The notes beneath the pieces are model-generated. The model did not search any database. It was not told the origin of the DNA and was given only the letters and a program-made list of their open reading frames with translations. Positions 1-64,000 of a DNA stretch of 64,000 bases are shown piece after piece. The number at the start of each line of letters is the position of its first letter. The first letter of the stretch is position 1. The DNA comes from an uncultured Gammaproteobacteria bacterium (GTDB lineage: Bacteria > Pseudomonadota > Gammaproteobacteria > JACCXJ01), in contig CAVXTM010000001.1 in assembly GCA_963764725.1 (NCBI GenBank), positions 192,001 through 256,000 of the forward strand, read 5' to 3'. The translations under genes were made by a program, and so were the position numbers.

Positions 1-509
1 AAAGGAAAATAGGACCCTTGGAATGCCACGAGTCTAGTAGTGTGGAAGTTCTCTAGGTTCCATTCGACGGACGTCCTTTTAAAATCGGCCGTCCAAACGT
101 CCCATTCCTGTGATTGATACAAGAAGTGCCGGAAAACACGTCCGGTAGACCCCCCAAAGTCGAAGAGTTGACCAGTTGTCACTCCATAACGTTGCGCCAA
201 TTCCTTAATACGGAAATATTCACCTAGTCCGGAGAGCCAATATGCGAAATGTTGGTCGCCGGCATACCCTTCGCGGTTTAGTTTAGCGGGAATAGGAGCT
301 GGGTCGCGTGCTAGTGCGGCACCAACGGTTTCGGGATTTAGGCAGTCACCGTAGGAATCGTATAGGTAGGGATATTTTGAGGCCATTTCTGCTGTGAACT
401 GTGACGGATGTGCTGGCGACGGCTCCAGCTCATTCGCCTGCGCATAAGGATTGCAGTAAGCTAAAAGGCTGCTCACCTTTTCCGCTATTATTCTTTCGCT
501 TTGTGACAT
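1..509 (-). CDS. Class I SAM-dependent methyltransferase (partial, runs off window start)
   Basis: Manual translation from ATG at 509: MSQSERIIAEK...REGYAGDQHFAYWLSG...LFDFGGSTGRVFRHF...WTADF; SAM motif I (DFGGSTGR); open to base 1. Confidence 0.75.
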   Translation of the reverse strand, partial: MSQSERIIAEKVSSLLAYCNPYAQANELEPSPAHPSQFTAEMASKYPYLYDSYGDCLNPETVGAALARDPAPIPAKLNREGYAGDQHFAYWLSGLGEYFRIKELAQRYGVTTGQLFDFGGSTGRVFRHFLYQSQEWDVWTADFKRTSVEWNLENFHTTRLVAFQGSYFP

Positions 510-786
510 CGAAATCTCCGACAGTCCCGGATGAGAGAAATTGCAGCGCCGCAGCCGCGACTTAAGTGGAACACACCACGGCGCTCAAGAAACCCCAGTA
601 CCGGTGGCGGAAACAACGCAGCTAATAAGACAACACCGAAAACGCCCCGCACCGTCACCGCTGGCCATCATTGTTGCGAAACGATTTCGCAGTGCCGTGT
701 TCCTGACCCAAGGATCGCGGCATTCGCCGGACTGGTACGACGGCGATTGCTGGGATCCCGGCAAGCTCGACAAGTTCTCCTCCTCC

Positions 787-2474
787 CTAACCCGGCATAG
801 CCGGAACCAAGGTGTTGAATGTACTATTCTGGCGGATGGGCAATAAGAACTGAGATGGGTCGTCGCCATGAACTCCTTTGTTGAACGCCATCAAGCGAAG
901 ATCGCCGCGGTGCTTTGTTGCTTTGACCGCATCGTGATCACTGGCACGCTTCCGGAGATCGCCCATGCCGAGGCTATGGCCCGGTATTTGGGTGTCCGGG
1001 GTATGCGTCTGTTTGACTACCCCCGCTGGGCAGAACCGCTGCGCGAGGCGCTTCGGACCCATGCCGAGCGGCTGGCCGCTGAGGCTTCGTTGGAAATTGA
1101 ATTCATCCGTCATTACAAGGCGTTTCGTAAAGAAGAACGGATCAAAGCGATTTTGGCTTTGCGCGGTGAGCACCCGGGGCTGGTGCATATCTTCTCGGCG
1201 ATGGAGGCCTGTCCTTCGTATCGCCCCTGGCATGACAAGCTTCAGCATACGACCCGTTTGAAGTCTACCCCGGGCAAGTGTTTGCATTATTACTTCTATT
1301 TCATCGATGAGATCTTCGGGCTCTGTTATGTCCGAGTACCCACCTGGGCACCGTTTCGCCTGCAGGTCTATTTGAACGGCCATCACTGGTTAGCCCAACG
1401 ACTGACCAAGACAGGGATCGCCTTTGAGCGCGCCGATAATGCCTTCTTGTCCATCGGCGATCCCCAACAGGCTCAGGCGCTTGCCGATAGCCTCGATCCC
1501 AAAGGCTTGCATCGGCGTTTGGACCGATGGGCGAAAAGCTTCTGTCCTATCTTGGGTCAGTTTCGCGCTGGTTATCACTGGAGCTTCATGCAGGTGGAGT
1601 TGCATCCTCGGCGCGCCAAGCAGGGCCACTCCCTGGCCCTGGCTTTCTCGACCGATGTCATCTTCCACCGCCAAGCCGATTTCCAACCCCTCTATCAAGC
1701 CATCGTGCGTACCGCCGTGCATGCCCTCAAGGCAGAACACGTCGCCACCTTCTTGGGACGCAAACTCACCTCGGCCTTCAGCGGGGAGGCCGGTAACGAT
1801 TTTCACACCCGCATTCAGGGTACACGCATCCGCCATCATATGGGACCAGCAAGCCTCAAGCTCTACGATAAATTCAGTCTCATGGCTCGGGTGGAATGCA
1901 CCGCCAACGATGTCTCCTTCTTCAAACACCACCGTTGGGTGGAACAACGCAATGGGCGCAAGCAATTCAAACTCGCACCCCTGCGAAAAAACATCTATAG
2001 CCTCCCCGATCTGCGAGAGCTGATGCATGCTGCCAATGAACGCTATCTCAGCTTCATGGCCAGCATCGATAACCCCAATGCAGCTCTGCACGCCATCGAC
2101 AAAATGGCCAAACCTGTACGAGAGAAAGACCGCTCCTATCGGGGCTTCAATCTCTTCCTCGGTGAAGATCATAGCCTTTTTATTACCCTCGCCCGCGGGG
2201 AGTGGAACATCAGCGGCTTTCGCGCCTCCGATCTCCGAGCCCATCTCCGGGATCTCTCCACCGGCCGTGCCTCCTACTGGTTGAAACGCTTGCGCACCCA
2301 TGGCCTCATCAAAAAGATTGGACATCGCTACAAGTACTACCTCACGACATTCGGTCGTCGTGTGCTCAGCAGCGCACTCGCTATCCGAGAGTATGTAGTC
2401 ATGCCTGCTCTCAATACCGCTCATGCATGACACTCTTTGCTTTTTTGCACAAGATTTCATGGATAAGGGACTAA
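787..2474 (+). mobile_element. Insertion sequence without terminal inverted repeats, flanked by CTAA
   Basis: CTAA at 787-790 and 2471-2474; empty site restores the interrupted ORF; hairpin CCGGC-ATA-GCCGG just inside the left end; single 520-aa ORF. Confidence 0.8.
868..2430 (+). CDS. Putative transposase of an unclassified IS family (often labelled MarR family because of its C-terminal wHTH)
   Basis: N-terminal CFDRIVITGTLP, GKCLHYYFYF, SLKLYDK...RVECTAND, C-terminal winged helix (GFRASDLR...LKRLRTHGLIKK...YYLT); sole ORF of a delimited insertion. Confidence 0.7.
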   Translation: MNSFVERHQAKIAAVLCCFDRIVITGTLPEIAHAEAMARYLGVRGMRLFDYPRWAEPLREALRTHAERLAAEASLEIEFIRHYKAFRKEERIKAILALRGEHPGLVHIFSAMEACPSYRPWHDKLQHTTRLKSTPGKCLHYYFYFIDEIFGLCYVRVPTWAPFRLQVYLNGHHWLAQRLTKTGIAFERADNAFLSIGDPQQAQALADSLDPKGLHRRLDRWAKSFCPILGQFRAGYHWSFMQVELHPRRAKQGHSLALAFSTDVIFHRQADFQPLYQAIVRTAVHALKAEHVATFLGRKLTSAFSGEAGNDFHTRIQGTRIRHHMGPASLKLYDKFSLMARVECTANDVSFFKHHRWVEQRNGRKQFKLAPLRKNIYSLPDLRELMHAANERYLSFMASIDNPNAALHAIDKMAKPVREKDRSYRGFNLFLGEDHSLFITLARGEWNISGFRASDLRAHLRDLSTGRASYWLKRLRTHGLIKKIGHRYKYYLTTFGRRVLSSALAIREYVVMPALNTAHA

Positions 2475-2699
2475 GCAGCTCGTTCGATTCCGCCATCACC
2501 TCCGCGGCGAGCCCATCCGGTTCCTCCTCGGGAAGCGGCGGTGGGGGTTCCTCACGGGGAGGCGGGGGGCGGAGGCGGGTGGTAGACAAGTTACAGGGCT
2601 CAAGTCTCCTACCTTGCATAACGTGAAATAGGGGAGACGTGATTCCGTATTTGCGTACAACCTTATTCCTACCGTTCCAGCCCGTGTTCGCGTCCACCA

Positions 2700-2846
2700 G
2701 GTCGATCTTTCCGTGAGTCAACGCCGTATCCGCATGCACGCTGGCCTCCAAGCGATGTGAAACGGAGCTTCAGTCTTGAAGTGCCGAAGTTCGTTCTGTA
2801 GCGCTTTCAGGTGTTCGAGAATCAAGTTTACAACGTTGTCGGTCAT
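2700..2846 (-). pseudogene. Degraded small coiled-coil hypothetical protein
   Basis: MTDNVVNLILEHLKALQNELRHFKTE after a purine-rich RBS-like stretch, then frame breaks. Confidence 0.35.
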
Positions 2847-3147
2847 ATCGGCTCTCTCGTAGGAGCGTCGTTGTAGCGTGCAGAGAGAGTGTACCATGAC
2901 CTGATAACTCAAACCGGGGGGAAACGCACGTCGTCGCGGATTATCGTGGTCCCTTGGTCGTGTAAGGGGGGTTGGTTACGGGTTCCGCCTTCGCGGGTTG
3001 TGCGTTCCTCCAGGTGAACGCGCGGGCGGCGGGCTATGTGGCCCCAATCCGTCACAACAAACCGATCCTGAACATCCCTCCTTTAGTCCTTCCTCTAATC
3101 CTTTAATCGCCGGTGAAAGGCTAGGCTGACACCACTTCGAGAAATAG

Positions 3148-3224
3148 GTCGGGTAGACCTGGGTAGTCGCCCACCCAGGTCCCCCTCAGATCCGGACATG
3201 CGCGACTAACGCATCCGGCTCCTC
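3148..3224 (-). ncRNA. Group II intron ribozyme domains V and VI
   Basis: Minus strand GAGCCGGATGCGTTAGTCGCGCATGTCCGGATC (domain V with AGC triad), then GAGGGGG-ACCTGGGTGGGCGACTACCCAGGT-CTACCCGAC (domain VI with bulged A). Confidence 0.88.
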
Positions 3225-4164
3225 AGACAATGGTTTCGCTGCGCGCTTCAGATATGAATGAACGATGCGGGCAGGTGGCAAAGGATGACGAGCCAGAAGA
3301 CGACTCGCATGATCCCAATTGAAACGCCCTCGCTGAGAGCGGCGCCGTAGCCATTTAAGCCACAGTCGTTCCACATGGTAGCAGAGGCGTTGCAGCAACC
3401 GGATATTGCCGGTGATGCCGTAGTAGGCGTAATGACCGCGTAGCTTCCGCTCCAGGTGGGCGCGCTGCTCGCACACCGGCAGGTGGCGGAACCGGCGACA
3501 CCAGAGCTTGATTCGGAGCAGGGCTCGACGGAGACGGTCCTTGGCCGTCTTCTGCTGAATGACCCAGTAGCCCCGGCGTGAGCGACCCCAATAATGGGTA
3601 AAGCCCAAGAAAGTGAACGTTCCCAGCACCGAAACGGTCCCTCTGCGATGCGCTGGCGCGAAATGCACCAGCCGAGTCTTTGTGGGATGCAGCGTCAACC
3701 CATATTTGGCAAACCGCTTGGGTAAGACAGCCAGCACCCGTCGCGCATCGGCCTCCTCGGCAAAGCACAAGAGCGCATCGTCAGCGAATCTGACAGTGAA
3801 CGCACGGCCTCGCAGCCGCGGCCTCACCTCTGCCGCAAACCAACGGTCCAGTACCTCGTGGAGGTAGATGTTCGCCAAAATCGGTGAAACCACAGCCTGC
3901 CTCCGGAAACGTCACCTTCTCTCGCTCCATAACACCGGCGTTAAGCCACTTGTCAATCAAACGACACAGCACACCATCACGCACCCGTTGCTTGATGAAC
4001 GCACGAAGCTGCGAATGATCGAGCGTATCGAAAAATGACCAATCATCCAGCCACCTCCCATCGCCATCGTCGACTGCCACAAGACATCGAGCGCTTGATG
4101 TGCCGAACGGCGGGGCCGAAACCAAAGGAGCAGTCCAAAAAGTCCTGCTCGAAAAGGGGTTCTA
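3186..4164 (-). pseudogene. ltrA: Group II intron reverse transcriptase/maturase pseudogene
   Basis: Fragments in three frames: [61 protein letters not shown]; the GTPQG motif is missing. Confidence 0.85.
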
Positions 4165-5223
4165 GTGACCTGTAACAGGCACTTTAGTAGTGATGCGGCG
4201 TGAGGGATCAAAGTATTTCCACTTCACGGTTTTAGGTTTCTTGTTGTAGTGACGGATATAGCGCATGAGTTTTCTTTTAAGATCATTGACCGAAGTGAAG
4301 ATGCCGCGGGCGATGACATCGCGCTCGATCTTGGCGAACCACAGCTCCACTTGGTTTAGCCAAGAGGAGTAAGTGGGGATGAAATGAAGACGCACGTTCG
4401 GATGCTGGTCAAGGAACTCTTCTACCCGCTTGGTCTTGTGAGCCGAGAGGTTATCCGCGATGACATGGATCTCCTTGTTCTTGGGTTGGCTCGCCACGAT
4501 GTCGGTCAAAAACGCGACAAACTCCGCGGAGGTATGGCGATCGGCGGTCTTACCCAGAATCCCTCCGGTTTTGGTGTTGAAGGCGGCGTACAGACTCAAG
4601 GTGCCGTGCCGGTAATACTCAAAGCCGTGCCGCTCGGCGCGTCCCGGGGAGAGCGGCAGCAGCGGGTCTTTACGGTCCAAGGCTTGGATGGCGGTCTTCT
4701 CGTCCACGCAGAAGACCGCGGCGTGTTGCGGGGGGTTCAGATACAACCCAATGATGTCAGCCGCCTTAGCCTCGAAGTCCGGGTCGTTGGAAGCCATATA
4801 GCGCTCCACCCGATGGGGTTTCAACCCATGCTTAGCCCATACCCGCGCTACCATCATATGAGAAAGCCCAAGCTCGCGCGCAAGCTTGCGGGTGCTCCAA
4901 TGCGTGGAGCCATCGGGCGGTTTCTTCTTGGTGGTCCAGGCCAAGATCTTCGCTTCGCCTCGCACATCGAGTTTGTTCGCCGGCTGTCCCCTGTGCCGAC
5001 TGTACAAACCGGCAAGCCGCTCGTCACTAAAACGTTTGCTCCAGCTATTGATAAACCCATCATTGCATGCGAGCTTGCTTCGAATCTCAGCCCATGTGTG
5101 GCCTTGCTCAAGCAACAAAATCAACCGTGCGCGGCGCGCATCCTCCGCACGGCCCGTCCGACTTATGGCTCGCTTGGTCAATTCCACACGTTCGGTTTCC
5201 ATCAATTTTATCGCGGTTTTCAT
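4162..5223 (-). CDS. IS630 family transposase
   Basis: HWSTRKLA HTH; DDE motifs CVDEK, IADNL, SWLNQVE. Confidence 0.95.
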   Translation of the reverse strand: MKTAIKLMETERVELTKRAISRTGRAEDARRARLILLLEQGHTWAEIRSKLACNDGFINSWSKRFSDERLAGLYSRHRGQPANKLDVRGEAKILAWTTKKKPPDGSTHWSTRKLARELGLSHMMVARVWAKHGLKPHRVERYMASNDPDFEAKAADIIGLYLNPPQHAAVFCVDEKTAIQALDRKDPLLPLSPGRAERHGFEYYRHGTLSLYAAFNTKTGGILGKTADRHTSAEFVAFLTDIVASQPKNKEIHVIADNLSAHKTKRVEEFLDQHPNVRLHFIPTYSSWLNQVELWFAKIERDVIARGIFTSVNDLKRKLMRYIRHYNKKPKTVKWKYFDPSRRITTKVPVTGH

Positions 5224-5265
5224 GACCGCGATTATACTGCTAACTTATATGTTACAGGCCACTAG
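4162..5265 (-). mobile_element. IS630 family insertion sequence
   Basis: Inverted ends CTAGTGACCTGTAACA (4162-4177) and TGTTACAGGCCACTAG (5250-5265) with TA/CTAG target. Confidence 0.92.
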
Positions 5266-5294
5266 TATATGGTTACTGTAATATATTTACACAT

Positions 5295-6008
5295 ATGCCT
5301 GCTGGTGTCATGATGTCCGCCCGAGTCCTCTCGGGAGTCGAGGCCGTGGTGCGCCGCATACCCGGGTTCTGCGCCGACATGGAGATCCTGTTCATCGAGG
5401 GCCACAGCAAGGACGGCACGTTGGACGAGATCCGGCGCGTGATCGCGGCTTATCCGCAATTCGACATCAAGGTGCTAATGCAGGACGGCAAGGGGAAGGG
5501 CGATGCGGTGCGCAAGGGCTTTGCCAATGCGAGAGGCGATGTGCTGATGATCCTCGACGCCGACCAGACGATGCCACCCGAGGCGTTGCCGCGTTTCTAC
5601 GAGGCGCTGGTAAGCGGCAAGGGCGAGTTCGTGAACGGCACCCGGCTGGTCTACCCGATGGAAAAGCAGGCGATGCGCTTCCTTAACCATTTCGCCAACC
5701 AAGTGTTTTCGTGGCTGTTCAGTTGGCTGCTGAACCAGCGTTTCACCGATACCCTCTGCGGCACCAAGGTGCTTTCGAAGCGCCACTACGAGCAGCTCGC
5801 CGCCAGTCGGAGCTATTTCGGCGACTTCGATCCCTTCGGTGATTTCGATCTCATTTTCGGCGCGGCCAAGCTCAACCTCAAAATCATCGAGATCCCGATC
5901 CGCTATGCCAGCCGCACCTACGGTGAGACACAGATCTCGCGCTTCCGCCATGGCTGGCTTCTGCTGCGCATGGTAGTTTTTGCGTTCCGCAAGCTAAAGG
6001 CATTCTGA
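5295..6008 (+). CDS. GT2 (DPM1-like) glycosyltransferase, probably 5'-truncated
   Basis: EGHSKDGT, GKGDAVRKG, ILDADQT, FTDTLCGTK, DPFGDFDL; lacks the first strand and PxxNE motif. Confidence 0.8.
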   Translation: MPAGVMMSARVLSGVEAVVRRIPGFCADMEILFIEGHSKDGTLDEIRRVIAAYPQFDIKVLMQDGKGKGDAVRKGFANARGDVLMILDADQTMPPEALPRFYEALVSGKGEFVNGTRLVYPMEKQAMRFLNHFANQVFSWLFSWLLNQRFTDTLCGTKVLSKRHYEQLAASRSYFGDFDPFGDFDLIFGAAKLNLKIIEIPIRYASRTYGETQISRFRHGWLLLRMVVFAFRKLKAF

Positions 6009-6759
6009 TGAGCGAAGAAATCCTGCGGAACCATCGCGAGTTGTGGCGGCAGAAACCAGTCCTTCGTGCCATTTATTCCGACTTCTACGAGAGAATTACG
6101 GCTGCCTGTCGTCCCGGCCTTTCCTTGGAAATCGGCGGTGGATCAGGCAACCTAAAAGACTTCGCGAGGGAGGTTGTATCCACCGATATCGTCCAGGTGC
6201 CATGGCTGGATGCGGCGGCGGATGCTCAAGCGCTTCCGTTCGCCGCGGGAAGTTTCGCAAACGTGGTCTCCGTTGAACGTGCTGCACCACATCGAACGGC
6301 CGCGGCGATTCCTTGCAGAGGCCGAGCGGGTGCCAACCTGGTGGCCGTGTCATCTTGCTTGAACCCGCGATCACTCCCATTAGCTGGGCGTTCTATCGCT
6401 TTTTCCATCCCGAGCCGGTTGTTTTGAGTGCCGATCCTTTGGCGGACGGGCCGCTCGATTCGAACCGGGAGCCTTTCGATGCTAATCAAGCGATTCCTAC
6501 GCTGCTGTTCGAACGCTATCGGCAGCGTATGATTCAGGCCTTCCCTGGCTTAAAGATCGTCCAACTAAAACGGCTCAGTTTGTTCGCGTATCCTCTATCC
6601 GGCGGGTTTCGTTCCTGGTCCTTAATCTCAGCCGCCGTCGTCGGTCCAATGCTAAGCCTAGAGCGGAGGCTTTCTCCTCTAATCGGCCGCTTGGCAGCCT
6701 TCCGGCTTTTCGTTGTCATCGAGAAGCAGGACGCATACGCTAATTCGCGACATTTGTAG
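6008..6759 (+). pseudogene. Class I SAM methyltransferase with two frameshifts
   Basis: LEIGGGSG, then VLHHIERPRRFLAEAERV, then PGGRVILLEP in three different frames (shifts near 6275 and 6333). Confidence 0.8.
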
Positions 6760-6764
6760 CCGTA

Positions 6765-7814
6765 ATGACCGCAGTCCGTCAATCTGGTCGGAGCGAGTCT
6801 TCGCTGAAGCGTGGGGGCTTCGTTCGAGTCGCGGTTACCGTTCTGATCCTTGCCTATCTTGGTTTCAAGGTGCATTGGGCTGAATTGGGGAAACAATTTC
6901 TCAGGAGTGATCCACTTTGGTTACTGCTCGCCTGTTTCATTTTTGGCGCAGCGTTTCTACTTGGGAGCCTCCGTTGGTGGCTCCTTCTAAAGGTGCAAGA
7001 GATCTATTTACCCTTTCGAGTCGTTACGGCACTCACGTTTGTTGGGCAGTTCTTCAACTCCTTTCTGCTTGGGGCAACCGGTGGCGATGTCGTGAGGACT
7101 TTCTATACGTTGAAGTACAACCCTCAGCAAAAGACTCACGCTACACTCTCAGTCATTGTTGATCGGGTTATGGGCGTGGTGACGTTACTCTTTTGTGCTC
7201 TTATCGGATTAGCCTGGCAGCTTGGCCGCGTGATGCAGCGTGATGACATCCGTGTAATCGGCCTCGCGCTGTTAGTCGTTTTCGGAGTAATCGTAGCAGG
7301 CATGACGAGCCTCGCCCTTATACCCTTCAGGCGATTGCCAGCCGTATTTCACCGATTCTGGAATACAATTCCCAGGCGTCACAATCTTGAATTGCTTATC
7401 GGTGGGCTGCGCCAACACGGCAAGTCAGTGCACCTTACGATTTATGCCCTGCTCTGTAGCTTTGCCATTCACGTTCTCGTTTTCACGGCGGCTTTTTGTA
7501 TTGGCCAAGCTATTCATCTCGATGCGACGTATGGGGAGATTATCGTCGTACTCGCGGTCGTAATCTGTGTTGTCAGCTTGCCAATTAGCATAGGTGGTCA
7601 TGGCGTCCGTGAAGGAGCGTTCGTCCTAATGTTTGCTGCGTTCGGTATCATTTCTATCGATCGATACACGGGTATGGGTCAAGAGCCCGCAATCTTGTTT
7701 TCCCTCTTATTTTTTGCCCTGCTCTCGGTATGGAGCTTTATAGGCGGATTGATCTACCTCACCTTCGACCATGCCTACCACAATGCCGGGTCGTCGGCCC
7801 CGCGATACCCATAA
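6765..7814 (+). CDS. Lysylphosphatidylglycerol synthase TM-region / flippase-like protein (UPF0104)
   Basis: RWWLLL, GQFFNSFLLGATGGDVVR, DRVMG, LPISIGGHGVREG; many TM segments. Confidence 0.85.
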   Translation: MTAVRQSGRSESSLKRGGFVRVAVTVLILAYLGFKVHWAELGKQFLRSDPLWLLLACFIFGAAFLLGSLRWWLLLKVQEIYLPFRVVTALTFVGQFFNSFLLGATGGDVVRTFYTLKYNPQQKTHATLSVIVDRVMGVVTLLFCALIGLAWQLGRVMQRDDIRVIGLALLVVFGVIVAGMTSLALIPFRRLPAVFHRFWNTIPRRHNLELLIGGLRQHGKSVHLTIYALLCSFAIHVLVFTAAFCIGQAIHLDATYGEIIVVLAVVICVVSLPISIGGHGVREGAFVLMFAAFGIISIDRYTGMGQEPAILFSLLFFALLSVWSFIGGLIYLTFDHAYHNAGSSAPRYP

Positions 7815-7872
7815 GGGCGTCGACCAAGATGTAATGGTCCTCCATGGCTTGCCGCAGCGAGGAACCGTGGAA

Positions 7873-8883
7873 TCACCGGCTGCCTGGCCGCTTTCCGCGC
7901 TGCGCGCCAATTTCCACCGCAATCAGTGCGATCAGTTGAGACAGCAGGGCCGTATCAAGCGGCGCCGGTGTCGCGTCATCGCCGTCGAGGAGCTCGTCAA
8001 ACAGAGGGCCTGGTTCTTTGAGGAAGCGCCGCGCGACTTCTGCGTTGGACACCTGGTAATAAGCGACGATCTCGGCCGCGAGACTTTTGCTCATGCGGTA
8101 ACGGGTGCTTATCGTCCGGGCGGCCATCGCCTTTCCGATAAACCAGTCCAGCTCGCTGATCTGGGTGACAGTGTTTGCGATTCGTTTGAACTCGAGCAAC
8201 TCGGCCGGCAGGCTCGCATTGATGTAATCGTCCGCCGCGGACGCAAGACTATTGATGTCCGCTTCCTCGAATTTGAGATCGCAGGCTTCCAGGACGGCCT
8301 TGGTGAACAGATGCCCCGGCGCCTCGCGCGTAACTCGTTCGAAAACCAAAACGCGCAGGGCAGCGTCTCCGAATTCTCCGGCCCAGGCTGAAAGCTTAGC
8401 ATACCAGTCCCAAGGGGAAGCCTGTCGGGGGGACCAAACCAGAGGCTGTGTGCGGCCCGTTCCCTTCACTTGCTGGTTGTAAATGGACTCGAGAAACCGA
8501 TCCTGCCGGCGCAAGCACACGATGATACGGACGTCCCGCGCGTGAATGCCGAATCGAGCGAGAAGGCGCGCGGTGGCCTGCGGCCCGCAGTCATTTAGGT
8601 ATTCGCTCGATATAAGAATGTGCTTACGTTCACGCACCGCAGCCTCGACTTCTGAAACAACGGCGTCATTGCCGCTGGCTAGAACACTCTGATAGTGCGA
8701 CCACGCAAATCGGGGATCGCTCTTGTCGAGGGCCTCAATCGCAAACCGGTGATGCGCCATGATCCCCAGGGGCGTCCAGTAACCCTTGGGATCTAACAAG
8801 GGACGCAGCTTTTGAATTGCGCCTTGGACTGTGCTTGTAGCGGTTTTCGGCAAGCCAATGTGCAGATATACAGTCGTCATCAA
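7873..8883 (-). CDS. Sulfotransferase-like P-loop protein
   Basis: YLHIGLPKTATSTVQ, ILISSEYL, LRRQDRFLESIYNQ. Confidence 0.65.
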   Translation of the reverse strand: MMTTVYLHIGLPKTATSTVQGAIQKLRPLLDPKGYWTPLGIMAHHRFAIEALDKSDPRFAWSHYQSVLASGNDAVVSEVEAAVRERKHILISSEYLNDCGPQATARLLARFGIHARDVRIIVCLRRQDRFLESIYNQQVKGTGRTQPLVWSPRQASPWDWYAKLSAWAGEFGDAALRVLVFERVTREAPGHLFTKAVLEACDLKFEEADINSLASAADDYINASLPAELLEFKRIANTVTQISELDWFIGKAMAARTISTRYRMSKSLAAEIVAYYQVSNAEVARRFLKEPGPLFDELLDGDDATPAPLDTALLSQLIALIAVEIGAQRGKRPGSR

Positions 8884-8980
8884 ACGGATCTCTCAGCGGT
8901 GACGGAAAGAGTCATCGCCACGCCGCGGTTAAACGCGCATTGTCGGCTTCATGGAGTTTCGCCTGAATCCGGACTCGCCA

Positions 8981-10006
8981 TTAGTGTTTCGGGCTCTGCG
9001 CCGGAACAGAGGCCGGGCCGCGACGCTCTGACAATTCCGCAGCACATATGGCCAGAAGCTTACACAGCGTTTCAAGCGAAACCGCGAGCGGCAGCGCTGC
9101 GCCTTCCTCGACGTTGCTGTCAAATAAATCACCCGCCTCACCGAGATACTCGGCCGCGACTCTCCGGTTGGAGGGACGATAGTGCTCGATAATCTTATGT
9201 ACCGTACTGGCGTCCAGTCCGAGTGGCAAACCGCCGATCCCGCGAGCCAGCGCCTCGTCCATGAGCCAGTCGAGATCGCCGGGCCTGGTTACTTGTTCCG
9301 CAAAGAGTTTGAAGGCCAGCAGCTCGGTCGGCAGACTGCGATTTTCCCATTTACCGTTCCGCTCTTCGCGTTCGCGCACCAGTTTCGCGTCATAGCGAAC
9401 GCCGCAGGCGTCGAGCAAGCGGCAAGTGATACTTTCCTTTTCGGCGGCCAGGCGATCAAACACCTGAACCTTGATGGCCTGCTTGCCGAATTCCTCGGCC
9501 CACGGTTGCAGCCTTGCGTACCAGTCATGCCGCTGCGTCATGGCGGCGAACGGGGCGAGTGGTTTGGTGCGATTCAGGGCTTTGACATCTTGATTGAAAC
9601 CGGACACTAATATTCGATCCTGCCGGCGGAGAACAGCGATGATGGTGACGTCCTCGCGACTCATCCCCGACGATTCGAGCAACGCTTTGAGCAGTCGCGG
9701 ATCCGACTCGCTGAAGTATTCCGATGAAAGAATGACGGTGTGTGCATTCGCCGTCACTGGCCGGCACTGCTTGATCGCTTCGTCCAGACCGATCGCGGAC
9801 TTGATGTGCTGGAAATCAGGCCTTTGATGTAATCCGCTGCCAACGGGGGTCGCTTCCACGGCTAGCCGGTGACAAGCCAAGGTGGTGGCGGGTATCCAGG
9901 CGCCTTGCGCGGCAAAGCAATCGCGCATGCCTACAAGCACAGCCTGAATCAGGCTGGTCGCGGTTTTCGGCATGCCGATATGAATTCGTAGGCTGGCCAC
10001 AGTCAT
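8981..10006 (-). CDS. Sulfotransferase-like P-loop protein (paralog of 7873-8883)
   Basis: IHIGMPKTATSLIQ, ILSSEYF, LRRQDRILVSGFNQ. Confidence 0.65.
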   Translation of the reverse strand: MTVASLRIHIGMPKTATSLIQAVLVGMRDCFAAQGAWIPATTLACHRLAVEATPVGSGLHQRPDFQHIKSAIGLDEAIKQCRPVTANAHTVILSSEYFSESDPRLLKALLESSGMSREDVTIIAVLRRQDRILVSGFNQDVKALNRTKPLAPFAAMTQRHDWYARLQPWAEEFGKQAIKVQVFDRLAAEKESITCRLLDACGVRYDAKLVREREERNGKWENRSLPTELLAFKLFAEQVTRPGDLDWLMDEALARGIGGLPLGLDASTVHKIIEHYRPSNRRVAAEYLGEAGDLFDSNVEEGAALPLAVSLETLCKLLAICAAELSERRGPASVPAQSPKH

Positions 10007-10024
10007 CGTCCGGTACGGCGCTGC

Positions 10025-10200
10025 CTAGCCCATGATATGGCACGCCTTCGAGACATTCCCAAGTTGCTTCGCCAGCTCCAACAATCCTAGCTTCGGTCGA
10101 ATGATCTTCTCACTCTGAGTCATCGTCGTTCTCCTTTGTCGTCATTTATGACCAACACGCGGAGAATACCAACTGGTCAGATAAGATTATAACTAATACA
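10025..10200 (-). mobile_element. IS481 family remnant (left end plus the first 32 codons of the transposase)
   Basis: Minus strand starts TGTATTAGTTATAATCTTATCTGAC at 10200; RBS AAAGGAG; MTQSEKIIRPKLGLLELAKQLGNVSKACHIMG* (10123-10025). Confidence 0.75.
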
Positions 10201-10516
10201 GGTAATCCGATCGGCCAGCCTATCGTCTCCTCCTATGAGCCAACTGCCAACCCGATTGCGGCAACCAACTGAAGCACTGCGTATCGCACTCGAACTCTCG
10301 TCATTGCCGATATCCCAAATAGAACCCATCGTGGAGCAGTCTTGACTCCGTTGGACCCGTAGCTAGAGCATGAACCACCACTCGCGGAAGTGAGCCCTCG
10401 AACCTCTTGTTCCACGTGTCGCTGTTCATGGTATGGCGGATAGCTTTCCTAATGCCATGGCGCCAACAATAACGCTCCGCATCTCTAGGGAAACTCAATG
10501 ATACATTCACTTTCGC

Positions 10517-11638
10517 CTACGGCTTGAGCATAATCGCCACATTCTGCCTGTTTGCAAACTCACCGTATCTTTTAATTTCGACAATCTCAAAATACCGAGC
10601 CCACACTCGTGTCACATAATCAATCGTGTGGTAGGTTGTTTGGTAAAAATCGGGAAAGACATGAGCCCATGCATCGTTGTCAAGAAAAGCGATGCCGGCA
10701 TTCGCTTTCCACAGCTCATCAATCTTTGCTCTATACTCGGACTTGTTTGCTAAGTGGTTTTCGACGTAATCATCCCCGTGGAAAGTTGCAACTACTAGTC
10801 CTCCCGGTCTTACTATTCGCCGCCATTCACCCAGCCAAGCGTTCTGCAGCGCTTCGTCGAGATGAGTCAAGACCGAGATTGCGTAAAGAAAATCCACGGA
10901 GTTTGCGCCTATGGGAAGAGGAGGCTGAGTCGTACCTTCCAAGAACTGTCCCATACGCAAGTGCTTCTTGCACCAGTTGATCGCCGGGCCGTGCAGGTCG
11001 CATCCAACAAATTTGGCAGTGGTCATATCCGCAAGGAAATTCATGACGCGACCGCAACCACACCCAAAGTCAACGACGAGGTTGGCCTGCTCAATCTGTA
11101 GACCACTGGCCGCTGTCCAAACCGCCAAAATTTCCGCGGTCCGAGCGCCGCCCTTCATGAAGGCCTCAGGATCAGGCCGGCCCGTGAAGGCCTGCGCGAG
11201 CCATCCAGGCGGAATCGGATGACCAAACTGGTCGCGCAACGGGTTGAGGTATAGCGGATCCCGCAGCGGATCTATGGCGTGAAAACTGATTTCTCCATCT
11301 TCGACTCGATCGAAAGCTACAACATCGCCCACTGCCAGACCGGCAGTCTGAATAAAATTGCGCCCATAAGCGAAAACGTTCGGCGTGTTCCATGCAACGG
11401 TGCGAGGAGTGCCTGAGTTATTTTTTGCGCGACGAGCAGTGATCCGCCCTCTCTCTGGAACAAAGAGGTCGATTTTTTCTGTAGGGCGAATATTCGCTCT
11501 TTGTGCTACAGAAGTTGGCAGGGGAACACCGACAACTTTTAATGTCGCTGTCGCGAGTGCCCCGGCCGAGGATTGCTCACGGCTTGTCGATGCGTTGAAC
11601 GTCATGGTTGATACCTTCTCTTGTCTTGCGCCAACCAA
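10517..11638 (-). CDS. Class I SAM methyltransferase with an extra N-terminal domain
   Basis: VDFGCGCGRV, GCDL, YAISVLTHL, RIVRPGG. Confidence 0.85.
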   Translation of the reverse strand: MVGARQEKVSTMTFNASTSREQSSAGALATATLKVVGVPLPTSVAQRANIRPTEKIDLFVPERGRITARRAKNNSGTPRTVAWNTPNVFAYGRNFIQTAGLAVGDVVAFDRVEDGEISFHAIDPLRDPLYLNPLRDQFGHPIPPGWLAQAFTGRPDPEAFMKGGARTAEILAVWTAASGLQIEQANLVVDFGCGCGRVMNFLADMTTAKFVGCDLHGPAINWCKKHLRMGQFLEGTTQPPLPIGANSVDFLYAISVLTHLDEALQNAWLGEWRRIVRPGGLVVATFHGDDYVENHLANKSEYRAKIDELWKANAGIAFLDNDAWAHVFPDFYQTTYHTIDYVTRVWARYFEIVEIKRYGEFANRQNVAIMLKP

Positions 11639-12025
11639 ATTATGTCGCAGCGCCTAGCCTGCAAACTATCTTCGCGACAAAACAAGCCGCTTAATGTACT
11701 CAGGGCCAGAGGAATTTGACACCCACTTGGCCAAAGCCTTAGTTCGTCCTAAAAAGAGGTTTGGAACTCGCCAGCAGCTCCGAACCGAATCGTTAGGAGG
11801 GTAGCTACTGCCTATTATTCTTCACGACAGACTCCCCTACTTGTGTCGTCACAGGATCTGATACGCTAACCAATTCCGCATTCGATGCCAGGCACTACAC
11901 CAATTCGTGTCCTCAAGGGCATCGATTAGTGACTGAAATTTGGGACTGGCTAGGAAAGTCCGGGCCCAAGGTAACCAACTCCGGTGACCTAGCGTATTCG
12001 GTGTGAACGCAAATCTGGCGGTCCC

Positions 12026-13068
12026 GTGACCACTCATGAATGTGAAGAAAATGGAGAAATCTCCCACAAAATATTATTACATATCGGAGCGCCCAAGTGC
12101 GGAAGCTCCGCTATTCAGAAGTTTCTCGCTAACAATGCCACCGAACTATACGGTCAGAACATCATTGTCCCAGGACAAAAATTCGAATACCGGAATAATA
12201 TAAGCGGTAACCATATTTGGTATATTGAAGAACTTGCCACAGATATCAAGGCAGCAAAGGAGGTAATCGCTCGTCAATTAAAATCTCTAGTCGCAGAACA
12301 TCTTAATAACGTTGAAATAGGTAAACAACAACCGAAGATAATTATTAGTGCAGAAAACTTGACTAGAAAACAAAATTATTTGTTATTCGAAGGTATTCCA
12401 GAATTCTCTGTGCATCCTTTGATTTATGTTCGGCGTCAAGATGACTTCCTTATTTCTGCGTGGCAACAATGGTATTTAAAGGAGAACGACGACTTTTTGG
12501 CTTGGTTAATATCGAGTATAGGACGACTTGGTAACTGGAGTCATCTGTTGGAGCCATGGGCTAAAACTTACGGCAAAGAGAATATGCTTGTGAGAGCATT
12601 CGACAAAAATAGAATGCACAAAGGAAGTATAATAAGTGACTTCTGTCGTCAGGCCGGAATCGCGGAGACGAGTGTGCAGGATGTGGGCAACGCTAATCCA
12701 TCTCCAAAGCAGTAGGTGAATTGGCCGCTTGCGCGAACGGGGTATTCAAGGATATTCACGACCATGATTTCTTTCATATGATCACCGCTCTGACCGGAGA
12801 CCGTCACTACAAATCAGAAAAGGACGAGTTTTTGTCGTCCGCGCAACGACGAGCAATAATGAGTCACTATGAGGCAGGTAACTCAAAGTTGCGAGAACAA
12901 TTTTTCCCCGGACTCGGCGAGAAGGATGACCTTTTTTCTCCTGTGGTAGACGTGTCTGGTTCAGATGTAAGGGATATCGAGTCAGCCAAATTCGCGCTAT
13001 TAGCAGAGCTCGTTTTTGGATTGTATAAGCGGCGGCTAAAAAATCTGGAAACGGGAAAGACGCTCTAG
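12026..13068 (+). pseudogene. Sulfotransferase-like P-loop protein, frameshifted near 12700
   Basis: LLHIGAPKCGSSAIQ, IISAENL, YVRRQD; continues after ANPS in another frame (SKAVGELAAC...); AT-rich. Confidence 0.65.
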
Positions 13069-13944
13069 AAAAGAAAGCGAGGCTAGACGGCGGCGCTGTG
13101 ACTTGCCACCAAAAATCAGAGGTTCGCCGCAATGCCGGTCGCGACCTGATTGCGCGAAACGGAGGTTGTCGGAGCGAAGGGGGTATAGGAAGCCCTGGTT
13201 CATCCAGCCTTCTTCATTGCGGTCGTGCCCAATGGATCATGTGCTGGAACTCGTGCGCCAGCACACTGTCGAGCTCCGGGTTGCCGGGAGTCTGGTTTTC
13301 GGCGCTGCCGAAGAACAGCTCCTTCTCGTTGGAAAATTCGTTGGCCAGGCGATCGGAGGTCTCCGTCCACACCGGGGTTCCACTCGCTGCCAAAGAATTC
13401 GCGATTGGTGGGGTAGACGTTTTCTTGGAAGTTGTCTACCACGGCCTGCACATCGCGCTCGACGACGGGCACCCCGACCTGGGCGAAGAAATACACGTTC
13501 TCGGACTTGTAGATCAACTCTGCCGTCACCTGCTATGCCGACGCGATCGATCAATTGCTGTTGCTTGGCGTGCGGAAGCCGTCTGAAACCGAAGCTCTCG
13601 ACGCCCGTCGGCGTGTTTACCCAGCCCGTGTAGATAAAGTGGCAGAGCTCAAAGAAAATTTACAGCAGGCTCGTGAGATGCTCAAGCAGCGAGACGAACA
13701 GGAAACCCTGCGATTAGAACTGAACCGGCTGATACGCTCGAAGAGCTAGCGTATTACGGCGCCGCTTCGGAAAACTGCCATGGCGTTGAGGAGGATTTTG
13801 CGAACGCCTGATGGAAAGGGAGCGACATGATCGACTATGCTCGCATCAGCCACATGCTGGCCTATGAGCATCGGGGGTGTGGCCACTCAATGTAACGCCG
13901 CTCGATCCGACGACGAAGAGCGTCTTTCGGAAAGGCACGCGAGG

Positions 13945-14502
13945 CTGGGAGTATCCGTTGCTATGCTAAAGCGCGGATGAAAGACATCGAGGCCTTCGCG
14001 GAACTGGGAGAGCACTTTGATTACTTGGTCAAGACCTACTCGTCTGGCATGTGCGTGTGTCTGGCGTTCTCCACGTTCATATTCTTGGAACCGCTTGGTG
14101 GACGAGACCCTGAGCGTCGGCGACTTTTTTCGAGTTATTGGCACGCTCGCAGGTGCGGGTCGAGGCACCTATCTCGGCGTAATACTTCACGATCGACTAG
14201 GCCAAGGGATTTTTTCGACACATGTTCATGGTCAAGGAGTTAAGATTCCGCCCTTTGAAGCTGGAGAACTGGTACGCGCGTGCTTCGAAGTGAGGATGTC
14301 GCTTAACCCAGGCGCTTATGGGTTAGTGGTCGTCGCCAGTGCAAGGGACCCGGCGGGCGACCCAAACCGCGGTGTATTTCTTGATCGCCACGGGCAGCTT
14401 GGACCAATCCAGGTTGTCTGGTCGCGCCCGGTTAGGCCATGTGGGGGATCTCATGGCTCGATACGAAAATTGATGTGGAAGTCGTGGAGGCTTTCACAGT
14501 AG
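13945..14502 (+). pseudogene. Degraded Wzt-type ABC ATPase with C-terminal Wzt_C domain
   Basis: IEAFAELGEHFDYLVKTYSSGM, LVDETLSVGDFF, then MSLNPGAY; frameshifts, no Walker A. Confidence 0.75.
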
Positions 14503-14535
14503 AGAAAGAGGAAAACATCAGATAGGAGTCAACCC

Positions 14536-15351
14536 TTGGTGACAGAACGATGCCATGAGCTCCCGCCAACAAACTCAAAGGAGAAAAGTGTGGTCTTTAT
14601 TACCATGCACAAAGCGGGGAGCGTTTTCGTCAACGGCGTGATACGGGATATTCTCACCGGGCTTGGCCTGGTTCACATTGATTTTGCGAAAACAGCCTTC
14701 CGGAAGAGTGCATTTGAAGCGGATTACTGCATCGAGCGGTCTCCTTTGCTAAGTATGCCAGGATACTACTTCGGCGCCTTTCGCGGGCCATACGTCGAAA
14801 GCTTTGCGGACCTGTCGAAAAACCGTCTGGTGGTGCAGGTGAGAGATCCGCGAGACTGTATTGTGTCCTTGTACTTCTCGTTCCGCTATAGTCACCCTTT
14901 ACCCGGCGAGGGAGAACTTCGGGACAGACTAAAACACATCCGTAGCGAAACCTCGGCGAAGGCGATCGATTCGTTCGCGATGGATCAGGTTCGCAACCAG
15001 GCGAAAGGGATGACAGTTATCCGGAAGGTTCTAGAGCATTATCCGGAGACGCTTCTGCTCAAGTATGAGGAAATGGTGTTGGATTTTGACGCGTGGTTCC
15101 AAAAGCTCAGGGAGTTCTTGGGAGTGCCTATGTCTCAGGACGACATCAACCGGTATAAAACGGCGGTCTTGCCCTGCCACGAAGACGTCAACAAACACAA
15201 ACGACAGGTTCTTCCCGGGGACTTTAGACGAAAGCTTGAGATCGAGACGCAGGAGGCGGTGACGCGGGGGCTCCAAGTGCACCTAGAGCGTTTTGGTTAC
15301 CTAGATTTTGGGGTTGACCGCGAAATGAAAGACTATGGAGATCCGAGCTAG
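14536..15351 (+). CDS. Sulfotransferase domain protein
   Basis: TMHKAGS (5'-PSB-like), RDPRDCIVSLYFS (3'-PB), LKYEEM, RQVLPGDF. Confidence 0.75.
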   Translation: MVTERCHELPPTNSKEKSVVFITMHKAGSVFVNGVIRDILTGLGLVHIDFAKTAFRKSAFEADYCIERSPLLSMPGYYFGAFRGPYVESFADLSKNRLVVQVRDPRDCIVSLYFSFRYSHPLPGEGELRDRLKHIRSETSAKAIDSFAMDQVRNQAKGMTVIRKVLEHYPETLLLKYEEMVLDFDAWFQKLREFLGVPMSQDDINRYKTAVLPCHEDVNKHKRQVLPGDFRRKLEIETQEAVTRGLQVHLERFGYLDFGVDREMKDYGDPS

Positions 15352-15409
15352 CGAACAGCTGTTTGGATCATCGATCGGAACGGGGCGTATCCCGTGCCAA
15401 AAAGTTTTG

Positions 15410-16177
15410 TCACCTCCGGCAAACTCTTACGGCTTCCGCGATCTCAAGCTTCTCGAAAACTTCGAGTTCACCCCCCACCGTAGCGTCCCATATATTGCGC
15501 CCGTGCGCTTCGAAAGCCTTGCGCGCTAAAAAATAACCTCGTTCCGATTCCGCTAAATCAGGCAGGTTCCACTTGATTCCCTTCCCGAAATAGTTGGGAT
15601 CGAAATGATTCTGATCATCGCCACGGCTCACGACGAGCTTGTTTGCCGGACCTGCGACGGCGAATGAGTGATCGATGCCAAGAAGGATAACGGGATCGGC
15701 GCCCATATAAAAAGCGAACTGTAACGCCGCATAGCTCACCGTTCCACTGATGCCGACTCCCCGGGTAATGTCGGTCGAAAACGAGCCGTCGGCGAGGTCT
15801 AGAAAATAGGTTGCGCCCCGGCGGTTCTTGCGCGTTATGAACCATCGGCTTTGCCAGGATAAATACACCGGGATCTCAATAGCGGCGTAGCGATCCTGAT
15901 GTTGCGCCATGACGTGTCTATTCATACAGATGATGAGGCTTGGGCGCCATTTAACCCGCGGGAACAGAAGATCGATCTTGTTCATACCGATCGCCGGCAC
16001 ACCGACGAACTCGTCCAAAGGGGTGCTATTCAGGCTCGAGCCGTTGCCGACCACGAGCATGGGCTGATTCGCGAACCGGTTCCTCAATTGCGCGAGCCGC
16101 AAAGCGTGCTCGGTCAGCCGGTAAGTGAGCCCTTCAAGCCGGTACCGAATAGGCCGGATTGTGCGACCCAGTACCAA
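15410..16177 (-). CDS. DUF115/Maf-like putative CMP-sugar glycosyltransferase
   Basis: VVGNGSSL, GMNKI, ALQFAFYMG, LLGIDHS, NHFDPNYF, DATVGGELEVF. Confidence 0.75.
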   Translation of the reverse strand: MVLGRTIRPIRYRLEGLTYRLTEHALRLAQLRNRFANQPMLVVGNGSSLNSTPLDEFVGVPAIGMNKIDLLFPRVKWRPSLIICMNRHVMAQHQDRYAAIEIPVYLSWQSRWFITRKNRRGATYFLDLADGSFSTDITRGVGISGTVSYAALQFAFYMGADPVILLGIDHSFAVAGPANKLVVSRGDDQNHFDPNYFGKGIKWNLPDLAESERGYFLARKAFEAHGRNIWDATVGGELEVFEKLEIAEAVRVCRR

Positions 16178-16200
16178 CGAATTAATCCAAGCCCGAGAGG

Positions 16201-17694
16201 CTAGAGCGTCCGGCGCCGAAAAGCTGCCAGCGCAGCGCGTAACCTAAACGCCGCGGAGCGCACAATTCGGGCAATCGCTGGATATTTGCGCTGGAGGTAA
16301 TTTGCGACGAGGTAATGCAGCGAGTACTTCGCCATCTGCATTAACGGCACTTGGGATTTCGCCATTGGATCTGGGGCTACACGAGAGGCGCTCCGCGGGA
16401 TTTGATTTCCTGCCCAGCCATGTCGAGCAGCCGCCTCGACCAAGATCCCGTGAAATCCCGCTCGCACCCCTTCGCAAGCATGTCGCTCGAAGACAAACGC
16501 CCGGCCTCGCTCGCCGAGGTTTCTTGCGTGGTCGCTGTCTTCCGCGAGGCGGCGCAACGCGCTCGACACGCGCAGCGGATCGCGCTCGCTTACGACCTCG
16601 GCCACCCCGTGGTTCGCTAAATAATCGATGGTTGCTAGTCCACGCGGACCATAGGCAAACACTGGAGCTCCGGACGCCAAGCACTCCGGCAATTTGTTCG
16701 CCATGGAATACCGTACGTAGCGCATGCTGGCCTCATCAAAGCTATACGCGATCACGAGCAGATCGCTCTCGAAGAGCAGATGCCGGTGTGCTTCCTCGCT
16801 CATATTGCCTTCATGCACAGTTACGCCTCGGAAACCCTTGAGCGCGCTGCGTCCGGCCGCAAACCACGGGCCCATGGTGTATACTTCGAAACTTAACCCG
16901 CACTCGTCATGCAAGCTATTCACCGCGCGCGCTACATCCACAACGCTCGCGAGCGTCATATCTTCAGCCAAGCCCCCGACGTATCGGATCACCACTGGCT
17001 CGCCGGCTCCGCTAGCCGATCTGCGCCTGCGGTCAAGCACGGTCCACTCTTCGGGTTCAACGCAATTCGCGACCGGATAAAAAGGGACTCCGTAGCGCTC
17101 GCTAAACGCTGCCGACATGGCCTCGCCGATGCTCAAACACGCGGCACTGCGCCAGAGTATGCGCCGAAGCGACTTTTCCGCTTCAGCACCGTCTTTGAGC
17201 CGCGCCATCCAATCGTCCATCAGGTGCGTCACGACCGGAATGCCCAACCTATCGATGACAGCCTCCGCCCATTGGTGAAAGCCTTCCGGCCGGTCGTGTG
17301 GGCGGTAGTAAATCACGTCGGGCTGAAATGCAATGCACGCTTCCCATGCCTCCGCGGCATCCACCGCAGGTGCGTCTTCCGGTAGGGGTGCCCAACCCCG
17401 GTATAATCCCAGGCCTATCCGCCTCCAGGCATGAACTTGTAGGAGCGCCTCGCCCGGCCAGCCGGCAAACAACCGCTTCTTGACCTGTCCGGTGGCAGAT
17501 ATAGATCCCAGGCGGGTGCTATCCAGGATTAAGATGCGCGGAAACACCTCGCGCCGCACCGCAGCTGGCAACGCTTTCGGCGTGAAAAGGCGATCGTACT
17601 GAACTCGCTCAAACACTTCGAGTTCTCCGCCAACCGTCGCATTCAGGGTCTGGACCGCCGTCGCGCGCCGGGCTTCCTCGTACGCTTCGATCAT
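16201..17694 (-). CDS. GT-B glycosyltransferase with a residual DUF115 tail at its N-terminus
   Basis: HLMDDW, YVGGL, YSMANKLPECLASGAPVFAYGP; N-terminal NATVGGELEVF. Confidence 0.75.
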   Translation of the reverse strand: MIEAYEEARRATAVQTLNATVGGELEVFERVQYDRLFTPKALPAAVRREVFPRILILDSTRLGSISATGQVKKRLFAGWPGEALLQVHAWRRIGLGLYRGWAPLPEDAPAVDAAEAWEACIAFQPDVIYYRPHDRPEGFHQWAEAVIDRLGIPVVTHLMDDWMARLKDGAEAEKSLRRILWRSAACLSIGEAMSAAFSERYGVPFYPVANCVEPEEWTVLDRRRRSASGAGEPVVIRYVGGLAEDMTLASVVDVARAVNSLHDECGLSFEVYTMGPWFAAGRSALKGFRGVTVHEGNMSEEAHRHLLFESDLLVIAYSFDEASMRYVRYSMANKLPECLASGAPVFAYGPRGLATIDYLANHGVAEVVSERDPLRVSSALRRLAEDSDHARNLGERGRAFVFERHACEGVRAGFHGILVEAAARHGWAGNQIPRSASRVAPDPMAKSQVPLMQMAKYSLHYLVANYLQRKYPAIARIVRSAAFRLRAALAAFRRRTL

Positions 17695-17783
17695 CTTGTC
17701 GACCTATGGATCCTGCCAGGATTGGTCCCGTCATATACGCCGCAAGCGTCCCACCTGGGATGGACTTCGGTCTAGCCGTGCAG

Positions 17784-18545
17784 TTATAAACGCTTGACTT
17801 TTGCGGTGCCCTGATCACGCTCGGCCCGCTCCGCCGGAGCACAATGTCTTAGGGCCGCCTCGTACTGCAGCAGCACGTCCTCAGCCGTGCCTTCGCAACG
17901 CGCGCGCCCATTCTCGATCCAGACCGCCCGGTCGCACAAACTTCGTATGGTGCCGGGGCTGTGAGAGACAACCACCACGGTCTTCTCCGATTTTATTTTA
18001 TCCCTGAGTACAGCTGTCGATTTACGGCGAAACTCCGCATCGCCGACCCCGAGCACTTCGTCGATTAGAAGGACATCTGAATCGAGCTGACAGGCCACGG
18101 CGAATCCGAGCCGCGCTTTCATTCCCGCCGAGTATTCGAACATCGGCTCATCGAAGAATTCGCCTAGTTCCGCGAAGTCGGCGATCGCCCCCAACCGGCT
18201 TTCGATCTCGCGCCGCGAAAATCCCAGCATCAATCCCCCAAGCGTGGCGTTTTCCCGCCCCGTGAGATACGGAACGAATCCCACGTTCAGCGCCAACAAT
18301 GCCGCCCGGCAGCCGTTGTGTGTCACCGAGCCCACGTCGGGCTGCGTTATTCCGGCAAGCACCTTGAGGAGTGTCGTCTTACCGCAACCGTTTCGACCGA
18401 TGACGCCCAAAGATTCCGCGTGATAGAGATCGAATGAAACATCTTTGAGCGCCCAGAACTGCTTACGTTTGAGCAGCCCACGGCGCAACCGGTACTGCAC
18501 CCCGACGTGACGCACCGAAATTAATGTCCGTCTCACTTTGCACAT
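17784..18545 (-). CDS. wzt: Polysaccharide ABC transporter ATP-binding protein
   Basis: FWALKDVSF, GRNGCGKT, YSAGMKARLGF, LIDEVLGVGD. Confidence 0.9.
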   Translation of the reverse strand: MCKVRRTLISVRHVGVQYRLRRGLLKRKQFWALKDVSFDLYHAESLGVIGRNGCGKTTLLKVLAGITQPDVGSVTHNGCRAALLALNVGFVPYLTGRENATLGGLMLGFSRREIESRLGAIADFAELGEFFDEPMFEYSAGMKARLGFAVACQLDSDVLLIDEVLGVGDAEFRRKSTAVLRDKIKSEKTVVVVSHSPGTIRSLCDRAVWIENGRARCEGTAEDVLLQYEAALRHCAPAERAERDQGTAKVKRL

Positions 18546-19310
18546 TCACATCGCTACCTTGGGATAAACGCGGTCATAGCGAATCAGGATCAACAATGCC
18601 GCAGTTACCAGCGCGGCGGAAAAAAGGCTGATGATCCCTAAGCCTTCCCAATCCGGCCATAATCCCCGCAGCAGTACGTTTCGATAGCCGTCGATCAAGC
18701 CTGCCATTGGGTTCAGAAAGAAAAATGACCGCACCTCCGGCGGCAATCGGGCTGGATCAAAGAAAACGCCCGAGAGGAAGAATAGCAAGCGGAGCCCATA
18801 GTTCACGAGTTTATTCAGATCCGGGAAAAACGGTACAATCGCGGCGCATAGAAACGTGACGCCCACGGTAAACAGTAGCTGGACCAACACGATTAACGGC
18901 AAGGCAAGTCCACAAAGGGTCCATTCGATACCGTACCACAGCAAAAATACAACCAGTACGGCGAGCAGCACGGCAAACCTACAAACCCCCATCAAAACGG
19001 CGACCGCCGGGAAGACAGCCTTTGGAACATAAACTAGCCCCATCAGCGCTGACGCCTTGGATATGGTTTTGGCACCATCCGATACCGTCGTGCTAAACCA
19101 TTGCCATACTGCCACGCCAATCATCAAAAACGGCACGTAGTCCACGGTTCTTTTCTGAAGGAACACCCCAAAGACAAGGTAAAAAGTGCCCATCAAAATA
19201 ATTGGATCAATAATCCACCATAGGAAGCCGACATGGCTCGTAGCTGTTTCGGCCTTGAGGTCTGCGTACGTCTTGTACAAGATCAAATCGAGATACTTAA
19301 ATTTCAACAT
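18546..19310 (-). CDS. wzm: Polysaccharide ABC transporter permease
   Basis: GFLWWIIDP, FLSGVFF, LNPM; six TM segments; adjacent to wzt. Confidence 0.88.
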   Translation of the reverse strand: MLKFKYLDLILYKTYADLKAETATSHVGFLWWIIDPIILMGTFYLVFGVFLQKRTVDYVPFLMIGVAVWQWFSTTVSDGAKTISKASALMGLVYVPKAVFPAVAVLMGVCRFAVLLAVLVVFLLWYGIEWTLCGLALPLIVLVQLLFTVGVTFLCAAIVPFFPDLNKLVNYGLRLLFFLSGVFFDPARLPPEVRSFFFLNPMAGLIDGYRNVLLRGLWPDWEGLGIISLFSAALVTAALLILIRYDRVYPKVAM

Positions 19311-19337
19311 GACAATGCATCTGTATCTTGTGTGCTA

Positions 19338-19353
19338 TTGTAGAGCTTCCCTA
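19338..19353. repeat. Solo copy of the MITE terminal inverted repeat
   Basis: TTGTAGAGCTTCCCTA, 15/16 identical to the MITE end at 38575-38590. Confidence 0.5.
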
Positions 19354-19449
19354 AACGCGGGGGCCGCTGGCTTATCACGAAAACCTCACAAGCGTCGTGC
19401 CTCGTCGTTACCAACTGATCGAATGCAAGCGATGCTTTTGTGCGGTATT

Positions 19450-20187
19450 TCATTCCGGTTCGTGCAGGCGCGCCGATATCCCGCCGTCCACATCGAGCAC
19501 GGCGCCATTGACGAAGCTCGAGCCGGGTGAACATAAAAACAGCGCTGCTGCCGCAACTTCCCTGGGATCGGCGATCCGGCCTAGCGGATGCATCTCGCCG
19601 AGTCGCGCATAGTCCTCCGGCCGGCCGCGAAAACTCTCCCGCAGCATGGGCGTGGCCACAGCCGCAGGTGCGATGGCGTTGACGCGCACCCGCCCGCCGA
19701 GCTCGATAGCCATGCAGCGGGTCAGCCCCGACAATGCCGCTTTGCTGGTTGCATAACAGGTGAAGGACGGTTTACTGAGCATCGCGTGAATGCTGCTGAT
19801 GCTGACAATACACCCGTGCGCGGACTCCAGCTCCGGCAATAAAGCCTGGCTGAGGAGGAAAGGCGCGAGAAGATTGACGTCCAAGGTCTCGCTCCAATCC
19901 GAAATCGTCAGGCTCTCGATCGGTTTAACCACCTGATGCGCGGCGTTATGGATAAGCACCGCCAACCCGCGCCCGGCAAGCCCTTGCTGGATGTCTTCCA
20001 CGAGCTGCTTCAAACGCTCCGGGACCCGGCACAGCTCGCGCAGGTCGACTAGATAGAACGGATCGCTCTCTTCCGGATCGGCGATCCGGTCGAGACCAAA
20101 GACTGTATAGTCGGCCCCCCTGAAGGTCTCGCATAGGGCTTTCCCAATACCGCCGGCTGCCCCGGTTATCAAGGCTACCTTTTCCAT
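19450..20187 (-). CDS. SDR family oxidoreductase
   Basis: TGAAGGIG, HNAA, YATSK, VNAIAP. Confidence 0.92.
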   Translation of the reverse strand: MEKVALITGAAGGIGKALCETFRGADYTVFGLDRIADPEESDPFYLVDLRELCRVPERLKQLVEDIQQGLAGRGLAVLIHNAAHQVVKPIESLTISDWSETLDVNLLAPFLLSQALLPELESAHGCIVSISSIHAMLSKPSFTCYATSKAALSGLTRCMAIELGGRVRVNAIAPAAVATPMLRESFRGRPEDYARLGEMHPLGRIADPREVAAAALFLCSPGSSFVNGAVLDVDGGISARLHEPE

Positions 20188-20190
20188 CGA

Positions 20191-21135
20191 TCACCGATCC
20201 CTGAGTCCCAAGAACCCACACAGCAGTCCGGCGGCCCGTTCGCTCGTGCGCCATACGGCTTCGGCGGTGTTCGAAGCGTTGTGGGAACCAAAAACGCAAC
20301 ACTCGAAGCCCCGCAAGGGCGAAGATAATGGCAATGGCTCGGTTTCGTACACATCGAGGGCGGCTGAATGCACCCGGCCGCTCGTGAGCGCTGCGATCAA
20401 GGCCATTTCGTCGATCAACGCCCCGCGCGCCACATTGACGATCCGCACCCCGGCTTTCGCCCTTTGCAATGCCTCTTGGTTCAGCATGTGCCGATTGGCG
20501 TCGCTGAGCGAGCAGGTGAAGACGAGGAAGTCGCATGCCTCAAGTTTCGAGGGCCACTCAGATAGCGAGACGTCTTTAATGGACGCATCCGGACGATAGT
20601 CGGGATCATAAACGATCACTACCATATCCGCGGCGAGCGCACGCCGGGCGACGTGCCTGCCAATATCGCCAAAACCGATAAGCCCAAGCACCTTTCGCCG
20701 CAACGAAATACCGCGCGGTTTAGGCCAGCCGCCGCCCCGCACTTCCCGGTCGATCCGGAACGTCTCCCGGGCGAGGGCGGTCACATAGGCCATGGCGATG
20801 TCAGCCACTTCTCCGCCAAACATGTTGGGTGTATTCGTCACCCGAATGCCCAGCGCCTGGGCAGCCTTGAAATCGACATTATCCACACCGATCCCCCACT
20901 TTACAGCGGCTTTCAGCCGCCCTGATCGGCCTGCCCGGAACACGGCCGCCGTGGCCGGATCGTCACCGATGATCCAGCCATCGCATTGTGGCACGAGATC
21001 GATTATCTGCGTTTCGCTCAGGGTCTGCACGACGTTAGGGCAAACGGCGTCTACGCCCCGCTCCGTGAAATATCGTTCGAAGTCGCGCATGACCCCCAGC
21101 ATGGGCGGGCAGGTAATGAGCACCTTCATGGGCAT
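20191..21135 (-). CDS. D-isomer-specific 2-hydroxyacid dehydrogenase (phosphoglycerate dehydrogenase-like)
   Basis: GIGVDNVD, GFGDIG, VNVARG, ALDVYETEP, GSHNAS. Confidence 0.9.
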   Translation of the reverse strand: MPMKVLITCPPMLGVMRDFERYFTERGVDAVCPNVVQTLSETQIIDLVPQCDGWIIGDDPATAAVFRAGRSGRLKAAVKWGIGVDNVDFKAAQALGIRVTNTPNMFGGEVADIAMAYVTALARETFRIDREVRGGGWPKPRGISLRRKVLGLIGFGDIGRHVARRALAADMVVIVYDPDYRPDASIKDVSLSEWPSKLEACDFLVFTCSLSDANRHMLNQEALQRAKAGVRIVNVARGALIDEMALIAALTSGRVHSAALDVYETEPLPLSSPLRGFECCVFGSHNASNTAEAVWRTSERAAGLLCGFLGLRDR

Positions 21136-21860
21136 TCACTTTGGTTTAAGCGCACGCTAGGCGCGTTTGCGAACTGGGCGGGTTTCACCGCATTTGCCAG
21201 CGCTTCCGCGAGCGCCCAGTCATCCGGCTCATCGATATCGACGGACTCCAGCTTCGGAGTCTCGAACAGCATCGGCCGCTCGCCGATACGCGCCTTCGTC
21301 TTTGCGAAGCTCTCGCAGGAAAAAATATACAAGCAGGAGTTTTCCTCGAACCAAGGCTCTAAATCCTGCGTTCGGATTAGATTATTCGGATCATGATAAA
21401 CGGCCGAACCGTCCTTGCGGTAGAAACGTGCTTGCCTTCGCGTAACAGCGAACAGAGAGTCTGCATCACCACGGTCAAGGGCACGGCGGTAGGCTTCGAG
21501 TGCTCCGACGATGGTCGGAGCACGGAGAAACGGATTGGTCACGTGGGTCATCAGATATACATCGCCGGGAACGGCGTTGATATCGTCCTCGATAATCCGG
21601 TTCATGCTGACCAGATCGCCACAGATTTCGGGCTTACGATCCCTTACGAGGATGCGTTCCGAGGGAGGGAGCTTGGTCTGAAACAAAACCTCGCGTGCGT
21701 CGGTATTAATCACGATTTGGCCGATGGTTGGGATCGCGAGCAGGGTATCCAGCATCCAACGGAACAACGGTTTTCCTCCCAACCTACGGAAGTTTTTCCC
21801 CGGTACGCGTTCGCTATGCCCCTTCAAAGGCAAAAGGGCAATGGCCCTGTTAGGACTCAT
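21126..21860 (-). CDS. Acylneuraminate cytidylyltransferase family (NeuA/KdsB-like)
   Basis: KGHSERVPGKN, INTD, THVTNPF, RTQDL, DIDEPDDW. Confidence 0.88.
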   Translation of the reverse strand: MSPNRAIALLPLKGHSERVPGKNFRRLGGKPLFRWMLDTLLAIPTIGQIVINTDAREVLFQTKLPPSERILVRDRKPEICGDLVSMNRIIEDDINAVPGDVYLMTHVTNPFLRAPTIVGALEAYRRALDRGDADSLFAVTRRQARFYRKDGSAVYHDPNNLIRTQDLEPWFEENSCLYIFSCESFAKTKARIGERPMLFETPKLESVDIDEPDDWALAEALANAVKPAQFANAPSVRLNQSECP

Positions 21861-22788
21861 GAGATTTCTCTAGCGTATCGCGATAGGCGATCGGCCGCGC
21901 TATCGCTTTCCGAGGGTAGAAGTAGCGCTCTTTCCGTTCCTTCGAAAGCTTACGGTGCAGGTGATTCCCTTGGTAAGCGCCCCAAAACTGCATGAACCGA
22001 TATAGCACGATCTGATGAGCCGTCTCCAGAAAGCGTTCTTCCTGTAAACTCGCACCGAAATCCAGAAATACCCCCGAGAGAAAATAGCGCACAAAATCGG
22101 TAATGCTCACAGATACCTCGGGCATAATCTTTTGTAACGCAAGCGCCTCGCGCTCGTAGCGGTTCCTTATCTGCGACCAGGTCTCGTCGTGTAGGTGGTA
22201 GACCGCCGCGGGAGCAACATAGGCGATCTTTAAGCCATCGTTCGTCAAGCGTTTTCCCAGATCCATGTCCTCGAGACCTGTCAAGTCGTCACAAAACCGG
22301 TAGCGCACCCAGACCTCCCGTAGCAAGGCAGCGTTCGCATTGTTGCAAAAAAACCCTTCCTGAGGGATACGGCTCACGTCGGGAAAATATTTCTTGAACA
22401 ACTGACACTCGCTGAAGCGGCTTGAACCGTTGCCCAACTGTCTGCCATAGGAATAGACCACGATTTGTTTCTGCAGCGGGCTGATTAAACCACTCATCCA
22501 GTGCTCGTTTTCAGGCAGGCAATGACCGCTTATGAAAACGAGGTAGTCGCCGGCGGCGTTTTCGCATCCGCGATTCAACGAACGGCCAAAGGTGAATTCA
22601 TCCCGGCCAATATGAAAAACCCGGCACGCGTAAGCCTTGGCTATCTCGACGGTAACATCGGTGGAACCGGAGTCGATGACTAGCGTTTCGGTGTTTAAGC
22701 CATGCAACTTCTGGGCAGCGATACGCCGGAGCAGTTCGTCCAGATGTCGCGCTTCGTTGTAAGTCCTGATGACGATACTCGCTAACAT
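21850..22788 (-). CDS. GT2 glycosyltransferase
   Basis: SIVIRTYNE, IDSGSTD, FTFGRSLN, LED. Confidence 0.88.
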   Translation of the reverse strand: MLASIVIRTYNEARHLDELLRRIAAQKLHGLNTETLVIDSGSTDVTVEIAKAYACRVFHIGRDEFTFGRSLNRGCENAAGDYLVFISGHCLPENEHWMSGLISPLQKQIVVYSYGRQLGNGSSRFSECQLFKKYFPDVSRIPQEGFFCNNANAALLREVWVRYRFCDDLTGLEDMDLGKRLTNDGLKIAYVAPAAVYHLHDETWSQIRNRYEREALALQKIMPEVSVSITDFVRYFLSGVFLDFGASLQEERFLETAHQIVLYRFMQFWGAYQGNHLHRKLSKERKERYFYPRKAIARPIAYRDTLEKSHES

Positions 22789-22804
22789 CCGTAATACTGA
22801 ATAT

Positions 22805-23590
22805 TTATATAGTCTTTGGGTTGATCTCGAGCGCGAACGGTGGCTGCAGGAGTCTATATAACAACTCGATCTCTTCGCGAAACACCGAGTTTGGCGCAAA
22901 CATATCCCAGTGGATGGGCACCAAGGTTTGCGCGCCGATTTCGGAGGCTAACGAAAAGGCTTCCCGAACCGACATGTTCCCTATGATGCCGCGGCGCTTG
23001 CGAAAGAAGCTTCGTTCATTGACGGGCAGAAACGCAACCTCTATAGGGCTCAAGGACCGCAGTAAGTCAATTAAATCTTCGTGCGGCGACGTGTCGCCAG
23101 CGTGGTAGATACGCTTCCCACAATAATCGATAACGTATCCCAAATAGCAGAATTTGCCGTCCTCGTCCACATCGACCGATTCGTGCGCAGCGGGTACCGG
23201 TATGGCGCGCAGATTCTTGGTTAAATCGATTGCATTTGAATGCGCCACGATGATCCGTTCGACTGCAATTCCCCAGGAGCATAGTAGTCTACCGACCACG
23301 TTTGGGCATACAAAACGGCTCTGGAGCGAGGCAGATGCGATCGGGAGGAGCGTCTCGGGGTCGGCGTGGTCCTTATGAACATGCGTGATGAGGACAAAAG
23401 CAGCGTCGGTTACCCCGTCTGGCGGGAATGGCGCAGGCACCATACGCCGGTGATCTTTTCCCTCCTGCGCTTGGACGGAATCCGACAAATAGGGGTCGAT
23501 ATAGACGATGGTCTCGTCAAACATTATACGAAATCCAGCTTGACCCAGAGGCAACACAGGAAGTCGTGGCTGACCGACTGCGTTAGTCAT
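22805..23590 (-). CDS. MBL-fold metallohydrolase (UlaG-like)
   Basis: LGQAGF, IDPYLS, THVHKDH, YHAGDT, PIHWDMF. Confidence 0.85.
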   Translation of the reverse strand: MTNAVGQPRLPVLPLGQAGFRIMFDETIVYIDPYLSDSVQAQEGKDHRRMVPAPFPPDGVTDAAFVLITHVHKDHADPETLLPIASASLQSRFVCPNVVGRLLCSWGIAVERIIVAHSNAIDLTKNLRAIPVPAAHESVDVDEDGKFCYLGYVIDYCGKRIYHAGDTSPHEDLIDLLRSLSPIEVAFLPVNERSFFRKRRGIIGNMSVREAFSLASEIGAQTLVPIHWDMFAPNSVFREEIELLYRLLQPPFALEINPKTI

Positions 23591-24737
23591 ACATGCGGGT
23601 GTCAGCGCTCGCGTTGCGGATCGCATCACGTACTGTCTCAATGATGAAATCTTGCGTGGCGGGATCGAGATACGGGTGCATCGGTAAGCTTAACACTTCT
23701 TTAGCGAGTTGCTCCGACACAGACAAAGCGGTCGGTGCCGTGGGAAACTCTACATATGCCTTTTGCTTGTGCAGCGGTTTCGAGTAATAAACCGCGGTTG
23801 GAATGTTATATGTTCTTAAGTATGCCGCAACCTCGTCGCGCTGCGGAACCCTTATCGTATACTGCGCCCAGGCACTGACGGCCCCGCAGGCAATTTTTTG
23901 CGTTCTCGTAACATCTTGTAGCGCTTCCGTGTAACGCCGTGCTACGCGTTGCCGTGCGATGATCTCGTCTTCGAAGAGGGCTAGCTTTTCGACCAGTACT
24001 GCCGCTTGTAAAGTATCGAGTCGGCCATTGATGCCAATGCGCACATTGTCATGATCGTCCCGGCCTTGTCCATGGACCCTTATCGACCTCAGGGCGATCA
24101 TGAGTTCCTCATCGCCCGTGAATAGCGCCCCACCGTCGCCGTAGCAGCCGAGCGGTTTGGCAGGAAAAAAGCTCGTGGCGGTTATAGGCGCCAGCGTCCC
24201 CACCCGCTTACCGCTGCGCGATCCCCCGAAACTCTGGGCCGCATCAGCAATCACGAAGAGATCCCAATCGCGGGCTACCTGCATCAGCGCATCATAGTCT
24301 GCGGGCTGCCCGAACAGATCCACCGGTATCAAGATCTTGGGCGTCAGCTTAAGTCTTTCTGCGTTTTCAATAGCCGCATTCACACTCTCAAGGTTTATCA
24401 AAAAATCATCTTCGTTGACGTCCACAAAGACAGGCGTAGCGCCTAATAGAACCACGACCTCAGCGGTCGATACAAACGTAAATGAGGGTAGAAACACAGC
24501 ATCGCCCGGCTTGACCCCGAGCGCCATAAGCGCCATCAGGAGTGCGTCGGTCCCGCTCGCGCAGGTCACAACATGCTTGGCGGAGCAAAATGCCGCCAAA
24601 GCATCCTCCAGCTCATCAACCTCCGGCCCCAGAATATAACGCCCATGCTCTAACACCCTGGTGATTGCGGCTTGGATTCGAGGCCCGACACGCCTCTGCT
24701 GGGCCGCCAGGTCAATAAACTGGATAGACCTAGTCAT
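23583..24737 (-). CDS. DegT/DnrJ/EryC1/StrS aminotransferase (WbpE-like)
   Basis: SGTDAL, DAAQSFG, SFFPAKPLGCYGDGG, NGRLDTLQAA, LSLPMHP; start uncertain (24737-24779). Confidence 0.92.
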   Translation of the reverse strand: MTRSIQFIDLAAQQRRVGPRIQAAITRVLEHGRYILGPEVDELEDALAAFCSAKHVVTCASGTDALLMALMALGVKPGDAVFLPSFTFVSTAEVVVLLGATPVFVDVNEDDFLINLESVNAAIENAERLKLTPKILIPVDLFGQPADYDALMQVARDWDLFVIADAAQSFGGSRSGKRVGTLAPITATSFFPAKPLGCYGDGGALFTGDEELMIALRSIRVHGQGRDDHDNVRIGINGRLDTLQAAVLVEKLALFEDEIIARQRVARRYTEALQDVTRTQKIACGAVSAWAQYTIRVPQRDEVAAYLRTYNIPTAVYYSKPLHKQKAYVEFPTAPTALSVSEQLAKEVLSLPMHPYLDPATQDFIIETVRDAIRNASADTRMYD

Positions 24738-24789
24738 GACGCGATTCATGTCGGACTTGTCGGGCGGCTGCGCTTCCATCGACCTATGC

Positions 24790-25434
24790 TTACTTCCCTA
24801 ATCTCTGCGCACGATCCCCGCCGGCTCGTGCATACATCCCCTCGATGAGGGTTGGAATCAACATGCGATCGGGCGGAACCGTCTTGACTAAGGTATTGAC
24901 GATAGCCCCGTTTCCGCCGACCTCTGTAACGACATAGGCGTCGCAGGGTGGGATGTCCTCGACGCGCACCCACACCGGCAGATCCAGGAATCGCGATGGC
25001 CCGCTGCTCGCGGGATCGTAAGTGCCGAGGATCATGATGTCGTGATCACGAGCCCTGACCGAGCCGATTTCGGCGAGCTCAGAAACGCCACAAAACACAA
25101 TCTGTTTCCAGCCATTCATCGCGCATATCCGATAGATGTCCACGCAGGAAGCCGCCGCCCTCCGATAGAACTCGAAAGACCGGGTGAGATATTTCGCGGT
25201 AAGACGGCTTTTCTCCGCAAACCCCTTTCGAGTTAGGTAGTAAAAGTAGCGGTTAACCGGCGCTAGCTTGATCTTTATCCACCCTTTACGCACGCACCGT
25301 CTTACGTATAGGTTCGTTAGGCCTAGCGCGACGCCAAGTTGACGCGAGAGGTGCCTTTGTGTAACCGTATCGCCGCCGCCCACGGCTTCGAGCAACTCAA
25401 GGGTTAAAGCTTCTTCTTTGTCCGTATCGTTCAT
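24790..25434 (-). CDS. EPS-associated MarR/winged-helix transcriptional regulator
   Basis: TQRHLSRQLGVALGLTN...RYFYYLTRKGFAEKSRL plus a C-terminal Rossmann-like domain. Confidence 0.85.
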   Translation of the reverse strand: MNDTDKEEALTLELLEAVGGGDTVTQRHLSRQLGVALGLTNLYVRRCVRKGWIKIKLAPVNRYFYYLTRKGFAEKSRLTAKYLTRSFEFYRRAAASCVDIYRICAMNGWKQIVFCGVSELAEIGSVRARDHDIMILGTYDPASSGPSRFLDLPVWVRVEDIPPCDAYVVTEVGGNGAIVNTLVKTVPPDRMLIPTLIEGMYARAGGDRAQRLGK

Positions 25435-25473
25435 TTTGTGAACACTATATGCGTTCACGACTGTCGGCGTCAA
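25429..25473 (-). promoter_or_regulatory. Sigma70-like promoter with a palindromic operator over the start codon
   Basis: Minus strand TTGACG (25473-25468)-N18-TATAGT (25449-25444); GTTCA-N5-TGAAC at 25429-25443 spans the ATG. Confidence 0.6.
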
Positions 25474-25908
25474 TCGACCCATGGGCCATACCAGTGAATT
25501 TCGTTCAATCAAGCCGAGGAGAGCCTCGACTTTTGATACCGTTACGCTGAATTGGTGATCGCCCGGCCCACGCAGTATACTTGCGCCGATCGCTGGATCG
25601 TCTCACGGGGCTTGCGCCGCAAGATTTGCCGTGGAGGGTACCTCTTGTGATGCAGGTGATCTCAACTAAGCAGGCGGAACCTGGCATTTTCGCGCGTGAG
25701 TTTAGTACGCGCGACGGAGGGGGATGAGAGATTTCGGATCAAACGCTCTAGCGACCCTGTTCCGCCAGTTGGTGATCGAGCCCGCACGCAGACAGACAAT
25801 GGGATTGAAGGACAGGGAAATCGAGGAGCAGGATTCTCCCGTTGCCCGCGTCGTGAACGGTACACTCGCCGCCTACCGCGTCATTCTGGATCGGAGCCAC
25901 GGCTAGCC

Positions 25909-26964
25909 ATGACAGGTACACACGAGCAGCAGATCCGGGCGGGATGCCGTGTGCTGGTGACCGGCGCCAGCGGTTTTGTGGGGCGTATGCTGTGTGACCT
26001 GCTCCTGCGGACCGGCTACAGCGTTCGCGGCAGCAGCCGTGCACCTGCGTCACCTGCTGTGGGTTCGAGCGCGCTTGAGTGGGCACAGGTGGGAGCGCTG
26101 TCGGCACAGACCGACTGGTCGCAGGCCCTGCAAGATGTGGACGCGGTGGTCCATCTCGCCGCGCGCGTGCACCACCCTGGTGAGCCCGCGATGCGGGTCG
26201 CGGCGCTCCATCATCGCACCAACTGCGAGGGGACCGTCCGACTGGTGGAGATGGCTGCGGCTGCGGGTGTGCGGCGCCTGGTCTTCCTCAGCACGGTCAA
26301 GGTGAACGGGAAGCGCACTGTTCGCCATGCCGGCGGCAGCTGGCAGCGCTATTCCGAAGATGATGTCCCGCATCCCCAGGGCGCCTACGCGCAGAGCAAG
26401 TGGGAAGCGGAGCAGGCGCTGCTTGAGATTGCGGCGCGTGGACCGATGGCAGTGACCATCCTACGCCCACCGCTAGTCTACGGTCCCGGCGTGGGCGCCA
26501 ATTTCCTACGACTGGTGCGCGCAGTGCAAAAGGGTATACCCCTGCCGTTCGCCCAAGTCGTCAACATGCGCAGCCTGGTTTATGTGGAGAATCTCGCTGA
26601 GGCAATCCTGGTTTGCATGGAAAGCAAGGCAGCCGCGAACAAGACCTACCTGGTACGCGATGTCGACGTATCGACGCCTGACCTCATCTATGCGGTCGCT
26701 AAGGTTCTTGGCTGCCGCCCGCGGCTGATGCGCATGCCGCTCTGGGCCCTGCGTCTGGGCGGAGTGTTGACCTTGCGCAGCGCCACCGTCTCGCGTCTGG
26801 TCAACTCGCTCCTCGTCGATGACTCACGTATCCGTCGCGAACTGTTCTGGACGCCTTCGATGACGATGCAACAGGGACTGGCCAGAACGGCGGCGTGGCT
26901 GGGCGTGAAGACTCCGGAGCCGGGTCACAGGGCGTGTCATGAATCAGGCACAGCGCGAAGCTAG
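25909..26964 (+). CDS. NAD-dependent epimerase/dehydratase (WbpV-like)
   Basis: TGASGFVG, HLAARVH, YAQSK, RPPLVYGPG. Confidence 0.88.
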   Translation: MTGTHEQQIRAGCRVLVTGASGFVGRMLCDLLLRTGYSVRGSSRAPASPAVGSSALEWAQVGALSAQTDWSQALQDVDAVVHLAARVHHPGEPAMRVAALHHRTNCEGTVRLVEMAAAAGVRRLVFLSTVKVNGKRTVRHAGGSWQRYSEDDVPHPQGAYAQSKWEAEQALLEIAARGPMAVTILRPPLVYGPGVGANFLRLVRAVQKGIPLPFAQVVNMRSLVYVENLAEAILVCMESKAAANKTYLVRDVDVSTPDLIYAVAKVLGCRPRLMRMPLWALRLGGVLTLRSATVSRLVNSLLVDDSRIRRELFWTPSMTMQQGLARTAAWLGVKTPEPGHRACHESGTARS

Positions 26965-26970
26965 CCACTC

Positions 26971-28008
26971 ATGCCCGGGATGATCATGATTGCGTTGGTG
27001 GTCTTTGGTGCGTCGTGGTTCCTGACGTGGTTCGTTCGGCTGTATGCGCTTCGACGTTCCGTGCTAGACATCCCGAACGAGCGCAGCTCGCACGTCACTC
27101 CAACGCCGCGCGGCGGCGGGCTTGCGATCGTGCTGAGCGTGCTGGGAGTGGCGGCATGGCTGCATAGCCGCGGTCTCATCGAGGTTCCCCTCGCGCAGGC
27201 CCTGTTCGTGGGCGGATCGGCGGTGGCGGTGGTGGGCTGGCTCGACGACCACCGTCCGCTTGGCGTGGCTCTCCGCGCCACCACGCAACTGGCAGCCGCG
27301 GCATGGGTCGTTTACCTCGTGGGCGGCGTTTCCGAGCTGGAAACGGGCTTCGGTCGCCTGCATCTCGGTATCGTGGCTGGCTCTATCCTGGCGACGGTAG
27401 GGATTGCCTGGCTTCTGAATCTCTTCAACTTTCTCGATGGCACCGACGGGTACGCGGGGACGCAGGCGATCTGCACGGCACTCGCCGGCTGGGGGCTGTT
27501 TCTGTTCGCCGGCGAGCCGGGGAATGCGGTGTTATGCATCGCCATCGGGGCCGCGGCGGCGGGATTACTGGTCTGGAACTGGTCACCGGCACGGATTTTT
27601 ATGGGCGATGTGGGAAGCTGCTTCCTCGGCTACGTATTCGGCGTGCTCGCCTTGTTCGGTGAGAAGTCCGGAGCGGCCCCGGCCTATATCTGGCTCATAC
27701 TGCTCGGTGCGTTTGTGTGGGACGCGACGCTGACGCTCATCTCTCGTTTACTCGCTGGCGAGCGATGGTATGACGCCCACCGCACGCATGCCTACCAGCG
27801 TCTGCATCAGCTGGGCTTCGGCCACCGGAAAATCGCCTTGCTCCTTCTCGCCGTGAACGTGCTGCTGCTCTGGCCTTTGGCGTATCTCGCCGTGCTGTGG
27901 AATAATCTGCGCCCGTCGGCGCTCGTCGCTTCGATAAGCTGTCTGGTCGCCGCATGGATCGTGATACAGACAAAATTTTCTCGCCAACCGCCGCATAAGC
28001 ACGCGTGA
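26971..28008 (+). CDS. MraY/WecA-family initiating phosphoglycosyltransferase (WbpL-like)
   Basis: PNERSSHVTPTPRGGG, WLDD, NFLDGTDG, FMGDVGS, HRTHAYQ. Confidence 0.9.
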   Translation: MPGMIMIALVVFGASWFLTWFVRLYALRRSVLDIPNERSSHVTPTPRGGGLAIVLSVLGVAAWLHSRGLIEVPLAQALFVGGSAVAVVGWLDDHRPLGVALRATTQLAAAAWVVYLVGGVSELETGFGRLHLGIVAGSILATVGIAWLLNLFNFLDGTDGYAGTQAICTALAGWGLFLFAGEPGNAVLCIAIGAAAAGLLVWNWSPARIFMGDVGSCFLGYVFGVLALFGEKSGAAPAYIWLILLGAFVWDATLTLISRLLAGERWYDAHRTHAYQRLHQLGFGHRKIALLLLAVNVLLLWPLAYLAVLWNNLRPSALVASISCLVAAWIVIQTKFSRQPPHKHA

Positions 28009-28176
28009 TTCGAATCAATCGCCGCACTGCCGTCTCGCCGCACGACCTGATGATGGTCGCGTGCCCGTCACCGAATCGGTGGCGAACGCACCCTCACCCT
28101 ACCGTTTCACAATCGCATCACCGAAGCGCGGTGGACCAGGTGGTTACAGGGCTTGAAGAAGCCGTGAGGCGTAGTA

Positions 28177-30087
28177 ATGCAGCCTAAGGGGAAAACGATC
28201 ATGTCCAAGCGTTTGAAAACATGGCATCTGCGCGGTGCCGCCTTCCTGCATGATCTCATGATGATTCCGCTCGCCTGGCTGTGCGCTTATTGGTTGCGTT
28301 TTAATCTCGGAACGATCCCGCAGGAATTTTTGACCGCGGGGATCGGCGCCCTGTTCGTGGTCGTCCCCATACAGTGCGTAATTTATTGGTATGTCGGCCT
28401 CTACCGGGGAGTATGGCGTTTTGCGTCGCTGCCCGATCTCATGCGCATCGGGCAGGCCGTGCTAGCGGGTGCGCTCGTGTGCGCGACGGTATTGTTCATG
28501 GTCACCCGGCTGCATGGAGTGCCGCGTTCGGTCTTTCCTCTCTACGCGATCATTCTCGGGGGCTTGCTCGGCGGCCCGCGCTTCGCCTTCCGCTGGTTTA
28601 AGGACTATCCCCTGCGCTCCCGCACCGGCCAGCGGGTCATCATCGTGGGCGCGGGACAGGGGGGCGAGTTGCTCGTCCGCGACTTGATGCGCGATCCGGA
28701 ACGCCGCTACCGGCCGGTCGCGTTTTTGGACGACGATCTCGCGAAAACGGGGCGCGAGATCCATGGCCTGCGGGTGCTGGGGACGAGCGATGACTTGCCC
28801 ACCGCGGTGGATCGCCTGGATGCGCGGATGGTGATGATCGCCATTCCCTCGGCAAATTCGCGTCAGATGAAGCGTCTTGTCGAGCTGGCGGAGCGATCCG
28901 GACTGCCGGTGCGCACCTTGCCGAGCATCCATGACGTGCTGGCCGGCCGCGCCGGGATAAATGAGCTCCGGGAGGTGCTGATCGAGGACCTCCTGGGGCG
29001 CGAGCCGGTGGCGCTCAACTGGAACCTGATTCGGTCCTGCCTCTCAGGAAAGGTCGTGTTAATTACGGGCGCCGGGGGCTCCATCGGGGCGGAGCTATGC
29101 CGTCAGATCGCTCAGTTGTCGCCGGGAAAGCTCGTCGTCGTCGATCAGTCCGAGTTCAATCTTTACGAGTTGGAGCTCGATCTCAAGACAGTCTTTCCGG
29201 ACGTGGAGACGAGCGTTCATCTGTGTAATGTCTGCGACGAAGCCGCGGTACGGCGCCTAATGCAGCGCCACGCACCCGAGGTTGTGTTCCATGCCGCGGC
29301 CTTTAAGCACGTGCCCATGCTCGAGTCGCAACTGCGCGAGGCCGTACACAACAACGTGCTTGGGACCAAGACCGTGGCCGAGGCCGCGCTTGCCGCCCGG
29401 GTGAGCCAATTCGTGCTCATCTCGACGGATAAGGCCGTGAATCCCGTGAATGTCATGGGGGCGAGCAAACGCGTCGCCGAGATAATCTGTGAGAATTTGC
29501 AGCATCGCTCCGCCACTCGCTTTACGACCGTTCGCTTCGGAAACGTCTTGGGCTCGGCGGGGAGTGTGGTCCCGTTATTTCGTAAACAGATCGGCTCGGG
29601 CGGCCCGGTGACCGTGACCCACCCGGAGGTCATGCGGTACTTCATGACTATCCCGGAGGCGTGCCAGCTGATCATGCAGGCCGCCGCGATTAGCGAGGGT
29701 GGTGAAATCTTCGTGCTCGATATGGGGGAGCCGGTTAAGATCAGCGATCTCGCCGAGCAAATGATCCGACTCTCGGGGAAAGTCCCGGGCGCGGAGATCG
29801 AGATCGTGTATACGGGCTTACGGGCCGGGGAGAAGCTTTTCGAGGAACTATTCCACGATCAGGAAGCCTTGCGCGCGACCAAGCACAAAAAGATTTTGCG
29901 GGCGCGACACCGGCATGTCGATTCCCACGTGCTTAAATCGACCTTGGCCGAAATGGCCGAAGCCGTGGCCCGCTACGATGAGGAACGCTTACAGTGCTTG
30001 CTACGCCGCTTGGCGCCTGAATTCGCAACCCAAGCGGCCGAGAGCGCGACGGCCGCGGTGGTACCGTTTACCCCGCGCGCGGGATAA
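28177..30087 (+). CDS. Nucleoside-diphosphate sugar epimerase/dehydratase (WbpM/CapD/PglF family)
   Basis: GAGGSIG, HAAAFKHVP, STDKAV, RFGNVLGS, GEKLFEEL. Confidence 0.93.
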   Translation: MQPKGKTIMSKRLKTWHLRGAAFLHDLMMIPLAWLCAYWLRFNLGTIPQEFLTAGIGALFVVVPIQCVIYWYVGLYRGVWRFASLPDLMRIGQAVLAGALVCATVLFMVTRLHGVPRSVFPLYAIILGGLLGGPRFAFRWFKDYPLRSRTGQRVIIVGAGQGGELLVRDLMRDPERRYRPVAFLDDDLAKTGREIHGLRVLGTSDDLPTAVDRLDARMVMIAIPSANSRQMKRLVELAERSGLPVRTLPSIHDVLAGRAGINELREVLIEDLLGREPVALNWNLIRSCLSGKVVLITGAGGSIGAELCRQIAQLSPGKLVVVDQSEFNLYELELDLKTVFPDVETSVHLCNVCDEAAVRRLMQRHAPEVVFHAAAFKHVPMLESQLREAVHNNVLGTKTVAEAALAARVSQFVLISTDKAVNPVNVMGASKRVAEIICENLQHRSATRFTTVRFGNVLGSAGSVVPLFRKQIGSGGPVTVTHPEVMRYFMTIPEACQLIMQAAAISEGGEIFVLDMGEPVKISDLAEQMIRLSGKVPGAEIEIVYTGLRAGEKLFEELFHDQEALRATKHKKILRARHRHVDSHVLKSTLAEMAEAVARYDEERLQCLLRRLAPEFATQAAESATAAVVPFTPRAG

Positions 30088-30090
30088 GGC
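30007..30090 (+). repeat. 84-bp imperfect direct repeat, copy 1 (3' end of the wbpM-like gene)
   Basis: CGCTTGGCGCCTGAATTC...GAGAGCGCGACGGCCGCGGTGGT...CGCGCGGGATAAGGC; ungapped match to 31913-31996. Confidence 0.9.
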
Positions 30091-30427
30091 ACAGATCCCG
30101 CCGTCATTGCGGCGCTTGGCCCGCGGGGCGCGCACGAGGCTGACGCCCACCGACCATGAGTTTCTTCAGCATGATAATAGTCTCCAATTGTTGTTGAAAT
30201 TAAGTTCCTCGAGCGCTCTGCCGTCTTAGCTTAGCGCACCTTTGCAAACCTGACCGCGGCGGGCGTAGGTGATCGTGGTGAGACCGCTGATGACGCCTAC
30301 CACCAGCAGTAACGTGGCCATCGCCGCTTTGGTTTCGATCCCAAAGTCGTCTCCTTGGCCAACGCCTAGCGGGATCGCCTCGGAGCGCTGACAGCGCTCG
30401 GCACCCGCCTTCTCCTAACCTTCGGCC

Positions 30428-31834
30428 CTACAGCGCCCGCAGGAACGAAACCAGGTCCTTCTTCTCGGCTTCGGTAAGCTTCGTTCCAAGCACGAGATTG
30501 AAGAATTCTACCGTGTCGTCCAGAGTCGGCAGCCGTCCGTCATGCAGGTAGGTCGGCGAGTCCTTGATTCCGCGCAAGGGGAAGGTCTTGATGGGGCCGT
30601 CAGCCGAGGCCATCCGGCCATTGATCATCCGCGGCTCGTAGAAACGCTCCACCTTCAGGTTGTGCATGAGGTTGTCCGTGTAATAGGGTGGGGCATGGCA
30701 GGTGGCACACTGCCCCTTACCGAAGAACACTTGTTGGCCGCGCAACTCCGCCGCACTAGCCTGGGTCTTGTCCAGCTTGCCAAACACATCCAGTTTGGGT
30801 GCCGGCGGGAAGTCTAGCAGTTCCTGGAACTCGGCCATAGCGTGGACCTGGCTGCCGCGCTCGAGGATATTCACGCCCTTCTTCTGGGCGATCACGGGAT
30901 CGCCGTCGAAGTAGGCCGCGCGTTGCTCGAACTCGGTGAAGTCCTCCACGCTCCGTAGGGCGCGCTGGGAGCCAAACAGGCGCTGGATATTGACCCCCCG
31001 CAAGGAAGGGGTGTCGATGCGGTGGCGAAACTCCTGAGGCCGGATGTCGCCCACCAAGTGGGTGCTGGCGTTGGTGTGCCCGTTCGCGTGGCATTCGAAA
31101 CACACCACACCCCGGCTCGGCTTCTCCGTGCGCCGGTCCTCGGTCTGGTTGAACTGTTGCTGTGGGAAGGGAGTGACCAACAGTCGCACTCCCTCAATCT
31201 GCTTCGGATTTAGGATGCCGTTGAACAACTCATAGTAGTTCATTATAGTCACCAGCTTGCCCTTCGAGACATCCCCGAGATCAGGCCGCGTGGTCAGGAA
31301 GATTGGCGCTGGGAAATCAGGTAAGAAGTGCTCCGGCAGGTCAAAGTCCAGGTCGAAACGGGTGAGGTCTCGGTCTTCCTGTTTCTTGATCTCCTCAATG
31401 TGAAATTCCGGGAAGACCATCCCACCTTCCCCGTGGTTGGGATGAGGCAAAGGGAAAAATCCTTTCGGAAATACGTCTTGCTGCCGGATGTCCTCTGGGG
31501 TCATCGCCGCCAGCTTCTCCCAGGTCATATCCTCGGCCAGTTTGACCCGCACGCCTTCCTGGAGTGCCTTGCCGCCGGTCATGGTCACGCCTTCAGCGGG
31601 GCGATCGGACAGGTCATAGCGTTCCTCAAGCAAGGCCTCTTGCCGTTGCATGACCTGGGGCTTAGCCGCCTTCATGCGTGCCATGGTGCTGGCAAAGTTC
31701 TCCGTGATATTCACGGGCGCGTAGCTCGATGGTGCTTCTTCGGCAGACGCCGAGCCAAATAAGCCCAGGCTGGCGGCCGCCACACCGAAGAGTATCCGCG
31801 TCGGGATGAGGACGTTTCGCTTCTGTTGCAACAT
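30428..31834 (-). CDS. Exported di-heme cytochrome c (bCCP/MauG superfamily)
   Basis: Signal peptide; CFECH and CATCH; DTPSLRG; YLHDGRL. Confidence 0.85.
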   Translation of the reverse strand: MLQQKRNVLIPTRILFGVAAASLGLFGSASAEEAPSSYAPVNITENFASTMARMKAAKPQVMQRQEALLEERYDLSDRPAEGVTMTGGKALQEGVRVKLAEDMTWEKLAAMTPEDIRQQDVFPKGFFPLPHPNHGEGGMVFPEFHIEEIKKQEDRDLTRFDLDFDLPEHFLPDFPAPIFLTTRPDLGDVSKGKLVTIMNYYELFNGILNPKQIEGVRLLVTPFPQQQFNQTEDRRTEKPSRGVVCFECHANGHTNASTHLVGDIRPQEFRHRIDTPSLRGVNIQRLFGSQRALRSVEDFTEFEQRAAYFDGDPVIAQKKGVNILERGSQVHAMAEFQELLDFPPAPKLDVFGKLDKTQASAAELRGQQVFFGKGQCATCHAPPYYTDNLMHNLKVERFYEPRMINGRMASADGPIKTFPLRGIKDSPTYLHDGRLPTLDDTVEFFNLVLGTKLTEAEKKDLVSFLRAL

Positions 31835-31912
31835 GATTCACTCCTCCGCGCTATTAAGGCGCAAATTCAACGTTAACACGCTACCAGAGTTTTTTTCCAT
31901 TCGAATGGCGGG

Positions 31913-31996
31913 CGCTTGGCGCCTGAATTCAAAACCCGGGCGGGCGAGAGCGCGACGGCCGCGGTGGTGCCCTTTACCGCTCGCGCGGGATAAGGC
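31913..31996 (+). repeat. 84-bp imperfect direct repeat, copy 2
   Basis: Encodes RLAPEFKTRAGESATAAVVPFTARAG*, versus RLAPEFATQAAESATAAVVPFTPRAG* in copy 1. Confidence 0.9.
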
Positions 31997-32533
31997 TGAT
32001 TAAAATAAACACATACCCCGCGGTCTTGCCGCGGATACCTTAGTAATGGGGTTTCAAAGGGGAGAAGCGCACTCCCTCCCCTTTGGTCAAGGGCGGAATT
32101 CATATTCCGCCCGCGAAGTATATTGATTATCACGGCGGCGTCTGGCGCGCGGTCCGATACCCGCACCGCCGGCACTCCACTTTCTCGATGCCGGAACTGC
32201 CGCCGAAGGCAAACGACACTTCAACGACTCGAAAGTCGTGGGATCCTAAAAAACAGAGGAGTCGTCCTATCTTTTTTAACCACTCGTTTATCATTTTGCC
32301 GCCTCCTTCGTGAGAATCCGTAGGGTCCTCGAAGCTCGCCCGCGGGCGATAGTTGATATATCTTGATTAACTATAGACCATCACTGGCGCTTTGATCGCG
32401 GGGAGGTCCCCGAACCCTGTCCACTGCCGGGATCGCGTTGCAGGAATGCCCGCGGCGCAACGCTCCGCCGGCTCCCCGGTTGTGGCAGGTGAGCCCGCTG
32501 CGGTATTCTCTAATATAAAGACAGGCAGTGACG

Positions 32534-34987
32534 ATGGAGGAGCAATACCAACCAGCCAGTATCGAGCCCGCGATGCAACAACGATGGGACGAGCATCGGA
32601 TCTTTGCGGCCAGCGAAGAGCCGGGGCGGGAGAAATTCTACTGCCTTTCGATGTTCCCCTACCCAAGCGGGCGCCTGCATATGGGCCATGTCCGCAACTA
32701 CACGATCGGCGATGTGATCGCCCGCTATCAGCGCCTGCGGGGGAAGAACGTCCTGCAGCCGATGGGTTGGGACGCCTTCGGGCTGCCGGCGGAGAATGCC
32801 GCCATCGATAACCGCGTCCCCCCGGCGCGCTGGACTTATGAAAACATAGCCTATATGCGCGGCCAGCTCAAGCGATTGGGGTTTGGCTACGACTGGGCGC
32901 GCGAGCTGACCACATGCCGGCCCGAGTATTACCGCTGGGAACAGTGGTTCTTTGTACAGTTATTTAAGAAAGGTCTCGTCTATAAGAAGACCTCCGTCGT
33001 CAATTGGGATCCGGTCGATCAGACAGTGCTCGCCAATGAGCAGGTCATCGATGGCAAGGGGTGGCGATCCGGGGCTCTCGTCGAGCGGCGTTTGATCCCC
33101 CAGTGGTTCTTGAAGATCACCGCTTACGCCGAGGAATTGCTCACCGGTTTGGAGGGGCTCGAGGGTTGGCCGGACGCCGTGCGCACGATGCAGCGCAATT
33201 GGATCGGACGCTCCGAAGGCGTCGAGGCCGAGTTTTCGATCCCCGCTTTTGGGGAGAGCTTGACGGTGTTCACCACGCGCCCGGACACGCTCATGGGCGT
33301 GACCTATCTCGCGGTCGCCGCCGAGCACCCCTTGGTGGCGCGCTTTGCGCAACGTGATCCCGCGTTGACTGGGTTCGTCAACGAGTGCCGCCTCATGGGT
33401 ACGAGCGAGGTGGAGCTCGAGACCATGGAGAAAAAAGGCATGCCCCTCGGGGTCGAAGCACTGCACCCTATCACCGGCGAGTCCTTGCCGGTGTGGGTCG
33501 CCAACTTCGTGTTGATGGGCTACGGCACCGGCGCAGTGATGGCAGTGCCCGCCCATGATCAGCGCGACTATGAGTTCGCGCGCCGCTTCGACCTGCCGAT
33601 TAAGCAGGTGGTGTTCCCCGGAAATGCTCTCAGCGCGGACGTATCGGAGGCCGCGTTCATCGAACCGGGGGTGCTGAGAAATTCAGGCGCGTTCGATGGT
33701 TTAAGCTCGGCCGCCGCCTTCGCGGCCATCGCCGAGCGTTTGCGGAAAAGCGGCAAAGGGCGCCGCAAAGTGAATTACCGCCTGCGTGACTGGGGCGTGT
33801 CCCGCCAGCGCTACTGGGGCTGCCCGATCCCGATGCTCAATTGCCCGCAGTGCGGCCCCGTGCCGGTCCCCGAGGAGGAGTTGCCGGTGGTACTTCCCGA
33901 AGAGGTGGAGTTTCAAGGAGTGGTGTCTCCCATCAAACGCATGCCGGAGTTTTACCAGGCGCGCTGTCCGGCCTGCGGCGTAACCGCCGAACGCGAGACC
34001 GACACCTTCGATACCTTTTTGGAATCCTCGTGGTATTACGCGCGTTACTGTTGCGCGGACAGCACCGAGCGCATGCTCGACGATCGGGTCTGCTACTGGC
34101 TGCCCGTGGATCAATACATCGGCGGCGTGGAGCATGCCGTGCTGCATTTGCTCTATGCCCGGTTTTTCCACAAGCTGATGCGCGACCTAGGAATGGCGCC
34201 GCATGCGGAGCCTTTCACGCGCCTGCTCACCCAAGGGATGGTGCTGAAGGACGGCGCCAAGATGTCGAAATCGAAGGGTAATACCGTCGATCCGCAAGCG
34301 CTCATCGATAAGTACGGGGCCGATACGGTGCGACTATTCACCATGTTTGCGGCTCCGCCGGAGCAATCCCTCGAGTGGTCGGACACTGCCGTCGAAGGTG
34401 CGTTTCGCTTCCTCAAGCGCCTCTGGCGCTTCGCGACGGAGCATCTCGCACGCGGTGCCGTGGCTGCGGTAGATAAGGCCCGGCTGACGCCGGCTCAAGC
34501 GGAATTACGCCGCCAGATCCATCAGACAATCGCCAAGGTCAATGACGATATCGGACGCCGCTATACGTTCAATACCGCGATCGCGGCGGTCATGGAGCTT
34601 ACGAATGCCTTAACGGGTTTCAAGGATAATTCCGAGCAGGGGCACGCGCTGCTGCGCGAAGGTCTCGAGACCATCGCGATAGTGCTTTCCCCGATTGTGC
34701 CCCACATCACCGAGGCGCTCTGGGCCGCCCTCGGCCATGCGGATCTGGTCGCCAACGCACGCTGGCCCACGGTCGATGAGGCCGCTCTGGTGCGCTCCGA
34801 GATCACGTTGGTGGTGCAGATCGACGGTAAGAAGCGGGCCGATCTCACGCTCGCACCGGGGACACCGGAGGCGGCGGTCAAGGAGATCGCGCTCGCCGAT
34901 CCCAAAGTCCGGCGCTACCTCGAGGGTCACGAGATCAAGAAGCTCGTAGTGGTGCCCGGGCGCCTCGTGAACATCGTGACCGTATGA
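32534..34987 (+). CDS. leuS: Leucine--tRNA ligase
   Basis: [29 protein letters not shown]. Confidence 0.98.
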
Positions 34988-35475
34988 TGAAGTCAATGGC
35001 CGTCCTAGCGATCATCCTGTGTGGGAATGGATGCGGATTTCACCTGCGCGGATCGAGCCCGGTGGCGCTTCGATTCTCGGGCGTGTTTCTCGAGTCGCCC
35101 GGCGCTCAGCAAGTGGCGGCACAATTGCGGCGGCAATTGCAGTATAACGGCGTCGCGCTCATGGGCAAGCCGGCCCTGGCCGAAGCCGTGGTCACGCTAA
35201 GTGACGAGCGCTTCGAGCAGCGCGTGCTTTCGGTCGATCCGCGCACCGGCAAGGTGCGCGAGTACTTGCTTGCCTATCGCGTCGATTTGATGGTGGCCGA
35301 CGCCAAGGGGCATTCCTTGCTCCCCGCGCAAAGCATCGACCTGGTGCGCGATTTCACCTTCGATGAGACCGCGGCGCTTGCCAAATCCGAAGAAGCGCAG
35401 CTCTTGCGGCAAGAAATGATTCAAGACGCGGCCGCGACAGTGCTTAGAAGACTCGAAACCATTAAGGCGAAGTAA
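34984..35475 (+). CDS. lptE: LPS assembly lipoprotein
   Basis: Lipobox followed by CGFHLRG; leuS-lptE-holA synteny. Confidence 0.92.
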
Positions 35476-35476
35476 C

Positions 35477-36550
35477 GTGACGGCAGCCCGCCCGCGGCCG
35501 CGGGCAAAGCTCAAACCCGGCCAGCTTGGGGCGCGCATCGAACGCGAGGGGCTCGAACGGCTCTACCTCATCGCGGGCGATGAGCCCTACCAGTGTCTCG
35601 ATGCGATGGACCAGATCCGATCCCAGGCGCGTGCGCTCGGCGTCACGGAGCGCGTGGTGCTCGAAGCGCAAGCGGGATTCGACTGGCAACGCCTGCGCTA
35701 CGAGGCGAATCAACTGAGCCTGTTCGGCGATCGCCGGCTCATAGAGCTCACGCTGGTGCACGTTCCCCCGAACAACGAGGGCGCACAAGCCATCATCGCC
35801 TATACCCAAGGTACGTCAGCGGACACCGTGGTGGCGATCCGCGCGCCCGTCATCGATTACAGAGCGAAGCAAGGCGCATGGTACCAAGCCATCGAAGCCG
35901 CGGGCGTGGTTGTCGAGGTCCCGCCGGTGCCGCCCGAGGCGATGCCGGACTGGATCTTGCGGCTCGGCGAACGGCGCGGTCTCCTCTTGGATCAGGAGGC
36001 GGCAATGTTCATTGCCGAGCGGGTCGAGAATAACCTGCCCGCGGCAAGTCAGGAGCTTGAGAAGCTCCGGCTTTCCTTGCCGGGCGGCAAGGCGGGTCTT
36101 AAGGACGTCGTCGCGGTGGTTACGGACAGCAGCCGTTATGACGTGTTCGCCCTGGTCAATTGCGTGTTGAAAGGGCGCCTGGCACGATCCTTGTCCGTGC
36201 TCGCGGGACTCCGCGCCGAGGGTACCGAAGCCGCACTCGTGACCTGGTCTCTGGTGCGTGAGCTGCGGATCCTATGCCGCTTGGCTTATAACCAGGCACG
36301 CAAGCTTCCTCTGGAGACCTTGTTCGAGGAATTCCGCGTCGGGGATCGGCGTAAAGCGGCCCTGAAACCGGCGATGCGGCGCCACACCGTCGCCAGCTTG
36401 CGGGAGTTGCTGCTGGCCGCCCATCAAGTAGAACGAGCCATCAAAGGCGCAGGCCCAGGAGATCCGTGGCTCATGCTGGCGGAGGTCGCGATCGGCCTCG
36501 CCACAAACAATGCCTCGCAACGAAAGCGGGATTACAATGAAAACGAGTGA
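35477..36550 (+). CDS. holA: DNA polymerase III subunit delta
   Basis: [26 protein letters not shown]; synteny. Confidence 0.92.
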
Positions 36551-37296
36551 CCTAAATAGACCCGGCGTACGGTGTCGTTGGCGAGAATGGTCTCCGGCGC
36601 GCCCTCCGCGATGATGGTGCCTTCATTTACGATATAAGCCCGATCGCAAATTCCCAGGGTCTCGCGTACGTTATGGTCGGTAATCAAGATCCCGATCCCG
36701 CGCGCCGCAAGCTGTTTGATGACCTTCTGAAGATCGAGCACCGAAAGCGGATCGACGCCGGCGAAGGGTTCATCCAGCATAATGAACTCGGGCTCCGTCG
36801 CCAGTGTCCGCGCGATCTCTGTGCGCCGCCGCTCGCCTCCTGACAGGGTTTCGCCCACACGATCGCACACGTGGTGAAGATGGAACTCTTGCAGCAGGTC
36901 CGTCAGCCGGCGTTCGCGCTCAACCGCATCGATGACCGATCGTATCTCCAGTACTGCCAGGACGTTTTCCCGTACCGTGAGTTTTCTGAAGATGGAAGAC
37001 TCCTGCGGGAGATAGCCCAGCCCTAAACGCGCGCGCTGGTCCATCGGCAAGGCGGTGATGTCGCGGTGGTTGAGAAACACGGCGCCGGCGTCATTCGGCA
37101 CGAGACCCACGATCATGTTGAAGCTCGTGGTCTTGCCCGCGCCATTCGGACCAAGCAAACCGACGACTTCCCCGCTTTTAACGTTTAGGCTGACGTCCTT
37201 GACGACCTGCCGCGACTGATAGGTTTTGGAAAGGTGCCGGGCGCTGATGACGTGGGTCGATTTTTCGCCGGGCTTATTCTTTTGGTCCAGGTCCAC
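36532..37296 (-). CDS. lptB: LPS export ABC transporter ATP-binding protein
   Basis: [43 protein letters not shown]; GTG start inferred. Confidence 0.95.
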
Positions 37297-37861
37297 TAGC
37301 GCGGGAGGCGCGATCGGTTCCGTTCGGCTCCGTTTTCTTGGCCGGAGGAATGATGATCCGTACCCGGTCATCGTCCGTGGCCCCGTCGCCGTTGGATAGC
37401 TCGCCGGGGCGCGCCTTTCTTGCTTTAAGGACATTGCGGGCGGTATCGTAGGTCATGTGGTGGCCGGTGTAAATCTGCCCCCGCTGCACGATCTTGACCT
37501 TGTTGCTCATATGGATCAGTTGCTCTTGGGTCTGATACCTCATGTTGAGAGCCACGCCCTCGATATCCTCCTCCTCGTTATCGGGACGTTGCCGGTAGGT
37601 CGCGGGTGCGCCTTCCAAAAGCGCTTCTTTTAGCTGTTGGTCAGCCGCGTATTTCAAGGTGAGGGTGTGGCCGGTGAAGCGCGTGCTCCCTTGGATGACG
37701 ATGACGTTCCCGCGGTAGATCGCAACCCCTATCTTATCATCGATTTCGACAAAGTCCGCCGTGACTTCAATCGGTTGATCGCGATCCGTAGACAACGCGG
37801 CGGCGGCCATGACAAAGAATAAACCTGCCAGCAACACGCTGGAGTTAACGCTTTTCGTCAT
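37274..37861 (-). CDS. lptA: LPS transport periplasmic protein
   Basis: [29 protein letters not shown]; synteny. Confidence 0.9.
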
Positions 37862-38429
37862 AATGAGTCCGCACGTTTTTCAACAGTTCGACCAGGCCAA
37901 ACGCGAGCCGCGCACGCATCCCGATCCCGTTCGTGACGGAGGTGGGCGTGATGATCGTGGCGGCGCTATCGGTTTCCGCATAGCGCTTTTCGGGCAGTAT
38001 CCTGAGATCGGGCGCTTGCACCTCGATCTCGCGCACACCCTTGGAGTTTTTGCGCCACACGCTCACGTTTCCGTGCAGCAAGACGACATCGTTGCCGGCC
38101 CCGATCCATCCCGAGTCGGCACGGGCGAACCACGGCGCCTTCCGATTATCGCTATACAGCTCGAAGGTGGGGTGCAGGAGTTGGGTGGTGTCATCCCTGA
38201 AGTGGAACATGCGCTTGGCGCGGAGCCGGCTTTCGAGCCTTCCGCGCTCGTCCATGGCGGTGCGGACGAAGTTCTCCATGTAAGAATCCGGTTCATCCAG
38301 GCCGACCGCCTCGCGGGTGATATTTTGCCCTTCCAGGCGTTCCAGGATCCAAGCGGTGGTGCCGGCACAAACGCTGAATGCGATCACCCCCGGCCAGTGT
38401 TTTAGCTTGCGGAAGCTTAGAACTGTCAC
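37845..38429 (-). CDS. lptC: LPS export periplasmic protein
   Basis: N-terminal TM, PDSYMENF, YAETD, LLKNVR; synteny. Confidence 0.88.
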   Translation of the reverse strand: MTVLSFRKLKHWPGVIAFSVCAGTTAWILERLEGQNITREAVGLDEPDSYMENFVRTAMDERGRLESRLRAKRMFHFRDDTTQLLHPTFELYSDNRKAPWFARADSGWIGAGNDVVLLHGNVSVWRKNSKGVREIEVQAPDLRILPEKRYAETDSAATIITPTSVTNGIGMRARLAFGLVELLKNVRTHYDEKR

Positions 38430-38442
38430 AGAAGCTGTTCGT

Positions 38443-38590
38443 TAGGGAAGCTCTGCAAAAGTGACTGCGCAGCCAATCTGCTTTGTCGCGTGCTCGCGCG
38501 TCACTCGCCTATCTACCTGATATGTCTCGCGACTCGCTCCGCGGCTTCGCGCATCTGGGCTTGCTCGCGACACTTTGCAGAGCTTCCCTA
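38443..38590. mobile_element. MITE (~144 bp) with TA duplication
   Basis: TA-GGGAAGCTCTGCAAA...TTTGCAGAGCTTCCC-TA; noncoding; inserted at the kdsC stop codon. Confidence 0.8.
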
Positions 38591-39133
38591 GCTCAAGTAC
38601 CGGTCGTAAAGGTTTGTGAGCAAGCCTTGCGCGTCCAGGAGCAGCTCGCACAATTCGCGCACGGCGCCGCGTCCGCCCGGTTGCCGTGTCCGCCAATGCG
38701 CATGCTGACACACTAAATGATGCGCATCGGCCACGGCAACCGCAAGTCCGGCGCGGATCATGACCGGCAAATCCGGCAAATCGTCTCCCATGAACGCCGC
38801 CTGCTCGGCGCTCAAGCCGAGCTCGCGGAGCAGGGCATTGAAGATCGATAGCTTGTCTGAGGCCCCCTGGTAGACGTACCGTATGCCGAGTTCCGTCATG
38901 CGCTCTTCGACCGCCGCCGAAGAGCGTCCCGATATCACGGCGATGTGTAAGCCGGCTTCGCGCAGCATGGTCAGCCCCTGCCCATCGTGGGTGTGAAACA
39001 GCTTAAACTGCTCGCCCCGCTCGCCTAGAATCAGGCTGCCGTCGGTCAGCACCCCATCCACATCGAATGCGGCGAGGCGGATCTTCACGGCCCTGGTCTT
39101 GACCCGATGCAACGGTTCTGCGATGTCCACCAT
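38588..39133 (-). CDS. kdsC: KDO 8-phosphate phosphatase
   Basis: FDVDGVLTDG, GDDLPD, GGRGAVRE. Confidence 0.95.
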   Translation of the reverse strand: MVDIAEPLHRVKTRAVKIRLAAFDVDGVLTDGSLILGERGEQFKLFHTHDGQGLTMLREAGLHIAVISGRSSAAVEERMTELGIRYVYQGASDKLSIFNALLRELGLSAEQAAFMGDDLPDLPVMIRAGLAVAVADAHHLVCQHAHWRTRQPGGRGAVRELCELLLDAQGLLTNLYDRYLS

Positions 39134-39143
39134 GACGGGAACG

Positions 39144-40178
39144 TTAAAGGACCCCCGCGCGCAGTAAATCGTGCATGTTCAGCACGCCGCGCAGATTGCT
39201 CGTTTCGTCGGCGACTAACAACGCATTGATCTTGTGCCGTTGCATCAGGTTGAGCGCTTCGGCCGCGAGGCAGTCTTGACCGACGGTGACGCATGCGGGC
39301 GTCATGACGCTCCGCATGCGTGCTCGATGGACATCGACGCCGCGGTCCAGGGCGCGGCGCAGGTCGCCGTCCGTGAAGATACCGGCGATGCGCAGCCCGT
39401 CCTCGACGATCGCCGTCATACCCAGGCCTTTCCGCGACATTTCCACCAGCGCATCCCGCAACAGCGCCTCGGTGGTGACCACCGGGATCTCGTCCCCGGT
39501 ATGCATGAGATCGGAAATTCGCAGCAGCAGCCGCCGCCCCAGTACTCCGCCCGGATGCGTCTGCGCGAAGTCCGCGGCGTTGAATCCGCGCGCCTCGAGG
39601 AGGGCGATCGCCAGCGCGTCTCCCATGGCCAGGGCCGCGGTCGTGCTCGAAGTCGGCGCCAAGCCCAAAGGACAAGCTTCTTGCGCCACGCTGACATCCA
39701 AGTTGACGGAGGCGGCGCGTGCGAGGGTCGATTCGGGCTTGCCGGTGAGCGCGATGAGCGGGATTCCTAGGCGCTTAATGAGCGGCAGCAAAACTATAAG
39801 TTCCACGGTTTCCCCGGAGTTGGACAGAGCGAGCACCGCATCCTTGGTGGTGATCATGCCCATATCGCCGTGGCTGGCCTCGCCGGGGTGGACAAAGAAC
39901 GCCGGGGTGCCCGTGCTGGCCAAGGTAGCCGCGATCTTGCCGCCGATATGGCCGGACTTACCCATGCCCAATACCACGATTCTGCCCTCGCAACTCAAAA
40001 GATAACGGCAGGCGCTGACGAACTCCGGGCCGATGCGCGCGCCGAGAGCGGCCACGGCTTGCGCCTCATTGTCGATAACGGAACGTCCCAAGGCTTGCAG
40101 CCGTTCGCCGGCAACGCGCTCGTCGTGAGGATGGTCACGCATGCGTGAAAAAAATCCGGCACGCTGGTAGCGTTTCAA
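39144..40178 (-). CDS. kdsD: Arabinose 5-phosphate isomerase (KpsF/GutQ)
   Basis: GMGKSGHIG, HPGEASHGD, APTSSTT, CBS pair; start may be 40142. Confidence 0.95.
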   Translation of the reverse strand: MKRYQRAGFFSRMRDHPHDERVAGERLQALGRSVIDNEAQAVAALGARIGPEFVSACRYLLSCEGRIVVLGMGKSGHIGGKIAATLASTGTPAFFVHPGEASHGDMGMITTKDAVLALSNSGETVELIVLLPLIKRLGIPLIALTGKPESTLARAASVNLDVSVAQEACPLGLAPTSSTTAALAMGDALAIALLEARGFNAADFAQTHPGGVLGRRLLLRISDLMHTGDEIPVVTTEALLRDALVEMSRKGLGMTAIVEDGLRIAGIFTDGDLRRALDRGVDVHRARMRSVMTPACVTVGQDCLAAEALNLMQRHKINALLVADETSNLRGVLNMHDLLRAGVL

Positions 40179-40298
40179 GGGGCAGAAACCCGTATATCAC
40201 TTTCAAGTACCCCGAACTTTGAGATGAAATTCTATGGTAAGTGCGTGGGATTTGCATGTGAGCTACATTACGACCACGTGAAAAGGAACCTGATCCCG

Positions 40299-41291
40299 AT
40301 GCGTCACGATGATCTCAAGCTCTGGGTAACCCGGATCCTCAAGACGGGTGATTTCCAGCTCAGCGCGGCCTCGAGCGACGCCAGCTTTCGGCGTTACTGG
40401 CGGATCCAGCATCGGGATCGTTCCTATATCGTGATGGATGCGCCGCCCGAGCGGGAGAATTGCGACGCTTTCATAGACATCGCCAAACGTCTGGGGGAGG
40501 CGGGTTTGAATGCCCCCAAGGTATTAGCAGGCGATCTTGCGCATGGGTTTTTGCTTTTGACGGATCTCGGAACCAAGCTCTACCTGGACGAGTTACGACC
40601 CGAAAACGCCGGACAGCTTTATCGTAACGCCCTGAACACTGTCGTCGCGATGCAGGTGCGCGCCGACGGCCGGGGACTTCCTCCTTACGATCGCGATCTG
40701 CTGATGCGGGAGACGGACCTGTTTAGGAGGTGGCTGCTAGCGAAGGAGCTCGATCTGCGCTTATCGGCCGACCAAAACGCGTCGCTAGACGCGAGCTTTG
40801 CATTCTTGGCAGAATCGGCCTTGTCGCAACCCCGGGTCTTCGTACACCGCGATTTTCATTCCCGAAACCTATTGGTCGGCGCGAGCAATGATCCCGGGAT
40901 CCTCGATTTCCAGGACGCGGTGATCGGCCCTGTCACTTATGACGTTGTTTCTTTACTTCGGGATTGCTACGTTCGCTGGCCGCGGAAGCAGGTCGAGGTC
41001 TGGGCCTGGGAGTATTACCGGCGGGCGCTCGAGCATGGCATTTTAAGTGGTGTGAGCCTCACGGCGTTTTACCGCTGGTTCGATCTGATGGGCGTGCATC
41101 GGCATCTCAAGGCCAGCGGAATATTCGCGCGTTTATGGCATCGCGACGCTAAGCGCGGCTACCTCAATGATATTCCTAGAACACTCGCGCACATTGCCGA
41201 TGTGAGCGTGCGCTACCCGGAATTGGAATCGCTGCATGTCCTACTGGTCAAAGAAGTCATACCTGCAATTAACGAACGGTACGCGCGATGA
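40299..41291 (+). CDS. amgK: Anomeric MurNAc/GlcNAc kinase
   Basis: SDASFRRY, MDAPP, HRDFHSRN, LDFQDA; upstream of murU. Confidence 0.88.
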   Translation: MRHDDLKLWVTRILKTGDFQLSAASSDASFRRYWRIQHRDRSYIVMDAPPERENCDAFIDIAKRLGEAGLNAPKVLAGDLAHGFLLLTDLGTKLYLDELRPENAGQLYRNALNTVVAMQVRADGRGLPPYDRDLLMRETDLFRRWLLAKELDLRLSADQNASLDASFAFLAESALSQPRVFVHRDFHSRNLLVGASNDPGILDFQDAVIGPVTYDVVSLLRDCYVRWPRKQVEVWAWEYYRRALEHGILSGVSLTAFYRWFDLMGVHRHLKASGIFARLWHRDAKRGYLNDIPRTLAHIADVSVRYPELESLHVLLVKEVIPAINERYAR

Positions 41292-41956
41292 AGGCGATGA
41301 TCTTGGCCGCGGGTAAGGGGGAACGCATGCGCCCCTTGACCGATCGTCTGCCCAAGGCGCTGCTGCAAGTCGCGGGCAAAAGCCTGATCCAATATCAAGT
41401 CGAGCGCTTGGTGCGCTCGGGGATCACGGATATTACCGTCAATCACGCGCTGCACGGCGATCTCATCGAGCAAACGCTGGGTACCGGCGCAGCCTTGGGC
41501 GCCTCGCTGCGCTATTCGCGCGAGGGGATCGAAGCGCTCGAAACCGGCGGGGGTATTTTAAGGGCACTGCCGTTCCTGGGACCGGGGCCGTTTATCGTCG
41601 TCAACGCGGACATCTGGACCGACTACCCCTACCAAAAATTATCGGGCCAGCCGCAGCGGCTGGCGCATGTAGTGCTGGTGGATAATCCGCCGCACCATCC
41701 CGCGGGGGACTTCGCGCTCACCGGGCATGGCGTGACATTGTCCGGGGATCGCCGACTAACCTTCGGCGGGATCGGCGCCTATCGGCCGGAGCTGTTTGAC
41801 GATTGCCTGCCGGGCACGTTTCGGCTCTCCGCGGTGCTGCGCATTGCGGTATCCCATGGCTTGGTGACCGGGGAGCGCTACGCGGGAGCCTGGGTGGACG
41901 TCGGCACGCCCGAGCGATTGTTGACGGTAGAGAACCTCGTTCAATCGCGACGCTGA
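41288..41956 (+). CDS. murU: MurNAc alpha-1-phosphate uridylyltransferase
   Basis: MKAMILAAGKGERMRPLT, LETGGG, DNPPHH, DVGTPERL. Confidence 0.9.
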   Translation: MKAMILAAGKGERMRPLTDRLPKALLQVAGKSLIQYQVERLVRSGITDITVNHALHGDLIEQTLGTGAALGASLRYSREGIEALETGGGILRALPFLGPGPFIVVNADIWTDYPYQKLSGQPQRLAHVVLVDNPPHHPAGDFALTGHGVTLSGDRRLTFGGIGAYRPELFDDCLPGTFRLSAVLRIAVSHGLVTGERYAGAWVDVGTPERLLTVENLVQSRR

Positions 41957-42040
41957 CCCCGAAGCGATGCAACATGGTACCTGCATTGCTTCCTACAACC
42001 AGATCCTTTTGTGCCCTAGCGCGCCTTTTCGGTTGTTGCA

Positions 42041-43174
42041 ATGGCTTCGACAAATAACGATCTCGCCTTGGTGCTAAGCGGCGGCGGCGCCCGCGGCGCC
42101 TACCAGGTGGGATTCGTGCAATCATTGGCTCGCCGGCATCCGGAACTGGAGATCCCCATCATCACCGGTGTGTCGGCCGGGGCCATCAATGCCGCCTATC
42201 TCGCGAGCCAGCCAATGGGCTTTCTTGAACGGGCGGAGACGCTCGCGGGGCTTTGGTCGAGCTTGACCACCGATCAAATATTTCGCGTTGATCTGCTATC
42301 GCTCGCGGGCAACGTCGCGCGTTGGAGCGCCCGGTTGCTCTTAGGGCGGTCTTCAAACCGCGGGAGCGCGCGCAGCATGGTGGACACGGCACCTCTTTGC
42401 GCCATGTTGGAACGGCTGCTGCAGCCCGCGCACCGTTATCTGCCCGGTATCGGGCACAACCTCGCCCGGGGACGCTTGAAGGCCGTGGCTATCACCGCCT
42501 CGAGCTATTCCACCGGCCAGTCCGTGACGTGGGTACAAGGCACCGAACCGGTCCATTCTGAACGCGGTCACCGGAAACTGGTGCGCTGCAAGATCCGGCT
42601 CGATCATATTTTGGCGTCGGCGGCCTTGCCCCTGCTCTTTCCCGCCGTACGCATCAACCGCCGCTGGTTCGGCGATGGCGGGATCCGGATGGCTGCCCCC
42701 CTAGCGCCTGCGGTACATCTCGGCGCCGAGCGCATCCTGGCGGTCTCGACGCGCTTCGTTAACGGCCGTGATGCTATCCCCCAGGTCGATTCCTATCCCC
42801 CTCCGGCTCAGGTCGTCGGCGCATTGTTCAACGCTATCTTTTTGGATGTTTTCGATCACGATGCGGTGCGGCTCCAGCACGTCAACGACCTGATCGGCAA
42901 AATCCCGCTGCAGGAGCGCGGGGATCTCCGTCCGATCAAGCTGCTCCTGCTCCGGCCTTCGCGCGACCTCGGCAAGCTTGCAAGCGAGTACGAGGCCGCC
43001 CTCCCGCACGCGTTTCGGTTCATGACCCGGGGGCTCGGCACGCAGGAGACCCGATCCAATGACATCTTGAGCTTGCTCATGTTTCAGCCCGACTATCTCG
43101 CGCACCTCATCAAAATTGGATATGAGGATGCCGAGGCACGGCGCGGCGAAATCGACGCCTTCCTGGAATCATAG
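42041..43174 (+). CDS. Patatin-like phospholipase
   Basis: GGGARG, GVSAG, DGG. Confidence 0.9.
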   Translation: MASTNNDLALVLSGGGARGAYQVGFVQSLARRHPELEIPIITGVSAGAINAAYLASQPMGFLERAETLAGLWSSLTTDQIFRVDLLSLAGNVARWSARLLLGRSSNRGSARSMVDTAPLCAMLERLLQPAHRYLPGIGHNLARGRLKAVAITASSYSTGQSVTWVQGTEPVHSERGHRKLVRCKIRLDHILASAALPLLFPAVRINRRWFGDGGIRMAAPLAPAVHLGAERILAVSTRFVNGRDAIPQVDSYPPPAQVVGALFNAIFLDVFDHDAVRLQHVNDLIGKIPLQERGDLRPIKLLLLRPSRDLGKLASEYEAALPHAFRFMTRGLGTQETRSNDILSLLMFQPDYLAHLIKIGYEDAEARRGEIDAFLES

Positions 43175-43237
43175 CTGCCTTCCTGTCGGACGCTCCGGTA
43201 ATCCGGTGCCGTCGTGCTTCGGGTATAATGCCCGCCC

Positions 43238-44485
43238 ATGTTCAAGCCGCTCGGTCTCTACATCGGCCTGCGCTACACGCGCGCAAAGCGCCGCAACCAC
43301 TTCATTTCGTTTATATCGATCATTTCAATGCTGGGGGTCGCGGTCGGCGTGACGGCGCTCATCACCGTGATCTCGGTGATGAACGGCTTCGAGAAGGAAC
43401 TGCGGGGGCGCATCCTCGGGGTCACCGCGCATGCAACCATCGTCGAGCGCGGCGGGCCGTTGCGCGATTGGCAGGCCGTGAGCGCCGTGATCGATCGCGA
43501 TCCCCAGGTACGCGGGTCCGCGCCTTTCATACGCGCCGAGGGCATGGCGACGCGCGCGGGCAGTGTGCACGGGGTGATCGTCGAGGGCGTTTTGCCGGAC
43601 CAGGAACCCAAAGTATCGGTGGTGGGCGAGCGCATGCGAACGGGGCGTTTGGCGGATCTCAAGCCGGGCGCGTATAAGATCTTGCTCGGCGCCGCCTTAG
43701 CGCGAGCCCTCCGCGCCGAGGTCGGGGATAAGATCACCTTGGTCGTACCGCAAGCGACGGCGACGCCCGCGGGCATCCTACCGCGCCTCAAGCGCTTTAC
43801 CTTGGCGGGGGTGTTCGAGATCGGCATGCACGACTACGACGCCGCCTTGGCCGTGGTCCATCTCGAGGATGCGGCGCGCTTGTTCCGGATCCAGGGCGGC
43901 GTGAGCGGGATCCGCATCAAGGTCGATGATATGTTTGCCGCGCCGCGCATCAGCCGTGAGCTCATCCGCAGCTTACCCGAACACTATGCGGCCATGGACT
44001 GGACCCAGCAACACGTCAATTTCTTCCAAGCGCTGAAGACCGAGAAGATCGTGATGTACGTGATTCTGATGCTGATCGTGGCGGTCGCGGCCTTCAATAT
44101 TATTTCGACCCTGGTCATGGTGGTCACCGACAAGGCCGCCGATGTTGCCATCCTGCGCACCCTGGGCCTGACACCGAGGGGTATCATGTCGATCTTCATC
44201 GTCCAAGGGACGGTGATCGGCTTTGTCGGGACCTTGCTCGGGCTGCTGGGCGGGGTACAGTTGGCCACGCACGTCGATACCTTGGTCCCGGCGATCGAGC
44301 GGCTCTTTCAAACGCAGTTTCTACCCCCCGATATCTACTACATCAGCGAGTTGCCCTCCGATATGCGCTGGCCGGATGTCATCCGCATCACCGTGATCGC
44401 CTTCACCCTCTGTCTCTTGAGCACCTTGTACCCCGCCTGGCGCGCCTCCCGGACCCAACCCGCGGAGGTCTTGCGTTATGAATAA
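43238..44485 (+). CDS. lolE: Lipoprotein-releasing ABC transporter permease (LolC/E family)
   Basis: FISFIS, SVMNGF, VAAFNI, YPAWRA...LRYE. Confidence 0.88.
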
Positions 44486-45164
44486 CGGGGTGGTGCTCTC
44501 GTGCCGCGACCTGCAGAAATCGTTTTCCGAGGGTGGGCTCGATGTCCACGTGCTCAAAGGCATCGATCTGGCAGTCGACGCCGGTGAATTGATCGCGATC
44601 GTCGGCGCCTCCGGTTCCGGTAAGAGCACCTTGCTGCACCTGCTCGGGGGTTTGGATCTGCCCACGGCCGGCACGGTCGAGGTTTCGGGTGCGCCGATGA
44701 GTGCCCTGAGCGAAGCCGAACGCGGCTTGTTGCGAAATCGCACGCTGGGGTTCGTGTACCAGTTTCATCACTTGCTGCCCGAGTTCACGGCCATCGAGAA
44801 CGTCTCCATGCCGCTCTTAATCGCCGGGGCGAAGGTGCGCGATGCCAAGGCACGGGCGGCTGAAATACTCCAAGCCGTGGGCCTAGGCCAGCGCTTGCAA
44901 CACAAACCGGGGGAGCTGTCGGGCGGGGAGCGTCAGCGGGCGGCGGTGGCGCGCGCGCTAGTGACGCGCCCCACGTGTGTTTTAGCCGATGAGCCGACCG
45001 GGAATCTCGACGAACATACGGCGCAGCAGGTGTTCGAGGTCATGCTTGAGCTTAACCAGGCCTACGGCGCGACCCTGGTGATCGTGACGCACGATATGCG
45101 CTTGGCCCGGCGCATGAACCGCGTGCTGCACCTGACCGAGGGGCGCTTGGAAAACTCTCAATAG
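44478..45164 (+). CDS. lolD: Lipoprotein-releasing ABC transporter ATP-binding protein
   Basis: [28 protein letters not shown]. Confidence 0.95.
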
Positions 45165-45688
45165 TCGGTCTCGCGGCGTTGGTTGCGGCGCGCTTTCAGA
45201 CGCCGGAGGAGGTGCAGCCGCCACAGGCACTGAACGCAAAAATAGCCGACCACGGCGCTGGCGGCTCCGAGAAGTAGACACCCGAGCGAGAAAGGCGCCC
45301 AACTTTGGACGAGCACGTTTGTGACCCAGTCGATGGTCGGGTCGAAATCCGCGTTGAGGGGCGGCAGGCCCAGCAACCAGGCGCCTATCTTATAGGCAAT
45401 CACGCTAAAGGGAACGACTGTGATGGGGTTAGTGATCCAGGAAGAGAGGAACACGACCGGGAGGTTCACGCGCAACGCGACGGCGGAGACGGCCGCGAGC
45501 GGGGTGTGGACGGGCAACGGGATGAAGGCGATGAAAAGACCGGTGGCGACGGCCCAGGACGCGGAACGGCGGTTAATATGCCATAAGCTCGGATCATGCA
45601 AGCGATGGCCGAGAAAGCTGACGAAACGGTTACCGGAGAGCTTATGCTTAGCGGGCTGGTAACGCTTAAAGAATTCCTTGGGATGCAC
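45158..45688 (-). CDS. DUF2062 family membrane protein
   Basis: [20 protein letters not shown]; GTG start with GGAG RBS. Confidence 0.82.
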
Positions 45689-45789
45689 GCTGCTGATCTC
45701 CGTTGGGATGCCGTTGATTCCCGGCGCGCCGGCCGCGACGCTCGCGGTATAGTGATTGTGTGGATTCTCGTCGTCAAGGAAGACGTCAC

Positions 45790-48078
45790 GTGCGTAAGGC
45801 AACGCTAGCTTTTCTGTTCGGCGTCTTAGCGCTACACGCCTTTCCCGATCTTCCCGATACAAGCTTGGGCGCGACCGCCTTGCCGCTCCTCGTGGCGTCA
45901 ATCCGGTTTCACTCCCTGCGCGTTCCGGCGTGGTTTGCGCTGGGGTTTGCGTGGGCTTTGCTCCGGGGGTCATGGATCCTCGCCGCTGGGCTACCGCCGG
46001 CGCTCGAAGGCGAGCCCCTCGTCATCGAGGGATCCGTGGCCGGTCTTCCGCGCGCCTATGAGCGTGCGCTAAACTTCGATATGGACGTGGCGGCTGTGAC
46101 CGGAATGGGTCGGGAATGGCTCTCGCCCGGGCGCGTGCGCCTGAGCTGGTACGGCCGGGAGCGCATCCTCGTTCCCGGGGAGACCTGGCGATTCGCGGTG
46201 AAACTGAAACGTCCGCACGGATTCATGAATCCCGGCGGCTTCGATTATGAAGGCTGGTTGTTTCAGCACCGTATCCGCGCCCTCGGCCATGTCATCGATA
46301 GCCCCCGAAACCGGCGTTTGGAGGCAGCTCGCGGCGCCCTGGTCGATCGGTTGCGCCAGCGGCTGGCCCTGAAGCTCGCGGGGGTGGCACGGCAGTCATC
46401 CCAGGGTAATGTGTTAACGGCCCTGGTGATCGGGACGCAGGACGCCATCGGCGCGGAACAATGGCAGGTCTTCAACCGCACCGGCACCTCGCATTTGGTC
46501 TCGATCTCCGGCCTGCACATCGGGCTAATCGCGCTCCTTGGCTTTTGGGTGGGTCGGTGGCTCTGGTCTCTGCCGGGATTTACCGTCCTGTACCTGGCCG
46601 CTCCGCGCGTCGGCGCGCTCTCGGGAACGCTGGCCGCGCTCGTATACTCGGGTCTCGCGGGCTTTTCGGTGCCTACGCAGCGTTCCTTCATCATGGTCGC
46701 GGTCTTGATGTGCGGGATCATCGTAAACCGCTTGTTCAAAACCATTGACCTATGGTTCATCGCGCTTTTGCTGGTGTTGATCCTAGACCCGTTTAGCGTG
46801 CTGGCACCGGGCTTCTGGCTGTCCTTCGGGGCAGTGGCCTTGATCCTTTATGGGATGCGCGGGCGGGTCGCGCCTTCCGGCCTCTGGTGGCGGATCGCGC
46901 GCCTACATATCGTGGTGGCGATCGGCTTGACCCCGGTGCTGTTGCTGATCTTTGGCCAGAATCCCATCGTGGGTCCGGTCGCGAATCTTCTCGCGGTGCC
47001 GTGGGTGAGCGTGGTGGCGGCGCCGTTGGCCTTGGCCGGCACGGCCTTGTGCTTTGTCTGGGAGTGGGCGGGGATCGCCGTGCTGGATCTGGCGCTAAAA
47101 AACCTGGAGGGACTTTGGGTTTATTTACAGTATCTATCGGAGCTCGATCATGCCACCTGGGTGCGGGCCGTTCCGGTGCCTTGGATCGGCGGGGCGGCGT
47201 TTATCGGAGTCTTGATCGTGCTCGCGCCGCGCGGCATTCCGGCCCGTTGGCTGGGGCTCGTGTGGTTGCTCCCGCTCCTGATCACACCGCCGCCGCGCCC
47301 GAAAGAAGGAGAGCTTTGGTTCACCTTGCTGGATGTCGGACAGGGTCTTTCCGCGGTCGTGCAAACCCGCGACCGCACCTTGGTATACGACAGCGGGCCG
47401 CGGTTCAACGAACGCTTCGACGCCGGCCGCGCGGTGTTGGTCCCCTATCTCAGGCAACACGGCATCGAGCATGTCGATACGCTCGTCGTCAGCCACGGCG
47501 ACAGTGATCACACGGGCGGGCTCGGCAGTCTGCTGGCGGAAGTCTCGGTTGGACGAATTCTCGCGAATGGCCCTATCGGCGGCCGGCGGGTCTCGGTGTG
47601 TCGAGACGGTCAGCACTGGCGCTGGGGCGAGGCAAACTTTTCGCTGCTGCATCCCGCGTTCGATGCAAACGGTTCCGACAACAACCATTCCTGTATCCTC
47701 AAAGTATCGCTCGGGGACAGGTCCGTATTGCTGCCGGGCGATATCGAGGCCAAGGCGGAATACGAGTTATTAGAGCAACACCACGAAAACCTAAAGGCGA
47801 ACATCTTGGTAGCCCCCCATCATGGGAGTAAAACCTCGTCCACGGTAAGCTTTATCGATGCGGTCTCGCCCGACTACGTGCTTTTCTCCGTGGGCTATCG
47901 AAACCGCTACCGCTTTCCTGATGCCGATGTCCTGCGCACCTACCAGGCGCGCGGCGCCATTCCGTTGCTCAGCGCCGAGGAAGGTGCGATTCGGTTTCGC
48001 TTCGGCCCTGGCGCCCGCCGCGCTCCAGAGCTATACCGCAAAGAGAGGAGACGGTTTTGGCGGGCCGATGCCCCTTGA
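45790..48078 (+). CDS. comEC: DNA internalization competence protein ComEC/Rec2
   Basis: NPGGFDYE, HLVSISGLH, LDVGQG, SHGDSDH, PHHGS. Confidence 0.95.
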   Translation: MRKATLAFLFGVLALHAFPDLPDTSLGATALPLLVASIRFHSLRVPAWFALGFAWALLRGSWILAAGLPPALEGEPLVIEGSVAGLPRAYERALNFDMDVAAVTGMGREWLSPGRVRLSWYGRERILVPGETWRFAVKLKRPHGFMNPGGFDYEGWLFQHRIRALGHVIDSPRNRRLEAARGALVDRLRQRLALKLAGVARQSSQGNVLTALVIGTQDAIGAEQWQVFNRTGTSHLVSISGLHIGLIALLGFWVGRWLWSLPGFTVLYLAAPRVGALSGTLAALVYSGLAGFSVPTQRSFIMVAVLMCGIIVNRLFKTIDLWFIALLLVLILDPFSVLAPGFWLSFGAVALILYGMRGRVAPSGLWWRIARLHIVVAIGLTPVLLLIFGQNPIVGPVANLLAVPWVSVVAAPLALAGTALCFVWEWAGIAVLDLALKNLEGLWVYLQYLSELDHATWVRAVPVPWIGGAAFIGVLIVLAPRGIPARWLGLVWLLPLLITPPPRPKEGELWFTLLDVGQGLSAVVQTRDRTLVYDSGPRFNERFDAGRAVLVPYLRQHGIEHVDTLVVSHGDSDHTGGLGSLLAEVSVGRILANGPIGGRRVSVCRDGQHWRWGEANFSLLHPAFDANGSDNNHSCILKVSLGDRSVLLPGDIEAKAEYELLEQHHENLKANILVAPHHGSKTSSTVSFIDAVSPDYVLFSVGYRNRYRFPDADVLRTYQARGAIPLLSAEEGAIRFRFGPGARRAPELYRKERRRFWRADAP
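46217..46331 (+). repeat. Internal comEC segment duplicated at 51577-51691
   Basis: ATGAATCCCGGCGGCTTCGATTATGAAGGCTGGTTGTTTCAGCACCG identical in both copies; offset 5360 bp. Confidence 0.92.
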
Positions 48079-48118
48079 AAAGCCATGTCATTCACACCCG
48101 CAACGGGGGTCAGCTCTC

Positions 48119-48195
48119 GTAGGGTGGAACACCGAAGGTGGTTCCGCCGAACGATTCGCCATCCGGCGGATCGCCCCGACGGGTATCCGCCTTAC
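48119..48195. repeat. GTAG-family REP doublet (REPIN-like)
   Basis: GTAGGGTGGAAC-ACCGAAGGTG-GTTCCGCC ... GGCGGAT-N13-ATCCGCC-TTAC, two inverted hairpin units. Confidence 0.6.
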
Positions 48196-48336
48196 GGTCC
48201 TGGGTGATGTGGTGCGAGACGCCGGCAAACACCGGACGGGCGATTCTTGGCATGCGCCAAGCCTAGCGCAGAATCAAGGTGTGCGTCCTTTATAGGGGCT
48301 GGGGACGTATAACGAATTCTGGGATTATGTTCCTGG

Positions 48337-49406
48337 TTACGCAATCGTGAAAGGGCGTTTCTTGTACTTTGGCTTTTTTACGGATATGGGCTCTGGTCTA
48401 TCAGCGGAAGGTTCTTCATCTTGCGAGAATATGGGAAGGTCGAACGGCGGAAATTCAAGCTTTGGTACTTTTGGCTCTTCATTCCGCGTTGCAAGCCCTT
48501 CTTTAATTGCTTGCTGTGAACTTTCACTGAGCGTTAGCTGCAGTCGAGGTTTCAGTTTATATCGCGCACGTTTCAAAACATGTTCCCCTTCCGTCCCTGC
48601 GGCTTCCCACGTGACAAGCAATACGGCTTCAATTTCGACAGCTCTCAGACGCGTTTCATAGCCGTAGACGTAAAGTTATAGGGCCATGGTCGCTTTTCTG
48701 CGTGGTATATGTACTTCTGGGTTGCCTTAACAATGTCGTAGTTTAAGGAGTGAATAGACACGTCGCTTAACGGTAGGGGATCTTGCTCTTGACGTACTAA
48801 TTGCGGTAATAATTTCTCGGCGACTCTTTTTTCGATTATCGGGTACCAGTTGTCTACGTACTTAGAAACGCGTGGCAATAAGCGTTCTGCTAAACGGCGT
48901 AAAAAAGGTTGTACTTCTAGTACCGTGTAGCCAGGGTAGAGCGGATCGAAGTAACGCGTGTGTACTGATTGTGCTAACCCAAATGAAATAAGCAGTTGCT
49001 CAAAATCGATGTCGTCAAATGAATTGGTTATCGATTCTTGAGGCTTTAACCTCCCGTAACAAAACAGCCTAGTTGTTTTGGTCGGCCGTCGCCACCGGAA
49101 CAACGTGCGGGCGGGTCTAAAGTGAATCACACTTCTTATATTGATGGCATCTATGGTGCCATTGCAGTGAATCCAAATTGCTGGATGTAAGTTGGGATAG
49201 ATTGAGCTACAACCCAACACAATTTGTAAGTCTGGATAATGAGAGCGGCGAAATAACCGGCGAGTATGACGATAGTTGAGAACTGAAGTAATTGCTGAAG
49301 TAATTAAAGCAATGAACGAGACTAAAAGGCTTAAGTTTTTCATTTGGATGTAACGCAACATACTGTTTCGCCGGTAAGAAATACGAAGCAGGTTCAGATA
49401 GTACAC
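48337..49406 (-). pseudogene. Low-GC hypothetical protein with N-terminal TM, possibly frameshifted near 48670
   Basis: ORF 48645-49406 plus an overlapping open frame (YVYGYETRLRAVEIEAVLLVTWEA...) ending at 48337. Confidence 0.4.
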
Positions 49407-49474
49407 GGGGCATCCTACTGGCAGGAAGACGAGTCTACGTATAGGATTTTGCGGCTACGGTGCCATGCGGGAAG

Positions 49475-51232
49475 TTATGCCTGCTTGCCCACCGAAATGA
49501 GCAAATCACGGATGTCCTGGGCAATAACCTCTGGGGAAAGGGATGCGACAAGATGACCACGAGTGATCGGCTTCGATGTCTTATTATTGAGAACCTTTAG
49601 CGTTTCCCGCAGAGCCTCTTTTCCCGGGAAGACTCGCTGGATCACGTTAACGGAGTTGAGATCTAAGCTATCGAACCACTTATCGACTTCTACTTCAAGG
49701 TCCGGATCCTTCCAACGTTTGCCGTCTACGAGATGCCGGTTCAAGCTCTTTGCAGTCTCTCTACTCTTGTGCCTTGCATCCGCCTTCACGGCCTGGGCAG
49801 CTGTGAGGATTGCGCTTTTCCCGTCGGCCTCAGTTACCTTCCGTTTTACAAATGTTGCCGCCTTCTCGAAGAGAACGGGTTCGAGTAGGTAATTCTCAAT
49901 TTCATGCCTTTCCAATAGATGCGGCACAACGCCGTCCCCTTTCTGTGACTCGAGAAAGGGGCCAACGATGAATTCTGGCATTCCGTCGCGGTCTTGAACA
50001 AAAGTCAGATCAAACTTCGTCCCGGTGAGTTCCTTCAACACGTTCCCGAGTGCTGCGATCGAACGAAAATTACCGACACCTTTCGCGGGGAGTACATATG
50101 AACTGCTCTTAGTCGAGAACAGAGGGTTCCCGATCGCTTTGTCGATGGCTTTGAGGATAGTCTGATCTTCGTCTTCGATTACAACTAGACGTTTGGAAGA
50201 TAGCAGACGGGACAGGGCTGATACGTCTACGACATTGGCGTCAACCAGTGCGCTTACAAGATCGGTGTTCTTTCCAATCGGTGACACGCTCTTCTTGGTC
50301 GAATCGATGACAAGCACTTCGTTTGTCGAGAACGTGTCAATCAAATCTAGAGAGTGTGTACTAAGAAATACCTGAGCATCGAGATCCTTAGCAACCCGAC
50401 GAAAGAGCTCGCCGAGCCGTGCCTGCAGTTTGCTGTGCAAGTGGGCATCGGGCTCGTCGATAAGAAGAACTTTTGGCTGAGCGAGATAGAGGTACGTGAG
50501 CATCTGGATGACTTGTTGAAGCCCGGAGCCGGAGGAAACCACATCGAAGTGAGTCATCTTCTCCTCGTATTTTACGGTTACGAATTCATCTGCATCTTGG
50601 TCGAAAGTGACGGTATGTACGGTAACGCCGAAAAGATCTTTAAGCCACTCATTGATCTGCTCAACATGATTTGCGTTGCTCGCATTCAACTGCTGAAGGC
50701 TGCTGCGAAAGATCTCGGAGTATCGGCCCTGCGTAGCGAGAGCGTTTCTTCGGGCTCGGGTGGCATACGGTTCGGTGACAAGGACACCTACCAAGCCCGG
50801 AATAAAAGCGACCTGCGTACCAAGGTAAGATAAGACCTTTTTCGCGGTCAAGTTTTTCGGCAGTTCCTCAGCCGAAACATGAATCTGGCCGAACTGCTGG
50901 CGAAGAACGACCGCGAACGTCACGTCATCATCAAAAGTAACGGATATGGTTAGCGCCTTGCCTGCTTGGAGGTGGTGCCAAAGTTCTCGGATGTCGGGGG
51001 TAGGGGCAATCTCTTCGGCCCCGGATAAGAATCGACGATGATAATCCGCTACCGGCGGATCGCCCTGGACCGTTACGTGGCCATGCATCAGAAGGAAGAA
51101 CGCCCGAATAGCATGCAATACGCTGGTCTTACCGCAGTTGTTCGGCCCGACGAGAACATTGAACTCCCCGACCTCAAAGGTAGTGTCGGCAAACTGTCGG
51201 AATCGCTGCAGGCAAATTCTCTTTATTTTCAC
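49475..51232 (-). CDS. ABC-type (AAA_15/21) ATPase fused to a Toprim-like nuclease (OLD/PARIS-like)
   Basis: GPNNCGKT, SGSG, LLIDEPDAHLH, STHS; C-terminal VVIED, DRD, EIENYL. Confidence 0.8.
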   Translation of the reverse strand: MKIKRICLQRFRQFADTTFEVGEFNVLVGPNNCGKTSVLHAIRAFFLLMHGHVTVQGDPPVADYHRRFLSGAEEIAPTPDIRELWHHLQAGKALTISVTFDDDVTFAVVLRQQFGQIHVSAEELPKNLTAKKVLSYLGTQVAFIPGLVGVLVTEPYATRARRNALATQGRYSEIFRSSLQQLNASNANHVEQINEWLKDLFGVTVHTVTFDQDADEFVTVKYEEKMTHFDVVSSGSGLQQVIQMLTYLYLAQPKVLLIDEPDAHLHSKLQARLGELFRRVAKDLDAQVFLSTHSLDLIDTFSTNEVLVIDSTKKSVSPIGKNTDLVSALVDANVVDVSALSRLLSSKRLVVIEDEDQTILKAIDKAIGNPLFSTKSSSYVLPAKGVGNFRSIAALGNVLKELTGTKFDLTFVQDRDGMPEFIVGPFLESQKGDGVVPHLLERHEIENYLLEPVLFEKAATFVKRKVTEADGKSAILTAAQAVKADARHKSRETAKSLNRHLVDGKRWKDPDLEVEVDKWFDSLDLNSVNVIQRVFPGKEALRETLKVLNNKTSKPITRGHLVASLSPEVIAQDIRDLLISVGKQA

Positions 51233-51576
51233 GAACGACCTCGAGCACCGAAAGGACCTAACGACTAAGCATCAGCCGCCGCGAGCGAAGATCGCAATAG
51301 GGTGTATTAGGGCGAATGCGACTGCGCCGACCGTCTTGGCCAACAGAAGGAAGCGAACCTTTACAACGATAGGACTTTCCACGGGATTTCGCAACGGTAA
51401 ACGGTTCGCTTGGACCCTGTCGCGGAACGACTCAGGTGCTGTACAAGGGGATACGGCCCATTCCCGATCGTCCCGGTACGCTTTCGGGTGCGAAGTATAG
51501 GGTTGGAGGGTGGTCACCGGCGACAAGCCTTCTGCGCCATCGGTGTAAAAATCAGTTTTAGAATGTAACATCCTAT

Positions 51577-51691
51577 ACGGCTTTATGAATCCCGGCGGCT
51601 TCGATTATGAAGGCTGGTTGTTTCAGCACCGCATCGGCGCGCTCGGCCATGTGATCGAAAGCCCCCGAAACGGGCGCTTGGAGGCCGCTCG
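51577..51691 (+). repeat. Diverged copy of an internal comEC segment
   Basis: Encodes GFMNPGGFDYEGWLFQHRIGALGHVIESPRNGRLEAAR. Confidence 0.92.
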
Positions 51692-51700
51692 GGCGCCCGC

Positions 51701-52252
51701 TTAAGGCAGGAGATCGGCGACCGCGACCGCCCGGCTCGCCCCGCTCGGCACGAGCGTTTCACCCTTTGTTACAATACGGTGCTCAAGATAATCTGAGCCT
51801 TGCGGGTTCCGGCAGACCTCGAGCACGCCCTGGATGAGGTTGACCAGCCAGTATTCCGGGACCCCATTTCGGGCATACAGCACCCGCTTTGTGGAACGGT
51901 CGTAGGCGAGCGTGGTGTCGGCGATCTCCACGAGGAGCACGGCGTTGGTCGGGTGGCTCGTGAGGAAGTCCCGCGGCCTGCCCGGGACGATCGCGAGATC
52001 GGGCTCCGGTGCCGAGCCGGCGTCCAGGGCTACGGGAGACTGGATGCGGACGACATAGCGGTCTCCGTACGCACGGCGCAAGGCGTCGTGGAGGAGGCAG
52101 AGGGCCACCGCGTGCGGTTCGTTCTGAGGCTCCATATCCACGATCTCCCCGTCGATCAACTCCAGGCGTTGGTCGGGCTCGAAGCCTCCGAGCCGCACTA
52201 CACGCTCATATTCCTCGCGCGTCCAACGATGAGGCTTGGGGAGGGTGCTCAT
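51701..52252 (-). CDS. Uma2 family endonuclease
   Basis: RLELIDGEI, PEPDLAIV, LLVEIA, YARNGVPEYWLVNL. Confidence 0.9.
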   Translation of the reverse strand: MSTLPKPHRWTREEYERVVRLGGFEPDQRLELIDGEIVDMEPQNEPHAVALCLLHDALRRAYGDRYVVRIQSPVALDAGSAPEPDLAIVPGRPRDFLTSHPTNAVLLVEIADTTLAYDRSTKRVLYARNGVPEYWLVNLIQGVLEVCRNPQGSDYLEHRIVTKGETLVPSGASRAVAVADLLP

Positions 52253-52528
52253 GACAACAAACATAGTCTCACGGTGGGCCTGAAACAAGCTACCGGCGGC
52301 TGAGAGACGGGGAAGAGCACACAGGCTGGGCTGAGGTCACGAAGCTCATCAATCGCGAACGATGCGCCTCCTTCGTTGGCACATCCTACGAGCTCAGCCA
52401 ATGTTATACAGAATGACTTCGACAAATCTGCAAGATCCTTTACAAAACAAACCGGGCACATGGTTTACATCCATTATGGTATTGGCGAGGAGGAAACGCC
52501 AACGCCGTTGGGCGCAGGTAAATCACTC

Positions 52529-53227
52529 TCAGTATCTGCGATTGCCTGTCGGCCGATACAGCCGCACGTGGGGATACTTAAAAAATGGGATCAGCGCCAT
52601 TCCCGCGACAAAGCCGCTCGCATGAGCAGCAAACGCCACGCCCCCTTGGTCCGCGCTGGCGAGTGCCGAATAGAGTAACTGCATGCCAAACCATAGGCCC
52701 AGAACCCACAACGCGGGCAGGCGCATGGAGAGAAAGCTGAAAGGTATTAGAACTACGACTTGGGCACGCGGGAAGAGCAACAGATAAGCGCCAAGCACGC
52801 CCGAGATGGCGCCACTGGCGCCGATCATGGGGATCTTGCTTTCTGGGTTGAGCAAGGACTGGCCAAGCGCCGCGATCACACCGCACGCAAGGTAGAACAC
52901 AACGAAGCGCCCGTGCCCCATGGAGTCTTCGACATTGTTGCCGAAGATCCACAGGTACAGCATGTTGCCGATGAGATGCATGAAACCGCCATGCAGGAAC
53001 ATGGACGAAAAGACCGTGAACCACACCGGCGCCATCACCAGCTCCGGTGCTAATTCAATGTCCGTGAAGAATAAGGCGGGGATAAACCCTAAGCCATAAA
53101 CGGCCTGCTCGTAAGCTTCGGAATCCAAGGTACTCTGCCACAGAAAGATCAATGTGCAGGCGCCGATGAGAGCCACCGTCACCAGGGGGGTGCGGGCGGC
53201 CGGGTTATCATCGCGTAGCGGAATCAT
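52529..53227 (-). CDS. Rhomboid family intramembrane serine protease
   Basis: MIPLRDDNP, HLIGNM, GASG, AHASGF. Confidence 0.93.
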   Translation of the reverse strand: MIPLRDDNPAARTPLVTVALIGACTLIFLWQSTLDSEAYEQAVYGLGFIPALFFTDIELAPELVMAPVWFTVFSSMFLHGGFMHLIGNMLYLWIFGNNVEDSMGHGRFVVFYLACGVIAALGQSLLNPESKIPMIGASGAISGVLGAYLLLFPRAQVVVLIPFSFLSMRLPALWVLGLWFGMQLLYSALASADQGGVAFAAHASGFVAGMALIPFFKYPHVRLYRPTGNRRY

Positions 53228-53309
53228 GAGCGTTCACAATGGGTTTTTAGCAATGCTCAAACCGTATAATATACGATGACACCATAGCAGCGAGCCCGCA
53301 CAGCTAAAA

Positions 53310-53606
53310 ATGATAGGCGAAAAGAAAATCGATAGCCCGCTACTCGCGTCCTATGCCATCGCCGTTCTAACCGAGGATCACGGCGATCGCATGTTCGTCG
53401 CGCTCGATCAATACCGAAATCGGTTGGTCTGGTCGCGGAAGTACCGGCCGGCGGTCGTGTATGACAGCGAGGACAAGGCGCTTATGGCGATGCAGGACAT
53501 CAACGGCGGAGGACATCCGCATTTGGCCGACGAAAAGGCGGGGGTGGATCTCGCTACCATGTGCATATTGGAAACGAGCATTTCCTTCCGGTTCACGCGC
53601 CCGTGA
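53310..53606 (+). CDS. Hypothetical protein
   Basis: 98-aa ORF downstream of TATAAT at 53265-53270, co-oriented with the following operon. Confidence 0.45.
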   Translation: MIGEKKIDSPLLASYAIAVLTEDHGDRMFVALDQYRNRLVWSRKYRPAVVYDSEDKALMAMQDINGGGHPHLADEKAGVDLATMCILETSISFRFTRP

Positions 53607-53667
53607 GTGGGATTGAGATCACCGCTTACCACTCTCACGTCATCATCGGTATTACCTCTAGGTTTGG

Positions 53668-54393
53668 ATGACGCTCCCGGCCGAAACGCGGCTGCCCATC
53701 ATCATGCAGCCGCAACCCGACGAGGCCACCTGCGGTCCGACCTGCCTGCACGCCGTGTATCAATTCTACGGCGGCAAGGACAGTCTGCGCGCCGTGATCG
53801 AACGTACGCAGCGCCTCGACACCGGCGGTACGCTGGCTGTCTTCCTCGCCTGCGATGCCTTGCGACAGGGCTATGCCGCAACCATCTACACCTATAACCT
53901 GCAAGTCTTCGATCCCACCTGGTTTAAAGCACCCGGCGCCGATGTGAGCGAACGTCTGCGGCAACAGATGCGGTATAAAACTCACGAGAAATTACAAATC
54001 GCTTGCCGTGGCTACTTGGAATTTCTTGGTCTCGGTGGGCAGTTGCGCTTTACCGACCTGACGCGGCGTTTGATCCGCGAGTATCTTGGCCGCTCCATAC
54101 CGATCCTGACCGCTTTGAGCGCGACCTATCTCTATCGCAGCATGCGCGAGTACGGGCCCAAGGACACGCCCGACGATATCCGCGGCGAGCCCTCCGGCCA
54201 TTTCGTGATACTGTCCGGATACAATCCGGCCGAGCGCACGGTGCTGGTCTCCGATCCCTTGCTGCCGAACCCATTCTCCGACACCCATCTCTATGCGATC
54301 GACGTGGACCGAGTAATCTGCTCCGTGCTCCTGGGGATCCTCACCTACGACGCCAATGTGCTCATCATCGGGCCGCGCTCCCAAGCGCAGTGA
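53668..54393 (+). CDS. Peptidase C39-like protein
   Basis: QPDEATCGPTCL, GHFVILSGY, VSDP (Q-C-H-D papain-like set). Confidence 0.82.
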   Translation: MTLPAETRLPIIMQPQPDEATCGPTCLHAVYQFYGGKDSLRAVIERTQRLDTGGTLAVFLACDALRQGYAATIYTYNLQVFDPTWFKAPGADVSERLRQQMRYKTHEKLQIACRGYLEFLGLGGQLRFTDLTRRLIREYLGRSIPILTALSATYLYRSMREYGPKDTPDDIRGEPSGHFVILSGYNPAERTVLVSDPLLPNPFSDTHLYAIDVDRVICSVLLGILTYDANVLIIGPRSQAQ

Positions 54394-54405
54394 CACGACC
54401 CTTCG

Positions 54406-55878
54406 ATGTCTATTCTTATCGTCGTCAATAATCCTCGGGATTGGCCCTTGCACATTCCGGGGGTGGAGGTCGTTCCGGCCCGTGCCTACCTGAGCGATTC
54501 CAACTACAGCGTGGACCGCAGCGCCAAGGTTTTCAACCTTTGCAAATCCTACCGTTACCAGAGCGTCGGCTACTACGTCTCCCTGCTGGCCGCGGCCCGC
54601 GGCCACAAACCGCTCCCGAACATCAACACCATCGAGGATCTCAAGTCGCAGAACATCATTCGCCTTCTGGCCGAGGATCTGGATGATACGATCCAGCGCG
54701 CGCTTACGCCCTCCGGCAGCGAGGCATTCACGCTAAGCATCTATTTCGGACAGAATCCTCAGGGACGCTATGAAACCCTGAGCCGCCAGCTTTTCAACCT
54801 GTTCGAAGCGCCGGCCCTGCGCGCCCAGTTCGTCCGCGACCACGAATGGCGGCTCAAAAACGTGCGCCCGATCGCAGCCAACGAAATCCCCCCCGAGGAT
54901 CATGCCTTCGTGGTGGCCGCGGCCACGAACTATTTCTCCGGGCAGAAACGCCGCGTGCGCAAGCGCACCGTGCCGCGCTATGCCTTGGCTATCCTCCACA
55001 CCCCGAGCGAACCCCGGGGCGCTTCCGATACCAAGGCCCTGCAGCGTTTCGAGAAGGCCGCGGAAACCGTGGGGCTGGATGTCGAAATCATCTCCAAGGA
55101 CGATATTGGACGGCTTGCCGAATTCGACGCCTTGTTGATCCGCGACACCACGGCGGTCAATCACTATACCTATCGCTTCGCACGGCGTGCGGCCGCCGAG
55201 GGTTTGATCGTCATCGATGATCCAGACTCCATCCTCAAATGTACCAACAAAGTCTACTTGGCCGAGCTGCTCTTGCGCCACGGCGTTCCCACGCCCAAAA
55301 CGCTCGTCGTTCACCGCGACAACATCGATCAAATCGCCACCACGCTCGGCCTGCCGTGCGTCGTGAAACAGCCCGACAGCTCGTTCTCCCACGGGGTTGT
55401 GAAGATCGAGAATCTGCAGGATCTCGAGCCCACGGTGATCCAACTCTTGGAAAAGTCCGAGCTGGTCGTGGCGCAGGAATTCCTGCCCACGGAGTTCGAT
55501 TGGCGCGTGGGGATCTGCGACCGCCGCGCGCTCTACGTCTGCAAGTACTTCATGGTCCGCCGCCACTGGCAGATCATCAAGCGCGACGATTCCGGGAAAA
55601 TCGGCGGCGAAGGGAGCGTGCAGACGCTAAGCGTGGGTGAAACCCCCGAGGAAGTGATCCGCGCCGCGTTGAAGGCCGCGGATCTTATCGGCGATGGGCT
55701 ATACGGTGTCGATATCAAGCAAATCGGCCGGCGCTGCTGCGTGATCGAGGTCAACGACAACCCGAATATCGATGCCGGATACGAGGACGCCGTGCTGCGC
55801 GACGGCCTTTATCGGGAGATCATGGGAATATTTTTAAGGCGGATCGTGGAGCGCAAGCAAGCTCGGCACGAACGATGA
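54406..55878 (+). CDS. RimK-family ATP-grasp ligase with N-terminal RLAN domain
   Basis: NLCKSYRYQSVGYYVSLLA, CTNKVYL, KQPDSSFS, QEF, IEVNDNP. Confidence 0.88.
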   Translation: MSILIVVNNPRDWPLHIPGVEVVPARAYLSDSNYSVDRSAKVFNLCKSYRYQSVGYYVSLLAAARGHKPLPNINTIEDLKSQNIIRLLAEDLDDTIQRALTPSGSEAFTLSIYFGQNPQGRYETLSRQLFNLFEAPALRAQFVRDHEWRLKNVRPIAANEIPPEDHAFVVAAATNYFSGQKRRVRKRTVPRYALAILHTPSEPRGASDTKALQRFEKAAETVGLDVEIISKDDIGRLAEFDALLIRDTTAVNHYTYRFARRAAAEGLIVIDDPDSILKCTNKVYLAELLLRHGVPTPKTLVVHRDNIDQIATTLGLPCVVKQPDSSFSHGVVKIENLQDLEPTVIQLLEKSELVVAQEFLPTEFDWRVGICDRRALYVCKYFMVRRHWQIIKRDDSGKIGGEGSVQTLSVGETPEEVIRAALKAADLIGDGLYGVDIKQIGRRCCVIEVNDNPNIDAGYEDAVLRDGLYREIMGIFLRRIVERKQARHER

Positions 55879-57116
55879 TCTCGGTGAGCGCGGGCCCACT
55901 GTCCTTGTTTGCCGGCTTCGGGATCGAGCTCGAGTACATGATCGTCGACCGTGCGAGCTTGGATGTCTTGCCGATCGCCGATAAGCTCATCCATGCCGTG
56001 GCCGGCAATTATCGATCCGAGCTCGAGCAAGGGGAGCTTGCCTGGTCCAATGAGTTGGTCCTGCATGTTATCGAGATCAAGACCAATGGGCCGGCCGGCG
56101 CGCTGCAACCCTTACCGGCGCTGTTCCATCGCGACATCAGGCACATCAACGAGTTACTCGCGCCGCATGAAGCCTGTCTGATGCCCGGGGCCGTACATCC
56201 TTGGATGGATCCGCGTAGCGACACCCGGCTCTGGCCGCACGAGTACAACCCCGTCTACGAAGCCTATGACCGGATCTTCGGCTGCCAGGGACATGGGTGG
56301 TCGAATTTGCAAAGCGTGCACCTTAACCTGCCGTTCGCGGGCGATGCGGAGTTCGCACGCTTGCATGCCGCCATTCGCGTGCTGCTACCAGTGTTGCCTG
56401 CCCTCGCCGCAAGCTCGCCTATCGTCGAAGGACAGTTCACCGGCATGCTCGACTACCGGCTCGAAGCCTATCGCTTGAACGCGTGCAAGATCCCCTCGAT
56501 CACCGGGCGCGTGATCCCCGAAACCGTGTCGAGCCGCAGAGACTACGAGGCCATGATCCTCGGCCCGATGTACCGCGATATCGCGCCCTTCGATCCGGCA
56601 GCCATTCTGCGACAGGAGTGGCTCAACTCGCGCGGCGCCATCGCGCGCTTTGACCGTTCGGCGATCGAAATCCGAGTCCTCGATATTCAGGAATGTCCGC
56701 TGGCGGACTTGGCGGTTCTAGCCGCCATCGTGAGCACGTTGCGGTGGCTCACCGCCGGAGACTGGGGCGATCTCAAAGCACAGCAAGCGCTTACGACTGA
56801 GGAACTGGAGGCTATCCTGCTGGAAACCGCGCGTAGCGGCGAACAAGCGATCATCGACAATACGCACTTTCTGCGTGTTTTGAAGTTCCCGGAACGGCGT
56901 TGCGAGGCGCGCGATCTCTGGCAACATCTGATGGAGACGGCGCCCGCGGGTGAGCTCTGGCGCACACCCCTGTGGACGATCCTGCGCTCGGGCCCGCTCG
57001 CGCGGCGCCTGCTGCGCGCCGCGGGTAAGGAGCCGAAACGCTCGCGCCTCATCGCGGTTTACGCCGAGCTTTGCCGCTGCCTGGCCGAGGGACGCCAGTT
57101 CCTTGGCCTCGATTAA
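55875..57116 (+). CDS. Glutamate--cysteine ligase family 2 (carboxylate-amine ligase)
   Basis: GIELEYMIVD, NELVLHVIEIKT, SVHLN, IEIRVLD. Confidence 0.85.
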   Translation: MISVSAGPLSLFAGFGIELEYMIVDRASLDVLPIADKLIHAVAGNYRSELEQGELAWSNELVLHVIEIKTNGPAGALQPLPALFHRDIRHINELLAPHEACLMPGAVHPWMDPRSDTRLWPHEYNPVYEAYDRIFGCQGHGWSNLQSVHLNLPFAGDAEFARLHAAIRVLLPVLPALAASSPIVEGQFTGMLDYRLEAYRLNACKIPSITGRVIPETVSSRRDYEAMILGPMYRDIAPFDPAAILRQEWLNSRGAIARFDRSAIEIRVLDIQECPLADLAVLAAIVSTLRWLTAGDWGDLKAQQALTTEELEAILLETARSGEQAIIDNTHFLRVLKFPERRCEARDLWQHLMETAPAGELWRTPLWTILRSGPLARRLLRAAGKEPKRSRLIAVYAELCRCLAEGRQFLGLD

Positions 57117-57819
57117 TTGCGTTATTGTCACCTGCGAGCACGCGAGCCGCCGCGTGCCGTCCCGCTACCGTGCGTTATTTCGTGGTCAGGAAGCAGTGCT
57201 CAAAACTCATCGCGGATCCGATCTCGGCGCGCTACGGCTCGCGCGCGAGCTCGCTATGGCGTTGGAAGCACCGCTCTTCGCCGGGAGCGTAACTAGGCTC
57301 CTAATCGATCTGAATCGCTCCTTACATCACATGAAGTTGTACTCCGCGATCTCGCGCGCTTCTAACGAGAACGACCTGCGGAGGCTCGCCGCGAACTATT
57401 ACCTGCCGTACCGGAACGCGGTGGAAAATTGGATCGCGCGCCGCGCCCGCCGAGGCCGCACAGTCTTGCACCTTTCCGTCCATAGCTTCACGCCGGTTTT
57501 GGACGGGCAGGTACGGCATGCCGATATCGGGCTTCTTTACGATCCCCGGCGGGCGTTGGAACGAACGCTCTGCGGCGCGTGGCGCCGGGCCCTTTGCAGG
57601 GCGGCGCCTGAGCTTACGCTACGGCTAAATTACCCTTATCGCGGTACGGCGGACGGCTTTACGGCATACCTCCGCGACCGGTTCCCTTCTAGCGCTTATC
57701 TCGGGATCGAAATAGAAGTCAACCAAACGCTTGTCCGTAGCGGCTGGAAGCCGCTACGGCAGTTGCTTCGCGCGACACTCAAGGAAACTCTTTGCAGCAT
57801 GCTTCCATCGGCTGCTTAA
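57103..57819 (+). CDS. N-formylglutamate amidohydrolase family
   Basis: TCEHAS, HRGSDLGA, RLLIDLNR, HSFTP, EIEVNQ; TTG start inferred. Confidence 0.85.
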   Translation: MASINCVIVTCEHASRRVPSRYRALFRGQEAVLKTHRGSDLGALRLARELAMALEAPLFAGSVTRLLIDLNRSLHHMKLYSAISRASNENDLRRLAANYYLPYRNAVENWIARRARRGRTVLHLSVHSFTPVLDGQVRHADIGLLYDPRRALERTLCGAWRRALCRAAPELTLRLNYPYRGTADGFTAYLRDRFPSSAYLGIEIEVNQTLVRSGWKPLRQLLRATLKETLCSMLPSAA

Positions 57820-57920
57820 TCGCTGTTTAATAGCAACTGCGACGCCCGATCAGCTCCGCTCGAGCTGGGGTTTTTGTGCACGGCTTTTGCTGTCTATGCG
57901 CATCGGGAGACTAACTAATC

Positions 57921-59393
57921 ATGACCAAGACTGCAGCGATTCCATTCCAGACATTACTCGGCGGACTGTTTCTAGCCTTGGGAACTTTGATTCCGGCGGC
58001 TTCCGCGGCCACCCCGCGGGCTGACACCGCTTCCAGAAGCATTGGCGACCCGTTCCCCCAGCCGCCGGAACTGCGAGATGCGGTGGATTTTTGGCGGCGG
58101 GTGTTCGCCGTTTGGCGACGCGACCAGGTCGTTTTGCACGATACCGAAAACCTAGGCATCGTCTACGACATCGTTGAACTTCCGGGGGCGGTGGGGGACG
58201 CGCAGACCCCACGCCAACAAGCCTACGTGCGTGCCCGGAGACTATCCTTGGAGCGCGGATTGCGGGAGCTGGCGCGCCGGGTCAAGTTTAGAATGGGCTT
58301 GAACAAAGAACAGCAGCGTCTGCTCGGTGTGATCGGTCACGGCGCCGGCACCCATGTCGTGGCGGGCGCGGACTCCCGGGTACGGGCCCAGCGCGGTATG
58401 CGCGAGCGGTTCCTGAAAGGTCTGGAGATCAGCGGCCGCTACGATCGGCTCATGCGCGATATATTCCGCGACGCGGCGTTGCCCGAGGATCTCGCGCTCC
58501 TACCCCACATTGAATCGTCGTTCGTTAACAACGCCCGCTCCTCGGCGGGCGCCGCCGGGATTTGGCAGTTCATGCCGGAGACTGGCCGGCGGTTCCTCCG
58601 CATCAACAGCGCGGTCGATGAACGCTTCGATCCTATCCTGGCCGCGCATGGCGCCGCCCGCTACTTGCGGAACGCCTACGATGATCTCGGCGACTGGGCC
58701 CTCGCCATCACTTCTTATAACCACGGCGTGGGCGGGATGGTGCGCGCTCAACGGCAGTTCGGGCGTGACTTCGGTCGCATCGTCCGGAGCTACCGCGGCA
58801 AGACCTTTGGATTTTCCTCACGTAACTTTTACGCAGAATTTCTGGCTGTCCGTTCCATCCTTGATGCTGAACGGCGCTATTTCCCCGAAGGGGTGCGCTA
58901 CCAGCGCCCCTTGAACCATCAACGTTTCCGGTTGAAACAAACGCTTCCTCTCACGCGACTAGCAACGAGTTACGGCGTCCACCGCGAGCTTCTCGTTGAT
59001 CTTAACCCGGCCTGGACACGGCGGGCGGCGCGCGGACTCGTTTCCCTACCGGCCGGTTCTGAGATCTGGTTGCCGAGCGGGACTCGGCTTGCGAGTGCGG
59101 GGACTTTCGCGGAATCGGTATCGCCGGCGGGCCGGGAGTTCATTCGCCCGAGCGGAGAATTCCTGCGCGCGGGTTTGGTCTACAACCCGATGAAGTTTTC
59201 GCCGATCCCCACCGAAACAATGCCGCGGCGGAAGCGGTCTAAGGACCGTACCCATATCGTGCGGAAAGGCGAATCGTGCTCTTTGGTCGCAAGCCGATAT
59301 AACGTACCGTTGAAGGACCTTATGGCTATGAACGATATCGGGCACCGGGGCACCATCCGGCCCGGACAGCGATTGCGTATCCCGGCGCGTTAG
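57921..59393 (+). CDS. Lytic transglycosylase (SLT) with LysM domain, MltD-like
   Basis: IESSF, AAGIWQFM, SYNHG, C-terminal LysM. Confidence 0.9.
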   Translation: MTKTAAIPFQTLLGGLFLALGTLIPAASAATPRADTASRSIGDPFPQPPELRDAVDFWRRVFAVWRRDQVVLHDTENLGIVYDIVELPGAVGDAQTPRQQAYVRARRLSLERGLRELARRVKFRMGLNKEQQRLLGVIGHGAGTHVVAGADSRVRAQRGMRERFLKGLEISGRYDRLMRDIFRDAALPEDLALLPHIESSFVNNARSSAGAAGIWQFMPETGRRFLRINSAVDERFDPILAAHGAARYLRNAYDDLGDWALAITSYNHGVGGMVRAQRQFGRDFGRIVRSYRGKTFGFSSRNFYAEFLAVRSILDAERRYFPEGVRYQRPLNHQRFRLKQTLPLTRLATSYGVHRELLVDLNPAWTRRAARGLVSLPAGSEIWLPSGTRLASAGTFAESVSPAGREFIRPSGEFLRAGLVYNPMKFSPIPTETMPRRKRSKDRTHIVRKGESCSLVASRYNVPLKDLMAMNDIGHRGTIRPGQRLRIPAR

Positions 59394-59415
59394 GGAGAAT
59401 AAATAAAGCCGCGCC

Positions 59416-62400
59416 ATGACACGCAGGGCACGCAAAATATTGGTGAGGATCTTGTCCTGGAGCGCGGTGGCCGGGCTCGTAACCGTCGGGGCGCATTTCC
59501 TTATCGAGGAAATGGATTCGTCGGCGCTCCAATCCCGCTATCTTTCGTCCTTAGGCACCCAACTGACCTATACCCTGGAACCGGGATCGAGCGCGCAAAT
59601 TCGCTTTCCCGAGACCGGACCCTATGATTTGCGGCTCGGTTATGTCGGCCTCCCGGCCTTTGTTAAGCGTCTGCGGCAGTTCGGTTACGAGGTCGAGAAG
59701 CAGGCACGCTTCTCGCCCATGCTGGAGCGCGTGGTCGACGCCGGATTGTTTACCGCGTACCGGGAGAAAACCCAGGGGGGGCTCCGGATCTTCGATCGTG
59801 ACGATCGCCTCCTTTTCAAAGCGATCTACCCGGCGCGCGTCTACTCGGACTTCGCGTCGATTCCACCGCTCGTTCTGCACACCTTGCTTTACATCGAAAA
59901 CCGGGAACTGCTGGACGAGAACAAGCGCCATAAGAATCCGGCAATAGAATGGGACCGCTTCGGACGGGCGGTGTTCGAAGGACTGACGCAAAAACTGGGC
60001 GCCAATATCCATGTCACCGGGGGCAGCACGCTGGCCACACAACTGGAGAAATACCGTCATTCGCCGGGTGGCCAGACAGCTTCTGTCGGGGACAAGTTAC
60101 GGCAGATGGCGAGCGCCTCGTTGCGCGCTTACCTCCAGAGTCCCGACACCTTCGAGTCCCGGCGCGCAATCGCGCTTGCCTATGTGAATACCATCCCACT
60201 CGCGGCCGCCCGCGGTTACGGCGAAGTTCACGGCCTCGGCGATGGCCTGTGGGTTTGGTATGGCCAGGATTTTTCGGCGGTGAATGATCTGTTGCGCGAG
60301 GAAGGTATCGGCGGTGCTGGGCTCGGGGAGCGGGCAGCAGCTTACCGCGACACGCTGTCGCTGCTATTGGCCCAGCGGCGTCCAGCGTACTTCCTCGGGG
60401 GCGGTCATAAGGCGTTGCAACGGTTAGCCGACAGCTACCTGCGGCTCCTCGCGACTGATGGCATCATCCCAGCCGCTTTGCGTGATGCCGCCCTCAGAAG
60501 ACGCAACGTGCCGCGCCACGGACCCGTGGAGCAAGCGCAACGAGAGTTTGCCGATCATAAAACCGAGACCGTGCTGCGCTCTCGTTTAGCCCAGGCACTG
60601 GGTGTCTCGCGCTTGTATGATCTGGATCGGCTGGATCTGAGCGCGAAAAGCACCATCGATAAATCAGCGCAGCAGGCCGTGACGCACGCTTTGCGAAGTC
60701 TTTCTGTTATGGAACACGCCCACGCCGCGGGGCTCGTTGGGTTTCGCTTGTTTGGCGAAGGCAACGATTTAAGCCGTGTAGTCTATAGCATGACCCTATT
60801 CGAGCGCAGCCCGAAGGGTAATCTTCTACGGGTGCAGACCGATAGTTACGCAAACCCGCTCGACATCAACGAGGGCGTGCGACTGGATCTCGGATCGACC
60901 GCCAAGCTGCGTACTCTGGTGCATTATCTCGAGATCGTGGCCGAGGTACATCGGCGCTACGCGGGCGCCAAGGGCAAGGAACTTAATAAGCCCGACGTTC
61001 ATGCGCGCGACCGCCTATCGCAGTGGGTGGTCGACCAGTTGCGTTCAAACCCGCACATGACGCTCTCCGCGCTACTGAGCCGCGCTTTGGAACGGCGGTA
61101 TTCGGCCAACCCCGGGGAACAATTTTTTACCGGCGGAGGGCTGCACAGTTTCGTCAACTTCAACGCCGCCGATAATGGCAAGGTCCTGTCCGTCCGGGAG
61201 GGATTGCGCGATTCCGTAAACCTTGTTTTTATCCGCATAATGCGCGACATCGTGTATTACCATCTGTACAAACCCGGGAGCGTGGGACGTAAGACCGAAT
61301 TCGCCGACAGCGAGTGGCGCCGCAAGTATCTTGAGCGTTTTGCCGACCAGGAGGGCCAAGCGTTTCTGCGCCGCTTCTATGCGAAGTACAGGGGCAAAAA
61401 ACCGGGCCAAGTGATGAACTTACTGGCCGAGAGCGTCTACCCTACCGCGGTGCGTCTGGCCACCGTCTATCGCTCGGTTTTTCCCGACCGCACCTTGCGC
61501 GCGTTTACCGGATACCTGCGTCAACACGTCGATGCTGCTCACCTTTCGGAGCCCAAGGTCAAAGACCTCTATGATAAGTATTCTCCCGAACGCTACAATC
61601 TGCACGACCGCGGTTATCTAGCCCACATCCATCCGCTGGAGCTGTGGCTTGTAACTTACCTCATAGCACACCCCGCCGCCCCCTTCGCGGATGTCGTTGC
61701 GGCGAGCACGCAACAACGCCAGGAGGTGTATCAATGGCTGTTTAAGACCCGCCGTAAGCATGCCCAGGACAAACGCATCCAAGGCTTGCTCGAAATAGAG
61801 GCTTTCGGAGACGTTCACAGCGCGTGGCAACGCCTTGGATATCCATTTGAGACCCTCACGCCTTCTTATGCTTGCGCTATCGGCGCCTCCGCGGATCGTC
61901 CCGGGGCGCTGGCGGAGCTCGTTGGGATCCTGCTTAATGAGGGCGTGCGCTATCCGGCGGTCCGTTTCGAATCTCTGCACTTCGCGGCGAGCACGCCTTA
62001 TGAGACAGTTATCGAGCGGCCGCTTGCGCACGGACAGGCGGTGCTTGCGCCCGAGGTCGCGGCCGCGGCGCGCGCCGCGCTCATCGATGTGGTTGAGAAC
62101 GGCACGGCGCAGAGGCTTAAAGGGGCAATTAAAGATCCTCGCGGCATGCCATTGATTGTCGCTGGCAAGACCGGCACCGGCGATCATCGCCGAGACGTTT
62201 ATGGCGCGGGCGGACGCCTGATCGAGTCGCGCGTTCTAAACCGCACGGCGACCTTCGCCTTTATCCTTGGCGAACGGTTCTTCGGCGCCATCACCGCGTT
62301 TGTGTCGGGCCCGGAAGCGGCGCGTTATCGTTTTACGAGCGCGCTACCGGTGCAGGTTTTGAAATCCCTTGCGCCGATCTTAGAGCCTGTCATTGCGCGC

Positions 62401-62487
62401 GCAGAGCCTGTGGCAGTTCGGGGTTTACTTGCCACTAAGGATAGCCCATCGGTGCAGGCGACGATTAAGGGGGCGCACAAAGGTTGA
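59416..62487 (+). CDS. Large class A PBP-like transglycosylase/transpeptidase
   Basis: IENRE, GGSTLATQLEK; STAK, SVN, KTGT. Confidence 0.8.
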   Translation: MTRRARKILVRILSWSAVAGLVTVGAHFLIEEMDSSALQSRYLSSLGTQLTYTLEPGSSAQIRFPETGPYDLRLGYVGLPAFVKRLRQFGYEVEKQARFSPMLERVVDAGLFTAYREKTQGGLRIFDRDDRLLFKAIYPARVYSDFASIPPLVLHTLLYIENRELLDENKRHKNPAIEWDRFGRAVFEGLTQKLGANIHVTGGSTLATQLEKYRHSPGGQTASVGDKLRQMASASLRAYLQSPDTFESRRAIALAYVNTIPLAAARGYGEVHGLGDGLWVWYGQDFSAVNDLLREEGIGGAGLGERAAAYRDTLSLLLAQRRPAYFLGGGHKALQRLADSYLRLLATDGIIPAALRDAALRRRNVPRHGPVEQAQREFADHKTETVLRSRLAQALGVSRLYDLDRLDLSAKSTIDKSAQQAVTHALRSLSVMEHAHAAGLVGFRLFGEGNDLSRVVYSMTLFERSPKGNLLRVQTDSYANPLDINEGVRLDLGSTAKLRTLVHYLEIVAEVHRRYAGAKGKELNKPDVHARDRLSQWVVDQLRSNPHMTLSALLSRALERRYSANPGEQFFTGGGLHSFVNFNAADNGKVLSVREGLRDSVNLVFIRIMRDIVYYHLYKPGSVGRKTEFADSEWRRKYLERFADQEGQAFLRRFYAKYRGKKPGQVMNLLAESVYPTAVRLATVYRSVFPDRTLRAFTGYLRQHVDAAHLSEPKVKDLYDKYSPERYNLHDRGYLAHIHPLELWLVTYLIAHPAAPFADVVAASTQQRQEVYQWLFKTRRKHAQDKRIQGLLEIEAFGDVHSAWQRLGYPFETLTPSYACAIGASADRPGALAELVGILLNEGVRYPAVRFESLHFAASTPYETVIERPLAHGQAVLAPEVAAAARAALIDVVENGTAQRLKGAIKDPRGMPLIVAGKTGTGDHRRDVYGAGGRLIESRVLNRTATFAFILGERFFGAITAFVSGPEAARYRFTSALPVQVLKSLAPILEPVIARAEPVAVRGLLATKDSPSVQATIKGAHKG

Positions 62488-62782
62488 ACTGCGTTCCGCG
62501 CGATTGGCGCCCGTGTCCAAAGCCGTCGCGCGCCATTTCGCGTACTTTCACGCCCGCTGCATGCATGGTCTTCGCGGCGTGACCCGCGAAGTTGTCGACG
62601 GTTGGTCGGATCGCTCGACCCATCGGCTACACCATTCCATTCGACAGTACCCGAGCTAAGACTAGGTGTCCCGCAAATGAATTGCCTGGCTGACGTTGGG
62701 CGACACGAGCGCTCCTGGCACGCAAATAGCCTGAATCCCTATGAGAGCACAAGAAGCCTCGACCATATTAGAGAGAACCACA

Positions 62783-62956
62783 ATGGCAAATCTGAAAGAA
62801 CGCTTCGGAGAGATGGAATCTCTTCAGGCCCAACACGTAAGCCGGGAAGACACGCTCGTTAACTGGTCCCTGGATGATTTCTCAGACATCGTACCCATGT
62901 CGTTACTCCGTGACGACCCCAGCTTGATGAAAGTCCCCGACGAATTTATTCACTGA
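62783..62956 (+). CDS. Small hypothetical protein
   Basis: 57-aa acidic ORF with a GAGAG RBS-like sequence. Confidence 0.45.
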   Translation: MANLKERFGEMESLQAQHVSREDTLVNWSLDDFSDIVPMSLLRDDPSLMKVPDEFIH

Positions 62957-62979
62957 TATTCTGTGATACGGAGAGTCCC

Positions 62980-63183
62980 ATGACACGGACACAAGCTCTA
63001 GCGGTAGACGAAGCGTGCCTCTCCCGGCTGATCGACCAACGCTACGGCGATGGGCAAATCTATCTGAAGAACGCCAATGAGAAACCCATCCTACCGGCGG
63101 GTATTTACTTGGGACTGGTGAGTGAAGAGGGCTACATGACCCGCCACGGCAAACAGTTATGGGCCCAGCATATGGGCGGCTAG
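62980..63183 (+). CDS. Small hypothetical protein
   Basis: 67 aa, GGAG RBS; C-terminal GLVSEEGYMTRHGK resembles a winged-helix wing. Confidence 0.55.
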   Translation: MTRTQALAVDEACLSRLIDQRYGDGQIYLKNANEKPILPAGIYLGLVSEEGYMTRHGKQLWAQHMGG

Positions 63184-63274
63184 CGCGCCCCGTCATGACA
63201 GGAGAGCCTATCGCGAGGTAGGACACGCCCATACCCGGTGGCGGCAAACTCTGGATTGATTATATAGTAGTCCC

Positions 63275-63535
63275 ATGAACGACACTGTGCCGACTTTGCC
63301 GGTAACTGCCGTACTGGACGTAACGGATTTAAAGTGCCCATTGCCGTTGCTCAAGACCAAGGTCGAGCTGAACCGGATTCAACCTGGGCAAATCCTGCGG
63401 GTCTTGGCGACCGATCCCATGGCGGTCGTGGACCTGCGGGCCTTTTGTGTGCGCAGTGGACACGAGATGCTGCGTTGGGACGAGCGCGGACGGGTGTGGG
63501 AATTTTTGATCCGTAAAGCGGCGAGCGATTCATAA
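63275..63535 (+). CDS. tusA: Sulfurtransferase TusA/SirA family
   Basis: LDVTDLKCPLP, VLATDP. Confidence 0.85.
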   Translation: MNDTVPTLPVTAVLDVTDLKCPLPLLKTKVELNRIQPGQILRVLATDPMAVVDLRAFCVRSGHEMLRWDERGRVWEFLIRKAASDS

Positions 63536-64000
63536 CGATCGCGAAACGCTTGTTTGTTTCTTTATGAAACAAAAGACAACGCGCAAAAACTCCCTAGCCT
63601 GCGTGTAAATCCCGGGCTGCTTGCTTTCTCGCGGTCCGGCCACGTTTAGCACCTCGATGCGGTTTTCCGCCATCCACCCGTAAATAACCTCGGTTCCCGG
63701 TGGGTGTTGCAGGTCAATAATTATATTGGGTTTGCTGTTGCGGGCGGCCCATCGTGCCGTCAGCGCCGTGCCACCGTCCATCACACCACGTATCAGAATA
63801 AGGGTCCCGTCCGCATCGAGCACGTTGCGTTCGCTGCGGTCTCCATAGCGGTCGGAATCAAGCTCACGTAGAGGGTAATGTGCCGGAACGCGTCCATCTT
63901 CCGCACGCCTCCCGCGCGGGCACCAGCCTCCGCAGCGGATCCCCAATTCCAGGGCGGTATCGAGAGCCGCACGGTCGACCCCTGTCTGGCCCCCCGATAG
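63530..64000 (-). CDS. Putative molybdenum carrier / YpsA-like SLOG protein (5' partial)
   Basis: SGGQTGVDRAALD, GGWCPRGR, NVLDADGTL, LNVAGPRES. Confidence 0.85.
   Translation of the reverse strand, partial: LSGGQTGVDRAALDTALELGIRCGGWCPRGRRAEDGRVPAHYPLRELDSDRYGDRSERNVLDADGTLILIRGVMDGGTALTARWAARNSKPNIIIDLQHPPGTEVIYGWMAENRIEVLNVAGPRESKQPGIYTQAREFLRVVFCFIKKQTSVSRSL

Follow-up and report, generated by a model that had tools for sequence, protein, structure and literature searches.

To our knowledge, the transposase classes currently recognised are DDE, DEDD, HUH, serine recombinase, tyrosine recombinase, Cas1 and reverse transcriptase. IS5, a DDE element with TIRs, targets YTAR and duplicates 4 bp. 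The rolling-circle elements with an HUH Y2 enzyme (IS91, ISCR, Helitrons) have no TIRs, and in IS91 the target tetranucleotide beside one end equals the last bases of the other end. The IS200/IS605 elements (IS608, ISDra2; HUH Y1, peel-and-paste) are small, with asymmetric, hairpin-bearing ends; they insert directly 3' of a fixed sequence of 4-5 nt, a duplication being unproven, and the right end closes with the element's own cleavage tetranucleotide. Rep_trans proteins are counterparts of the HUH enzymes in conjugation and in the replication of plasmids and phages. The available part of one review gives IS91/ISCR-type elements neither IRs nor DRs and lists transposition for HUH enzymes only (PMC5714925).

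The Rep_trans family (PF02486) includes RepC/RepD of pT181, RepSTK1 (4CIJ), RepDE (4CWC), RstA of CTXphi and the MOBT relaxases NicK of ICEBs1 and Orf20 of Tn916. As far as the accessible text of two papers goes, these enzymes use D46, D142 and E214 together with Y191, R189 and K193 (PMC4797284), and their motifs read D (N'), RxD (I), YxKxxE (III) and W/LxRxE (IV) (PMC5714925). A further group, the archaeal Rep-Arvir (DUF7845) initiators such as RepSNJ2, is linked to Rep_trans by structure alone, according to the portion of the source at hand (PMC13107129).

The element described here lies in a window of 64,000 nucleotides (the whole stretch of DNA analysed) from an uncultured gammaproteobacterium. 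It is a real, mobile insertion sequence of 1684 bp at window positions 791-2474 on the plus strand, the right-hand CTAA (2471-2474) included, and its boundaries are set by 8 full copies with unrelated flanks. A second CTAA stands at 787-790, leaving 1680 bp in between. The features of the locus are:

664..786, plus strand: left part of a DUF2207 C-terminal remnant (…FLTQGSRHSPDWYDGDCWDPGKLDKFSSS), whose Leu codon runs into the CTA of 787-789
787..790, plus strand: left-flank CTAA, forming with the preceding C786 the target pentamer CCTAA; read as target DNA, outside the element
791..2474, plus strand: insertion sequence including the right CTAA
791..813, plus strand: left-end box CCCGGCATAGCCGGAACCAAGG, which holds the hairpin; proposed recognition element beside the putative nick site
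868..2430, plus strand: transposase ORF of 520 aa (P0001), stop codon at 2428-2430
868..2076, plus strand: putative catalytic domain, residues 1-403, modelled as a TBP-like pseudo-twofold saddle
1600..1644, plus strand: in-frame insertion of 45 bp, residues 245-259, LHPRRAKQGHSLALA; a REP-like palindromic repeat with dispersed copies
2077..2427, plus strand: linker helices and C-terminal winged helix-turn-helix (wHTH), residues 404-520, assigned by structural matches
2423..2464, plus strand: imperfect subterminal hairpin at the right end, of weak fold and with a sequence that varies between lineages
2461..2474, plus strand: conserved right-end box GGATAAGGGA-CTAA, family consensus GTAAGGnA-CTAA
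2475..2585, plus strand: right part of the DUF2207 remnant (SSSFDSAITSAASPSGSSSGSGGGG…), compared with the orthologue by eye

An earlier reading, made from the sequence only, had described a segment of about 1.68 kb between two CTAA tetramers, with a left-end hairpin, no TIRs, one 520-aa ORF and an exactly reconstructable target in a DUF2207 gene. The layout agrees with it: 868-2430 is the only long sense ORF in the element, the hairpin (CCGGC-ATA-GCCGG, 792-804) folds as ssDNA, and none of the 20 inverted pairs in 760-2500 joins both termini, the pair nearest to them (I8) beginning 75 nt inside the left end. An Rfam scan of window 600-2700 returned 0 matches, with no bridge-RNA or omega-RNA type partner and no TnpB, and a sigma-70 promoter scan of the element returned 0 sites.

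The target can indeed be reconstructed, from two kinds of empty site with a single tetramer each. In a genome of the same genus, the orthologue is an intact 570-aa DUF2207 protein (PF09972 7e-32, PF20990 5e-31) that reads ...KLDQLSSSLGSSFDAAIS... across the site, with one CTAG where the window has CTAA-IS-CTAA. The left remnant is 83% identical to this orthologue (matched residues 7-42 of a 42-residue query); the Gly-rich tail of the right remnant, judged by eye, is shorter than the orthologue's, whose final GGW-stop lies in another frame. The DUF2207 label thus stands by way of the orthologue and could not have been obtained from the window fragments themselves, of which 3/3 gave 0 relevant Pfam matches; the window's own genome holds no DUF2207 paralogue that spans the site. 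That genome does contain a paralogous empty site on another contig (...GGTTATC-CTAA-TCGGATT...), in which both flanks of a further copy of the element are joined exactly by one CTAA. Because a single tetramer is found at the paralogous and orthologous empty sites alike, 787-790 is taken as target DNA. A metagenome contig joining 788 to 2475 gives a weak additional indication, its shorter side being just 28 nt.

The 8 full-length copies in the window's genome comprise 5 at 99-100% identity and 3 at 92-94%, and are accompanied by truncated or interrupted pieces. CTAA bounds all recovered ends with two exceptions, a copy whose left tetramer is TGAA and another whose right end differs, and the left and right tetramers are identical in 6 of the 8. 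A search of this genome for an RE-CTAA-LE junction found mismatched chance matches only, and a comparison of GC skew with copy orientation gave mixed signs and a weak skew, and is uninformative.

With clustering at 90%, relatives of the protein number more than 7800 matches; at 50% identity they form 7444 clusters. At NCBI they are named 'MarR family' or 'ArsR family transcriptional regulator', much as the sequence-only reading had supposed when it proposed a poorly described class that usually goes by a MarR label. Multiple copies of the element occur in 10 further genomes from several phyla, and in 9 of these the boundaries of the shared region fall at the same end motifs. In the tenth (loci L040 and L041) the shared region extends beyond both ends. 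Read-through transduction past a CTAG right end was considered for this pair and rejected: since sharing begins 36 bp upstream of the left end too, the two loci evidently belong to a larger repeat or duplication. No other candidate for clear, IS91-like read-through transduction was seen. A host that is cultured and non-pathogenic is available in Paraburkholderia phytofirmans OLGA172, with one copy on plasmid pOLGA1. One genome (G034) provided 35 insertions for analysis; an apparent 'internal TGA' in all of its copies proved to be the normal stop codon. A 235-bp derivative lacking the ORF has the same two ends and occurs in a head-to-tail array (mini-full-mini-full) with one CTAA common to each joint; it delimits the ends to about 25 nt on the left and about 12 nt on the right.

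Searches of full-text papers, which do not extend to ISfinder itself, retrieved no published description of such an IS. Taken as a whole, the best explanation, and in our judgement a probable one, is that the element belongs, as an autonomous copy, to a very widespread and so far undescribed family of insertion sequences, whose single protein is a tyrosine nuclease-transesterase combining a Rep_trans TBP-like fold with a winged-helix DNA-binding domain.

The sequence-only reading had recognised a C-terminal wHTH, and this domain is well supported, with Z 8-9.6 to HxlR/MarR/PadR/Sso10a proteins (about 9 for the first three groups). By sequence, whole-protein searches (Pfam, NCBIfam, PDB by phmmer, PDB by a 62-sequence profile) gave weak wHTH matches only, to HVO_A0261_N in 29/62 members and to MarR in 3/62 (best E 0.032). 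The names in public annotation raise the alternative that the ORF encodes a DNA-binding regulator or accessory protein of the MarR/ArsR kind and that the mover is encoded elsewhere, an arrangement to which the ORF-less derivative, evidently carried in trans, would also conform. MarR/ArsR regulators are small dimeric wHTH proteins of about 100-150 aa, whereas here the wHTH takes up some 115 of 505 residues and the other 400 or so form a conserved enzyme-like domain in which 16 residues stay invariant even where identity falls to 28%. Across phyla, moreover, the ORF travels together with both ends and with no other conserved ORF, and IS-length contigs carry the transposase gene alone. We regard a mere regulator as very improbable.

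The catalytic part has no match among Pfam, NCBIfam or PDB sequences, and Pfam gives no relevant match to it at E<=1 when the whole protein is searched. This is consistent with the earlier remark that no DDE, HUH, Ser- or Tyr-recombinase motif can be seen. No transposase family was matched in Pfam or NCBIfam. PF25227 does not match P0001, and neither it nor any Rep family is among the 25 of 48 matched families listed for the 62 members. A PF02486 profile search of the window's genome, with at least 8 copies, returned 0 matches while detecting the B. subtilis control, and hhalign put the probability at 0.08 when the family was compared with a narrow alignment of RepC (11 sequences, 79-93% identical).

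AF2 models the whole protein at a pLDDT of 92 and the domain of residues 1-403, with confidence, as a TBP-like saddle (pLDDT 93.8, pTM 0.90). Compared with 48,161 chains, the domain model finds its full-domain matches in TBPs (Z 8.6, 8.4, 8.1, 7.4, 6.8) together with RepDE and RepSTK1, which make up 7 of the top 8 rows. The best TBP matches reach Z 8.1-8.6 over 173-180 aa, RepDE (4cwc_A) Z 7.0 with an rmsd of 4.9 over 178 aa, and RepSTK1 (4cij_A) Z 6.7 with an rmsd of 4.6 over 194 aa; Z 6.7-8.6 is a middling range by the tool's own note. Foldseek against the PDB returned nothing at E<=0.001 for either the whole or the domain model; its weak rows include TraI relaxase (probability 0.35-0.41) and Tn5 transposase (0.08). 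No HUH protein rises above noise in that search, and no profile or fold match to an IS91-type HUH Y2 enzyme is listed. In BFVD the matches are giant-virus TBPs and Inoviridae Rep proteins, including A0A345MNV4 and A0A2N9QVX7, and in the ESM Atlas they are unnamed clusters of the same protein family only. The proposed comparison with Rep_trans therefore holds for the fold, through RepDE and RepSTK1, but not for sequence profiles.

The same searches bear on the idea that the element is IS5-like, with a cryptic transposase of the DDE/RNase H type, a CTAR target and 4-bp duplications. The YTAR target and 4-bp duplication of IS5 and the CTAA-type flanking tetramers common to both fit this idea, as does, very weakly, the Tn5 row in Foldseek. 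IS5 has TIRs and a DDE transposase; the present element has no TIRs and probably no DDE transposase. The saddle is modelled confidently, no RNase H-fold protein is among the listed structural matches, and no transposase family is recognised, which leaves this explanation with hardly any credence.

Within the domain, D20, K331, Y333, R341 and E343 are conserved in 62/62 diverse homologues, and D263 and K335 in 61/62. The motifs read CFD20RIVITG, YATD263VIF, K331LY333DK335 and R341VE343, against SFD46AMTIVG, RLD142LAF, R189IY191NK193 and WR212VE214 in RepC of pT181. By motif, D20, D263, K331-x-Y333-x-K335 and R341-x-E343 would thus match RepC D46, D142, R189-x-Y191-x-K193 and R212-x-E214, as the sequence-only reading had proposed for KLYDK...RVE. 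These equivalences, including that of Y333 with Y191, derive from motif order, strand assignment and range arithmetic rather than from residue-level superposition. The aligned ranges are model 13-403 with RepDE 39-239 and model 12-402 with RepSTK1 1-250, placing D20 opposite D46/D9; the strands are 12-27 (D20), 258-266 (D263), 328-335 (K331-Y333-K335) and 339-346 (R341-E343). We propose an active site in which D20, D263 and E343 would hold the metal and Y333 would be the nucleophile, with K331, K335 and R341 alongside. E113, Y142, Y144, N170, N191 and E244 are likewise invariant; the proposed site gives them no role, and the true active site, or a second one, could consist of them.

The Rep_trans-like reading is thus supported at the level of predicted fold and motif. 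Like the Rep_trans enzymes, the IS protein as modelled has a curved TBP-like beta-sheet catalytic domain with F-D on an N-terminal strand and another Asp where the second repeat begins; [RK]-x-Y-x-K falls on one strand and R-x-E on the next, and a separate helix-turn-helix-type DNA-binding module is added. Both also have a hairpin beside or containing the nick site (putative in the IS), and the stem of pT181 IR-II, CCGGC…GCCGG, consists of the same 5-mer pair as the IS hairpin. The pT181 nick lies in the loop of this hairpin, whereas the putative nick of the IS lies outside it. Sequence homology with Rep_trans is undetectable, and the domain is about 400 aa long with large helical insertions, against about 200-250 aa in Rep_trans. 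The Tyr is 10 residues from RxE instead of 23. Motif II (T/SxY/ExG) is absent, the strand at 318-325 reading G-x-R-I-K/R-H, and so are the R of RxD in motif I and the E at +5 in motif III. Finally, the gene sits on a 1.7-kb multi-copy chromosomal IS, and Rep_trans genes on plasmids, phages or ICEs.

The Rep-Arvir initiators resemble the modelled IS protein in architecture. In the available text (PMC13107129) a TBP-fold domain is followed by a MarR-like winged helix, a conserved DNA hairpin serves as cis element, and the structure matches in BFVD are of the same kind as those of the IS protein (giant-virus TBPs and Inoviridae Rep). For the IS protein, too, the link to Rep_trans is visible by structure alone. 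In contrast to Rep-Arvir, which belongs to virus or plasmid replicons, the IS is bacterial and a transposable element, and the Tyr stands in KxYDK rather than in KHYYM, the context given in that text.

The ends are wholly asymmetric and conserved across phyla, reading CCTAA/sCCGGC-NNA-GCCGGAACCAAA … GTAAGGnA-CTAA/ (the slashes marking the junctions). The left-end box is present in 68/80 related loci. Its hairpin starts one base inside the left junction and has a 5-bp stem (792-796/800-804) with the loop ATA, whose third base is always an A; across sequences, 97.3% of cells pair, with compensatory C-G to T-A changes in 4/51 sequences and 0 one-sided changes. The right-end hairpin (2423..2464) is weak (dG -6.0 kcal/mol, z -1.45), and in other lineages different small palindromes were seen by eye at this end.

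In G034, CTAA lies 5' of the element in 35/35 insertions and is preceded by C (position -5) in 34/35, and the 3' side of the target has no conserved bases. The CTAR core suggested earlier is too loose, the target being C-CTAA. The left and right tetramers are identical in 34/35 insertions of G034 and in 37/53 motif-defined loci. Among deviating copies whose limits were verified by comparing copies with one another, 6 differ in the right tetramer (L034, L036, L094, L102, L106, L132) and 1 in the left (on contig C10 of the window's genome), the right tetramer being CTAA with occasional variation, mostly of the last base. L102 and L106, which sit in different flanks, both combine a left CTAA with a right CTAT, and L070 and L071 have different left flanks and the same right CTAA. 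On G034 contig C1, 12 plus and 10 minus full copies are interleaved over 0.58-1.39 Mb, as counted by contig strand.

The data show mobility, exact boundaries, empty sites, the target pentamer, conserved ends, the modelled fold and the conserved residues; from these, catalysis by Y333, the strand polarity, a single-stranded intermediate and the choice between copying out and cutting out are inferred. The most likely mechanism is tyrosine-nuclease transposition of the single-strand or rolling-circle type. The protein would recognise the left-end hairpin box and nick one strand beside it, at (C)CTAA^; Y333 would join the 5' phosphate, assisted by a metal held by D20/D263/E343. At the right end, a second cut would fall after the CTAA that closes the element. 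The strand would then leave in one of two ways, as a circle whose junction holds one CTAA or through rolling-circle displacement starting at the 3'-OH of the left flank, and would be joined 3' of CCTAA in the target. With the second cut and the joining so placed, the right CTAA, or at least its CTA, would be carried by the element and would mimic a 4-bp duplication. Because the copies on the G034 contig show no orientation bias, lagging-strand ssDNA targeting is not favoured.

From sequence alone a true 3- or 4-bp duplication would be compatible as well. The same element and enzyme could cleave a double-stranded target with a stagger, producing a genuine duplication of CTA or CTAA with no single-stranded intermediate. 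The prevailing identity of the tetramers (34/35, 37/53, and 6/8 in the window's genome) and the lack of orientation bias are in keeping with this, and a 3-bp CTA duplication, with an element starting at A, would explain why only the fourth right base varies. On the other hand, tyrosine nucleases of TBP-like fold are known to nick one strand (available parts of PMC4797284 and PMC5714925), the ends are wholly asymmetric, and both L102/L106, with a left CTAA and a right CTAT in different flanks, and L070/L071, with the same right CTAA and different left flanks, speak against it. Staggered cleavage therefore appears unlikely.

An integrase-like route, with excision of a double-stranded circle and conservative site-specific re-integration at a CTAA core, would account for the one CTAA at empty sites and at each junction, for head-to-tail arrays with single CTAAs in common, and for the absence of orientation bias. 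It is at odds with a protein that resembles neither Tyr nor Ser recombinases, whether by sequence or by fold, with a conserved acidic triad and Tyr on a beta-sheet, the arrangement of the metal-dependent Rep_trans nucleases (PMC4797284, in its accessible text), and with a target of just 5 nt; we consider it distinctly unlikely.

With IS91, ISCR and the Helitrons the element shares the absence of TIRs, head-to-tail arrays, non-autonomous derivatives and a tyrosine nuclease (putative in the IS) related to rolling-circle replication initiators, and the tetranucleotide of its target recurs as the last four bases of its far end. Unlike theirs, its modelled catalytic fold is TBP-like and apparently non-homologous to HUH/RRM, and there is no helicase or second ORF. 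With IS200/IS605 it shares small size, asymmetric ends with subterminal hairpins, no TIRs, insertion directly 3' of a fixed tetra- or pentanucleotide with no proven duplication, and a right end closing with its own (putative) cleavage tetranucleotide. The predicted fold of the enzyme and its size differ from IS200/IS605, hairpin conservation is limited to the left end, neither TnpB nor omega RNA was found (Rfam 0), and there is none of the strand or orientation bias of IS608 and ISDra2 (12 plus, 10 minus).

We are inclined, with some reserve, to see in this element the founding example of a further transposase class, a TBP-fold, Rep_trans-like tyrosine nuclease that would work with a 13-nt mini-hairpin and the 5-nt target CCTAA. 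Under the label of a transcription factor, it would have spread to thousands of lineages in different bacterial phyla. With its 7444 clusters at 50% identity, an IS family of Rep_trans-like type would add a class to those known and, if the reading is true, fill transposition, the one mobile-element niche with only HUH enzymes known. Thousands of 'MarR/ArsR regulator' or 'hypothetical' annotations would be corrected and many repeat-collapsed metagenome contigs of 1.6-1.8 kb explained. The system would also be compact and tractable, with one protein, a left end of about 25 nt and a right end of about 12 nt, and could be used to study how a TBP fold becomes a nuclease.

The activity of the window copy itself is doubtful because of its 15-aa insert between E244 and D263. 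The 45-bp insertion directly follows the invariant E244, ends four residues before D263, and is modelled as a low-confidence loop (243-254). It is missing in the 3 divergent copies of the same genome, and 60/61 homologues are gapped there. The window copy and its four near-identical, insert-bearing sisters may depend on the one intact insert-free copy in the genome. The REP-like repeat that makes up the insertion is dispersed elsewhere as further copies, and contigs that skip the insertion occur in one DNA run and one RNA-library run.

Window positions 791-2474 (+) are a mobile, multi-copy element of 1684 bp, with the following parts:

Parts of the element (window coordinates)
787-790 (in the left flank, just outside the element) and 2471-2474 (its right end): CTAA tetramers, as read in the window sequence
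792-804: left hairpin CCGGC-ATA-GCCGG (5-bp stem, 3-nt loop), one base inside the left junction
868-2430 (+): open reading frame of the 520-aa protein P0001, the sole long sense frame between the two CTAA
1600-1644: 45-bp insert, coding for residues 245-259, directly after the invariant E244 and 4 residues before D263

None of the 20 inverted-repeat pairs found in 760-2500 links both termini, so the element lacks terminal inverted repeats, as a sequence-only reading had claimed; the left-end hairpin (which folds as single-stranded DNA) and the single 520-aa frame that it described also hold. A search of the 4.2-Mb assembly of the same organism with 787-2474 returns five copies at 99-100% identity and three at 92-94%, and several further copies are either truncated or carry other insertions. 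The copies share no flanking sequence, and all recovered ends adjoin CTAA with two exceptions (one diverged copy with a left TGAA, one copy with a different right end). The left CTAA is preceded by C at 10 of 11 recovered left ends, the exception being the TGAA copy. The 520-aa frame is intact in four copies, including that of the window, and frameshifted in one more; the three diverged copies comprise one intact 505-aa frame and two broken ones. A metagenome contig (run X2) ending at window position 786 carries the left end, preceded by C-CTAA, joined to a flank that is absent from the tabulated left flanks of the genome; this junction may be an insertion polymorphism within the population.

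The left and right flanks of each copy were also queried against the genome for empty sites. On contig C18, a paralogous uninterrupted site (...GGTTGCCACAACGGTTATC-CTAA-TCGGATTGCC...) consists of the exact left and right flanks of the copy on contig C9 with one CTAA. The orthologue of the window's site in a same-genus genome (G003) encodes an intact protein of 570 aa that carries both Pfam domains of DUF2207. This protein ends in ...FLTQGSRHSPDWYDGDRWDPGKLDQLSSSLGSSFDAAISSAATPPGSSSGSGGGGSSGGGGGGGGGGGW, where the window has ...FLTQGSRHSPDWYDGDCWDPGKLDKFSSSL-[IS]-SSSFDSAITSAASPSGSSSGSGGGG..., and its DNA reads TCCTCCCTAGGCAGCTCG at the position of TCCTCC-CTAA-[IS]-CTAA-GCAGCTCG. Removal of the 1684 bp thus restores the gene without a gap. 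The target had thus been reconstructed correctly, and the check proposed with it, for other copies and empty sites, yields eight full copies, that of the window included, and the sites on C18 and in G003. The tetramer at the G003 site is CTAG rather than CTAA, which is taken as ordinary divergence between species. A sediment-metagenome contig joins 788 to 2475, with a shorter side of only 28 nt. Of the DUF2207 gene struck by the element (541-700, 2560-2585), no more than a C-terminal remnant is present: similarity to the orthologue begins near ...AVFLTQGS, and the Gly-rich tail, shorter than that of the orthologue, is not in frame with the final GGW-stop. Just downstream of the element lie two frames of mobile-element type, a 235-aa fragment at 3186-3893 (-) (10 protein letters not shown), which by eye resembles a group II intron reverse transcriptase/maturase, and a 353-aa frame at 4162-5223 (-), by eye like an IS630-type transposase.

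Clustered at 90% identity, relatives of P0001 number more than 7800, nearly all of about 505 aa; none has a Pfam domain and many sit on contigs of 1.6-2 kb. An exhaustive HMMER scan matches 7444 clusters at 50% identity (E<=0.001). The scan of one genome per species gave 567 confirmed loci, 80 of which were retained; these come from Gamma-, Alpha-, Beta- and Deltaproteobacteria, Acidobacteriota, Armatimonadota, Planctomycetota, Chloroflexota, Actinomycetes and others. The suspicion that such genes hide under a MarR label is borne out by a few relatives that bear the name "MarR family transcriptional regulator"; in a cultured example, on plasmid pOLGA1 of Paraburkholderia phytofirmans OLGA172, the gene is labelled "ArsR family transcriptional regulator". 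When boundaries were mapped by pairwise BLAST of the shared region in 10 multi-copy genomes, the same end motifs lay at the boundaries in nine, and in the tenth (L040/L041) the shared region extends beyond both ends. There (OZ241870.1 214820-231312), two copies end in CTAG on the right and are embedded in a larger repeat, at least 3.1 kb long, whose start lies 36 bp before the left end and which extends 1.4 kb or more beyond the right end. The ends are the same even where the proteins are only about 48-70% identical to that of the window.

Conserved ends of the family (a slash marks the junction)
Left end: (C)CTAA / [C/G]CCGGC-NNA-GCCGG-AACCAAA(C)AGG
Right end: ...GTAAGGnA-CTAA /
pOLGA1: CCTAA / GCCGGACGAGCCGGAACCAAACAGG ... 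TTAGCGA-CTAA /

A regular expression for the left box matches 68 of the 80 loci, many of the remainder being cut by contig ends. Across 51 distinct left ends, hairpin pairing holds in 97.3% of cells and the third loop base is invariably A. One pair shows a double change from C-G to T-A in four sequences from four lineages, with no single changes; since the expression prescribed three of the five pairs, left the innermost open and limited the covarying pair to C/T opposite A/G, only the covarying pair is informative.

The target was read at larger scale in an alphaproteobacterial assembly (G034), where 46 profile matches gave 36 full-length copies, 35 of them parsed. The left tetramer is CTAA in all 35, with C just before it in 34; the right one is CTAA in 34 and CTAT in one, and no position 3' of the element is conserved across these copies. 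The two ends are recognised differently, as C-CTAA at the left end and as A-CTAA at the right. Where boundaries were verified by copy comparison, the deviation affects the right tetramer six times (L034 CTAG; L036 CTAT; L094 CTTA; L102 and L106 CTAT; L132 CTAT) and the left one only once, in the own copy on contig C10. By manual count, both tetramers are equal in 37 and unequal in 16 of 53 loci whose ends were located by motif only, single-copy boundaries having no independent verification. Three right-side variants occur in copies otherwise 99.9-100% identical to their sisters, which suggests that the last right base is set during transposition or derived from the target, rather than mutated later; the CTAT shared by L102 and L106 in different flanks suggests inheritance instead. 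A cut at CTA^A or one at CTAA^ would fit, and a true target duplication of 3-4 bp would look the same, on sequence alone, as a CTA(A) borne by the element's end.

Copies on contig C1 of G034 are interleaved in both orientations (12 plus, 10 minus), so there is no IS608-like strand bias. In this genome, that of L101, about 40 near-identical copies have arisen in a burst; contig C1 (1.56 Mb) carries 22 full ones within 0.8 Mb (0.58-1.39 Mb), and none was seen in its first 0.58 Mb. At C1:1229364-1233518 (L135, L150), a 235-bp derivative without a reading frame retains the family right box and a related left hairpin box with a loop variant (GCCGGCAAGGCCGG), and delimits the putative cis-acting ends. 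It forms a head-to-tail array, mini-CTAA-full-CTAA-mini-CTAA-full, with a single CTAA common to each joint, as expected either from insertion beside an existing right end or from rolling-circle concatenation.

Sequence searches with P0001 against Pfam, NCBIfam and PDB sequences give only weak winged-helix (wHTH) matches at residues 460-508, and NCBIfam lacks a model for this protein. Sixteen residues are invariant in an alignment of 62 homologues (28-94% identical): D20, R21, G104, E113, Y142, Y144, G151, P162, N170, L175, N191, E244, K331, Y333, R341 and E343; for D263 and K335 the count is 61 of 62 each. With this alignment, AlphaFold2 gives a pLDDT of 92 and a pTM of 0.83 for the whole protein, and 93.8 and 0.90 for residues 1-403 alone. 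The C-terminal wHTH proposed earlier is supported by the model of residues 404-520, which matches the winged-helix regulators HxlR, MarR, PadR and Sso10a (Z 8-9.6). The N-terminal domain was scanned against 48,161 representative chains. TATA-binding proteins (TBPs) rank first (1mp9_B, Z 8.6, 180/189 residues; 7o4i_O, 8.4; 5fur_A, 8.1; 6e24_A, 7.4; 6cnb_R, 6.8), followed by two Rep_trans plasmid initiators (RepDE 4cwc_A, Z 7.0, 178 aa; RepSTK1 4cij_A, Z 6.7, 194 aa), and lower rows are half-domain matches only. Foldseek finds nothing significant in the PDB; among viral models it finds giant-virus TBPs and Inoviridae proteins, including A0A345MNV4, a PF02486 Rep (PMC13107129). Archaeal Rep-Arvir initiators give the same pattern of structural matches, and in them, as in the modeled protein, a MarR-like wHTH accompanies the TBP-fold domain (PMC13107129).

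Rep_trans initiators have a TBP-like sheet with the catalytic Y191 on a strand, essential R189 and K193, and metal ligands D46, D142 and E214 on a separate strand each (Carr et al., PMC4797284). Their motifs are N' (D), I (RxD), II (T/SxY/ExG), III (YxKxxE) and IV (W/LxRxE) (PMC5714925). RepC numbering was read from pT181 RepC, aligned with 11 close homologues.

Motifs of RepC and of the element family
N': RepC S-F-D46-A-M-T-I-V-G; family C-F-D20-R-I-V-I-T-G
I: RepC R-L-D142-L-A-F; family Y-A-T-D263-V-I-F
III: RepC R189-I-Y191-N-K193; family K331-L-Y333-D-K335
IV: RepC W-R212-V-E214; family A-R341-V-E343

All four family motifs lie on predicted strands in the same order as in RepC, and the aligned ranges of the structural scan would set D20 opposite D46 and D9. 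The strand order of TBP is S2-S3-S4-S5-S1 / S1'-S5'-S4'-S3'-S2', and on this order D20, D263, E343 and Y333 of the model would fall on four adjacent strands at the saddle centre. Motif II has no counterpart in the family, nor do the R in motif I and the E in motif III; profile-profile comparison of the family with the RepC alignment is negative, and the PF02486 profile does not detect the gene. The protein is therefore, as modeled, Rep_trans-like in fold and active-site layout and not a demonstrated PF02486 member; this supports the earlier proposal that KLYDK...RVE resembles the catalytic Tyr motif of Rep_trans initiators.

In the best-supported reading, a metal-dependent tyrosine transesterase would nick a single strand at two places, at (C)CTAA next to the left hairpin and behind the terminal CTAA of the element itself, carry the strand on a 5'-phosphotyrosine and join it 3' of CCTAA in the target. 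Rep_trans polarity, with 5' attachment and a free 3'-OH upstream (PMC4797284, PMC5714925), matches this single-strand transfer, as do the hairpin, the asymmetry between the ends, a target conserved on one side only and the head-to-tail arrays. The strand could leave as an excised circle, as in IS608, or by replication from the left-flank 3'-OH, as in IS91, and the target could be single- or double-stranded; the data fit each. With no orientation bias, targeting of the lagging strand is unlikely to be obligatory. The origin hairpin of pT181 RepC (L118 4355-4382), AACCGGCTA-CTCTAA-TAGCCGGTT, has the same stem core, CCGGC/GCCGG, as the left hairpin of the element, and a CT-AA step coincides with its nick site; this agreement may be fortuitous. 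A search of the full text of papers found no description of a Rep_trans or TBP-fold transposase in an IS, and in passages of a review transposition is listed for HUH enzymes only (PMC5714925). Fold, motifs, ends and empty sites of the element were all derived in the present analysis.

The 45-bp insert occurs in the window's copy and its near-identical sisters; the three diverged copies and essentially all homologues are without it, and contigs skipping exactly 1600-1644 occur in one metagenome and one metatranscriptome library. Should the 520-aa protein be inactive, an intact insert-free copy on contig C10 could supply the function in trans. The 45 bp belong to a palindromic repeat (...GCCAAGCAGGGCCAnTCCCTGGCCCTGGCTT...) that is dispersed through the genome, where short-query BLAST finds it in at least 14 other places (C18:697079, C18:457921, C9:7520, C5:63779, C15:171948, C15:352896, C2:116295, C1:466644, C1:2703, C10:131161, C10:125810, C10:137218, C10:721 and C8:7508). 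It also occurs, at 94-100% identity, in sister genera, some of whose genomes are flagged unpublished. This repeat of about 45-50 bp (TTGCATCCTCGGCGCGCCAAGCAGGGCCAnTCCCTGGCCCTGGCTTTC, 12-13-bp stem), inserted in frame in the transposase gene, looks REP/MITE-like. Its bin is more than 10x deeper than its neighbours in one sediment metagenome (78,051 vs. about 2,000-7,300). At C11:177653-180497 (L012/L013), a copy of the element is split inside the 45-bp repeat by an insertion of about 1.15 kb, which landed between ...TTGCATCCT and CTCGGCGCG... and suggests another element targeting the repeat.
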